A stretch of DNA of 64,000 bases from contig CALSCP010002418.1 of assembly GCA_943704425.1 (NCBI GenBank), positions 39,541 through 103,540 on the forward strand. The letters run 5' to 3'. Below the pieces are notes generated by a model that saw only the letters and a program-made list of their open reading frames with translations, ran no database searches and was not told where the DNA came from. Shown here piece by piece: positions 1 to 64,000 of the stretch. The number at the start of each line of letters is the position of its first letter. Within the stretch, counting starts at the first letter, position 1. A program made the position numbers and the translations under genes. The DNA is from Ministeria vibrans ATCC 50519. Taxonomy: Eukaryota; Protista; Filasterea.

Positions 1-67
1 CACGCAAAGACACGGCCAGATCTGGCAGACCACCTTGAAAACAAACTCGATGGAATCAAACAAACTA

Positions 68-1731
68 TCACCACAACTTCATTGATGAGTGATACATTTT
101 TTGAACGAGATCCTCGGACATTTCCAAGGGCGCATTGTCAATGACCCGCTTTTGCTGGAACGAGGCAGCAGAGAGAGCATCAATGTCTGCAGAGGTGACA
201 CCCACCGACGTAAGGCCATTGGGAAATCCGCTCACACGCACAAAGTAGCTCAGCTAAGGGGTACATTTGTGCGTCAGCAAATGCCTCACGAGGGTACTCA
301 TTCACTTACTCGTTCAGCAAGGACTTCTCCGGCGTCATCAAGCTTGGCTGTTTTGGTGTCGGCACCCAGCGCCTGTGCGACATACATGTGGCGCTCGGGG
401 CAGGCATGGGCCGCGTGGCGTACAGTACCCGGCGCACACAGAATAACGCCCATGCCATGCGGGATGAGAGGCTCCCCGTCGTTGGGGTAGCCCGTGTTGG
501 GACCGGGATGAAAGTCCTAAGACAAGATAACAACAAAATATACAGGAGAGTAAAAATGTACCTTGACGGAGCCACAAACGGAGTAGGAGAGGCCGTGAGG
601 CAGGTGCACACCACAGTTGCCCATAGCCGTGCCTACCACGCACGACGCCCACATCATCAGCTCACGCGCTTCCGTGTCCGCATTGTCAGTCACTGCCCTC
701 TCAAACACCTGCCAAAGACAAGGCAACAGCGGCAACAATAACAATAACAACAGCAATAACAATGACAATACAAAAACAACCAAAACCATAAAATAATATT
801 AGTCCATTATTGTCAACTAGAGCGTGACCGTCACCTGTCCAACCACTTCGAGTGCCTCCCGACACGCCATATCGCCCATGGGATTCGCACCCTGGTTGAG
901 GGGTCGCACATGACGCGGTGAGGCAACAGGGCGTCGTGTAAAGGGCCGTGCAGTAAAAGACTATCAACAGCAGAGTATTCCAAAACGGCGATTGAGCGAA
1001 ACAAAAACATCAAAAAAAAAAAAAGGTATTAAGAGAATCGAGTGTAAACCCTTGGTGATAATGGTACCTCCATAGCATGGGACATGACATCAAATCCGGC
1101 GGCAGCTACGACAGTCTGCGGGAGCGAGTGGGTGACGGTCGGGTCGACAACAGCCAGCTGAGGAATGATCCCAGCACCCGCAATGCCTGTCTTGGCAAAG
1201 GGTGCTGTCGGGTGCTCGCCTAGCTTGCAAATGGCAAACCCGGTACATTCGCTGCCGGTGCCGGCGGTCGTTGGACAGGCAATGTGGGGTGGCAGGCGGG
1301 CATTGGCTTCGTCACCTTCCGCCGCAACAATGGCCATTCCCGCCCCAATCGGTTTGTTAATGTAGTCCATGAGAGAGCCACTTGGAGGCGGTCGCGACGC
1401 TGCCAACAGAGCCGCCTTGCACGTGTCCATCACGGAGCCACCGCCAATGGAGACAAATGCGTCAAAGGGCCCACAATCGCGCACCCATGCAGCCGCCGCG
1501 TCAAAGCTCGCGAGCGTCGGCTCCACTCGAACCAGGTCGTAAGTGACCGGATCCAAACCGGACTCCGTCATAGCCTTGATTGCCTGCTCAAAGTGGGGCA
1601 TGGCTGTGCGCACTCGCGCATCGGTAAACACAGCCACACGCCCGCGGCTCGTCTTGCCCGTCGCACGAGCGTACTGCTCAGATAGCATTTGCACATCAAA
1701 GCCCAGCTCAGAAAAAACACCCTTTCCGTAC

Positions 1732-1807
<76 letters not shown>

Positions 1808-2191
1808 AAAGAAACAAGTGATAGAGAGAGAGAAAGTAGTGTGTGTGTATGTATGTATGTGTGTATGTGTCAGTCGTTGCAGCAGTCGGCCATGAAGCGA
1901 ACCTTGACGTTTGTTGAGCGAACTTGAAACACTGCATCGCCGTGCGCTGTCGGCTCAAAGTACTGCGCAAACACAACAAGAAGGTGAGACTATATTCCCA
2001 CGGAGGCGTGTTCTTCCACGGGCTGCCACGCATCGTGCCACGGTAAGGGCAGGGAAAGTGAAAGTGTGAAGTAGGAGAGTGCGTTGTTGTTGTTGGTGTC
2101 GTTCGTCTACCTGCATCGCACAACACGAACCCAACTGGCGCGAAGGGACAAGTGATCGTCCCAATTGCACACGACTTAATTGTCTCAGCAT
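68..2191 (-). CDS. ADHFE1: Hydroxyacid-oxoacid transhydrogenase / Fe-containing alcohol dehydrogenase (multi-exon, mitochondrial-type presequence)
   Basis: Fe-ADH motifs SIGGGSVMDTCK, PTTAGTGSE and FDVMSHAME. Spliced N-terminus reads MLRQLSRV...YFEPTAHGDAVFQVRSTNVK|YGKGVFSELG. C-terminus QQKRVIDNAP...SMKLW* ends at 68. Confidence 0.85.
1734..1804. repeat. (GA)n microsatellite in an ADHFE1 intron
   Basis: Pure AG run. Confidence 0.95.
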
Positions 2192-2288
2192 TCTTGCAGA
2201 AGAAATGAAAATTGAAATGAGCTGCTAATAATAAATTATTTACGAATAATTTGAATATTAATTTTTTTTTCAAATTTTCGCAGTTGCG

Positions 2289-4961
2289 ATGAGCTCACCG
2301 TTCCGCAACTCACAGTCTCCGTTGAGAACCCCTGTGAAACTGGGACGTGGACTGACGGAAAACTCCCCGTCGCCCGCCAACGCATTCAACGATGACAAGA
2401 AAGGTTTCAAAAACAAAAACAGATGAAAATCGACGACACACCGCCTGCAAGCGTATCCCTGCGGTTTCCCTGCCCTTCACGTGCTTGGCGTAGTCCTTGT
2501 GGACCCCCTTCGTAGTGTTTTATTGCAGTGTCTTGTTGTCGTTTTGAGTGGCGCAAAATTTGAAAAATCAAACTTTCTTGTTGTAGAGAAAAAGCACAGA
2601 CGCCGCCTGTCCATGGCCGACGAGCTTCGCCGAAGAGCCATTACGGAGTCTCCGCGAGGCAATGTCGCGGCACAGCAGGTGAGAATCACTCTCTATGTCT
2701 CTGCCGGCTTTGGCTCTTCTGACCTCCTAATTATTATTATTCTTATTTCCTCTGTGCGTCTGTTTTTTCAAGGTTGACAGTCCCGTCAAAGTCGCCACCA
2801 AGAGGCACAATGCTGCCAGCGACGCCCTCCTGTCGAGCGAGCAAAAGTCCGACCTGTATGCCAGTTGCATTAAGCTGTCAACCGAAAACGTACGTGTCGC
2901 TGTTTGAACTCGCCGTCTGACATGGTGTGTGTCTTTGCATAGAAAATCAACCAAAAGAACAGCTGGGACTTGGGCCTGATCGACTACATTAGCGACGTGC
3001 TTGAGACCAAGCACGGCGAAATGACCAACTTTCAAGTGGCCTCCTGCACCCTCGACGCCAGTGTCAAAATCTACTCTTGTCGCGTCGACTCCATTCACCA
3101 AGAAGCCTACAAGGTATTTGATCGATGGGTGTTTATTGCAAGTGAATCATAGAGGGGTGGGAGAGAGCACACAGTCATTCGTACAGTGACCCTTTGCTCT
3201 TTGGCATACACGCGCGACTCCACTCAAATGTTCAAATTTGTACAGGTTCTGGGCGGTCTCACGCGCTCGAACAAGGACCCAGTGGGACACAAGACGATGG
3301 AGAGCGACAACGACGAGGACGACGAAGACGAAGACGGGAACAAGCGAGTGAAGAAGACGGGGCGCAGCAAAAAGCGCACTGTGAACACACTCGAGACCAA
3401 CCTGGAGGCGCTCGACGTGAAGCAACATGAGCTTGAATTCGAAGTGGACCCGCTCTTCCAGAAGACCTCGGCGGCATTTGATGAAGGCGGCGCACGTGGA
3501 CTTCTGCTTAACCACCTCAATGTGTACAACGGCTGCGAGCTTGTCTTTGACAGTGCCGGTTCGGTCGATCCCTGCGCAGACGCGGAGCCCTCGTCCCCTG
3601 CCGACGCAGACCTGGTCGACGTGTCGTCGCTACAGACACTCTGTGCGTCCTTTCTCGCCGAGGCACCCACCGACTCCACTGCGGGTCTGGCTGCCCTGGA
3701 TGTATGCGCCGCCTTTAAGGACTTTTGCTTCAACGACTGGACTCCCGCGGCGGACGGCGACGATGACCTCGCATGCGACACATCCTCGGCGGCGCCCCAA
3801 ACTCCATCAACCACAAATGCACCACCCTCGTCCGCCTATGCAATCTCAAACAATCTCATGGCCTTTCACGACGACGAAAACAACGACGACGAAGACTTGC
3901 CAGGCGGTGGTGGCTTTGATATGGGCGGTCTCGGCCTTGACTCGGACGACGAAGATATCCACTACGAGACTGGCTTGCAGGCGGGCGGTTCCGGTGGCCC
4001 GGCCAGCGGTGTAGTCATGGCGATGCTTCAGGCGGGCAATGAGTACTCGTACTTTGACCAGAGCCATTTGAAGAACTGGGCTGGGCCCGACCATTGGCGG
4101 GTGCGTGGCACGGCAGGCACCGCTGGAACAGCCGCTGGTGCTGCGACAGCGAATGACAAGAAACGCTCTGCAAAAGAACCCTTCTTCCTAGACTTTGAAG
4201 CCAAGAGCGCGCCCGGCGGCAAGACGTGGGAGGCGGCCCTGTCATCGAGCCGTGTAACAACGACACTTGCGCAGACCACCCTTGACAAGCTCTCCGCCTC
4301 CACGACGACTCTGCCCGACGACTGTCACTTTCAGGTGGCGGATCTCACACGCCTGTTTCTCAAGGCGCGCTGGGGCGCGCAGCAAAACCAGCGTGTGCGC
4401 ACGGGTGAGCCAAGTGATGTCGACGGCTCCAGCGGTGGTCAATGGTACAACTACGACAATGCCAACGACTGCAACAACTATTGTGCGGCCGACGAGACTG
4501 GTAATGGTGGTGGTGGCGGCGTCGACGACGACGACTACGGACTGGGCCATCCCCAAGGCGGTTGCGACAGCGACAGCGACGACGACGACAACGACATGTT
4601 CTTGGGCGGTGGGCCCGACGACTGCGACGGGGCACTTATCAACGAGCCACGGATGGTCAACAAGATCCAGATCAACTATGCCAAGACGGCAAAAAAGGTT
4701 GACGTGCGCGCCGTCAAGGGCACCATATGGAGCGAGCTCACTGGCAAGTCTGACGCGACTGAGGCTGCTGCAGCGCCCGCCGAAGGCACTCGCATGTTTG
4801 CTGACATTGTACAGATTGTGCCCACCAAAATGCCATCCAAGGCCGCCAACGAAATGAGCGTCCCTATTGCCTTTGTGTGTCTGCTCCACCTCGCCAACGA
4901 GAAGCATCTCGCGATCAAGGGCGTCGACGCCATGGACAACCTGCTAATCGAGCAGGCTTGA
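2289..4961 (+). CDS. NCAPH: Condensin I kleisin subunit (Barren/CAP-H/Cnd2), multi-exon
   Basis: KINQKNSW, NFQVASCTLDASVKIYSCRVDS, VDPLFQKTSAAFDEGGARGLLLN, WAGPDHW, INYAKTAKKVDV and FVCLLHLANE. Confidence 0.95.
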
Positions 4962-5115
4962 TGAACCAGCGAGACACAAGGAGTGAGCGGAATGTGTGTG
5001 ACAGAGAGAAGCAATCAGTAATGAACCCCCTAGAACTGAAACTTACTACAATTCTTATTTATATTACAACTATTTCATTCAAGCAACTGACTCCTTTACA
5101 TCGTCAGCAGGCTCG

Positions 5116-5276
5116 TTAATGCAGGGCAGGAGTGCCTTGGAAGCAATTCGTGATGCACCTTCCAATGATGTCAAACGCACTGTAAACACGGATGAATCCA
5201 GTCGAATGGACTGCTTCAAAGGAATCAATCCACCAGAGCGTTTGCAGTGTCGCAAGAGCTGAAAGAGCCATTAATA

Positions 5277-5307
<31 letters not shown>

Positions 5308-6954
5308 TTTCTTCTTCAGTCTTTTCCTGTACCTGCCAACCGAAACGATCGAGCGAAAATACAATGTCTCCATTTGACGCATCTGTTGTGGTTCCACGAA
5401 GACAATAGACTTGGCCGGGGCGCTGCAGAAGAACAAAAGCAAAATTGAATTGATAAAAATAAGAGAGGCTCCCTCAAACTTCGCTTTCGTTGGCGTACCA
5501 ACAGGTGCTCGGCAAAGCGTCGAATATATTCCGGTTCTTGCACAAGAAGATATACTGTGGATGGTTGTGCTGGATCCGGGCCAACAACAGGGACCGGGGG
5601 CAGGGACCGTCTTGCGAGGGTACTACGAGGTCGATGCAGGTGCCCACGTTGCCGGCCGGGTAGAGGCTCGCGTCGTTGTGAATGTAACGGCAGGGTTACT
5701 GTGGGCGCTGAGGCAGGCACAATAAACTCCCGCACAGTGTTTAAAACGGGCTCGACGGGGCGAGAACTGGTCATTTCGAGGCGACTCTCCACTTCTTCCG
5801 AGGAAGGTGATGGAAGCAGTAATTGTTGCCGAGAGCCAATCAATGCCGACATCTGGCTTTGTGATAATTGAAACACCAAGGGAGGCGAAGAAGTTGAAGT
5901 GACGTGTGATTGTGCCAGTCCCACAGGTTCCATCTACAACCAAAGTCGTAAGTATAATTTTTACTAATAATAATAATAATAAGAATAGCAACAATAATAG
6001 TAATAATAAGAATAGCAACAATAATAAGAATAATAAGAATAGCAATAAGAAGAATAATAATAATAATAATAGCAATAAGAATAATAAGAATAATAAGAAT
6101 AATAAGAATAATAATAATAATAATTACGGAAATGACCGTCGGGTGGAGCAGGGCGCCTTCCGATTGGCGAGGTGTGGAGATGGAGCCCAAATGCTGTTTC
6201 GGATTTTTTTCGGGACACGTTCGGGATCGAATAGCACGATAGCAAGCGGCCACTATGCGGAACGGCAGGAGCAACACCGAAGCAATGGTTGAGGTGAAAC
6301 TCGAGCAGAAGCCACGCTTGTCGCCTTTTGCGTTGGATCCAGGACAGGCACAAGCACGCAAGAGAGAAACAAGGACTAGCGAGCCGCCAAGCACAACGGG
6401 AAGACCATAGGCACTCTTGAGGAAATCTCCCAGCGAAGAAAGTGGCTTAAATCCTCCTGAACCCTCTGCAAACCCAAACCAAAGGGTATGAAACGCAACA
6501 ATCATGATAATACATTTTTTTTTGCATACCTCCTGCATCGATGGGGTCCGTCGCTTGAGAATCAAAATCCTGCGAGCCACGCTGAGAAGTAGTTGCATTT
6601 GTTAAGAAGGTGACGGTAATGTTATAAAGCAGCTCTTGGCGGGAGTCCTTAAGAAACACATCGCACGAGTGCTGCATAGAGCTACTAGTGGTCGTGGCAA
6701 GGTCGAGCTCAAACAGATGTGTATGGAAGGGTTGAATGGAAGCCGTCTCGGCAAGGACAGGCAAGATGCCGGCCGAGCACAGGGCCGACACGTGATACTG
6801 TGCCTCAAGGAACCCACTGTTGCTCACCAACACACGCATTTCGCCTAGGCCGGACAGAGCCTCAAAGTTTTGCACTGCAACCGAGTGGATCAAGCCAGGG
6901 CTCTGGTTGATCACAAATTGCAGAGCATCCGCGTCAATTTCCAATGACACAAAG
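5116..6954 (-). CDS. HAP2: HAP2/GCS1 gamete fusogen, 3' part (domain III, TM segment, cytoplasmic tail)
   Basis: FVSLEIDADALQFVINQSPGLI...FEAL...C...C..F.TNAT is typical of HAP2 domain III. A TM segment followed by Cys (LLRACAC) comes next. The acceptor at 6955-6956 is phase-compatible with the donor at 12728. The exact 3' end is uncertain. Confidence 0.85.
5965..6125. repeat. (AAT/AAG)n compound microsatellite in a HAP2 intron
   Basis: Run of AAT, AAG and AAC triplets. Confidence 0.9.
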
Positions 6955-7053
6955 CTGCGTCAAAAAGTTAGTATTAGTCTACTCTTGCATGTTTTATGCC
7001 ATTATCAATAATAATTTATTATTATCAATAATAATAATAATTATTATTATTAC

Positions 7054-7127
<74 letters not shown>

Positions 7128-7157
7128 TTACTAATAGACCCGTTCTTCTTTTTTTTT

Positions 7158-7166
7158 NNNNNNNNN
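7158..7166. other. Assembly gap (further gaps at 17213-17222 and 37692-37712)
   Basis: Runs of N next to homopolymer or microsatellite sequence. Confidence 0.99.
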
Positions 7167-7450
7167 CTGCCATCTTGTTAAATTTCTCCAGAGAAGACAC
7201 CGCTAGCCAACTTATTCTTTTTGATGTTTTGACTTTTGATTCTCATTCTTTTTTGATGTTTTGATTCTCATTCGTAAGGACCAAGAGGACGTCCTTTTTT
7301 TCTGGTTGTTATTGTTTTTTATATTCACGTTGTTGGTATTGTGTGTGCATTGACGGCATTGAGCACACACGAATATCACACAGTAGTGTATTAAGTGTAA
7401 TGATATAATTCTATTTTTTATTACATAGTGCGATGTTCCCCTTCTCACAA

Positions 7451-7533
7451 GCGTCGTTTGTTTATCATCCAAAAGTTCAACTGCGCCTTTTGACATTGCG
7501 CTTTTGTTAAGAACCTTTTCATCGCAACAACGC
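7451..7533 (-). promoter_or_regulatory. SECIS element (type II) in the 3'UTR of the deiodinase-like gene
   Basis: Minus strand reads GCGTTGTTG cg ATGA AAAGGTTC tt AAC AAAA GCGC..GCGC a GTT GAACTTTT GGAT gataaa C AAACGACGC. This gives helix I, an AUGA/GA core, helix II, unpaired AAAA and an apical mini-stem. Confidence 0.8.
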
Positions 7534-7586
7534 AAGAGAGATAGAGAGAAGACACACCCGTCTCACAACACACCAGATGTGCACAC

Positions 7587-7774
7587 TCAACACTGTGCGC
7601 TGAGCCAATCGGCCAATTCAGGCGGATCAAACGTTGCTTCGTCGTTTGGCTGAGCCTAATTATAAAACACACGCATTGTTTGTAAGAAAAATCTTTTTTA
7701 ACATGAGAATAAAAGGTATTTTACTTTGAGTGTAAGCAGACCATCGGCGGAAATGCCAAACCATCTAGAAAAAG

Positions 7775-7805
<31 letters not shown>

Positions 7806-8806
7806 TCAGGGCAAAAGAGAAGTGAGTGACAAAATGTGCGACCGCCTTAACGATACCGAGTAGGCCAGGCACTGTAAGTCTTCTCAAACTCATCGTCAAT
7901 CGAATCCAGCACTACCGACCATTCTGCCAGTCCCTTGAGGTCACACAGACTCGCAATGGCCGACTCAGACCGCTCCTGACAACACAATAATTATCAAAAT
8001 TATTACAATACAATTTTGATATTATGTGTACCTCAATGGTCTTGGCCGTGTGGCGCTTGTAGGCGCTTCCAATGGGCCAGGTGTCTTCTGCGTGCGCCTA
8101 CAGCCGCAATACAATAATAATCATAACACTATCTCGATTCAAACGCACCTCCTTGATGTACACAAAGACAAACGTCGCGCGATGGTGGTACTCGGCGCGA
8201 AGTTGATTGAGCGCCGGAAGAAGACACCGCAATGGGGGTCAGCTAACACATAAATAAAGTATCAGAAAGGTGTAATTACACAATGGGGGTTTACGTGATG
8301 GAGCCGGCCACAAGGACGAGAGGAGAGCCTTTCGTGAAGTGATCTGCCAGCACATGCCGCGAGGTCCCGTCCAGCGAGTAGACGGGAAGGTCCAGTGGCG
8401 CAACCTGACCCTCGACAAGGTCTCCGTCGCGAGCAATGTTTTCCCGGACGTACAGGGGAATGGAGCGAAAGTCCTACGTCGACGCGGCACGTTGGCTCTG
8501 GTGCAATGCACTTCTCTCCACCCTTACCGGCTCCTCTGGAAAGATTTGCCACGCATGACGCAGTACACGCAGTCCGCCGTCCAGTGGGTACACATTGAAC
8601 TCGCGAACGACGCGCTCTTGCAGCCGTACGGTGACGCCGTACCATTCGGAGGTGGCTTGCAGACCGCGGTCCTCGACCGCACGCAACGCCGCAAGATACT
8701 CGTCAGAGTGCCGCAGCTCGTCTTCGCGCAGCAGCATCTCCCGAACTGTATCCTTGTCGAGGTCCTTGGCGCGCCGTCGCGGTCGCACCAACACGTCTTG
8801 CGACAT
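7587..8806 (-). CDS. Iodothyronine deiodinase-like selenoprotein (7 exons, 281 aa, Sec from TGA at 8239-8241)
   Basis: Exons 8806-8528, 8473-8295, 8242-8149, 8097-8032, 7975-7857, 7764-7725 and 7655-7587 are all GT-AG and keep the frame. They give PLVLVAGSIT-U-PPLR...FVFVYIKEAHAEDTWP...VVLDSIDDEFEKTYSAWPTR...ELADWL. Confidence 0.88.
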
Positions 8807-8917
8807 TGTAGGTAAAAAAAAACAATGTCCAATTGTCCATGTTGATTATACTCTGCAGTTCGAATATACATTAAACTGTTACTCAATTACGTTCTTGTGC
8901 TTTTGTTGTTTATTGCA

Positions 8918-9243
8918 ATGCTAAAGGACTTGGTTGCTTCTGCAGCGGGTCTCACTACTTCGGCTCTGTTTGCCGAGGGGCTGTACAACCAAAACTGAAA
9001 CAAACGTCGCAAAATCTGATCGCTTTCGCTGTAGACTTGCCGTCGTCGAATTCCGCCGGACGCAGTCGACTGGCAGCACCCCTGTGCTCCCTTTCATTGC
9101 GCAGGTTGTCCAGTGCCTCATGTGGATGAAATACGGTCTTCTCATTGACGACACGTCCATTGTCTTACCAAACACCGTTGGCCTCCTCTTGGGTCTGGTC
9201 TATCTTGTCTTCTTTGACATGTACGCCAGCAACAGGGTACGTC

Positions 9244-9336
<93 letters not shown>

Positions 9337-9928
9337 ATGTCTTTGTGGTGTGTGTGTGTGTGTGCGTGTGTCTTTGTGGTGTGTGTGTGTGTGTGTGTGT
9401 GTGTCTGTGTGTGTCTGTGTGTGTCTGTGTCATTCGTCTCACCTCCCATCCACTCCTCGTCGCCTTATTACAAGAGTCTGGTGCGGCGGAGCATTCTCAA
9501 AGGTGCTGCCCTTCTCCTCGCAGTGCTCTTCATGGCCCGCTTTGCCGCGCGCACTCGCGACCAAGCAGCATTGCTGATGGGTTATGCAGGCTCCTGTGGC
9601 TCTGTGTCCATGTTTGGCTCTCCACTCGCAGATTTGGTACGCAAATGGTGTATGCCACTATATGCTGAGAGGGACATGATGCACTAATGGCACCTCACAG
9701 AAACGAATGATCTCGGAACGGACCAACAGCGGACTTACTTTCACGCGCGTCGCGTTAAACACACTCGTCCCCTCTCTCTGGACCCTCTACGGACTGCTTG
9801 TCGGCGATCCCTTTGTGTCCTTTCCCAATGCCATTGGAGTCATTTTGGGTCTCATTCAGAGTGCAGTGTATTTCTCCTTTAGAAGCAGTCCCAGTCCTCC
9901 TTCCTCCCTCTCTTTCGAACACGTATAA
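8918..9928 (+). CDS. SWEET (MtN3/saliva) sugar transporter, multi-exon
   Basis: STG..P.LPF...LMWMKYGLL...PNTVG, then MFGSPLADL and LWTLYGLL.GDPFVSFPNAIG, i.e. two MtN3 repeats. Confidence 0.9.
9247..9430. repeat. (GT)n microsatellite in a SWEET intron
   Basis: GT run. Confidence 0.95.
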
Positions 9929-10031
9929 TATAGTTTGTAAACCAAAAAAGAGCAAAATTTGTATGAAAATAAAAAAACTGTACACTAAAAGGTAATTAAT
10001 GACAAAGAAACGTTATAAACAGAAGTATTGG

Positions 10032-12147
10032 CTATTCCCATTTCTCCCAATCGTCATCAGAATCATTTTGGCTTTGACTGAGTAATTCGTTTGGAGGAGT
10101 CACAATCTAAAACAATAATGTTATGGTTAAAAAAAAATAGAAAAAGAAGATCAAGATAAAGTGGTTGGCGTTGGAGGGGGTTTTTTTTCGTTTTACGTCT
10201 GAACTCATTGCTTCTGAAATACTTTTGCGAAGAACATCAGACGAGGCATTGCTGTCGTTTCGTTGCACTGGGGCACTGGGTTCTTCGTCTATTTCTTCTT
10301 TGCTTGTTTTTGATGTTTGGTCTTCGTTTGTTCGTTCCGTTTCACTCTCACAGTCACTTTCATCTACAGAATTTAAATGTCACTCTCAACCACATCAAAT
10401 CACTCACAACGCCAATCTCTCCCTCTCACACTTTGTTTTTTCTCTCTCTCTCTCTCTATCACTTTGTTTCTTTCTCCCTCCTCTCTCTCACACACTTTGT
10501 TTCTTTCTCCCTCCTTTCTCTCTCTCCCTCTCTCTCTGCTTCTGTCTCTCTCTCAGCCTCTCATTAGTTATGTGCCTTACCGGGTTCTCCCCAATTCAAA
10601 TCCTCCTCGCTTCCATTTCCTTCTTCCACTCCTAATCACAAACCAAACATAAATATTCTTCTTACTCCCCTTTTGGTCCTTTCTCAATCGTTCCTACGTT
10701 TTAAAAGCACTTCTCTCGTTTGCTGTGCCGATTTAATCAGAGACTCAGCGTAAAAGTAACGCGACCAAAAGGTGCGATAGCTCAATTGAGAAGGAACGAG
10801 AGAAGAGTGCAACTGCCGAAATTCCTATTGAAACACACAAAAACTCACTTTGGGTGCGCACTCCACAACCACAGTAATCCTATGCTTTGCCACGCACACA
10901 ACACGCAATGCCAGTCATTGCAATAGTTTGTACCTTCATCGTCGAAATCATTTCGCTGATTCTCTCCTGACACTGTCCAATGTCAAACTGTGCGTCCCAT
11001 TGACTGTAATGTTCTTTGTCTTTCACTTCCCCACAATACCTAAATGCCACCACAAAATCATGATCAGATTGTTTGTTTTGTTTTGTTCTGTTTTGTTTGT
11101 TCGGATTTATTTGTTTTGTACGTTTCGCGACTAAACTGAACTTTGTGCAGTTCCGCTTCAAATCGACTCATCCCCAAAGAGGCACTCTTTCGTACAAAGG
11201 TACAAATTAAACGAGAGAAAGAGAGGAAGAGAAGATGAACGAGCGAGGAGAAAGAACAAGAGATGACAAAGAACAATAAGAAGTGCGGGGAAAGAACGAG
11301 AACAAGACACGGGAAAGAATAAGAACAAGACACGAGAAAGAACAAGAACAAGACACGAAAAAGAACAAGAACAAGAGAGCAGGAAGAACAAGAACAAGAG
11401 AGCAGGAAGAACAAGAACAAGTGAGAATAAACTATATTTGATGATGTATGTTGAGGAGCATTACGAGCGATGGAAGAGACTGTTGTGTTGCGGGGGGCTT
11501 GGAAGGGGACAGTTGAACGGGTGCAATGGCCGGACTTCCGTCGCCCGACAAAATCGATGTCATCTGGAAAACGAGACAAACACAGAAGAGTAAAGAGGAT
11601 GTGGCGTCGTGGTGTTGATAGAAAGAGACACAGGGTTGAAGTGTACCTTTTTGGCGAGCACGGAGGAAACGTTGACGGCCGTGTCGAGAATCTGTGTCGT
11701 AATGGGAAAATGTCGGCACAAACTCACAAACGCGAAACTTTTCAATGTTTACCTCTCGACCAGCACTGCCTGCCGCTGAATCGTCTGTTTCAGCCGGTGC
11801 ATGGGGCTCTCGTGAAGGCCTTGTGGGTGCGTGAAGAGCGTCGGCAGTGTCGTGTGCGACATTGACCGTATCCGCCTGAACCACAGACGAGTCGTTTTAG
11901 CCTCGCTCGCCGCTCCACACCCCTTCGTGTCGGTCGCCTTACCTTTACCGCAGAAACAAACTCCACCAGGTCGTGCTTCGTCTGCTCAATGAGACCGGCC
12001 GACTGCAAACCAACCCGAAAAGTTCAACGTTTTCACCTCCGCCACTCTGGTTTCCCTCACCGACTCCTGAATGGCCGTAATAAACCCGGTAAACCAGCCT
12101 CCACCACCACCACTCCCACTGTTGGCACTCTCACCGTCGTCACTCAT
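10032..12147 (-). CDS. BSD domain-containing protein (BSDC1-like), multi-exon
   Basis: N-terminus GGWFTGFITAIQES|SAGLIEQTKHDLVEFV. BSD core LHSSLVPSQLSYRTFWSRYFY at about 10740-10825. C-terminus DDDWEKWE*. Confidence 0.8.
11290..11420. repeat. AAGAAC-based minisatellite in a BSD gene intron
   Basis: Repeated AAGAACAAGAACAAGA(CACG/GAGC) units. Confidence 0.85.
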
Positions 12148-12310
12148 GAACAATATAAAAGCGAATGTAATTATTGTAATAAAAATGATAAAATGTGTGA
12201 AAGCCATTCGCACGACAAGATGACATCGATTGTTATCAATACGATCTTCAATCTTGAAAAGTTCAAATTCCACAAACTCAATTTCTCCACATTTCTATCA
12301 CGTTGGTTTG

Positions 12311-12592
12311 ATGACTCCCTACACGTCTGCGGCGGCTGTCGTGGTTCTCGCGAGCGCGGGGGCGGCGTCTGCGTCGGTCATCCAGGATGCGCTTCAGGAG
12401 GCTCTTTCAGCCATCCAATCCAACTCTACGGCAGCCATGGCGGCCGACATGGTCGACGCGGCCAGTGGCCTTGCCATGCAGGCGAGCGAGAAGCCTGCCG
12501 CGGTGTCTGCTGGCGCCATTGCGCTTCTGGCACTCTACTTGTTTCTCTCGTGGTACTACAAGCCGCTCTTCTGGATGCGCAAGCAGGAGGAC
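12311..12592 (+). CDS. Exon 1 of Neverland copy A, separated from the rest of the gene in this assembly
   Basis: MTPYTSAAAV...[17 protein letters not shown]|gtaagt is paralogous to exon 1 of the copy at 23250. It continues in frame with VGYVVHG at 17446. Confidence 0.85.
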
Positions 12593-12728
12593 GTAAGTGC
12601 ACCTGGAGTCTCACCCACCACTCCTTCCCTTCCCCATCACCCGCTCCTCCTTGCTCTTTATCTTTCTCTCTCTTTTTTTCTCGTCCCACAAAAACCCACC
12701 CGTGCTTTTTTTTTTTTTTTTTTGGTAC

Positions 12729-14203
12729 CTGCCTGAGACACCTTGTTGACGATAGGAGAGAAAGAGATTGTTGCTGGAGTCGGTAAAGGCCCCCGTCGGC
12801 TCTCCAAATGCATCGATAAAGTATTGGGGTAATTGACCTTGCGTACGACGCTGGTCATCGCTAAGCCAAAGATCGCGCAGCTGATTGGCCAAACATGAAC
12901 CCTGAGGCTGGCGACACTTGTCAGCCAACTGAAATCGAAAGGCTGTGTAGCTCACGCCAATCTTGTTGCACGACAATCCTGACAGATCTACCATCGACTT
13001 GTCAATGAGCATCCAGTCGTAGTGACCTCGGAGTGTTTGCTCGTGTGAAGAACTCGACGTTGTGCCTGCTGTGGTGGTGCCCTGCTGTGGCACAAATAAA
13101 TACTTGCTCAACAGCGAGGGCGGTTGAGCCGCCGGAAGCAGATCTCCAATGTATGTTGCCAAAACACTGCCATCTGCCGTCACACCACCAGTGTTACTTG
13201 GGCCCATATCGATTGTTTCGACGGGCACTCCTATTCCACGATCAATAGTAACGCGCAGGGTAAAACTTCGCTGAGGCGGGCCGATCGAGTACGCCGAATA
13301 CCACAAATTATCAAAGCGCAAGCAGTGCGCCGACTCTTGTGAGCCACTGAAGAGAGCGCAGTACAAGTTGGCGCGTGTGGCCGAGTCACTACTACCAGTG
13401 CCCAGTTGAGAACTGGCAGAGCACGAACAACAAAATCCCTATGAACAGAAAAATACAATAAAAAGCAATCCGTTCGTGAGCTGATGCACTCTGCAACATG
13501 ACATACAGCCAACAGGCTCAGCGGAGTAGCGTGAGGTGTTGTTCACTTCTTCAACTCACCTGACTATCGACTATTTTTGATTGATCAGCGTTTCGGGCAA
13601 AGCCACAGTTTGCTGTGTCCGAATTGAAATCCTCACGGCAACTCGTGATACCAAAAAGCAGTCGAGATGAAACGTGAACGAGTCGCTCAAAGGGCTTATT
13701 GTTGACATTCTACAAAAAGATAAAGTGAAATTTAGACAAATCAACGATTATCTTTGCTCGGCAAACCTGCACGTAAATGAGTGGGTAAAAAATATTCGTT
13801 TCAGTTCGAGTAACGGTGATTCGTAATGGTTGAACAGCCGTCAGCATTGTCCCGTCTGTGTCGGTCGCCTCTGTCACAGTGACTGCCTCGACAAACTCTG
13901 TGGCTCCCTGTAGCATTGCAGCAGAGCAAGATTGGTTTTTTTTTGATAATGTGCGTGTGTCGTCAGGAAAATAAAAAATACAATAAAACAAGGTTTAACG
14001 GGTGGAGAGCATTTAGAAGGGGGAAAGGTGTGTACCTGCCCTCCATTGGTGTTGAGTAAAACAACGAGCTTGCGACTGCACGAGCGTAGAGACTCGTCGG
14101 TCGATCCACTCTGAGTGCACACTTCTAATTTGCTCGACGCCACAACGCCAGCTCGCGTCCAGAGCGGCAAGGCAAGCAACACACTTACAGTAATCAGGTG
14201 CAT
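12729..14203 (-). CDS. HAP2: HAP2/GCS1 gamete fusogen, 5' part (signal peptide, domains I/II, fusion-loop region)
   Basis: Signal peptide then VVASSKLEVC...CSRKLVV, DSQ|GFCCSC...TRANLYCALF..SAHCLRF and WMLIDKSMVDLSGLSCNKIGVSYTAFRFQ...C..PQGSCLANQL (the HAP2-GCS1 motif). Confidence 0.93.
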
Positions 14204-14596
14204 GCAATAGGAAGAAAGATGTGCGGCAGCAGCAGAAGAAGAAAGATAAGATAATAAAATAGAAATATTAAGAAATTGCTATTGCAAGTTCAACTGCTCA
14301 CTTCGACGAACGTTCCTTTTTTTTGGTGCAAATAAATTTTAATTTAACAAAGTGTGTACACAAAAGGTATATTTGGAATGACGAACGAAGTCACTCAGAA
14401 GTGGGTACAGGACGACGGAACATGAATAGTCAAGCTTGAGGCTAAGCTTGAGCTAAAGTTGCAAGATCGGCGTACAGGGTGGCCGTCAAGAGGCACAAAG
14501 AAAAAGCTGGTAGATACACTAGAGAACATTGCCAAGGAAGAGACGGACAAGGTGGTCAACAATTTCGGGAGGCACAACAAAAGGCTGGTAGACAGA

Positions 14597-15775
14597 CTAG
14601 AGAGCATTGTCAAGGAAGAGACGGACAAGGTGGCCGTCTGAGGAGGCCGGGAGGCGGGAGACGGGGCATTGGGCGGTGCGCACCAGGTGTGCGTGGATGC
14701 ACGTGTAGCAGAAGACCAGGCTGGAGGAAGGTCGGATGAGTTAAGCAGATGAAAATGAAAATGTTATGAGTAAAATTTAATAATATTTGGGTTACCCGGA
14801 AACTGTGAGTAGAGTTGGGTTGCGAATTTTTCCTTGGCACAGGGGACAAATGTGTTTGGCGGTGGGAATTGGAAGAGCGCCGGGTGCCATGGGTGGGGGT
14901 GAAGAGGGCGCTGGGATGTCGGCGACTCCCGTGGTCGTGACAAGCGGATTGGAGCCGGGCAAGTCAGTGGGAGCGGGCAGGGAGGGACCGATGGCGGAGG
15001 CGGGTGAACCCCCTGCAAGATCCGCGCCCGACCACCATTGCATGCATTGGAGTGAGAATAGCAATGTCGGAAGAATGGCGCTTGTTGCAGAGGCAACCCA
15101 GTCACTCGAGTGCAGAAGGAGGCGTGTGGGAAAGGAAGCGTGCGTGAGCGCTTCGCTGCGGCGTTGTTGGGAGCGAGCATTCATTGCATCCACCGCGTCC
15201 ACATCCTCCTTGGTTATTCGTCGCAAGTGTTGGCCGGCCAACAAAGATGCAACGGAGCTGGAGGGAGCACGGCCGACGGCAAAGGCGACCAGTAGGACCC
15301 AGTCGAGAACCTCGACAAGACGCAGAGCGAGTGCCAGGAGTCGCCGTGTGCGAGCCAACCAGGGTCGCCCTCGTCGTGTTCTTTGCGCACACCATCTCTT
15401 TAAGCGGTCCAGAGCGTATCGATAGAGGACGCCTGCAAGGACAGCGCGCAGCACATCGCGTGTGTGGTGCAAACGGGCATCTTTGCCACTGTGAATGCGC
15501 ACCAGCGAGTAGAAGTGTTCGGCAAAGGACGCCGAGTATCGGCGCAAGTGAATCCAGTCGGCCAGGCCCATAACGAGGGTGTGCAGTGCACGGGCGTTGC
15601 TCTGGACAAAGAGGTTTGCTGTTGGCGACGTAGACTCGGTGCAAAAGTCAAGCATGTACAAAAGAGCGCCGGGAGTCAGTGCCTCGAGCGAGCGAACTGC
15701 GAGCAGCTCAAAGATGGATGGGCGCTGGCCCGTGGTAACCATGATGCTGCCCACAATGTGAGCAGCCGAACTCAT
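14597..15775 (-). CDS. PEX12: Peroxin 12 (RING peroxin), 2 exons
   Basis: RPSIFELLA and ASFAEHFYSL.R. The RING CPLC...NPT....SG|LVFCYTCI...CPVS is completed by an exon at 14720-14597. Confidence 0.9.
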
Positions 15776-15922
15776 TTTATCAAAAATATATAACTATTAA
15801 GAAAAATAAATAGAAGAAGAATAACCCATTTATTAATGATACAGAAAAACAATAATTAATAGAGAATCAAGATTCAAGAATGTCAAATCAAAACTATAAT
15901 ATACAAAGTCAAAACAATTTTT

Positions 15923-15956
<34 letters not shown>

Positions 15957-15974
15957 TAATACTAAAATATTTTG

Positions 15975-17144
15975 TTATTGTTGATAATTTTTGGTTGCAA
16001 GTGGGCGAATGAGAGTAAAGGTACGCCCGCTACCGTCGGAAGGCTCGGCACCATTGATCAGGTGCGTTGGTTCTCCCGTGTCCTGGTCAAAGAGGAGGTG
16101 CGGGCGTTCGACATGATTAGTATCCGTGGTGCCGTCGTCGTAGTGCACTCGCGAAGTGTACGGGCCCGTCTTGGACTGTGTATGCAACGTCCAATGTACA
16201 GCATCGCGCGAGTGCGCATAGAGCGACACTGGGCCACCCTCTTGATTGTGCACCATCATGTGATAACCGCGATGAGTGTGCCAAAGAAAAGGATCTTCAC
16301 ACTGGTGGGCGGCACGGCCCGGCGAGGGGAAGATGGGGTCGTGAGCGGGTGCCAGAAGGTTGTAGGGACCACGCCAGTGAGGCGCCGAGGCTATCACAAT
16401 GGACTCAAGACCGTTGTGGCAGTAGCCGGCATTCATGGCAAGCAGCACAGAGCCGTTGGGATGAAACACTGGGGACGGATTGGTGTGGGCGCAGTCGAAG
16501 AGCTTCGAGTGCGCCTGGTTGCTCACGTTGAGACGCTGTACCTCCCAGGGACCCTCAATCGACTTGGAATATGCTAGGGCAACCCCACAGCCAGAATTGA
16601 GCGGGTCCGGTCCACACCCGTCGTTGGGAAGCGGCGGATTGGGCGGCGGAAGCGATTGCAACTCGGCGGAATGAGAGAGGGAAACATTACACACTTTGGG
16701 CTGGGTGGTCCAGCCCCCAATGTAGTAGAGGACGTAGGTGCCATCGGGAGCCCGACGAATCGTGGGGTTGTGAGCAAAGGGAGTGAGCACAGTCTGCTCG
16801 TACGCGTAGGGTCCCAGGACGGAGTCACTCGCGACACGCACCACTCGCGAGTTTGTCTTCCACGACGACAGTGGACAATGCTGCGCCATTTCAGCAGCAA
16901 ACATCTGGTAGCGCGTTCCATCAAAGAGAGGATAGCCGCCCCACGAGGCGTAACTGGCGTTGCGGTAACCGCTAGTGCGCGTTGTTGGAAGGATGCGGAG
17001 CACATCACAAATGTCGCCGGTCCAGGCCGCGTCACAGAGGCACTGGGAATCAACACAGTCACCGTTTAGGGAGCAGTCATCATCCGAGTTACACGTGGCG
17101 AACGCAACAGTGACCCATATAAGCAGGAGGGTGAAGGAGCGCAT
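15975..17144 (-). CDS. Secreted EGF-like + five-bladed beta-propeller glycoside hydrolase (GH43/GH117-like)
   Basis: Signal peptide, CSLNG.C....C.CD..WTG..C, SWGG, FAHNPTI, EDPFLW and ERPHLLFD. Single exon from the ATG at 17144. Confidence 0.75.
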   Translation of the reverse strand: MRSFTLLLIWVTVAFATCNSDDDCSLNGDCVDSQCLCDAAWTGDICDVLRILPTTRTSGYRNASYASWGGYPLFDGTRYQMFAAEMAQHCPLSSWKTNSRVVRVASDSVLGPYAYEQTVLTPFAHNPTIRRAPDGTYVLYYIGGWTTQPKVCNVSLSHSAELQSLPPPNPPLPNDGCGPDPLNSGCGVALAYSKSIEGPWEVQRLNVSNQAHSKLFDCAHTNPSPVFHPNGSVLLAMNAGYCHNGLESIVIASAPHWRGPYNLLAPAHDPIFPSPGRAAHQCEDPFLWHTHRGYHMMVHNQEGGPVSLYAHSRDAVHWTLHTQSKTGPYTSRVHYDDGTTDTNHVERPHLLFDQDTGEPTHLINGAEPSDGSGRTFTLIRPLATKNYQQ

Positions 17145-17155
17145 AAAGAAAAAAG

Positions 17156-17212
<57 letters not shown>

Positions 17213-17445
17213 NNNNNNNNNNCCCGTGCTTTTTTTTTTTTTTTTTCCTCCTGTCATCCAATCTGACGATTCATGGGCTTGTCTCGGCCGCTTTGACGCA
17301 CAATGAGCGACACGTGTGTATTTATTGTGAATGGGGGACGGCGCCTGTTGTATAGTGGGCTGTGTCTCCTGTTGTGTGCGTGTCATGTTTTGCATCGCAC
17401 AATGAGCATTTCTCTCAACCGCTCTGCTTCTTCCCGTTCTCTCAG

Positions 17446-19059
17446 GTTGGCTACGTTGTACATGGTCAAACCCAAAATGCTCGTGATGTGTCAGACGTGA
17501 CTCGAAAACGCCGTCGTCGTGGAGAACTGCCGCCTGGTAATGGTTTTAATGCGTCTTGGCATGTCTCGCTGATGCCCCTTTGGCTTTGTTTGTGTTTTAG
17601 CGTACCCCAATGGATGGTTCCGTCTGGTCAACTCCTACGAGCTGAAGAAAGGACAAGTACGTGTGTGTATAAATGTATCGTGTGTTTTTTTTTTGTTTGT
17701 GCCTCTGCTTAACAAGTGCTCTCAGGTAAAGAATGTCGACGCGCTCGGGCAACACTTTGCGGTGTTCCGTGGACACGACGGGGAGGCGGCCGTGCTGGAC
17801 GCGTACTGTCCTCACTTGGGCGCCAACTTGGCAGTGGGTGGCAAGGTGTTGGTGAGCGACGAACACGGCTCGTGTCTGCAGTGCCCCTTCCACGGCTGGA
17901 CGTTTGCCGCCAAGACGGGCAAGGTGGTCAACATTCCGTATGCGGATAAGATTCCCGAGACGGCCAAGACGAAGAAGTGGCCCGCACTCGAGATGAACGG
18001 CACAATCATGGTGTGGTATGATGCAGAGGACCGCGACCCCATGTGGTTTCCGCCTGAGCTCAAAGAGATCACCTCCGGTACCACAAGAGAAAAGTGTCAC
18101 GCCCACAATTCATTACTAATTGGAATTATCAATTCGCAGGACAATGGACATTCCGTGGAATCAGCGAGCACATCATCAACGCACACATCCAGGAGATCCC
18201 TGAGAACGCCGCTGACATTGCACACCTGGACCATGTGCACTCGCCTGCTTTACTAACGGGGACCGATCTGCGCAAGGTAAAAAAAGCGTCCGTCTCGTGT
18301 TTTGTTTGGCTGTGTTTCTTTTTATTTTCTCTCCCTATCACTTTGTTTCTTTCTCTCCTATCACTAATTTTGTTTCTTTCTCTCCCTATCACTTATGTTT
18401 CCATCTTTCTCCCCTATCTATTTCTGTGTTTCTCACGAGCTCACATGTGCTTTGCAGATGCGTCAAGTGGACGGGTCGCGCTCAATGGGATCTTTGTTCC
18501 ACACATGGGATGCGTCGTACACCCCGGGTGAAGGGGACATGTGGCACACGAGCGTACTCAAGCTCAAGCACGGCATGAAGCTGTGGGGCTACCCCTTCCC
18601 TGCCCTCGACCTGCTTGTCACCGCCCGCCAGGTTGGCCCGGGTCTTGTGTACCTCACGTGGGACAGTGCATTCGGCTCGGGTGTCTTCACCCAGAGTATC
18701 ACTCCAATGGGTCCGCTCGAACAGAACCTCCAGCACTGCATTTGGGCGTCGTGGACGGTGCCTAACTGGCTTGCAAAGGTCTACCTGGCCGGCGAGGCTA
18801 TGCAGGTTGAGGTGAGTTTGCGCTGATCTGAAAATATTGCGAAATGCTCGACGAATAACTTATAAATTTTTATTGACGCTTCGTTATATTTTTGTTGTAG
18901 AGAGACGTGATGATCTGGAACAACAAGTGCTTCATCAACAAGCCAATGTTGGTCAAGGAAGATCAGCTTATTGGCAAGTTCCGTCGCTGGTACAAGCAGT
19001 TCTACTCGAAGAACAGTGAGAAGCGCGCAAAAGAATCTTCTGCTCCCTTTGATTGGTAG
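17446..19059 (+). CDS. nvd: Neverland/DAF-36-like Rieske cholesterol 7-desaturase, copy A (exon 2 to end)
   Basis: GELPP|.YPNGW, Rieske DAYCPHLGA...CPFHGW, non-heme Fe motif [19 protein letters not shown]|RDVMIWNNK and [10 protein letters not shown]. Confidence 0.9.
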
Positions 19060-19251
19060 AGAGATATTTACAAAATACAACTTCAATTTTCAAATTTCAA
19101 TTGCCTGTCTCCGCTCCCTCTCGACGCTCCCGTACCTTAGAAAGTTCTGAGATGTTTGTGTTGTCGCTTTTCGTTTGTGATTGATAATACATTGGAAATC
19201 AATTAATCAATTTTACTTTTCACATTATCATTATTATCGTCTATCGGGCAA

Positions 19252-20923
19252 ATGAGCTGTATTCCTGGTTGGATCACGGGTGTGGATGGACACGTGCATA
19301 TGATTTATGCGCAGCGAAGTCCCTTTGTGTCGTCTCAGACAGACACGCCCGCCCTCTGGCCCACTCTCTCGCCCATTGCCGATATCAATAGAGCAGCTGA
19401 ACAGCTCCTTGACGCTCTTGTTGCTTTTCACCTCGCCAAAGCGCGAAGACGGTAAGAAGACGCTTAACAATCTCAAAGATAATAATAATAACAATAATAA
19501 TTATTATTGTATTAATGTTAGTGGTGTGCATTTCTCATTTCTCACCTTTGTAGGTGTGCACAAGTGATGCTTGACGCGTACAGGCGATGGAAAGAATGGA
19601 GAGTACACCCATGCAATAGCGATGCATCGACAGCGGCGTTTGACGTGTCGCAAGAGACGGCAGAAATCAATCGGGCGGTTGTCGTGCCAACGCAACTTGC
19701 TGCCTTTCCGCTTCCCACCCACGTCCGCCAGGCATTGTGTTCCTTGCACACCTCTTCACACCAGTTTCTTCATCGACTTGCGACACTTGAAACATCGCGT
19801 AGTACACCGCCCCTCTCGTCGTTGCCAACTGTGCGTCTGCTGAGCGACAACTGGAGCACTGCCATCCACGAATGGACACAGCTTCAACGTCAGGTAAATT
19901 AAATAATTATACATGCAACGAGGGCTGTATGCATGGCTGCGATTTATTTAGCATGATATATAATATATATATATATATATATTCAACCCTTTTTTGTCAT
20001 AGATCGAAGACGCCGGCTCCAAATATGACTGCTCGAGCAGCAGCCCAACCACGGCTCTTCAACTTTGTCTCAAGGTACCCACAAACACCGTTTTTTATTT
20101 AATTTTGGATAATTAACTTTGTGTGTAGACACGAGATTTTATCGCGAGCTCCTTTCCAACCGAGCCGGGTCTGTATAATAGCGAAAATATTTCGACAAGG
20201 CGACAACTGAAAGTCCGTGTCAGACCAGAGCGCCGTCGTTTAACTCGACTGGTCGCAGAGACACTGATGGACGCAACTGCACTACTCTTTACGGTAAAGT
20301 AGGTTTTTCATTGAAACTAAACTCAACGATTCGTTTTGTTTTGTGTGCAGAGACTTCTGGTGAACAAGATGAATCGCAGTGTGGTGCGCAATGAAGTGGT
20401 CACACTTGCAGTGGTGCATGCAGACGCAGAGCACGCGCAAGAACAGGGGCTTTTGGGCGGCACTGATTTACGACGTTCTAGGGCGCTGGTAGAGCGTGTG
20501 CGTGCATGGACTGTGCGGGCAATGGCGAGTGTGTGTCGCGAGACGCTGCAGGAGTGGTGGCCCAAGGGGGGACAAGTGTGGTTTAAGCGCAGGCGCCCAA
20601 CGACGCATGACCAGCAGCAGTCAAAGGAGACGCACACTCCCAGTGATTATGTGGGAATTCTACTGGAGACGACACTCGAACCACTCTATGAACGCATGCA
20701 CAGGCGCAGTGAGAGTGTATCTGACAATCTGACGCTCGTGACTGAGCTCATGCGAATTTGTATCTCCGAGGTTCTCGTATGCGCTCAGAGCGAGCGAGCG
20801 TACTCAGCAGATGGTCGAGCTCAGCTGCACTGTGACACCAGTGCACTGACCGAATGGGCGCACACACATCGCATTGCTGTGAATGTCACAGAACCCCTTC
20901 AATCATTTCTTTCTCGAATTTAA
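19252..20923 (+). CDS. CCDC142-like protein, multi-exon (start uncertain)
   Basis: P.GG..W.....PSDYVGILLETTLEPL...YSADGRAQLHCD resembles the CCDC142 C-terminus as I recall it (PSEYAGLVVRTVLEPV...FSLQGALQLKQD). Confidence 0.55.
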
Positions 20924-20986
20924 ATCTTAAATGTCCATGGACACGCACAAGCTGCACACTACTGTATCCACGAAGCTTCATTTTTT

Positions 20987-23250
20987 CTACCAGTCAAAGG
21001 GGGCAGAAGACTCCTTTGCGCGCTCCTCACTGTTCTCCGAGTAGAACTGCTTGTACCAGCGACGGAACTTGCCAATGAGCTGATCTTCCTTGAGCAGCAT
21101 TGGCTTGTTGATGAAGCACTTGTTGTTCCAGATCATCACGTCGCGCTATATTGCACACAATTAAATGTCAATATTACGAATGTCAATCATGTTTTATTGT
21201 TCAACTCTCTCAAACTGTGGATTACCTCAACCTGCATAGCCTCACCGACGAGGTATATCTTTGCCAGCCAGTTAGGCACGGTCCAAGACGCCCAAATGCC
21301 ATGCTGGAGGTTCTGCTCGAGCGGACCCATTGGAGTGATGCTCTGGGTGAAGACGCCCGAGCCGAAGATACTGTCCCACGTGAGGTACACAAGACCCGGG
21401 CCAATCTGACGGGCAGTCACATTGAGATCGAGTGCGGGGAAGGCACACCCAAAGAGCTGCATGCCATGCTTGAGCTTGAGCACACTTGTGTGCCACGTCT
21501 CACCCTCGCCTGGTGTGTATGAGGCGTCCCATGTGTGGAACAGCGAGCCCATTGCCCGTGAACCGTCATTTTTGCGCATCTGTATAAATGGGATTAGATA
21601 TTGTTTGTTGCTGTGTTTCATACGTTTCGGAGGTCTGTTCCCGTGAGGAGTGCGGGCGAGTGAAGGTGCTGCAGGTGCGCAATGTCAGCGGCGTTCTCAG
21701 GGATCTCCTGGATGTGTGCGTTGATGATGTGCTCGCTGATTCCACGGAATGTCCATTGTCCTGCGAATTGATAATTCCAATGAGTAATGAATTGTGGGCG
21801 TGACACTTTTCTCTTGTGGTACCAGAGGTGATCTCTTTGAGCTCAGGCGGAAACCACATGGGGTCGCGGTCCTCTGCATCGTACCACACCATGATTGTGC
21901 CGTTCATCTCGATCGAGTGCCACTTGCGTGTCTTGGCTTCCTTGGGAATCTAGGGATCACGCGTACGCGTGTTGAATGAGTGATGTACAAGAGGAAAGTA
22001 TAGTCAAAATACCTTGTCGGCGTATGGAATGTTGACCACCTCGCCTGTTTTGCCGGAAAACACCCAGCCGTGAAAGGGGCACTGCAGACACGAGCCGTGT
22101 TCCTTGCTCTCCAGCACCTTGCCACCCACTGCCAAGTTGGCGCCCAAGTGAGGACAGTACGCGTCCAGCACGGCCGCCTCCCCGTCGTGTCCACGGAACA
22201 CCGCGAAATGTTGCCCGAGCGCGTCGACGTTTTTTGCCTATATCAATTATTAAATTATTGTTTTTATACAATCATTATTATCATTATTAATAGCGGTGTT
22301 GTCGCTTTTTTCTTTTGTGATGAAAATAATCTAATTATTATTACGTTTTGAACATGTATTCTTCTTATTCTTCTACTAGTAAATAGTGGTTTCTGTATCT
22401 CACCTGTCCTTTCTTCAGTTCGTACGAGTTGGCCAGACGGAACCATCCATTGGGGTACGCTACATAAGTATATAATTATGTGAATAATAATAATAATTAA
22501 AATTAATTATAATAATAATAATAATAATTATTATTATTGCAATGAGAAGATGAAACTTATTCGAAAAACAACCTATCTTACCCGGAGGAAGGTCGCCACG
22601 ACGGCGACGTTTTCTCGTCACCTCAGATACATCACGTGAATTTTGAGCCTTGCTATGGACGATGTAGCCAACCTACAACAGCGATGGTGCGATGAGAACA
22701 AAAACTGAAACAACAAGCGGAAAAGTATTTAACCAAACAAGGGAAAAAGAACTCGATAAACAGACTTGGTTCAGGTTTTAAGGTGCATCCGAATGATGTA
22801 GTAAAAATAAGATCAATGGGAAGGATGGCAGTAGGAGTATAGACAAGCAGGCAGGACTACATCACATGCAAGGTTGGCGATTGATCAACGAATGCAAAAT
22901 CGCACTAAGAAATATCTTCGGCTAAAAAGCGATGGGCGAGCAAGAAAACAAGGTGATCGTCTTACATCTTCTTGTTTGCGAGTCCAGAAGAGCGGTTTAT
23001 AGTACCACGACAGAAAGACAAAAAGTGCGAGAATTGCAATCGCAACGCCCGACACGCGAAGAGGCGTCTCGCTTGCCTGCAGCGCAATGCCACGGGCCAT
23101 GTCGACCACATCGGCTGCCAATATGGCCGCTGTGGAGTTGGAGTTGAGCGCCGAGATGGCGTCCTTTACGATTTCTGGCATCGCGGATGATGCGGAAGCG
23201 AAACCCGCGACAAACACCACCAGACGGACGGCACGGAACGCAGAGGGCAT
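20987..23250 (-). CDS. nvd: Neverland/DAF-36-like Rieske cholesterol 7-desaturase, copy B
   Basis: Same Rieske and Fe-binding motifs (CPHLGA..CPFHGW; [13 protein letters not shown]). Complete exon set, ending APFDW*. Confidence 0.9.
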
Positions 23251-23447
23251 TGTGGAGCGTCTATAGGGGATACAGATAACAAGATAAATGACAAAAAGGA
23301 CTGTAAACTTAAGTCTTAAGACTTAAAGGTGTGTGTGTGTGTGTGTGTGATAGACTGACAGTGTGACTGTGTGTGACTCAATAACTCATCCATGAAAAGT
23401 GAAAAGTGAAAATTGAAATTAAAAAATAAACTAATTTCTTTCTCATC

Positions 23448-25465
23448 ATGCGCACAGTCTGTCTCGTGCTCGCTATTGCAGCTGCTGTCTGCACCGCGTC
23501 GCTCTCGCTTGAGGGATCCCGCTACAAGCTCAACGAGGCCAACGGCGATCTTTGCGACAACACTGTCCAGCAGTGGAGCGGCTACCTCGACGTCAACGAC
23601 AAGTAGCGAACTACCCCTCCCACCGTGTCTCTTGCTGCCCTGCATCCTCCCCAACCGTGCTTCCCCTCTGCCTTTTTTCTTTTTTTCTTTTTTCTTCCTT
23701 CGCGATGACACTCACACATCTCGTGACAAATCTCACTGCGTCCTTTCCCACTCCGTTGTCCACTGCACCGCCTTCTATGTTGCAAATGATGATCCTCCGC
23801 ACCAAGCGCATCCGTCTTCCCTCCCTCTTTCCCCCTGTACTGACCCGCCGTCGTTTTTTGACAGATCGAAAATGTACTTTTACTGGGCCTTTTCGTCGCG
23901 CAACGACCCCGCCAACGACCCTGTGGTGCTGTGGATGACTGGCGGACCTGGCTGCTCGTCGATGCTGGCGCTTCTGACGGAGAACGGCCCTTGCTCGGTC
24001 AACAAGGAGGTGCAGACGCAGAACAACATCTACTCGTGGACGGCCAACGCGACCGTCATCTGGATCGACCAGCCCGCCGGCACTGGATTCTCCTACGGCT
24101 CCTTCCCCGACGACTACGACCACGACGAGACCGGCGTGGCTCGCGACATGTTTGCTTTCCTCCAGCTCTGGTTCAAGAACCACGAAAACCTCCTGGACAA
24201 CGAGTTCTACGTCTTCGGCGAGTCTTACGGGTATGCTTGTGCTGCATACACATATATATCATATATAATATATATGTGTGTGGTATATTGTACCATCCAT
24301 TTTTATATAGCGGCCACTACGTTCCTGCCACGTCTGCGCGTGTCTTTGAGGGCCAACAGAAGGGCGAGACCAAGATCAATTTCAAGGGACTGGGCATTGG
24401 AAACGGACTGACTGACCCCGAGGTAACAGACAATCATAGAGAGACAAGTGATGAGAGAGAGAGGAGGAGGGAGAAGAAACAAAGTGATAGAGAGAGAGAA
24501 AGAAACAAAGTGATAGAGAGAAACAAGTGATAGAGAGAACACAATCTAAATTTCAGTGGGTTACAGATCCAGTACACAATGTACCCCGAGATGGCGTACA
24601 ACAACACCTACGGACCAATTGTGACGGAGGCGGTCTACGAGCAGATGGTCCAAGCAGTGCCCGCGTGCATTGAGAAGATCAAGGCGTGCCAGGCGGACAC
24701 TGACGACTGTGCCAGTGCTCAGCGCTCCTGCAACAATAAGCTGCTGTCGCCGGCCCTTGCGGGGGGCGTCAACCAGTACGACGTGCGCATCAAGTGCGCC
24801 GTTCCTCCGCTCTGCTATGACTTTAGCGCCGTCACCAAGTTCTACGCCGAGGACTCGGTCAAGACTGCTCTTGGCGTGCCCACCTCCCGCTCGTGGGTGC
24901 AATGCTCCAACATTGTCAACGGTGCGACGCATGCCACCGTGAATGACTCTCTGACTCTTTTATCTCTTTCAGTGATGTTCTCCAAGGACTGGATGAAGAA
25001 CTACCAGCAGTTGCTGCCGCCTATGCTTGAGGCCGGCAAGAAGGTCCTTATCTACGCGGGCGACGCCGACTTTGTCTGCAACTACATGGGCAACAAGAAG
25101 TGGACACTGGCACTCCCGTGGACCGGCAAGGACGCTTTCAATGCCGCCGAAGACAGTACGTGTGTGTCTGTGTGTCTGTGTGTCTGTGTGTCTGTGTGTC
25201 TTATGTGGTGTGTGTGTCTTATGTGGTGTGTGTGCTTATGTGGTGTGTGTGTGTCCGCCCCTTTTTGCCTCTTTCTTATCACGATCATGCTTCTCTCTCT
25301 ATCTCTCTAGTGCCTTGGTCCGTTGACGGTGATCAGAAGGGTCTCCTCCGCAGCGCCAACAACTTCCACTTTCTCCAGGTGTTCAAGGCAGGCCACATGG
25401 TGCCCATGGACCAGCCCCGTGCCTCGCAGGACATGCTCAACCGCTTTGTCCAGAACAAACTCTAA
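23448..25465 (+). CDS. Serine carboxypeptidase (S10), multi-exon
   Basis: Signal peptide, WSGYLD, LWMTGGPGCSS, IDQPAGTGFS, GESYG|GHY, GIGNGLTDP, YAGDADFVCN and AGHMVPMDQP. Confidence 0.95.
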
Positions 25466-25647
25466 AATTATTAAAAGAAGCAAAAGTTTGAGAGTTTTAT
25501 TGCACCCAAGTGGGAGTGGACAACTAACAACCCTCAAATACGCACACCTTTGGTGTGCTGGTGTGTCAGAGATCAAGACTTTTTTGCATTGCAGTTCACT
25601 GCTCATATACTCATATTCAGAAAAATAACTATTATTCATATCTTAGG

Positions 25648-25966
25648 ATGGAGTCCCAAGCACCGGCCTGGATGAAATTTGTGTCGGGCGGTGTGGCCGG
25701 CATGGGAGCAACGATGGTCGTGCAGCCCTTGGATCTGTTGAAGAACCGAATGCAGGTAAAGCATGAAAGAGAGGAAAACCTTATTCGTCATCCTGACTGT
25801 GTGCTCTGCTGTCGCGCCTCTCCCTCCCTCCCCCAGATGTCCGGCAAAGGCGGCACTGCGCGTGTGCACAAAACCAGCTTCCATGCATTCATGAGCGTGG
25901 TCAAGAACGAAGGGATTGCCGGTGTCTACACTGGGTACGACGCAAGCAGAATTCGCATTTGCCTCC

Positions 25967-26000
<34 letters not shown>

Positions 26001-27274
26001 TACGCTCTCTTTCCCACCGCTCTCGCCCCTCCCCCGCCCTTTCAGGCTATCGGCTGGGCTGTTCCGCCAAGCAACATACACCATGAGCCGGCTGGGCATC
26101 TACAACGTCCTCTTCTCCAACTACGTCGAACTGCACGACGGCGCTCAGCCGCCCTTCTACCTCAAGGCTGCGATGGCCATGACAGCCGGCGCCTGCGGAG
26201 CCGTCATTGGCACGCCTGCGGAAGTCGCGCTCGTGCGCATGACAAGCGATGGCCAAAAGCCACCCGAAATGGTACCACAACATACACACACTTGCCAACT
26301 CCGATACATCCTTACCAATTATTATTGTATTTATTATGAACACAGAGGCACAACTACAAAAGCGTCTTCAACGCCCTGTCGCGTATTGTCCGAGAAGAGG
26401 GCATCCTGACGCTGTGGCGCGGCACCACTCCAACAGTGGCGCGTGCTGTCGTTCTCAATGCAGCCCAACTGTCATCCTACTCACAGGCCAAAGAAACCCT
26501 CAAACTCTACACCTCGCTCCAGGACGGCATCCCCCTTCACTTTGTCGCCTCAATGTGTTCAGGTACTTTTATATGACGAAAAAGGCGAAGAGTGGCAATG
26601 CGAGCCAATAAAATGTCATGGGTTCAATTAGGATTGCTGTCGACGGTCGTGTCCATGCCCATCGACATCTGCAAAACACGTCTGCAGAACATGCAGGGGA
26701 ACGAGTACCGTGGCTTTGCCGACGTCTTTGTCAAGGCAGTGCGTCAGGAAGGCGTATTCTCCCTCTGGAAAGGGTTTAGTCCCTACTACGCCCGATTGGG
26801 TACTCATATTGTCATCCGCTTTGTTCTCCGTGTCTTATCATTGTGCGTGTGTCTCTGCAGTGACTTTAGTCCCCTATTTGTGCCTAACCTTATCCTATTT
26901 ATTTATTATTATGTGTCTGTGTGTGTGTGTGTGATTCATGGTACGCCCCGGTTGGAATATCAATATTATTATTATTTTTATGATTCCCAATTAGTTATTA
27001 CAATTATTGATTTGTATTCTTATTATTTCTCTGTGTGTATCTGTGATCATCATTGCTATTCACTGATTTTCTGCCTTTTTGTTTTCTACGTAGGTCCGCA
27101 CACTGGTAATAAAAATATCAAAAACAACAACAATAATAATAATAATAATTAATTATTGTTAATAGTTATTATTAATACTGACGTTCTTTTTGTGTTTTTT
27201 TTGGCGTTTCTTCTCTTTTAGTGATTACGTTTATTCTTCTTGAGCAAATTAGTAAATATCTCCCAGTCAAATGA
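25648..27274 (+). CDS. SLC25A11: Mitochondrial 2-oxoglutarate/malate carrier, multi-exon including a 12-nt micro-exon
   Basis: QPLDLLKNRMQ, LSAGLFRQATY, GTPAEVALVRMTSDG, SMPIDICKTRLQNM and LWKGFSPYYARLG|PHT|VITFILLEQ. Confidence 0.92.
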
Positions 27275-27458
27275 ATCACAAATAACAGTACACAATAATG
27301 AATTCATTTATTATCGTAAATTACATACAAAAAAATGAGACACAACAGTGAGAGCGACTAATTTTGTTCTTTCACAAGCGAATCATACATAAATGAACAA
27401 ACACGCTCTCTCTGTCTCTATCACTTTGTCTCCATCCCCTTCTTCACAGGTTTCCCGC

Positions 27459-28718
27459 TCAATTCTCTCTCTCTTTCAAGTGACTCACAGAGTGGTACCC
27501 TTTGAGGCTCCACCCAATCCATCCGTCGGAGAAGAGCGACACATTGGTAAGACCCATCACGAGCGCATAAAAGAAGACCTCGCTGGCACGCCAACCACTA
27601 CCGCACATAAAAGCAAGGTGCTGGTGGTGCACGGCAAGCCCGCTGGCACACCACATCATTCTAATATCGTCGCAGCTGCGCATTGTTCGGTCTGCAACAT
27701 TTCTGTACGCAGTCATAATATCACTTTCACGGTGTCCACTCTGCGCGTACACTGCTCCTTGGATGCGCCCTTTAAAGAAAGGAAAGGTATCGTAGCCGGA
27801 GGTGTCGCCGCGGTACTCAGACCACGTGCGAATATCAACAAGCGCAAAGTCAGGGGAGCCCAGTCGCATCCGCATTTTCTCCATCGATAACAAACACGAC
27901 GAGGACGCGTCCCAGTGGTCCTCTTCCACAACAATGGGCGTGGTTACTTTGGGCACCCGGCATCGTCGTGCATTCACATCCGCTTCGTCGTCGCGTCCCA
28001 TGGCCACGGGGAACCCAGCTACGCGCCAGGCATGCAGACCACCATTGACAACACGCACGTCACGCACGCCAAGATGACGCAGAATGGTAGCCAGGCGAAA
28101 GCTCGAGATGGGATCCTCCGACGCGACCACCACCACATCTTCCTGGTAGAATCCATGTCGCGCCGCAAAGCCCGTCAGCTGCTCCGCCTCACCTAACATC
28201 CAATCGTGACGCCGCTCAAACTCGTCCGTGTCAATGTGAAAGAATCCTGGGATGTGTCCGAGATCGTACGACGCCGAGGCTGGTCCCCAGCTCGCCTCGA
28301 CAAACTTGATGGACGAAGCAGTCGTGTGCTCAAAACTGTAGGGCTGCTGGCCTCGTAGCAGCTCAGCCAGCACCGTGACGGGCACCAACAGCTCAAAATG
28401 AGCCCATTTTTCGAGGCGCTGTTCCGCCGGATCGACAACGCTCGTGCGCACGTCCGTGAATCCATGGCATCCTAGAAACGCTGCGACAACATCTCGCTCA
28501 CCGGCGCCCGCATCGTAGACCTCAATGGGCGTGGCTGGCGTGATTCCGCGTGCGGCCAAATCTGCCACCAAATAGTGCGCGCCGGTCGTTCCAATCCAGG
28601 ACGCCGATAAATTAACGGCTCCCGCAACATGCCCGCCCGGAGCACAATCTAACGGCCAGCCGTTGAAGGCGTCAGGCGAGCGCGAGTCAATGAATTTTCG
28701 TGGCAGCGTAAAAATCAT
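27459..28718 (-). CDS. Three-domain rhodanese/thiosulfate sulfurtransferase, YnjE-like, intronless
   Basis: IDSR...FNGWP...GH..GAVNLSASW, GHIPG, VRDVRVVNGG..AW, LVDIRTWSEY.G.TSGY and active-site loop FMCGSGWRASE (E. coli YnjE has CGTGWRASE). Confidence 0.85.
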   Translation of the reverse strand: MIFTLPRKFIDSRSPDAFNGWPLDCAPGGHVAGAVNLSASWIGTTGAHYLVADLAARGITPATPIEVYDAGAGERDVVAAFLGCHGFTDVRTSVVDPAEQRLEKWAHFELLVPVTVLAELLRGQQPYSFEHTTASSIKFVEASWGPASASYDLGHIPGFFHIDTDEFERRHDWMLGEAEQLTGFAARHGFYQEDVVVVASEDPISSFRLATILRHLGVRDVRVVNGGLHAWRVAGFPVAMGRDDEADVNARRCRVPKVTTPIVVEEDHWDASSSCLLSMEKMRMRLGSPDFALVDIRTWSEYRGDTSGYDTFPFFKGRIQGAVYAQSGHRESDIMTAYRNVADRTMRSCDDIRMMWCASGLAVHHQHLAFMCGSGWRASEVFFYALVMGLTNVSLFSDGWIGWSLKGYHSVSHLKEREN

Positions 28719-28845
28719 TGACTAATGAAAGTGCTCAACCCAAACGATTATCACACCCAGCAGTCAAACCCCAAAAAGTTCAAAGTTCACTCTTCAAAGT
28801 TGATAATTGATATAATTCTATAATTCTATTTATTTTTCTGCAGGC

Positions 28846-30702
28846 ATGGTGGACGACAAGTACGTGGGCCTGATCTTGGCGCTGAGCTCTTCGGCGTTCA
28901 TTGGCGCGAGCTTCATCATCAAAAAAAAAGGCTTGCAAAAATCTGCTGTTGACCACACATCGGCAGGTATGCCCACTCCCCCCGCGCCTCTTCGGCCTTT
29001 CCTCTCTGTCTGCGTCTATGTTGAGCCTGCGTGCGACGCGTCCATGTCAGTCACAGCGCAAACTCGAAACTGTCCCTTTAATTCAACTCGCTCCGCCTTG
29101 CTGGCCCTTGGGCCATGTGCAGTCCAGGGTTGTTCACACATGAGGGTGGTTGGCGTTGTGGGAGGGCCCTGAATGAAAGCGTGTGCTGTCACCAAACGGC
29201 TAATGTCGTTTTCTGTGTCTTTTGCCTCTCGGTAGGTCAGGGCGGCCATGGCTATCTCAGGGAGCCTCTGTGGTGGGCCGGATTGATTTCCAGTACGTGT
29301 GTGTGTGTGTGTGTGTGGAGATTGGATCTGCTGCATCTGCTGATTTCGCTATTTTCTCGGATTCAGTGATTCTCGGCGAAGTGGCAAACTTTGTGGCGTA
29401 TGGTTTTGCTCCGGCGATTCTGGTGACCCCGCTGGGCGCTTTGAGTGTGATCATTAGGTATGATACAGGCGTGTGCATACACGCGTGGCCAAGGGAGTCT
29501 CTTTTAATGGCCTCCTTTCGGTTTCCAGTGCGATTTTGGCGTCGATGATTCTCAAGGAATATCTTCACATTATCGGCAAGGTTGGGTGCGCCCTGTGCGT
29601 CGTAGGATCAACCATAATCGTATTACACGCTCCTGACGAGAGAGAAATCTCGAGCTTGGACGAGATTTGGTCGTGGGTCGTGACACCAGGTCAACCAAAC
29701 TGGAGATGCACTCAGTACTGACTTGGACACACTGTGTTTTGTCCACTTGTAGGCTTTCTCACGTACCTTGTGCTTGTCATTGCCGCTGTGGCAACCCTGA
29801 TGCTGTACGCAGTGCCCCGTTGGGGCCAAACGCAAGTGCTTGTTCCCGTTGCAATCTGTTCGCTCGTCGGAAGTGTCTCCGTCATGGCCGTCAAAGTACC
29901 ACGCTGTTAATTTGAATTGTTTATTTGTTTGTTTGCTGTGCACTTGCATTGACTTTTTTTTTTTGATGTGCGTATTTAGGCGCTAAGCACCGGGCTGAAG
30001 CTGACGATCAACGGGGAGTCGCAGCTGGACAAGCCGGTTTTCTGGGTGTTTGTGGTGGTGGTAGCAGTGAGCATTGGCATTCAGCTGCACTTCCTGAACA
30101 TGGCTCTGTTCCTCTTTAACACTGCCGTAGTGTCACCCATCTACTATGTCTTCTTTACCAGTGCGACAATCATTGTACGGTTTTTGAGGGAGGGTCATAG
30201 AGAGAGAGAGACACTGTGATTATGTGTGTGTGCTGACTCACTCGACTGATTCTAGGCGTCTGTTGTGCTATTTCGCGAGTGGAGTGGCCAGAGTGCCGTG
30301 TCGATTGTGTCGCAGCTGTGTGGGTTTGCTGTGATTGTTATGGGGGTGTATTTGTTGCATTCGACGCATGACCCGTCGACGGACGTGACAGGGGGGGGAG
30401 TGAAGAAAGCGTCGTCGATGACGGTGTACACACGACTCACAACAGCCGAAGAGTCTGACGGCGAAAACGATGGAGGTGTTGATGGGGATGACGAGAATGA
30501 TGATGGTGGTGGTGGTGGCACGAAGAGGATGAAGAAGAAACCGAAGCGGAAGAGCGATGCGGATGTGATTGAGATGGAGTCGTTGGAGGCGTCTGCCGAC
30601 GCCCAAGGTCGGAGTCGGAGTCGATCGCCCCCCATGGAGCTTATGCCGGGTGTCAATGACGCTGGGCCCTCACGAAGAGGTCGTGCGTCGTCAGGTCGCT
30701 GA
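28846..30702 (+). CDS. NIPA-family magnesium transporter, multi-exon
   Basis: GLILALSSSAFIGASFIIKKKGL, GYLREPLWWAG, GEVANFVAYGFAPAILVTPLGALSV and VVSPIYYVFFT. Confidence 0.93.
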
Positions 30703-30981
30703 TATACGTGTACAGTAAAGTTATTGATTAGAAATACGAACAGAAAGACATAACAAATTATAAAAATAAAATTATTTATTTAGAGCTGAACCCAATGTCA
30801 ATTGTCAAAACAAAACATAATCCAAAACAAAGAGTAGCACAATATATAATAAAAATAATAATAGTTTTACTATTATTGTTATTCTGTATTATTTTATAAT
30901 AATTAATAATAATAATAAAATTAATTATTATTTTTATTATGAAATTTACTATTATTTTATTCATTATTTTTCCTTTTGTTG

Positions 30982-32709
30982 ATGAAGTGTCTCGCCGCCT
31001 TCTTCGTTGCGTGTGTGTTTGCGTCCGGGGGTGCTTGGGCAGCGGTGCGTTCTCCGTGTGATTTGGTCAAGGCGGACATTGTACAGGCGTTTGTGGCGAG
31101 TCCTACAGAGGTGTTTTTGGCGTTTGCTCATTTGGACGGAATTCCCGCCAATTGTCAGGTCGCGCTGTCCATCGCACACATTGTCGACGCCGACGCGCTG
31201 CCCAGGTTTGCACGGATCTTGCCGGCGTACGACGGACGTGCGTCGGGCTATCTGGCAACGGGGCTGGTCGCTGGCGAAGCGTATAGTTTCCGGATCGAAA
31301 TTCTGTTGGAGGGTGGTGTTGTCAAATTCAATCCGGCTCATGGACCGCTGACGCTGCCACACTCGCTGTGCGGCAATGGCATTGTCGAAGACACGGAGGA
31401 GTGTGATCCGGGTGTGCCGCCCAGTGGTGACGCTGACTGCCTGCCGACCTGCCAGCGTGCTGGAAAGGCCGACGGTGCTTCTGAATCAATCGCCGTGCGC
31501 ATCTACCGCCAATCGTTTGAAGCGGCTGCCTTTGCCGCCGCGCCAACACCACGCTCGGCTGTGTCTACACCTATGGTAGAGCCTTGCTTTGTGGCGGCCC
31601 TGCGAGAGCGCTACAGGCATGCTGAAGCCCTGAATATCACGCGTGAGTACACACTCGTGACGGCACAGCTACGTGAGACCAATGCTCTTGTGGCGACACT
31701 GAAGCGCGACACGTCGCGCCTCACTGCCTCGTGGGAACGTGAACAGCGCCGCCGAGGAGAGTGCGAATCAAAACACTCTGAGTTGCTACAGCAGTTTACC
31801 GACCGACTGTCACTTACGCGGGACACCAAGTCGTCGCCCTCCTACCATACGACCGTGACCATACCCGTCACTTGCGAGTCGCCCGAGGCCTTGGGTGTGC
31901 CACACGCCGAACAAGTGTCGCTTCCGCCACTGCTGCAGCTTCTGCGTCCCCTCGTGGATCTGGTTCGTGCGCTTGCAGTGCCTCCCGTCACACTGAGTGT
32001 GCTGTTGTCAACGGCGCTCGCTCTCGGCGTGGCGCTGGAGCGTGGATGGAGCAGGCGACGCATACGCGCAGTGGTAGATGAAGAGCAGGAGCAAGATCAA
32101 CAAGAGCAAGAGCAGGAGCAAGATCAACAAGAGCAAGAGCAGGAGCAAGATCAACAAGGGCAGGGGCAAGAAGAAGACGATGGTGAGGAGTGGCGAGAGC
32201 GTCTGGCACAGAGCGAGCGACGAGTGCGCGAGCAAGAGCAAGTGAACAGTGCGTTGCGACGGCAATTGTTGGCACTCAAGGAGGCCAACCAGGGCACTCA
32301 GTCGCATGTGAACACGGTACCGGTGGCGGCGGAGGAAAGGCGCAGTGCAGAGGCGCTGGAGCGGTACCGGGAAGAGTGCAAGCAACTGAAAGAACAGCAG
32401 GAGCAACTAAAGGAGGTGTGTGTGCAACTGGAAGGAACGCGTGAAGAGTGTGCACGTGAGCTGCGACGACTGCAGCAGTCGGTGGGAGAGGTGGAGGCAC
32501 GTTTGGATGTGCGTCGGGAGGAGGAAGCGACGAGACTGCGGGAGATGAAGGAGGAAGAAGAAGAAGAAGGGGAGGGGGAGGAGAGGGAGGATGAGGAGCG
32601 AGAGGTGGCGCAGCGACTGACGTTTGAAAATGAGAGTGAGAGTGAGAGTGAGAGCGATGAGGAATGGTCCTTCCCGTTGACTCCCTCTCGAATGCCACAA
32701 TTGAGATAA
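30982..32709 (+). CDS. Hypothetical membrane protein: signal peptide, Cys-rich CGNG..E..EECD repeat, coiled coils, TM
   Basis: Intronless ORF with CGNGIVEDTEECDPG...C..TC, a hydrophobic segment near 31980-32040 and an E/Q-rich coiled-coil tail. Confidence 0.6.
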   Translation: MKCLAAFFVACVFASGGAWAAVRSPCDLVKADIVQAFVASPTEVFLAFAHLDGIPANCQVALSIAHIVDADALPRFARILPAYDGRASGYLATGLVAGEAYSFRIEILLEGGVVKFNPAHGPLTLPHSLCGNGIVEDTEECDPGVPPSGDADCLPTCQRAGKADGASESIAVRIYRQSFEAAAFAAAPTPRSAVSTPMVEPCFVAALRERYRHAEALNITREYTLVTAQLRETNALVATLKRDTSRLTASWEREQRRRGECESKHSELLQQFTDRLSLTRDTKSSPSYHTTVTIPVTCESPEALGVPHAEQVSLPPLLQLLRPLVDLVRALAVPPVTLSVLLSTALALGVALERGWSRRRIRAVVDEEQEQDQQEQEQEQDQQEQEQEQDQQGQGQEEDDGEEWRERLAQSERRVREQEQVNSALRRQLLALKEANQGTQSHVNTVPVAAEERRSAEALERYREECKQLKEQQEQLKEVCVQLEGTREECARELRRLQQSVGEVEARLDVRREEEATRLREMKEEEEEEGEGEEREDEEREVAQRLTFENESESESESDEEWSFPLTPSRMPQLR

Positions 32710-32979
32710 CAAAAAAAGAAGAACAAAAATGTACAGTACAGTGTGTGATATGTTTCATGATTTAAACTCCACTGTGGAATGAGTAGAATTCGACAATTTA
32801 GGAGGAGGAGGAAGAGGAACGCGTGCGCACCACTCGAGAATGCGGCTGTTTGAAGAGAAGACGGAACGAGTGCTGGTGGTCGTTGTCTGGAGCTGCACAT
32901 GGTCGGAGGGAGTGGAGGTGGCGATGGGATTAATTATCCCTGCTTTGTGAGGCTTTTCTTGAGTGAGTTGCGGTGTTCT

Positions 32980-33752
32980 TTAAATGGTGGTGGGCGAGGA
33001 ACGACGACGACGAACGAAAGCAGGGTCGCGGTGGCGTGTCTGATCGTAGGCATACTCAACGAGTCTGGTATTGGTGGGGTTTCCAGCTCCGACTCGGTTC
33101 ACTACACGGAGGACGTCCGCTGGAAGAGGACCACTTGTGGACGTGTCAATCACCGACGGAATCGCAGTAGTTGGACGCAAATGATGCAAGCGTTGTGCGT
33201 CACCCTTCAATTCGTGCTGCAACATGTCATCGCGACTTGCTCTTCTTTGGGCCAACTCGAGATCCGACTCTCTCGCAAGTCGGTTGTTCTATGAAAAGTA
33301 AAATGTAATTATTAGGGATTAAGGAGGCACATTCTGGTCGTTCTACTTAGCTCTCTTACGACAAGGGTGTTTGTGTAAACAACGCCATTGAGATAGAGCT
33401 GACGTGCATAGAAATTGTGAACTCGTGTGCGGCAATGATAGCCTCGCCAGCGCCGCTGAATCGCGGTTGCCGACGAATGGTAGAGGGAAAGACGTTGGTG
33501 CCTTCGGTCGTCGATGACAGCTTCAATGTAGCGTAGGCGTGCACGGTACGCCCGATAGGCTGTCTGTATAACGATGGCCATGCGGTGAAGAAGTAGCAGC
33601 TGTGAGCGGGCGCGGCAGCCGCGCCAGAGCGATTGAATTTTCAAGACGGCGACCTGTTGCCTGGCAACAGTAATTTCTGTTTCCTGAACGCGCTTGGCGA
33701 TGCCTTTGAACACGTCGAGGCGGGCGTTTTCTTTCAGGTTTTGATAGGACAT
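32980..33752 (-). CDS. IQ-motif protein, SPATA17-like (flagellar); 3' end uncertain
   Basis: Three IQ motifs (IQSLWRG, IQTAYRAY, IQRRWRGY), then HNFYARQ.YL and LHHLRPT.AIP.V. Confidence 0.75.
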
Positions 33753-33842
33753 CAATGGAAAAATCAAAAAAGTAATCAAGAAGAAGAAGACATAGTAATG
33801 AGAAAAATTTATTATGAAAACAGTCATTATAAATTAGTAGTA

Positions 33843-33895
<53 letters not shown>

Positions 33896-34145
33896 TTTAT
33901 ACTAATTTTTATTATCTAAAAAAGACTACTAATGCATTGCTTATGTATATAATTTATGTGTATATCTGTGACGCCTAGTTGCCAACCACCCATACTATGA
34001 TACCAGAACCCCTAGCCACAATTGGATTGAAACTTTTCCTGATGCTAATCGAAAGCAAAGTATTTTCTTTCTTCTTCTTTTCTTCTACTCCAAGCGCAAA
34101 ACGCGACAGAGAACAGTCGGTAGAAATAATAATAAATTAGGGATT

Positions 34146-36649
<2,504 letters not shown>

Positions 36650-36966
36650 CGCGCAACAATGAGTGAGATGACGTGCAGTGACTGCGAGAGTGATTAGTGA
36701 AAGGAAATCACAAAAATAAAATTAATGATTAATGAACGAGATCTCACTCAGTTCTGTTTCACATACACAGATTTATACGGTTGGTTGTCGCCACTGTCCG
36801 CTGTCGGCCCGCCCGTGTCGGGCTGTCACAGTCTCACAGAATACAGATGTCAGACTGTGTGATGAGTGAGTCAGACACTGTCTGTTCTGGGAGTGTAGAT
36901 AACAGTGTAATTGAATACTCCTCGTAATGAATGAATAATCTCTATCAAATTTTTGTCTTTCTGCTC

Positions 36967-37712
36967 ATGTCAAAGCTTAGCGAAGTAATTGCTATCCTGG
37001 ACCGCCTGTGGCCGTTGCGCCTGGCTGGGTCGTGGGACAATGTCGGCTTGCTTGTACGCCCATTTGTGGAGCGACCCATCACGAAAATACTGTTGACAAT
37101 CGATGCGACCGACGACGTTGTGGACGAGGCCTTGGAGAACGACACCAGCCTCCTCGTGGCCTACCATCCGCCGTTGTTTCGTGCGCTGAAGCGGGTGACG
37201 GGAGAGACGGCGAGCGAGCGGTGTCTGGCGCGCGCTCTCGCTTCAAACATGGCCGTCTACTCGCCGCACACCGCCATCGACTGTGCTGTGGGTGGTGCGA
37301 CTGATTTTGTTTGCGATGCTTTCAAGCACACATCAGTGAAGACCATTGAGCCGGCGGGCACCAGCGAGGATGTCGAGAGGGGCGCGGGAGTGGGTCGAAT
37401 TGCGCAGTTCGCTCCTCTCTCCCTTGACGCAGCCATTGCCGCCATCAAGAGCCATTTGGGACTGGCTCATCTGCGTGTCGCCTGCCCACGTACCCCTAAA
37501 GACATCACCAGCGTTGCTGTCGTCTGCGGCTCGGGCGGCTCCGTCTTCAGTGCCATGTCCAACAGTGCGCGCTCAAACGTCTCCCTCTTTCTCACAGGAG
37601 AACTCTCTCATCACGAAGTATACACCCACCCACCCACACACCCACCCACACACACACACACACACCCACCCACACACACACACACACACACNNNNNNNNN
37701 NNNNNNNNNNNN

Positions 37713-37802
<90 letters not shown>

Positions 37803-38208
37803 ATCACGTTTTTTCTTTCTCTCTCCCTCCTCTCTCTTTCTCTCTATTATTTCTTTCCCCCTCTTCTCTCTTTATCACTTTGTGTCTTTCTCTCGATCAC
37901 TTTGTCTTCACTTTGTGCCTTTCTATCATTCTGTGTCTTCTCCCCCTTTCTCTCTTTCTCTCTATCACTTTGTGTCTTCTCCCTCCTTTCTCTGGTACTC
38001 ACCCGCCTCTCTTCTCTATTCTTCCACTTGCCAGGTGCTTGCTCTCACCGCCGGCGGCGCCTACGTCATCCTCTGCGAACACACCAACACGGAGCGACCC
38101 TTTCTGCTCACGGCACAGTCCCAACTTACCGACGCCCTAGCCGCCTCCAATCTACCTGTCGCAGTCTCTGTGTCTACCCGCGATCGCGATCCCCTCTCCT
38201 TTATGTAG
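36967..38208 (+). CDS. NIF3L1: NIF3-like protein (NIF3L1/YbgI family), 2 exons
   Basis: PLRLAGSWDNVGLL, AYHPPLF, VYSPHTAID, TGELSHHE|VL, HTNTERPFL and DRDPL. Confidence 0.92.
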
Positions 38209-38287
38209 TACTTTGTAGAAGACCAAAATAATAGAAACAACAAAACGACAACTTTTTATTATTTCTCTTGTCCGTCGCTCGGTGACT

Positions 38288-39516
38288 TTAAGCGTTGTTG
38301 ATAAGAATCCTCTGAAGAGCTATAAACATGAGTAAAAAAACACACAAAAAGAAACAAAACTTCAGTGTTGGTCTTCGGTTTCTCTTTTCAACTCATCTCA
38401 CTTACATTCATATTCGAGTTTTTCGCCAAGCGTCGTCGAGCGGACCTGGTTCCACTGGTTCTTGTCAAAGACCACAAGCAGTGGGTCGTTGGGGTCTTGG
38501 GTCCAACCGGCGCGTGCGTCGACAAAAGCGGTGAGTTCCTCGTCGGCGAGGAAGAGGGCGTCTTCGAGACACGCGCGCGTGATGCGCTGGTGGCTCATGT
38601 GCAGCGTTGCGGCAATGTAGTTGCGGATGGCAGCTGCAAACCCCTTCAGGTGCTCAACGAGCTCTCGTTCCTCTGTCAGTTCTTCCCAGAATGTCTATTG
38701 ATTTGAAATACAAGTGTTATCATATTTTACTATAATAATAAATATATTTTTTTCTTCATAATTGTTGTAGTGATGCATACCTTAAAGTGACACATTTCAA
38801 GAAGGTTTGAGTAGTAGATGATGCGGGAGATCTGATTGTCGTTGAGGTACTCTTCGCCGACAAGAAAGAGACAGGCGGAAAAGTCGGCGGAGGGCATCGC
38901 CATGAGAGACTTGAGCTGTTGAGAAGCAAGAAAGGCGACGTTTAGGACACACGACGGAGCATACAATATTATATAATATAATATAATATAATATAATATA
39001 ATACAATACAATATAATATAATATGTCTTACGAGAATGTTTGCGACGACGTCCACTTTGAGTTTGGTCGCATGCAGTTGGTAGAGAGTCAACGTCAGAAT
39101 GTTCGCCTCAAAGTCATACTCGTCGGCCTTGCACTAGCAGGAGAGGGAGAGAATAGCAGTGGATGAGCAGGGGCGACGCGGGAGCGTGTGGCGAGCCCTT
39201 GAAAGGTACCTGGTGAGTGACATTGTCCTCGAGCACCGTCAAATGTTCCGGATTGTATCGATCAAAGCCGTGCAACAGCTCCTACACACAGAACCGTGCC
39301 GCGTGAGTAGCCGTGGACGATGCGCAGTCCACACAAGAGTGGTGCACAACGCACCATTGGCTCGTGGTCGCTTCTATTCTTGTGTGGTGCGTGGCTCATT
39401 GATTTTTTTTTTTTTTTCTGCTCATGAGAGCAATTTTATTGCCAATTGTGCGGAGTGTGGAGAGGGACGAGACAGGTAGAGAGTACACTGCTCACCTGGA
39501 TCTTCGGGTTAGCCAT
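38288..39516 (-). CDS. EIF3K: Eukaryotic translation initiation factor 3 subunit K, multi-exon
   Basis: LLHGFDRYNPEHL..LE, YDFEAN, KSLMAMPSADFSAC and LLEMCHF. Confidence 0.85.
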
Positions 39517-39805
39517 GCTGTCTGTCTGTCTGTCTCTGTGTGTGAGTGTGTGTGTGTGTGCGTGAGCGGACGGAAGGGCGAGCGCAGATGTGAAACAAAG
39601 GGAGCTCACAACACGATCGTCGATCAGTCAGGGGGGAAGGAATGGGTCAAGAGGGGAGTGACGAGTGGAGACCCAAGAATGAATAAAAATGTCAAATGAT
39701 CTCTTTCAAATTCACTCAGAAGTCGTCGCAGTTCACACACTCAGTCACTCACCTCACACACTCAGTCACTAGTGATCACACTTTCTATTCCGCTTCCTCG
39801 CTAAC

Positions 39806-40599
39806 ATGCCCCGCAGCCGCTCCTCCCCCCGCGCCTCCCCCCGCGCTGCCCCCCGTGCGCCCGCACACACGCCCCAGCGATCGGCGGCTCCTGCGACGCG
39901 CAGCCCTGCCCCGGCCGCTGCTGCGCCAGCCCCGGCGCCTGCTGCCCCCCAACAGCCCGGTATGTTTGCCCAGATGGCAAGCACCGCCGCCGGCGTGGCT
40001 GTTGGATCGGCCGTGGTACGAAGAACAGTCGAGAAGGAAAAAGAGAGAGCGAAAGAGAAAAGACAAAAAAAAAAAAAAAAAAAAATGACGCCACGCTCCT
40101 ATCGCTCCCTTCTCACCCACGCCTTGCTGTGTAGGGTCACACCGTTGGTGCGGCTCTGACGGGTGCCATGGGCGGCGGCGGCAGCAGCGGCGAGGCCGAG
40201 CGGGCGCCTCAGCAGCAGCAGCAGTACGACGCGAACGTCGGTCAGCCGCTTCAGTACGGACAGCCGGCGCAGTACGGCCAGGCGCCGCAGGAGGGCAACC
40301 CCTGCTCGTGGGAGATGAAGGTATGTGCGTGCAACGGTCGTGGAGAGTGCCACAGGGGAAGGAGGCTGATGAGCACACGACAGATGGCTGTGCCAAGTTC
40401 GCTTTCCTTCCACTACTCTACTTCACCCGTAAAATCCCTGAACTCAACACACTCACCACACTCTTCGTCATCTTTCTCTTTTCGGACTCCGCACCCCCAG
40501 CGCTTCCTCGAGTGCGTCGAGGCGAACGGCAGCAACATTTCCGTGTGCCAGTCCTTTCAGGATGCCATGAAGCAGTGCCGTCTCTCCTACAACATGTGA
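39806..40599 (+). CDS. CHCHD2/CHCHD10 (Mix17)-like twin CX9C protein
   Basis: MPRSRS...QPGMFAQMASTAAGVAVGSAV|GHTVGAALTG, and PCSWEMK|RFLECV...SVCQSFQDAMKQC. Confidence 0.93.
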
Positions 40600-40913
40600 G
40601 CCTGTAAACGCCTCCTGCGCCCCAACCACCCTTCCCTCTTTGCACAGATCCCTTTCCTTGTTACAATGAACCCCTATTTCTTCCTCGATGGCGTACTCAA
40701 GATATAGCGACACTCAAGATCCGACTGAAAAACACAAATTAAAAAGACTACGACTTAAATCTACCCGTCTGTGCAAAAGAAAACGCACATGCCACGGTCG
40801 ACACTACGCCTCACCGACACTTTGAGATACCTTTCGTGTGTTGACAAAAAGAAAAAGAAATCACTTCAAAAATCATTGATGGTATAAAGTTGCAAAAGGG
40901 CGCCAAAGAATCA

Positions 40914-41205
40914 TCAGCGGCGAAGTCGCTTAGACGCGGGCGTTTCTTCAGTTGTAGAGTCGTCTTGATCACCGTCCTCGTCGTCCGACACAGTGCGCTT
41001 GGGCGGCGCCTTCTTCTTGTCCGCCAGCGCAGCCGCAGCGGCTGCCTTTGCAACGGCCGTCTCCAAGTTGCTCGACTCTGTCTTGGGCGGGCGTCCTCGT
41101 CCCCGCCCGGGCACTGCCACCTTCTTCGGCTTCAGCTGCGACGGGTCCTACATTCCGCCGTTAGCAAAGCGTGTCGTTCCCTCTTTGATTTGACAGCAAC
41201 AGCAG

Positions 41206-41270
<65 letters not shown>

Positions 41271-41529
41271 AAGAGAGAAGAGCAATCTCCCATTCAATGT
41301 GATCGTCGTAACGCATTCATGGGAGTTGTACGCAGAGGGACGGGAGTAGGAGGAGCCGAGAAAACGACGCAACGAGAGGCAAATCAGACGGAACGGTTTC
41401 TGTTCTTTTACGAACCTTTGGCGGACGGCCACGACCGCGCTTGGGCGCGTTGGGATCAACTTCCTTCTTTGCGGGCCCACCAGGCTTAGGTGGTCGGCCT
41501 CGGCCGCGCTTGACACCTTCAGCTTCCAT
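40914..41529 (-). CDS. HMGA-like AT-hook protein, 2 exons
   Basis: Three RGRGRPPK AT-hooks followed by an acidic stretch (DDEDGDQDD). Confidence 0.8.
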
Positions 41530-41799
41530 TGTACAAAAAAATATTATTTTATTGTTTTCTTTTGATTTTTGAAAATTTATTTTGATGTTTTGGTGATAAT
41601 AATTATTTTGATTTGAAGGTACAAAGAATTCTGTAGACATGAGAGATAGGGGCCTTGATAAATCATGATTAGTGAATCGGGAATTAGTACTTCTTTGCTA
41701 GGGTTCGATCGGCTTCTTGAAACTGAAACTGGTCAATCTTTTCACTCACTCACTCACTCTCTCTCTTTTTCTCTCTCTTTTTTCTAGCGCTCCAATCAA

Positions 41800-48041
<6,242 letters not shown>

Positions 48042-48154
48042 CGCGAGAACACGTTCAGATCACGAGTTGGCACAAAGAGGAGCAGAGAAGAGGACACGTG
48101 AGGGACAGTGAACTGAGTGAAGTGATCACATTTTAAGCAGTTTTTTTTAAAATC

Positions 48155-49033
48155 ATGAATAGTGAACAGGCACATCTAACGGTGATCAAACTAGGCGGTG
48201 GCTTGATTACAGAAAAGAACTCAATGAAGACGCTGCGACATGCGGTGGTGGCGAGACTTGCGCATGATATTCGGGTTTTATTGACGGAAGGCAGACGATT
48301 GCTTCTGGTGCACGGCGCCGGCTCATTCGGACACCTCAAGGCCAGGGAAGCTCAGCTGCACCGAGGACGACTTGAAAGGGAGTTTCCATTGGAATTTCAG
48401 TTGGAAGCGGTGGCGCGAGTTCGACAGGACATGTTGGAGCTTTGTCAACATTTGAGGGGGGCTCTGGACGCCGAGGGTATTCCCACAAAGGCCTTTCCGC
48501 CGCGAGAATGGGCTCGAGAATGTGGCGAGAACTTTGAAGGATTCCTTGAGCCGTTGGTAGGGGTGCCCAGGGGCGTTGTTGCTGTGACCTTTGGCGATGT
48601 GGTCGATTGTGCGCCTCCCGCGCTTTTTGGCATTCTCTCGGGCGACGACATTGTCAAGCGTCTAGCCTGTGAAGTGCCAAGTGTACACCGGGTTGTGTTT
48701 GCTCTTGGTGGCGTTCCGGGGCTTCTTCGTGCACCTCCGGGTGCGGAGCCGTCCGATCAAGCGACTGTTGACGCACAGCTTGTCCGACGCGTCTCCACCG
48801 CCGCCGGCACTAGTGCATTTAGAACACACCACAATGACACGGTGGACGTCACCGGAGGCATTGCGCTGAAACTGGCTCGCGCCCAGACGATTGTGCAACA
48901 GCGTCGGGCAACAACGGTCGTCTTGGTCAGTGGCGATCTTTCGGACCGCTTTCTTGGTGCCTGTCGTGGTGAACCCGACACCCTTGCGACTCTTGTTTGT
49001 TCCGAAGGAAGTCTGACTACTGATATCGAATGA
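48155..49033 (+). CDS. Isopentenyl phosphate kinase (amino-acid-kinase family), intronless
   Basis: IKLGGGLITEK, LVHGAGSFGH (IPK catalytic His), FGDVV, ILSGDDIV and DVTGGI..KL. Confidence 0.85.
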   Translation: MNSEQAHLTVIKLGGGLITEKNSMKTLRHAVVARLAHDIRVLLTEGRRLLLVHGAGSFGHLKAREAQLHRGRLEREFPLEFQLEAVARVRQDMLELCQHLRGALDAEGIPTKAFPPREWARECGENFEGFLEPLVGVPRGVVAVTFGDVVDCAPPALFGILSGDDIVKRLACEVPSVHRVVFALGGVPGLLRAPPGAEPSDQATVDAQLVRRVSTAAGTSAFRTHHNDTVDVTGGIALKLARAQTIVQQRRATTVVLVSGDLSDRFLGACRGEPDTLATLVCSEGSLTTDIE

Positions 49034-49127
49034 CAATTTGAGACAATGATGCGAATTGTTGCGTGTGTGGGGTTTAAAGTGTACAGGTTTAATATAATAA
49101 TATTCAATTGATGCAACTAAAACGCGC

Positions 49128-49823
49128 TTAGGAGCGCAGAAAGAAGTAAAGGATGAAGAAGGAGAAAAACACAAAGGCAACCATGTACCACATGATGCGG
49201 GTGTGTCCTGCGCGTGACATGTCTTGCAGGCGACGCATTGTTGAGCCCAAGAGACCGCCAGCGGACGAGAAATCGAGATTCTAAGTGAGAGACGCAAAAG
49301 TACCAAAGAGAGTGAGAGAGAGAGACAGAGGGAAACAAAAAGAAAAAGAAGACGATAAGCTGAGGGGCTCCCTGCGTGTATCTGCATGTATGCGTGTACC
49401 ATTCCGTCCAGGATTCCATGCTGTTCTTTGACCTCTTCGCCAATATTGATCGTCAGCTAAAAACACGAAAAGTATATTTGAACTGTTGTCGTTTTTGGGT
49501 TGGATGGGAGAGATAGAGACACTACAAGAAGGGAGGAGGGAGGGGGACGCACATACCGACTTGAGAAGGGCAACTTTGGCGCCGAGTTCGTCGACAAGAG
49601 CGTCATTTTGCTGTTCGAGTACGCCCGAGTCGGTCTGCCGACTGCTGTAGCCTGGATCGTCCATTTCTCCGTTCCCCAAGAGTGCCGCACGATCTCTATC
49701 GAATGGCGGGAGGGGGGGGGGGGGGGGGGGGGCGTGTGGCGGTGAGCGTGTGACTTGACGTGTGACTCACAAATGTGTCGTGGATGTTTCTTTTCTGTGT
49801 CACCTCTGGCCGGCTCTCTTCAT
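49128..49823 (-). CDS. BET1: BET1-like Qc-SNARE, multi-exon
   Basis: LEQQND..VDEL..KV.LLKS|LTINIGEEV.EQ...LDGM, GLL.STM.RL..M and a C-terminal TM. Confidence 0.85.
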
Positions 49824-50144
49824 CAACAAGCTACAAGCCTACAACCGAAAACAAATCTGACAGAGCGTTGCCTGAAGAGTATAATAATAAAATATAATGA
49901 ATAATTATTATTATTTCTTTGATCTTTCACCTTTCACTTTATTAATACTGTTTTTGCTGCTGCTTTGAATCGTCAAACTGCTCTCATTCTCGCTGTATTA
50001 ATGTATTTACTAATTTCTCAACTTGAGCGCAAAATAAACGAGTAAATCAATTAAAAAAAACAAAACAAAAAGTTGTGTATTTTTAAAGCTCCGTTGCAAA
50101 AAGTTAGTGTAAACCAAAAACAAAACAAAAAAAACACACAAAAC

Positions 50145-51836
50145 TTAGTGATTCGTGAGTTGAAAGCGTTTAGTCGGAGACAGATCACCGAGATCATACT
50201 CAAGCGCAGGGCCACCATCAGGTACAATAACGTCACGCACCTGAAGTAAGAGTGGAGAGAGCGACAGAAAAGATTTTCAGTATAAACAAAATAATTCATA
50301 TTGATATTACTTGGTAAGTGTAACAGCCCTGTTTGGCGGTGGGGAACTCGCCAATGTCACCGTCGCGATGTTCGAGCCAGACGTGGATGGGAGCGGTGAC
50401 GGCGACATTGGCGGCACAGCCACCAAACTCAAGCATGTCGACGAGCGAGGAGAGCGCCGGTGCCATTGCCTCGGTACTCTCCAGCTGCCGGAATACCCAG
50501 TGCTGATGCTCGCGCGAGTGTTCGGAGAGACGCGTGAATGGGAAGGCGTAGTGTTGGCGATCGGCTCCGCACTGTGCAAATTCACGGTCGCTCAGCGAAA
50601 GGTACAACGGAGGGTTTGACACAGTTGCCACTTGTCGACGACTCGTGTCGGCAAAGGAGAAGCCTACAAGGGTACTGTCATCGCAGATAGGCCCGTCGAG
50701 CTTGAGCGTCATGGCCAGACGCTCCATCTCCCACGCCGTGATGGGCAACGGTTGACCCCCGCTGCGAAACTCGTTGCGCCAGTCGCGCGTCGCCGACTTG
50801 ACTATCACTGCAAACATGGGCTCGCGCGGCGCATGCGAATGTGATACACTCCGTCGCTTCTTGCCTGAGCGTCATAAAAAAAAAGAAACGAATAAGAAAA
50901 AAATGCGCCCAGAATGCCCAAAATGAAGAAAAGAAAGCAAAAGAAAAGCAGAAAAGAAAAAAGCAAACAAAAAATATAAAGAAACGAAAAGAAAGAATGA
51001 GGCAATGCGATGAAGACGCATCGGCGCGAGCCGATGTTGTTAGAGCAACATAGTCGAACGAAAAGTGAAAGGGAAGAGGGGATTGAGCAATTCAGAAGAA
51101 AATAAGGAAAATGCGTTGTTTTTTTTTTTTTTTTCTCGTACCTTTGCGAATGGTCGGGAGTCCGCCCTTGATAACGCGAACGCCGTTCACTTCGGGTGCC
51201 TGGTTGATGTTGAAGACTAAATGGACGTGGAAGATGCCGCTGATACCGTCTGTGAAGGGCTCGAGCGAGCGTGTCATCGAGAAGGAACTTGTCGAGAATT
51301 TGATGTCTTCCTGTTCTCTGTTCGCGCCCGACGACCTCGTGTGTATCCTGTGGTTGTACTCGGGCTCTGTAGCTGCAACGTGGAGCGCAGTTTCGGCTGC
51401 AGTCAGTGCGTAGAACTGATTGACGTCCACATCGAAATCGAGCGGAGCCATCTCCTCGTCGGACGGCTCCGTCTTGACACGCGTTTCGGTGGACATGCTG
51501 TTGGGCCAGGGTGTGTACGCATGCGCGGGCTCCTGTAACTCCCACAGAAGCGCTTGCTCGACATCCTCGGCAAAAAGTGGGCCCGAGATAAGAGCGTCAC
51601 GGGCGATTTGTTCGCCCTCGAGAAGCTACAGAGACGCGCGTAAACGGGTTAGTACGCTTGAAGTTCACACATGGCAGCGTTGAGAGCGGCGGAAACGACC
51701 GCCTCTCATTGTCACGGGATGCCTTGTGTAACACGGAAAAAAAACCACCCAAAACAGTCCATCTTGCTCTACAAACACATACCTGGTATTGCAATGACGT
51801 AGGGTCATCAAGAGCAATCAAGTACAGATCTTCCAT
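50145..51836 (-). CDS. Hypothetical protein, multi-exon
   Basis: Coding-like GC-rich exons bounded by GT-AG introns. No family recognised. Confidence 0.5.
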
Positions 51837-52060
51837 CGTGCTGACTGGTGAGTGTGAGAAATTTTTTGACTTTAGAATATTTTTTGATTTTTTTTTGATT
51901 TTTTGATTTTTTGATTTTTTGACTCTTTTTTTTGACTAGTAATAGAGTCAAAATATACTCAAATAAGTCAAATTTTTTGCTTCTCTTTGTGGACTCGACT
52001 GGTCTACATTTCCCCCTTTACTCTGTGTGTGTTTGCCTGTTGAGTGCTGGGGGGGAGACA

Positions 52061-55000
52061 ATGACGCGCCGAATTGCGGTGCTGATCGGCGCCGACACAT
52101 ATTCGGACGGTCGGTTTCGGCAGTTGCGCTACTGCGGACGAGATGCGGAACTTCTGTCGCAAACATTGCAGCGCCAAGGGTACCATGTCATTGTGTTGAC
52201 CGGCACCAATGCCACCGTGCGCACCCTCGTTCAGGTGCTCGTCAAAATTCGCGAAGATTTACGACTTGTCACCCAAAACGCATCCCCTTCGCACCCCGCC
52301 CCCGAGGCCACCCTGCTTGTTTACGCCGCATGCCACGGCGCCCGTGCCACTCTTCTCTCCGACGCCCGTCGTCAGGCGCCACAAGCGGACAGCACATCCT
52401 CCGCATCACACTCATCGCAAGTCGTCAGTCTGCCGATGACAAGCACGTCGCAAACCGCTTCTGCCGCTACTCCAACCACTGCTGCCGACTCTTCTGCCGC
52501 CCCGCTCGCCCACGACCCCTCCTCCTCCAAAAAGACTCCCGCGCCCACCAGGCGTGGATCATCTGCCGCTAACACGGAGGACGCTCGTCGCGCTCCCTCG
52601 ACTCCTTCAACTTCGCAAGCGGTCCCTGCACCGTCTCCAAGAAGAGCCGCTCCGCCGTCGTCTAGCGACCGAGTAGACGAGAGCACGTCCTCCTTATCAA
52701 GGCACATCGACGAGGAGAGCAGTAACAGCCAGGCGGCTGGGCGCGCACGAACCGTTACCGAACCTCTTGCTCCGTCATCGACTGCGATGACAATGCCCAT
52801 TCCCGTCTCCCGCAGCCGTCGAGAGGTGCCCATCCTTGCCCTCATGGACACCAACGGCTCCAATGACTACCAGTTGCTCACAACAGGCATGCGTGTCGAC
52901 CGTCTCTCAGCACTCATGAAGAACACAGGTGCCGACCATCTCATGCTCGTCCTCGACGCATGTCGCTCAGGCTCCTCCGGTTCGCGCACCAGCTCGCAGG
53001 ACCCCGAGCGCGAAACAGTACCCTTCATGGCACGTGCCCGCGACGCTGGCGCCGCCGGTAGTGAACCAGGCTTTGCTCTACTTTGTAGCACAAGCAAGAA
53101 CCAACGTGCCATTGAATACGAGGGCATTGGTCACGGTCTCTTCACACACTTCTTCAACCAGGCGCTTCTAGGACGCGCCGACGACGCCGACGCCGGTCCA
53201 ATCACTCTTATGGAAGTCGCTCTTTATGTCACACGACACATGCGCGAGACCACTCAGGGTCAACAGACCCCTTTGCTCTCCGTCGAGTCCGAGAGTTCTC
53301 TTGTCCTCGCCGATCACCGTCTCGAGCCCCGCTCCAGTCGTCGCACCGCACCTCGTACTGCACCCGCACCACCACCACCACCACCACCACCACCACCCAC
53401 CACAAGTACTCTCACCGCCACGAGCAACGGTAGTACATCGAGTACAACTGCAGCTACCTCACCCACCTCGCCTAAGCACAGCTCCTCCACCAATCAACAT
53501 CAACACCAACACCAGCACCAGCAACATCAACAACAACGTCAGCAACGTCAGCAGCAACAACAACTACAATCACAACAACAATCACAATCACAACGACAGA
53601 ACACGAGTCCCTCCATCCAACAACGACGCTCCCTCGACTCTACACAGCCATCTCCTGTCTCATCAGCTCGACATCCTCGTCCCTCTTTCTCCCTCAACGC
53701 TGAGCCGCTCCTTGCTTCCCACACCCAAAGCCAATCGGCATCACCACCATCACAACAACAACAACAGCAGCAGCAGCACCCAGCCACTTCAAACTACATC
53801 CCGACATCGGCGGCCGCGGCTCCTCCCGTCGACCCACAGGCAACGCGCGATCATGCACTCGCGACCAAGGGCGACCTTGCCGCCATGCTTGTCATGCTTG
53901 CACTGCTCCTCACTCTGGTTGCCAACAAAATCTCTCTTGTGGTCATGGCACGCGACACCCTCGAGTCCAAGGGCTTTGTCGGCGTGGTACTTGTGCTGCT
54001 CGTGCCCGAACTACTGCATGTCTGCGGCTCAATCCTCGTCAACGGTCCTCCTTCGTTCTGTCCCATGATTCGTTGGCGGCATGGCGTGCGCTGGTACCAC
54101 CTTGCCTTTGTCGTGTTCCGCGGTGTACTTGAACCCGTCCCACTCTGGCTGTACGCCGCCTGGATCGTACCCAATGTCGACGGCACGCGCGCCATCTACC
54201 TCATGAGTGCCATGTACATGTGGCCCTTGCTAGGCAAGTCACTGCGTGGTCGTGCCTTCTCCCTGCTCGATCTATTTTGCCTTGTCACGCTCACGGCCGC
54301 CATTGCCGTCTCCATCATGCACCTGAGCGCCCGTGGCATTGTTGCCGTTGCGCTCCTGTCACTGCCGTGGATCGAATCCTTCTGGGCACGCGACGAGCTC
54401 ATCAAGATTGGCGAGGTGCGCACCGCACTGCAGCCCTGGCTCAACATTCTCAAGGTGGTCTCCATCTGCACCATTCCCGTCGCGACCATCTTTGCCATGG
54501 GTGGCAGCATCAGCACCGAGGATATCCACGACGGTTTTGCGGCCCTCCAGCGCGACCCTGCCTTCATCGTCAACTGTCTCTCGGGCCCCATCTCCGTCGT
54601 GCTCGTCTGGTTTCTTGTCAGTAACGCCCCCCGCTGGCTCGCCGCTGCCGTTACCCTTGCCACACCCGTTGCCGTCACCATCACGTCGACCACCTGCCAC
54701 ACCTGGCCGCTTGGCTACAAGTGTGCCGACCACGGCAATATGTGGTGGGAGATTCTCTGTGTCGTACTCCTCTGCATTGTCCAATTGCTCGTCGCTCGCT
54801 TCCTCTGGCCGGCGCCCAGTCGTCGTTTGCGTCTTGACTCACCACTGCCTCCGCCTTCGGCAGTCGCCTTTGGTGACTACCTCCAGCGTCGCTATGCCTT
54901 CAATTCCATTGTTTTGGAGCAGACGGAGCTCCTCTCGTGCTATCGGCTGCTCGAGACTCTCTTTGACCCGGACATGGCGGTTGCCGACGACATCAGCAAG

Positions 55001-58000
55001 CCTCATCGGGTGTTTGTGTGTGCCACGCTTACTCGCGAGCACTGTGAAAGTGACGCTGAGGTCGTCTTGCGCTCGCTCGATGACCTCGTGGCCGCGCAGG
55101 CCTCGCGCGATCCCGACGAGTCCATTCCCATTGAGGCACACATCATCATTGACGATGCCATGGAACAGCAGGGCACCATGCCCTGTGCTATTGCTCTCCT
55201 TCTTCTTGATCGCTTGCGTCTGCGACGACGACGTTTCTTCATCAACAGCACCGGTAGTGTCAACGACGCCGACGATCCGCACCGTCTGGAGCGGAACCGC
55301 ACTCGCACCGGCTACGGCTGGGTGCTCGACACCACTCTGGATGGGGTGCCTCTGGCGACGGCGATGGCGACGGACACGGCGACGGACACAGGACTCGGGA
55401 GTGTGTCGGCAAGTGCCGCGGCGACACGCACTGGCGGTACCAATGCAAGCACGGCAACGGATGTGCCGAGCGCCCTACGCATCTTTGTACACCTCAAGGA
55501 CCGCCAAAAGACCCCGGTGGGTCGCCGTTGGACCCTCTTGATGTTTTTCAGTCACATTCTGCGCTTCCGCATGCTCAATCTTGGGCTGTTTGAAGAGCAG
55601 GTGGTTGCGCTGGTGACGGACGGCGGCGTCCGCTTCGACATGCACGCCCTCGACCGTCTTGTCGACCACATGTCGTTGCGCCCCGTTGTCGCCTCTGTCA
55701 CCGGCGGTCTCTTCACCGATTGGTCCATGTACGATCACATGCCCCCATCCTCGCCGCCATCGTCCTCCGCGCCCTCTCTGTCTCTGTCCGATCCCATTGG
55801 CGTCACCGTTGACAATGGTCGTGTGGCGAGCAAGGCAGCAACGCCCCTAGTGTGTCACCAGCGACGTCCCAACTCGACACACGGCGTCTCACGCATGCAC
55901 CTTGACATGGACAGTGCAAAGGCAGAGAAGCGACGGCGGCAGAGAGAGCAGGATGAGGCAAAGAGGAAGAAGGAGCAGGGTTATGCGTTGCGTCTGTACT
56001 TGTGGCTGCGCTGTTGGGCCATGGTCATTCTGCAGCACATCCAACGGTTTGTCCTCTTTATTCACGAGTCGTACTTTGACGCATTTGAGCGGTCGCTGCG
56101 CGCCTCGACCGACGACACTTTGGGCAGCGAAGTGGTGCCCTCAGGCAGGTTTGTACTCTACCGGGTGAGTGCCGTTACAAGTGTGTTGTCGGCGTTCTCC
56201 GCGCCCTCCACAACCCCAAGCGACTGGATGGTCAATGACCAGGCGGAGGATCTGTTTTTGTCGTCGCTTATGCTTCGCAATGGCTGGAGACTGGCACACT
56301 GTCAGCGTGCGTCGGTGTGCGTGCGCAGCCCGGTGACCATGTCGCGCATGCTTATTGCCTACACCCATCGCATTGGGGCGCGCGTGCTGACGTCGCTGCA
56401 CTTCATCCAGAACGGCACGCACCTGGCACACATCAATGGCAGCATTAGTCCACTCTTTGTCATGCATCAGGTCCTTCTGCTGCTCGAGATGATCCTATGG
56501 CCCGCCATGTTTTGTGCCACATCCATTGGCACTGTCGCCTACTTCATATTCGAGTTGACCACCGCTTCGTACATGACTGCCTACGCCATCGCCAACGGCG
56601 TGCTTATTGCCATTTTTCTTGTGGCCGCCATTGCGTGTCGTGTGGCTCTCAAGTCGCGGGTGGTCGTCGAGCGATCAACAACAACAACAGCAGTAGCAGC
56701 AGCGACTGATGGTAGAGTGACCGAGAGCACTCATGACAGCGGTGTGGGAGCGACTGCCTTGGTAGTGCCAGAGAATGCCACGACGACGACGACGACGACG
56801 ACGAACGGCGCGACCGCTCAACTGCCGCGACCCACTACCCTATCCATATTGGGTCGATTTGGTCTGCAGGGGAGCAGCACGAGCAGTAGCAGTGTGGGCC
56901 AAGCGGCGTCCATGCTTAATGGAGGCGCACTCGCGGTGCCCGCGCGCAATGTGGACGACAGCGGACGACCCATTGTTGAGTTGATGTACTGGCGTCAGTG
57001 GGGTGCCTGGCTTCTTGCCTTTGTCTACGTCCTGTTTGTTGTGCTCACCTGTCTCTTTTACTATGTGGCCGTTGTGTCGATGATTGACAATCCAATGTCG
57101 TCGGGTGCCATTACCTACTATGCGATTGTGGGCGGTGCAGTGCTGGCGCTCATTCTGCAGGTTGATCGAGCGCCGCCATTTCGCTCGATGCGCGACACGC
57201 TCACCCTTGTGGTATTTTCGCCGCTCTTCACACTGATCACGTCACCCGCCAGCATGTGTGTGGGTTTGCTGTTTGCGTCGACGCATGCACACATTTTGCG
57301 GGGCACATTTTGTCATTTTGATGTGGATCGATTGGTGCGCATTGTGATGGGACGCGTTGAGGCAAAGAGAAAGAAGGGGGATGAGGAGGAGGAAGAAGAA
57401 GAAGAAGAAGAAGAAGAAGGCGATGAAAATGAGTCGGGAGAAGACGACGAAGATGATGAAGAGGAAGAGGAGGAGGATGGAGAGGGAGTTGAAGGGGAGA
57501 ATGAGGATGACTATGTGTTTGAGTGTCCTGCGGCGCCCACACTGGAGCGATTGATGGAGCAGCCGCGACGAACGCGACGGCACGCGTGGTTCAATGGGAT
57601 TCCGTCGGGCATGGCCAATGCGCTTGTGATGAGTTCATGGTGGAAGCTGGTGGAGAATTTCCCAACGCCGTGCAATCCGAGCATTGAGGAGAGGGACAAG
57701 GCGGTGGCGGATGTGGCGACGTTGCGTGCGGCCGTGGCCAAATGGGGTCGCGTCTTTGTGGGCCTGACGCTGTTTGCCGGGGCCATGTTTGCGCTGATTG
57801 AGCGTGATCTGGACCCGGTATCGTGTTTTGGCCTGGCCAATGGCAATCCAGTGTTTTGGTCGCTATTCATTTTTGGACCGGCTGTGCAATTGTTGGTGTT
57901 TCTCCTCCAGAAGTTATCGCTTGCAGCACAGCTGGCAGATGGGTCGCTGATGCACGAGTGGTGCAGCTGCTTCCTGAGCCGGACCCGGACGGCGACTAAC

Positions 58001-58111
58001 GGTACCCGCAATATGACGGTTGGGGGTCAGTCAGCGCACTTTATGGCTGCGTCGACGCTGGACGACGACGATGATGATGATGCTCTTCTGAACTACTCGG
58101 TCAATGCGTAG
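52061..58111 (+). CDS. Caspase-like (C14) protease fused to a degenerate animal-type chitin synthase (GT2); ~2016 aa, single exon
   Basis: C14 motifs: IAVLIG..Y....L.YC..DA, YAACHG, VLDACRSG, HGLFT..F..AL.G.AD, QQTP. CHS-like motifs: VCATL..E, EAHIIIDDA, VHLKD....RRW, TDGGV.F, SGRFVLYR, DQAEDL. Many TM helices. Confidence 0.85.
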   Translation: MTRRIAVLIGADTYSDGRFRQLRYCGRDAELLSQTLQRQGYHVIVLTGTNATVRTLVQVLVKIREDLRLVTQNASPSHPAPEATLLVYAACHGARATLLSDARRQAPQADSTSSASHSSQVVSLPMTSTSQTASAATPTTAADSSAAPLAHDPSSSKKTPAPTRRGSSAANTEDARRAPSTPSTSQAVPAPSPRRAAPPSSSDRVDESTSSLSRHIDEESSNSQAAGRARTVTEPLAPSSTAMTMPIPVSRSRREVPILALMDTNGSNDYQLLTTGMRVDRLSALMKNTGADHLMLVLDACRSGSSGSRTSSQDPERETVPFMARARDAGAAGSEPGFALLCSTSKNQRAIEYEGIGHGLFTHFFNQALLGRADDADAGPITLMEVALYVTRHMRETTQGQQTPLLSVESESSLVLADHRLEPRSSRRTAPRTAPAPPPPPPPPPPTTSTLTATSNGSTSSTTAATSPTSPKHSSSTNQHQHQHQHQQHQQQRQQRQQQQQLQSQQQSQSQRQNTSPSIQQRRSLDSTQPSPVSSARHPRPSFSLNAEPLLASHTQSQSASPPSQQQQQQQQHPATSNYIPTSAAAAPPVDPQATRDHALATKGDLAAMLVMLALLLTLVANKISLVVMARDTLESKGFVGVVLVLLVPELLHVCGSILVNGPPSFCPMIRWRHGVRWYHLAFVVFRGVLEPVPLWLYAAWIVPNVDGTRAIYLMSAMYMWPLLGKSLRGRAFSLLDLFCLVTLTAAIAVSIMHLSARGIVAVALLSLPWIESFWARDELIKIGEVRTALQPWLNILKVVSICTIPVATIFAMGGSISTEDIHDGFAALQRDPAFIVNCLSGPISVVLVWFLVSNAPRWLAAAVTLATPVAVTITSTTCHTWPLGYKCADHGNMWWEILCVVLLCIVQLLVARFLWPAPSRRLRLDSPLPPPSAVAFGDYLQRRYAFNSIVLEQTELLSCYRLLETLFDPDMAVADDISKPHRVFVCATLTREHCESDAEVVLRSLDDLVAAQASRDPDESIPIEAHIIIDDAMEQQGTMPCAIALLLLDRLRLRRRRFFINSTGSVNDADDPHRLERNRTRTGYGWVLDTTLDGVPLATAMATDTATDTGLGSVSASAAATRTGGTNASTATDVPSALRIFVHLKDRQKTPVGRRWTLLMFFSHILRFRMLNLGLFEEQVVALVTDGGVRFDMHALDRLVDHMSLRPVVASVTGGLFTDWSMYDHMPPSSPPSSSAPSLSLSDPIGVTVDNGRVASKAATPLVCHQRRPNSTHGVSRMHLDMDSAKAEKRRRQREQDEAKRKKEQGYALRLYLWLRCWAMVILQHIQRFVLFIHESYFDAFERSLRASTDDTLGSEVVPSGRFVLYRVSAVTSVLSAFSAPSTTPSDWMVNDQAEDLFLSSLMLRNGWRLAHCQRASVCVRSPVTMSRMLIAYTHRIGARVLTSLHFIQNGTHLAHINGSISPLFVMHQVLLLLEMILWPAMFCATSIGTVAYFIFELTTASYMTAYAIANGVLIAIFLVAAIACRVALKSRVVVERSTTTTAVAAATDGRVTESTHDSGVGATALVVPENATTTTTTTTNGATAQLPRPTTLSILGRFGLQGSSTSSSSVGQAASMLNGGALAVPARNVDDSGRPIVELMYWRQWGAWLLAFVYVLFVVLTCLFYYVAVVSMIDNPMSSGAITYYAIVGGAVLALILQVDRAPPFRSMRDTLTLVVFSPLFTLITSPASMCVGLLFASTHAHILRGTFCHFDVDRLVRIVMGRVEAKRKKGDEEEEEEEEEEEEGDENESGEDDEDDEEEEEEDGEGVEGENEDDYVFECPAAPTLERLMEQPRRTRRHAWFNGIPSGMANALVMSSWWKLVENFPTPCNPSIEERDKAVADVATLRAAVAKWGRVFVGLTLFAGAMFALIERDLDPVSCFGLANGNPVFWSLFIFGPAVQLLVFLLQKLSLAAQLADGSLMHEWCSCFLSRTRTATNGTRNMTVGGQSAHFMAASTLDDDDDDDALLNYSVNA

Positions 58112-58243
58112 AATGTAAATTGTAACAAGAAAATATCATAATTGTATGACTCGGACAATATTAGTATCATTAATTCATCATTATTATTATTATTAATTTA
58201 AATTTTATAATCGTTCATATACGTACAGAGCATGTTTGTGATG

Positions 58244-60349
58244 CTATACAACTTTGCATTCGCGAAGGAGGAGAGCACCGAGGAAGATATGGAAGGCGAT
58301 GACGGCAAGGATAAGGACGAGAAGAAGAAAGAAGGACATGTGTCGAGGGTGGGGAGTGGGTGGAGGTAAGGCGTCGGCGGGAGTGGGGAAGAGGGGAAGA
58401 GGGAGAAATGGGGAGGAGGGAGCGACGGAACTGAGGAAAGTGGCGTTGGCGCTGAGAAGGAGCCCGGTGTCGGCGTGAGGGGTGGTGTACTCGGCGTGTT
58501 GGGCTAGTTCCTTGCATGTAGTGGCGGCGGTGGGATCACTAGATGTGGTGCAGACGTGACATGGAGTGGAGGAGTCACAACGGATGGAGGTGAGACCGGC
58601 GGGCGAGATGGAGAGGGAGAAGACGAGGGAGCCCGAATGGAGGCCCTTGACGTGCGTACTGGTGACGCCGTTGCGACCGCCTGGGGTGAGGGCAAGAACG
58701 CCTGGGGCAACAGGACGGATTCCTGCATGGGCATAGAGGAGGGTGGCGGTGAGGTCTGCGCTTGCGTCGAGGGTCTGTTCACAGTTGGCGGCCTCGGCAA
58801 GCCCCTGTGCGTGTACGATGAGGGTGAGTGCGTGGGCGGCGGTGGACGCGTCGCCCGACTGTACTGCCGCAAGGATGCGGGTAACGGGGGCACTGAGAGC
58901 GCCCATAAAGGCGGTGTGGGGCGAGTAGGAGTAGCGGTGTTGGGAGCCGAGTGCAAACGAGGCCCATTTGTCGGGCATGGCCATGCCGGCACGCAGGTAG
59001 AGGTTGGCGGCGGTGGCGAAGGCGACGACTGACTCGTGTTTGGCGCGCGATGGGTGGAGCGCAAGCTGGGTGGCGCACGCATCGACAATGTCATGGCCGG
59101 CCGAGTGAGTGAACCAGGCGAGGCGGTCGGCGAGAAGAACGTGGAGCCAGGCAACGTGAAGGCACTCGGTGAGTGTGTGGGCGTCGGCAGTGACATGGTC
59201 GTCAGTGTGCCACTGAGCAAAGGCACGCTCGGCGAGGGAAGCGTCAAGAAGAGAGAGGGCAAGGACGGCACGGGGCGCTGGAAAGTGTTCGTGGCCGCCG
59301 CAGAGGCTTGGCGCGTCGTCGAGGAGATGCATGAGGGCGACGGATGCAAAATGGTTGTAGGCGGACCGGGGGGAAGCGGTGAGGGCAAGCGAGTGACCGC
59401 TGACGTTGAAGGAAGTGAGAGCGGCACGGGTGCGGACGGTGGATTCGCGGGTGTTTAAGAGAGCGTCACCCTTGAGAGTGGCGTACTGAGCGGCGTGGGT
59501 GCAGCATTTGGGGGAGTCGTCGGGACAGTCGCGCGCGAGAGGCGAAGCAGTTGAGAGCCACCAGAGGGGCACATCGGGTTCGACATGGAGAGTGGTGGTG
59601 GGCATGGTGGGCACGACGAGACTGGAGTAGACGTGGACGTCTTCGCGAGCCATATTGAAGATGGACGTGCCGGTGTGTGTGGGACAGGCACTCATGCTGA
59701 GATGTTGACGCCAGTGTGGTGGTTGCTGCAGCGAGCGAAACTCAAAGGGGATACTCTTCGTGGGCACCGGGATGGTGGTGCTGGCAAGGTCGACGGGTGG
59801 TGATGAGGTGGGGGCTTGCTGGAACGACCTGAGGGTGGAGCGCACGGCGTAGGTGGAGTCGACAGCGAAGCGAGCGGTTTCAAGCACGAGACAGTGTCCG
59901 GGCGCGACAGCGTCAGCGGCGGTCGGGAGCAGTCTGGTGTAGGAGAGCTGGATGCCGCGCGAGGGATCGGTGACGCTGACGTGGGCGCCGGTGGCGTATG
60001 CGTCGGACGACGACGGGAGCGGGGCGACGGTGATGGCGACGGCGTCCACGCCATCGCGCAGCAGCTGCACTGAGTAGTGGCCGAGGGCGGACGCCGTGCC
60101 GAGCACGCCGTTGCCAATGTAGAACATGGGAGGCGGGCGCGTGGCGGGTCTTGACGCGGCGACCGTCACGAGCGGCCCTGCGGCGAGCTGGAGGCAGGCG
60201 TCGAGATCCGACAGCGATGCCAGGTTGTGCAGGACCTCCGACGACGTCAGGCTGCCGCTGTCGTCCGCAAAGTACGCATAGTACATGTACGGAAGGCAGA
60301 TCAGTGCCAGCGCGATGAAGAGCAATCTTGATCGACGGGGGAGGGCCAT
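58244..60349 (-). CDS. KIAA2013/DUF2152-like membrane protein, intronless
   Basis: N-terminal signal anchor, ACL...FYIGNG.LG and C-terminal TM FHIFL..LL.RE C resemble KIAA2013. Confidence 0.55.
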   Translation of the reverse strand: MALPRRSRLLFIALALICLPYMYYAYFADDSGSLTSSEVLHNLASLSDLDACLQLAAGPLVTVAASRPATRPPPMFYIGNGVLGTASALGHYSVQLLRDGVDAVAITVAPLPSSSDAYATGAHVSVTDPSRGIQLSYTRLLPTAADAVAPGHCLVLETARFAVDSTYAVRSTLRSFQQAPTSSPPVDLASTTIPVPTKSIPFEFRSLQQPPHWRQHLSMSACPTHTGTSIFNMAREDVHVYSSLVVPTMPTTTLHVEPDVPLWWLSTASPLARDCPDDSPKCCTHAAQYATLKGDALLNTRESTVRTRAALTSFNVSGHSLALTASPRSAYNHFASVALMHLLDDAPSLCGGHEHFPAPRAVLALSLLDASLAERAFAQWHTDDHVTADAHTLTECLHVAWLHVLLADRLAWFTHSAGHDIVDACATQLALHPSRAKHESVVAFATAANLYLRAGMAMPDKWASFALGSQHRYSYSPHTAFMGALSAPVTRILAAVQSGDASTAAHALTLIVHAQGLAEAANCEQTLDASADLTATLLYAHAGIRPVAPGVLALTPGGRNGVTSTHVKGLHSGSLVFSLSISPAGLTSIRCDSSTPCHVCTTSSDPTAATTCKELAQHAEYTTPHADTGLLLSANATFLSSVAPSSPFLPLPLFPTPADALPPPTPHPRHMSFFLLLVLILAVIAFHIFLGALLLRECKVV

Positions 60350-60487
60350 TGGACAAACACAAGTAAACAATAGTGAGATTATTCGATGACAAATTGACAA
60401 TGTGAAATTCGACGAAAAAAAAAAAACACCAAATCATAAATTATTCATATTCATTCACCCACTCGGTCTCTGTTGAGGTAATTTGGA

Positions 60488-60583
60488 ATGTTTGCCGTTA
60501 TCTTTGAGTCGATTGCTGCTGCAAACGCCGAGTACGACGCGACGGCGAAGCGAATGATTGAACTCGCACAACAAAATCCGGTG

Positions 60584-60630
<47 letters not shown>

Positions 60631-61027
60631 GTCTCTCGTTTGTATTGTACATGTGCGTGAGTGGTGCACCTCCCTCTCCTTCCTTCGTTAACTGTCTCTC
60701 AATCGGCTTTTTTCTTTCTTTTTCAGTTTTAACAGTACAATTTTTTCTGTCTCGTAGGGTTTCATTCGGATCGTGTCGGCTCGTGAGGAATCGAGCCGCC
60801 AAGGAATCACCGTGAGCTACTGGAAGGACCTTGAGTCGATCCACCAGTGGAAGCGCGAAGCGGAGCACGTCGAGGCACAGCGACGGGGAAAGGGCGAGTG
60901 GTACAGTGCGTATCGAGTGAGTGTGACGGAAGTAGTGCGCAGCTATGGACGGACGCGGGAGAGAGAGCCGCTTCGAGGAGGAGGCGACGATGCGGGACCA
61001 GTGGGCCAGCCAGCCCGAGATGATTAA
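60488..61027 (+). CDS. ABM (antibiotic biosynthesis monooxygenase, HmoA-like) domain protein, 1 intron
   Basis: FAVIF....Y...A.RM.ELA.QNP|GF....SAR....GITVSYW.D.E.I.QWK...EH.EAQ..G...WY..YRV.V.EV.RSY. Confidence 0.8.
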
Positions 61028-61589
61028 GGAGGAGGAGGTGTTGGGGCAGGGCGAGCGCAGGTTTGACATTGGTGGGACGGTGGCGCACGATCGCATCCGC
61101 AGACACGACGAGCCGCCGCACGAAGAGCTGTCAGCGCACCGCGGCGACGATGGCCATGGCGACGATGGGACCGAGGCCAACTGGCTGAGAGGTGAAACTG
61201 GCCTTGTGTTTAAGTATCTGACCGTTTCGGGCGAGCAAGTGCCCTGGACGGTTGAGGAGGTGCGTGAAGAGCTGCGATCACGACAACTGGCGATTGCGCG
61301 CTGCTACGAGACGCGCATGCAGCGGTGGGGATCGACATTGGGGTTGATTTTGGGCTCGGTGGCAGCGGTGAAGCGGCGTCGCGTGGCCCCGTTGATTGGC
61401 ACGACGGTGGTGGGCGGACTCGTAGACATCACCTACTGCGTCACGTACAGCTGCAACGCCACTATGAACAGCTACAGAGACTTCCAGATGGCTCTTAAGC
61501 TCTTTGATAAGACGCACGGTGGTATTTACCGTGCGCTCCAGGAAAATCTTGAAGCTGAGCAGGAAACACTGTCGGGGGGAAATAAGTAA
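60990..61589 (+). CDS. Hypothetical protein with two hydrophobic segments, overlapping the ABM ORF in the +1 frame
   Basis: Open GC-rich frame 60945-61589 with WGSTLGLILGSV..RRR..PLIG..VGGLVD; AT-rich after the stop. Confidence 0.55.
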   Translation: MRDQWASQPEMIKEEEVLGQGERRFDIGGTVAHDRIRRHDEPPHEELSAHRGDDGHGDDGTEANWLRGETGLVFKYLTVSGEQVPWTVEEVREELRSRQLAIARCYETRMQRWGSTLGLILGSVAAVKRRRVAPLIGTTVVGGLVDITYCVTYSCNATMNSYRDFQMALKLFDKTHGGIYRALQENLEAEQETLSGGNK

Positions 61590-61709
61590 ACGAGTAAATT
61601 TTATTTTAGTTCAACTGTCAACAACTCAACTGTGGTCTGTGTCTCAACTCAACATTACTTTTCTTTCTATAAAACTTCTTTTGAGCTTTACCTTTGTACT
61701 TACTCTTCC

Positions 61710-62062
61710 ATGACCTTTCTGGAGTGGCTTGAAGCGACTGCGGATGCGCTGGTGCGCGACATGGCACAAGATCCCAATGTAACGCCAAACACAGACACAT
61801 GCACTGTCTGATGGATGTCTGTGGCTTGTGGCAGGGGTTTATGCTGAACGTGGTGCTGATCACGCTCCCGCTGCTGTTCTTCTCGATGCTTACGAGCTAC
61901 ATTTACATGAAATTGCTGCAAAAGAAGAACAAACTCGAGGCAAAGACGGCACGACGCCAAGCGAAGGCGGCAGAGGCCAGGGAAGGTGACGGACAGGGCA
62001 AGTCGCGCCATAAGAAGCCAGCGTCGCCGTTTGCGCGTCAGCGGGCGCGAAGGGACGATTGA
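61710..62062 (+). CDS. SMIM15-like small membrane protein, 2 exons
   Basis: W......MAQDPN|GFMLNVVLITLPLLFFS followed by a basic tail, resembling SMIM15 (AAKDPYGFLTTV..LTPLF). Confidence 0.7.
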
Positions 62063-62747
62063 ATATGAATTATCATATTATCACGAATGGTCTTGTAAAT
62101 ATAACCGAGAGTAAAAGTAGGAATTGTTATTAAGATAAGTCCGAGTGGAACAGTGGTGGACTCGCTTGAGTGAGGGGGGAAGGATACGACGTGTCAAGTG
62201 GTTACGTATCATTGTTCACAGTACACAGTGGTATTGAACACTCACACACTGAGTGAGCGCTCACTCACTCCGAATCTGTCTCGCACCATTCGACATTTGC
62301 ACTGACCATTGGACGGGCGCTAAAATGACGCATTGAAATTCACCGCACCTCCATCACTTCTTTTGCGCACACGACAGCCGCTCAAACTCTCAAAGAACTA
62401 GAACAACGACGCCGACACTCGCTCGCTCGCTCTCATGCAACAGGTGAATCCTCCAGTTCATTGCGCACAATCGAGAAGAGAGCGCTCTCTGCCAGTCACA
62501 CAGTCACAAGTAAACATGTCTAACAAGTGCGGCGTCAAACTGCCTCTGTGTGTCATGACACCTCCACCTTGGCACACCAGAGAGTGTTTTGGTGCACAAC
62601 ACACTAAGTCTTTTTGCCTTACCACTCAATATCCTCATGTATTCTACGTATTCTTGCTCTACACAGCAACACTTGCCGCTCCCCAAGTTGGACGATGGCC
62701 TGGAGAGGGAACATACGCGTTGCTTTACACTGTACAGAGAGGTGCGT

Positions 62748-63032
62748 TCATTCTTGACGAAACTCCTTCTCAGCCGCACACATCGAATAGCCAAGAGCGA
62801 ATCCTGTCGTGAGCGTCACCGGCCAAGGTTTTCCTACGCAGCTAGCGTAAGAGAGAGAGAGAGAGATGGAGAGAGAGACAGCAGAAAGTGCCAGAGGGAA
62901 GAACTGAAAAAACGCACTTTTGAAAAAGACCACTGAGATGATGCTCCCAATGGCAAGTCCGTAGACGGTGCGCGATACAGTCCCAGCAATCGATCTGTCC
63001 CAAGCCTTGCTAATCTGCGTCTCTGATGCCAT
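62748..63032 (-). CDS. MICOS10: MICOS complex subunit MIC10, 2 exons
   Basis: SE......WDR.IA......YG...G...SVVFFK|RKPWPV...TGFALG. Confidence 0.9.
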   Translation of the reverse strand: MASETQISKAWDRSIAGTVSRTVYGLAIGSIISVVFFKSAFFQFFPLALSAVSLSISLSLSYASCVGKPWPVTLTTGFALGYSMCAAEKEFRQE

Positions 63033-63332
63033 CACTTGAAAGGAGATAAGAAAGAATGAAAATTAATTTAGTGTGATCAAAACTTGATCAATGTATGTGC
63101 AATGAATGAAGTTCCCCTCTGAATCACAACAGCGGCGAGCTGTTAAATGATATATCTCTGCACTACTGCGACTTTGCAGTTTGCAAGCACAGTTGGTACA
63201 CAGGCTTTGCGTGGACGCGCCGCTTGTGATCCTGACCGCCAATTTTATTCAACGTTTCGATTTGACAGTTTCTAATTTCTATCATTCTGTCTGATCAGTC
63301 GATTTATTTTCTCTCTCATCCCCAAATATAAT

Positions 63333-63436
63333 ATGTCGAAAGAACTCCACGTACCCGTCATCCATGCATACTTGGTCAAGAACGGCCTGACCAAGTCTGC
63401 GTCCAAGCTCAAGAGCGAGAGCGGCGTTGTACGAAA

Positions 63437-63474
<38 letters not shown>

Positions 63475-64000
63475 AAAGACTCACAGAGACACTTTCTCTT
63501 AACAGGATGTTGCCAAGCAGCCCGAGTACACCTTCGAGGATCTCTACAACACCTACCAGTCCAGGTACGAAGTGTGATTCGAGCTGCTTCCCATCGCACA
63601 CCGGCGTTCTTTTTTTTCCCCATCATTGTCCTGTGTTGTCACGAACGGCCGACACAAGCGGCTTTTCACGCCGGTTTGGTCGCGCATGCATACGTACCTC
63701 TCTTTCCTGTGTGATCCCTGTCGCTGGCGCCCCACCCATGTGTCGTTTTCTGTTACACGTGGGGTTGTCCACTTTTTTCGCAATGATGCTCTCCTCCTCT
63801 CAGTCCCTCACACACACGCGCTGCTCTGCGCCAGCCCACCCGCCCGTCTTGTCTCCATCGATGCCGATGTCTGTGTGCCGACAGACTGGTCCTCGTGGCC
63901 TGCATCATCCCACACACACTTAACGATTGTCAAACATAACTCACACGTTGTTCCTTTTTTTTTTTTTTTTTCTCTCTCTTGTTCTGTTTTGCTTTGGTCT
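63333..64000 (+). CDS. 5' end of a LisH-motif protein (Nopp140/SRP40-like), truncated by the window edge
   Basis: MSKELHVPVIHAYLVKNGLTKSASKLKSESGV|DVAKQPEYTFEDLYNTY. Confidence 0.55.

Follow-up and report, generated by a model that had tools for sequence, protein, structure and literature searches.

The minus strand of the window (the whole 64-kb stretch of DNA that was analysed) carries, between positions 8806 and 7587, a nuclear gene, in all likelihood functional, that is predicted to encode a soluble deiodinase-like (DI-like) selenoprotein of ~281 residues, which confirms the earlier observation on this DNA. The in-frame TGA at 8239..8241, codon 154 of the spliced message, almost certainly encodes selenocysteine (Sec), and we hold with high confidence that this is a genuine Sec-encoding gene of the DI-like type. 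Selenoproteins of this type have been known in protists since 2007; the gene of the window adds to that family and is less novel than the earlier note implied.

The coding sequence (846 nt, 281 codons) is distributed over seven exons, each bounded by GT..AG, and the six introns are short, between 51 and 92 nt, with GT..AG borders in 6/6. Exon 1 (8528..8806, minus strand as are all features given below) opens with the ATG at 8806-8804 and yields by translation 93 codons, which make up a conserved four-helix N-terminal domain. Exon 2 (8295..8473; 59 codons plus 2 nt), in which the predicted thioredoxin/peroxiredoxin-like fold begins, ends in PLVLVAGSI and the AC of a Thr codon; exon 3 (8149..8242) follows with 1 nt, the TGA and 30 codons (U-PPLR...VFVYIKE), and the motif G-S-I-T-[TGA]-P-P-L-R spans the junction between the two. 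The relay motif Y-x-x-E-x-H is completed by exon 4 (8032..8097; 22 codons, AHAEDTWPIGS...). Exon 5 (7857..7975; 39 codons plus 2 nt) ends in VVLDSIDDEFEKTYSAWPT and the CG of an Arg codon, exon 6 (7725..7764; 1 nt plus 13 codons) reads R-WFGISADGLLTLK, and the coding part of exon 7 (7587..7655) consists of 22 codons, AQPNDE...DWLSAQC, and a TGA stop at 7589-7587. With exon junctions marked by slashes, the context of the internal TGA is ...PLVLVAGSI/T-TGA-PPLR..., then ...VFVYIKE/AHAEDTWPI... and ...YSAWPT/R. The earlier note had assembled seven exons by manual splicing, with the TGA as residue 154, and had described the gene as invisible in the ORF track: both statements hold, as every exon, translated separately, translates cleanly, and the plain ORF list contains exon 1 (110 aa) as the sole sizeable ORF of the gene.

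More than 30 relatives with the same architecture could be recognized in metagenomes and transcriptomes. Clade profiles built from these relatives only were scored against the six-frame segments of the whole 64-kb window, in which E1 (51 bits), E2 (72 bits), E3b, E4 and E5 (12-19 bits each) were the only significant segments and occurred in colinear order; the scores of the three weaker exons were 12 bits for exon 3 (profile positions 3-24), 15 bits for exon 4 (positions 25-45) and 19 bits for exon 5 (positions 72-90). In tblastn searches the N-halves of three relatives matched exons 1 and 2 with E-values of 3e-21 to 5e-20, relative queries matched exons 3 and 4 jointly at 9e-7 and exon 5 at 3e-4, and the gaps in the alignments coincide exactly with introns 1 and 3. 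Exons 6 and 7 are too short to be scored alone, and are colinear with ...WPVRIYVID...LTYK and ...YKAQPSE... of the relatives, respectively. Overall, the exons of the window tile the intronless relatives colinearly, with all junctions continuous. Since it is profiles made from the relatives only that match the exons in colinear order, the exon-by-exon correspondence of the aligned sequences, and with it the gene model, is more than chance would produce. A word-index search with exon 1 returned no match besides exon 1 itself.

The assignment of the gene to the deiodinase family, as first proposed for this DNA, is borne out through these relatives. The Pfam family PF00837 (T4_deiodinase) is carried by all 25 of the 25 C-half fragments of relatives, with scores of 48.9 and 68.9 bits on C-halves against a cut-off of 27, and a family profile that includes the exons of the window as rows matches only Dio3 (4TR3, E = 5.5e-17) and Dio2 (9H48, E = 1.2e-16) in the PDB. 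The alignment in that search starts at the PP that follows Sec and runs for ~125 residues to the C-terminus; in it the PP of exon 3 pairs with residues 58-59 of the 4TR3 chain, which come immediately after the Sec position (Sec170 of Dio3). Searched singly, the exons of the window (13-59 aa) are too short and gave no Pfam match and nothing meaningful in the PDB; likewise, a six-frame scan of the genome with PF00837 recovered only the paralogue C1890, the exons of the window being too divergent and too short to register. Membership in the DI-like family is thus transitive, by way of relatives that match PF00837.

The predicted product also keeps most of the catalytic residues of the deiodinases. 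The proton relay of Dio2 consists of S127, T129, Y157, E160 and H162, together with a second His, H182 (H219 in Dio3) (PMC11592359). The Ser, Thr, Tyr, Glu and His of the first group are present in GSIT-U and VYIKEAH, and the arginine within WP-x-R is retained; at the position of the second relay His the clade has residues other than His, and the His of the window lies one to two residues off.

These features suggest how the gene might work. Removal of the six short introns would give an mRNA with UGA as codon 154, within an active-site motif, G-S-I-T-U-P-P, that is expected to sit in a peroxiredoxin-like thioredoxin fold. By analogy with what is established for Sec insertion, a SECIS element of type II, ~450 nt 3' of the UGA in the mRNA, would recruit SBP2 and eEFSec with Sec-tRNA(Sec), and the UGA would be decoded as selenocysteine, not as a stop. 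By homology to Dio2 and Dio3, the catalytic domain would keep the deiodinase relay (Ser and Thr before Sec, Tyr-x-x-Glu-x-His after it, the WP-x-R arginine). The selenolate would most likely attack a small substrate at an electrophilic atom, giving a Se-X intermediate to be reduced by thiols. Where the vertebrate proteins have their membrane anchor, the predicted product has a clade-specific N-terminal domain of four helices.

Reductive dehalogenation of a halogenated aromatic compound is our leading guess for the reaction, and a tentative one, with a peroxide or sulfenyl substrate as the alternative. It may equally be that the product is a Sec enzyme with the DI fold that is not a dehalogenase at all, and acts as a peroxiredoxin-like peroxidase or a thiol-disulfide oxidoreductase, a reading that we take seriously while stopping short of calling it probable. 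The deiodinase fold is itself peroxiredoxin-like, sharing with the 2-Cys (AhpC-type) peroxiredoxins the thioredoxin fold, a nucleophile placed where helix alpha-1 starts and a beta module at the N-terminus (PMC11592359), and selenoproteins with a thioredoxin fold are mostly redox enzymes (PMC7539508). Moreover, the organism is not known to produce iodothyronines, the equivalent of the relay residue His219 of Dio3 is not clearly conserved in the clade, and the DI homologue of Dictyostelium, which belongs to a different branch, was dispensable for DIF dechlorination and has been excluded as the DIF dechlorinase (PMC3205185). Against a peroxidase or oxidoreductase, the motifs kept in the gene (S-x-T-U-P-P, Y-x-x-E-A-H and the arginine of WP-x-R) are specific to the deiodinases, the PDB profile search that found Dio2 and Dio3 returned no peroxiredoxin at E<=0.01, and Pfam AhpC-TSA was matched neither by the exons of the window, searched singly, nor by the C-halves of the relatives. 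For the dehalogenase that we tentatively favour, iodothyronine is not to be assumed as the substrate.

Sec insertion would depend on the SECIS element, for which folding and a rule-based scan point to a candidate of type II in the 3'UTR (7451..7533, 7451 being also the left boundary drawn in the earlier note). From 5' to 3' on the minus strand, the hairpin comprises helix I (7533-7526 paired with 7458-7451), the AUGA (7522-7519), the 5' strand of helix II (7518-7506), the unpaired AAAA (7505-7502), a mini-stem of 4 bp closed by an 11-nt loop (7501-7498 / 7486-7483), the 3' strand of helix II (7481-7471), a bulged G (7470) that adjoins the core, and the GA (7469-7468). The AUGA core begins 64 nt past the stop codon, and helix II contains 11 pairs over 13 nt. 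What had been described as a canonical-looking type II SECIS just after the stop stands as far as the general layout and the core are concerned, since UGAA/GGAU fits the published consensus UGAN/KGAW (PMC3753652); that description is fair, although with the bulged G and no recognition by a covariance model the hairpin is a candidate and not a verified SECIS.

It is unlikely, in our estimate, that the gene is a true selenoprotein gene whose working SECIS is another one, either elsewhere in the 3'UTR or of a lineage-specific variant type, and the evidence bearing on this point is mixed. The segment 7533-7451 is the only hairpin in the 3'UTR of the gene that passes the rules, and its layout (AUGA, 12-13 nt, AAA(A), mini-stem, GA) recurs, also near the stop, in the candidates of L023/25/26 and L028, and, under the same rules, in those of the GPx, SelK and SPS2 genes of the Ministeria genome. 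Set against this, hairpins that pass the rules arise in 0.8-2.8% of shuffles (p = 0.008-0.028) and have a density of roughly one in 12.8 kb of strand, the folding energy is ordinary and does not stand out from that of shuffled sequences (z = -0.65), and the bulged G lies beside the core. No covariance model recognized the hairpin: an Rfam search of the 3'UTR at E<=10 gave no SECIS match, and neither did R1, a clade-specific model built from the SECIS of three relatives (effective sequence number 1.5), which with default filters gave no match at all and with filters off gave two AT-rich chance matches elsewhere, the hairpin staying unmatched; given the nature of this model, the latter is a weak negative. 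In a more diverse set of SECIS the 3' strands were not alignable with MAFFT. The Rfam blank is no evidence against the SECIS, because the models miss other SECIS candidates of the same genome as well: with identical settings the GPx and SelK candidates, used as positive controls, were likewise missed, and the SECIS_1 model had no match over the 29.7-Mb genome. Among the relatives, only a weak match to SECIS_5 was seen (L023, 17 bits, E = 2). The rule-based scan produced no convincing SECIS for the second DI-like gene of the genome (C1890) or for the GPx gene C2371; of the 16 bona fide selenoprotein genes of Sec-using fungi, for comparison, SECISearch3 located a SECIS in only 5 (10.1101/314781).

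With regard to the codon itself, the earlier note had placed the TGA exactly at the Sec position, and this is what the relatives show. An HMMER search with exon 2, which introduces no bias on length, found 8 true relatives at 49-62% identity, all of which (8/8) end at the TGA position, and in a further search 22/22 matches also ended at AGS[YI][ST]; four long matches turned out to be unrelated repeat proteins. At the protein level all relatives stop one residue before the position of the TGA. In the loci examined as DNA, an in-frame TGA is found at the aligned position in 9/9 (L021-L029), with conserved sequence on both sides, and the GC content of these loci is very different, ranging from 28 to 60%. 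No form with Cys at the Sec position was found among the relatives. Public databases list each of the relatives found as a pair of 'hypothetical' ORFs with the break at the TGA, which is the truncation or splitting by automated annotation that had been anticipated for the gene of the window.

The Sec machinery that had been proposed as a check was found in part. Genome searches identified a tRNA-Sec (55.3 bits, gathering score 47), SepSecS (five exon matches above the cut-off) and SelD/SPS2 (137 and 93 bits), the last with a Sec-TGA of its own in G-U-G-C-K-V; eEFSec was not singled out among the GTPases, as the bacterial selB model used in the search is not discriminating and gave only matches at the level of generic GTPases, none above the cut-off. 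The genome also contains two Sec-GPx genes (NVA(T/S)x-TGA-G), a SelK gene and, in C1890 (L011), a second, canonical DI-like gene with NFGSYT-U-PPYR...IIEAHPSDGW. A 73-nt tRNA with anticodon UCA, reported by ARAGORN in L003 as 'tRNA-SeC', was discarded as the mitochondrial tRNA-Trp, its contig having a GC content of 22-27% and an ATP9 gene.

In this setting it is very improbable that the TGA is a true stop, leaving a decaying pseudogene or a truncated protein of 153 residues only. It is true that TGA also serves as the terminal stop of the same gene, and that the public gene calls of all relatives end at the internal TGA; yet the reading frame past it remains open and conserved over 127 codons, carried on by four further exons whose GT..AG borders are intact, the same in-frame TGA with conserved sequence after it recurs in the nine related loci despite their range of base composition, a product ending there would miss the greater part of the thioredoxin fold, and both a SECIS-like hairpin and Sec machinery are at hand. 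Even less credence can be given to a decoding of the UGA as a standard amino acid such as Trp or Cys, be it by a variant nuclear code or by a suppressor tRNA, as the ARAGORN tRNA with the UCA anticodon, which might speak for it, belongs to the mitochondrial contig, TGA terminates the gene of the window and the relatives L021 and L022, the in-frame TGAs seen elsewhere in the genome fall on positions known to hold Sec in SPS2, GPx and DI, and a bona fide tRNA-Sec and SepSecS accompany them.

The N-terminal region, which had been described as a soluble helical domain and not a membrane anchor, is that on the evidence of its predicted fold and its conservation. AF2 predicts exon 1 as four helices (pLDDT 88.8), highly charged; it is conserved across the clade as a domain, which the paralogue C1890 lacks. 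It has no match in Pfam, nor, with Foldseek and VIA-align against the PDB, any structural match above the helical background, and an ESM Atlas assignment of exon 1 to 'Protein C10' (0.83) was set aside, as it was under threshold and without Pfam support. The N-terminal transmembrane anchor of DIO1-3 is not found, and because exon 1 is a soluble domain and not an anchor, the protein is not to be filed as DIO1, DIO2 or DIO3. In some lineages of relatives ubiquitin-like (UBL) and/or ZZ zinc-finger domains precede the four-helix domain, and the latter therefore probably mediates oligomerisation or the binding of a partner in the cytosol.

These results can be placed among the known systems. DI-like selenoproteins are an established family in protists, fungi, algae and bacteria (PMC2375036; 10.1101/314781; PMC7539508). 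Its members, such as the didA homologue of Dictyostelium, that of Gonapodya prolifera, the algal DIO and the bacterial proteins, are likewise Sec-containing and homologous to deiodinases, with a thioredoxin fold; they occur in organisms that have no thyroid hormones and carry UGA at the Sec site of the deiodinases, with a SECIS of type II in the 3'UTR. C1890 is a typical example within the same genome. The branch of the window is distinguished from the other DI-like proteins by AGS(I/Y)(T/S)-U-PP(L/M/F)R and VYI(L/K)EAHA(Q/E)D-x-WPI, and from C1890 in particular by the conserved four-helix domain. With the vertebrate DIO1-3 it shares S-x-T-Sec, Y-x-x-E-A-H-x-x-D-x-W, the region of the loop-D insertion, the arginine of ...P-x-R-(I/L/F)-Y... 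and the encoding of Sec by UGA with a 3'UTR SECIS, a candidate in our gene; it differs from them in the predicted soluble domain in place of the anchor and in having no alignable Cys beside Sec or at the position of Cys239 of Dio3. From the 2-Cys peroxiredoxins it is set apart by motifs of the deiodinase type. A non-exhaustive search of the literature found no paper that describes this branch. It is conceivable, and we advance it with reserve, that we are dealing with an undescribed and so far exclusively Sec-containing clade of DI-like proteins in diverse microbial eukaryotes (GC 28-60%), defined by the four-helix domain.

The gene is an example of a selenoprotein gene lost to standard annotation, and its correction adds one selenoprotein to the set of the organism, beside SPS2, two GPx, SelK and the canonical DI-like protein. 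The failure of the Rfam SECIS models to find the SECIS candidates of this genome matters for screens of protist genomes at large. A soluble branch that retains Sec and combines it with a helical domain, in some cases in fusion with UBL/ZZ domains, offers concrete constructs for assay. If the clade is real, its architecture would point to a cytosolic role of a deiodinase-fold selenoenzyme, partner-bound or linked to the ubiquitin pathway, and may provide a handle on what DI-like proteins do outside the vertebrates.

The deiodinase-like (DI-like) gene was read on the reverse complement of window positions 8860 to 7400, exon by exon, its relatives being analysed as natural contiguous ORF pieces. 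From an ATG at 8806-8804, seven minus-strand exons (E1, 8806-8528; E2, 8473-8295; E3, 8242-8149; E4, 8097-8032; E5, 7975-7857; E6, 7764-7725, 13 aa; E7, 7655-7587, 22 aa) are separated by introns of 54, 52, 51, 56, 92 and 69 nt, all six of them GT..AG. Their translations are open with the single exception of an in-frame TGA at 8241-8239, codon 154 of 281. The first base of E3 is the third base of a Thr codon split over E2 and E3, and the read-out from E2 to E4 is ...PLVLVAGSI|T-TGA-PPLRCLL...VFVYIKE|AHAEDTWPIGS.... The exon model described in the earlier note, with its TGA at residue 154, is accurate, and the gene is hidden from the ORF track as claimed there: E1 alone shows as a sizeable ORF (110 aa) in a mechanical list. 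On the gene strand, the 10-nt sequence ACCCCCATTG is repeated directly and exactly at 8230-8239 and 8281-8290 (spacing 51 nt; intron 2 is 52 nt): one copy lies 4 nt inside intron 2, and the other begins at the A of the Sec TGA and extends into E3. Intron gain through local duplication may have left this repeat, by which the gene model is unaffected. A divergent neighbour at 9078-9233 on the plus strand encodes a sugar transporter of the MtN3/SWEET family (PF03083, 53 bits), followed at about 9240-9400 by a long, apparently intronic (TG)n microsatellite.

Single exons of the gene had no matches in Pfam or PDB searches, and E1 retrieved only itself in a word-indexed search. With E2 (59 aa) as the query, 1.84 billion representatives were searched by HMMER without bias for length, and twelve matches were obtained, of which four (TIG, thrombospondin and other repeat proteins) were discarded as unrelated. 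The other eight, at 49-62% identity, each end 1-2 residues past the match to E2, at AGSYS or AGSIT, and carry the helical N-terminal region ...MLRRENELRLS...DWMEVT...LQRQVVREFG.... Whether these are simply truncated ORFs was settled by the DNA of the relatives, in which the frame continues past the TGA. At loci L021 and L022 a second called ORF (annotated PF00837) directly follows the truncated gene, and the frame is unbroken through ...AGSYS-TGA-PPMR...VYILEAHAQD(Q/E)WPI...AWPLR...; the same layout is found at L023, L024, L025 and L026 (intronless, GC 28-36%) and in L027, a transcript-like contig of 60% GC, while L028 and L029 (GC 44%), which are very close to the window gene, read AGSIT-TGA-PPFR...AHAEDEWPIGS. 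Two further searches yielded 25 C-terminal fragments, all with PF00837 and none named, and 22 N-terminal fragments, every one 'hypothetical' and with the same end point; no Cys-form homologue was found, though the N-fragment search admitted lengths up to 381 aa. The prediction that automated annotation would truncate or split such a gene is borne out by these relatives, which are stored as halves broken at the TGA.

Homology of the window exons to this clade can be recognized along the gene. The N-halves of three relatives match the window by tblastn over 8761..8294 (E 3e-21 to 5e-20), with a sole gap that coincides exactly with intron 1; the C-halves match at 8238..8062 (E 9e-7 and 2e-3), with a gap that equals intron 3, and at 7915..7853 (E 3e-4 and 5e-3). 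HMMs built from the relatives alone give 51 bits for E1, 72 for E2, 12 for E3b, 15 for E4 and 19 for E5, in colinear profile positions; no other segment is significant among the 2,265 stop-free ones in the six frames of the window. E6 and E7, too short to score singly, were placed by multiple alignment, R|WFGISADGLLTLK falling over ...RIYVID...LTYK and AQPNDE... over ...AQPSE... of the relatives. Since the sequence is continuous in the intronless relatives, all six exon junctions are supported.

Taken singly, the window exons fall below threshold against PF00837, and membership of the deiodinase family is established transitively, by sequence homology through the relatives, whose C-halves reach 48.9 and 68.9 bits with the Pfam model T4_deiodinase (cut-off 27). 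A profile of the clade C-halves, with the window exons as separate rows, had exactly two PDB matches at E<=0.01, mouse Dio3 (4TR3/4TR4, 5.5e-17) and Dio2 (9H48, 1.2e-16), the alignment beginning at the PP directly after Sec. The deiodinase signature and the Sec position of the TGA, both recognized in the earlier note, are thus upheld, the latter by the in-frame TGA of L021-L029. The proton-relay residues of the DIOs, Ser-x-Thr-Sec and Tyr-x-x-Glu-x-His (PMC11592359), are retained as G-S-I-T-U and V-Y-I-K-E-A-H, and the Arg of ...WP-x-R... aligns with that of Dio3 ...FER..., whereas the clade shows no clear conservation at the second relay His (Dio3 His219). As in the DIOs, the selenolate would attack an electrophilic atom of a small substrate and would be regenerated by thiols. 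By this analogy dehalogenation is our leading, if tentative, guess for the chemistry; its main rival is a role as peroxidase or oxidoreductase.

The 29.7-Mb assembly was searched for Sec machinery. The tRNA-Sec that the earlier note proposed to look for is present (L001:1501-1597, 97 nt; 55.3 bits vs the Rfam gathering score of 47), and was missed by ARAGORN. The 'tRNA-SeC' that ARAGORN called on L003 (G000:C1523:828-3897) was rejected as a mitochondrial tRNA-Trp(UCA) of 73 nt, on a contig of 22-27% GC with ATP9, tRNA-Asp and tRNA-Gly; this implies that UGA is read as Trp in the mitochondrion and, the UCA tRNA being mitochondrial, nothing points to a suppressor of UGA in the nucleus. SepSecS was recovered as five exon matches; eEFSec was not singled out in the assembly by a bacterial selB model. 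SPS2 (L010, G000:C216) has its own TGA near 1037 (...LKG-U-GCKVPQEEL) and, about 220 nt past its stop, a SECIS candidate at 2584-2639 (GUGA core, type II, d=13, CAAA bulge, 3' UGAU). Two GPx genes have a TGA at the Sec site, NVA(T/S)x-TGA-G: L017 (C1971, ~1500-2080; NVASK-U-GRT), with a well-formed AUGA type II SECIS at 2472-2531, and L014 (C2371, ~1500-1700; NVATY-U-GET), whose one candidate, AT-rich, is doubtful; a third GPx, on C1837, is free of in-frame stops. The N-terminus of SelK (MVYISGGEVRRSRP...FLKSMFQ) lies on the minus strand of L018 (C1735), with a downstream SECIS candidate at forward coordinates ~506-455 (AUGA, 12 nt, AAA, mini-stem, GA). A second, canonical DI-like gene (L011, G000:C1890:120672-123860, ~1018-2127, plus strand) reads ...LLNFGS|YT-TGA-PPYR...IYIIEAHPSDGW...RPERLYVLRN..., with IIEAHPSDGW between PPYR and RPERLYVL, and scores directly on PF00837 (34.7 and 28 bits); no convincing SECIS was found downstream of it.

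Recoding of the UGA to Sec would proceed via a SECIS, SBP2 and eEFSec. The minus-strand hairpin at 7533-7451 has a type II layout: helix I (7533-7526/7458-7451), an internal loop with an AUGA core (7522-7519) beginning 64 nt past the stop, helix II (11 pairs over 13 nt), unpaired AAAA (7505-7502), a mini-stem of 4 bp with an 11-nt loop, and a 3'-side GGAU (GA at 7469-7468). It is the sole 3'UTR candidate of a rule-based scanner, and its UGAA/GGAU core agrees with the published consensus UGAN/KGAW (PMC3753652). The background rate under the KGAW rule with at least 9 pairs is 10 hairpins per 128 kb of strand; in dinucleotide-preserving shuffles of the 187-nt UTR, a rule-passing hairpin arose in 17 of 600, and one with at least 11 pairs in 5 of 600. 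With the same scanner rules, the layout of (A/G)UGA, 12-13 nt, AAA(A), mini-stem and GA also occurs downstream of GPx (C1971), SelK and SPS2. L028 has it as a textbook element 37 nt past the stop, and L023, L025 and L026 about 20 nt past theirs, where RNAalifold gives helix I and the core loop, then 11 bp of helix II interrupted by a single 3' bulge, and finally an A-rich bulge and the mini-stem. Of the canonical-looking type II SECIS of the earlier note, layout and core thus stand; against it count a bulged G7470 adjoining the core, an ordinary fold energy (z -0.65), and the lack of a match to Rfam or to a covariance model from the SECIS candidates of three AT-rich relatives. The Rfam blank is non-discriminating, because SECIS_1 found nothing over the entire genome and the GPx (L017) and SelK (L018) candidates had no match to the Rfam SECIS models in 401-base searches at identical settings; only L023 gave a weak SECIS_5 match (17 bits, E=2), located where its element had been predicted. 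These models are a blind spot for this lineage; in Sec-using fungi, Mariotti and colleagues found a SECIS for only 5 of 16 genes (10.1101/314781). Given that the gene is real, we consider the hairpin very probably its SECIS. The terminal stop, after ...SAQC, is also a TGA, and the frame then reads VCTSGVL to a next TGA (7563-7592, minus strand); a second Sec there (C-U-V-C) is conceivable, but neither a similar C-terminal extension nor such a Cys pair occurs in any of the relatives, and the SECIS core begins only 64 nt further on. Some 290 nt past the SECIS come an (ATT)n/(AAT)n microsatellite at 7000-7170 and an 8-N assembly gap at 7159-7166.

The N-terminal region is, as first described, soluble and helical, with no hydrophobic anchor in E1. 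Its predicted fold (pLDDT 88.8, pTM 0.78) has four helices (residues 18-32, 35-47, 51-69 and 75-88), and alignment with eight relatives shows invariant M, L, E, R, S, E, W, Q and F. The domain has no family in Pfam, no Foldseek match (best E 1.9) and nothing above helical background in VIA-align (best Z 5.6); an Atlas lead, 'Protein C10' (0.83), fell below threshold. In related proteins other domains precede it: a ZZ finger in P0011 (EukProt transcriptome; PF00569, 39 bits), two ubiquitin-like domains in L027 (Logan SRR28082851), and in P0061 (JGI, 341-kb contig) one ubiquitin-like domain (PF00240, precomputed) and then a ZZ-like Cys/His cluster recognized by eye. The C1890 paralogue lacks the four-helix domain, which probably replaces dimerisation mediated by a membrane anchor, or binds partners.

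DI-like selenoproteins have been described in Dictyostelium (PMC2375036), in a chytrid, invertebrates, protists and bacteria (10.1101/314781), and in algae (PMC7539508). Within a limited check of the literature, three features of this branch may be undescribed: its own N-domain, the presence of Sec in all members found, and the fusions to UBL and ZZ domains. The locus is well supported as a real, correctly read selenoprotein gene and, since DI-like selenoproteins are established in such diverse organisms, it adds a member to a known family.
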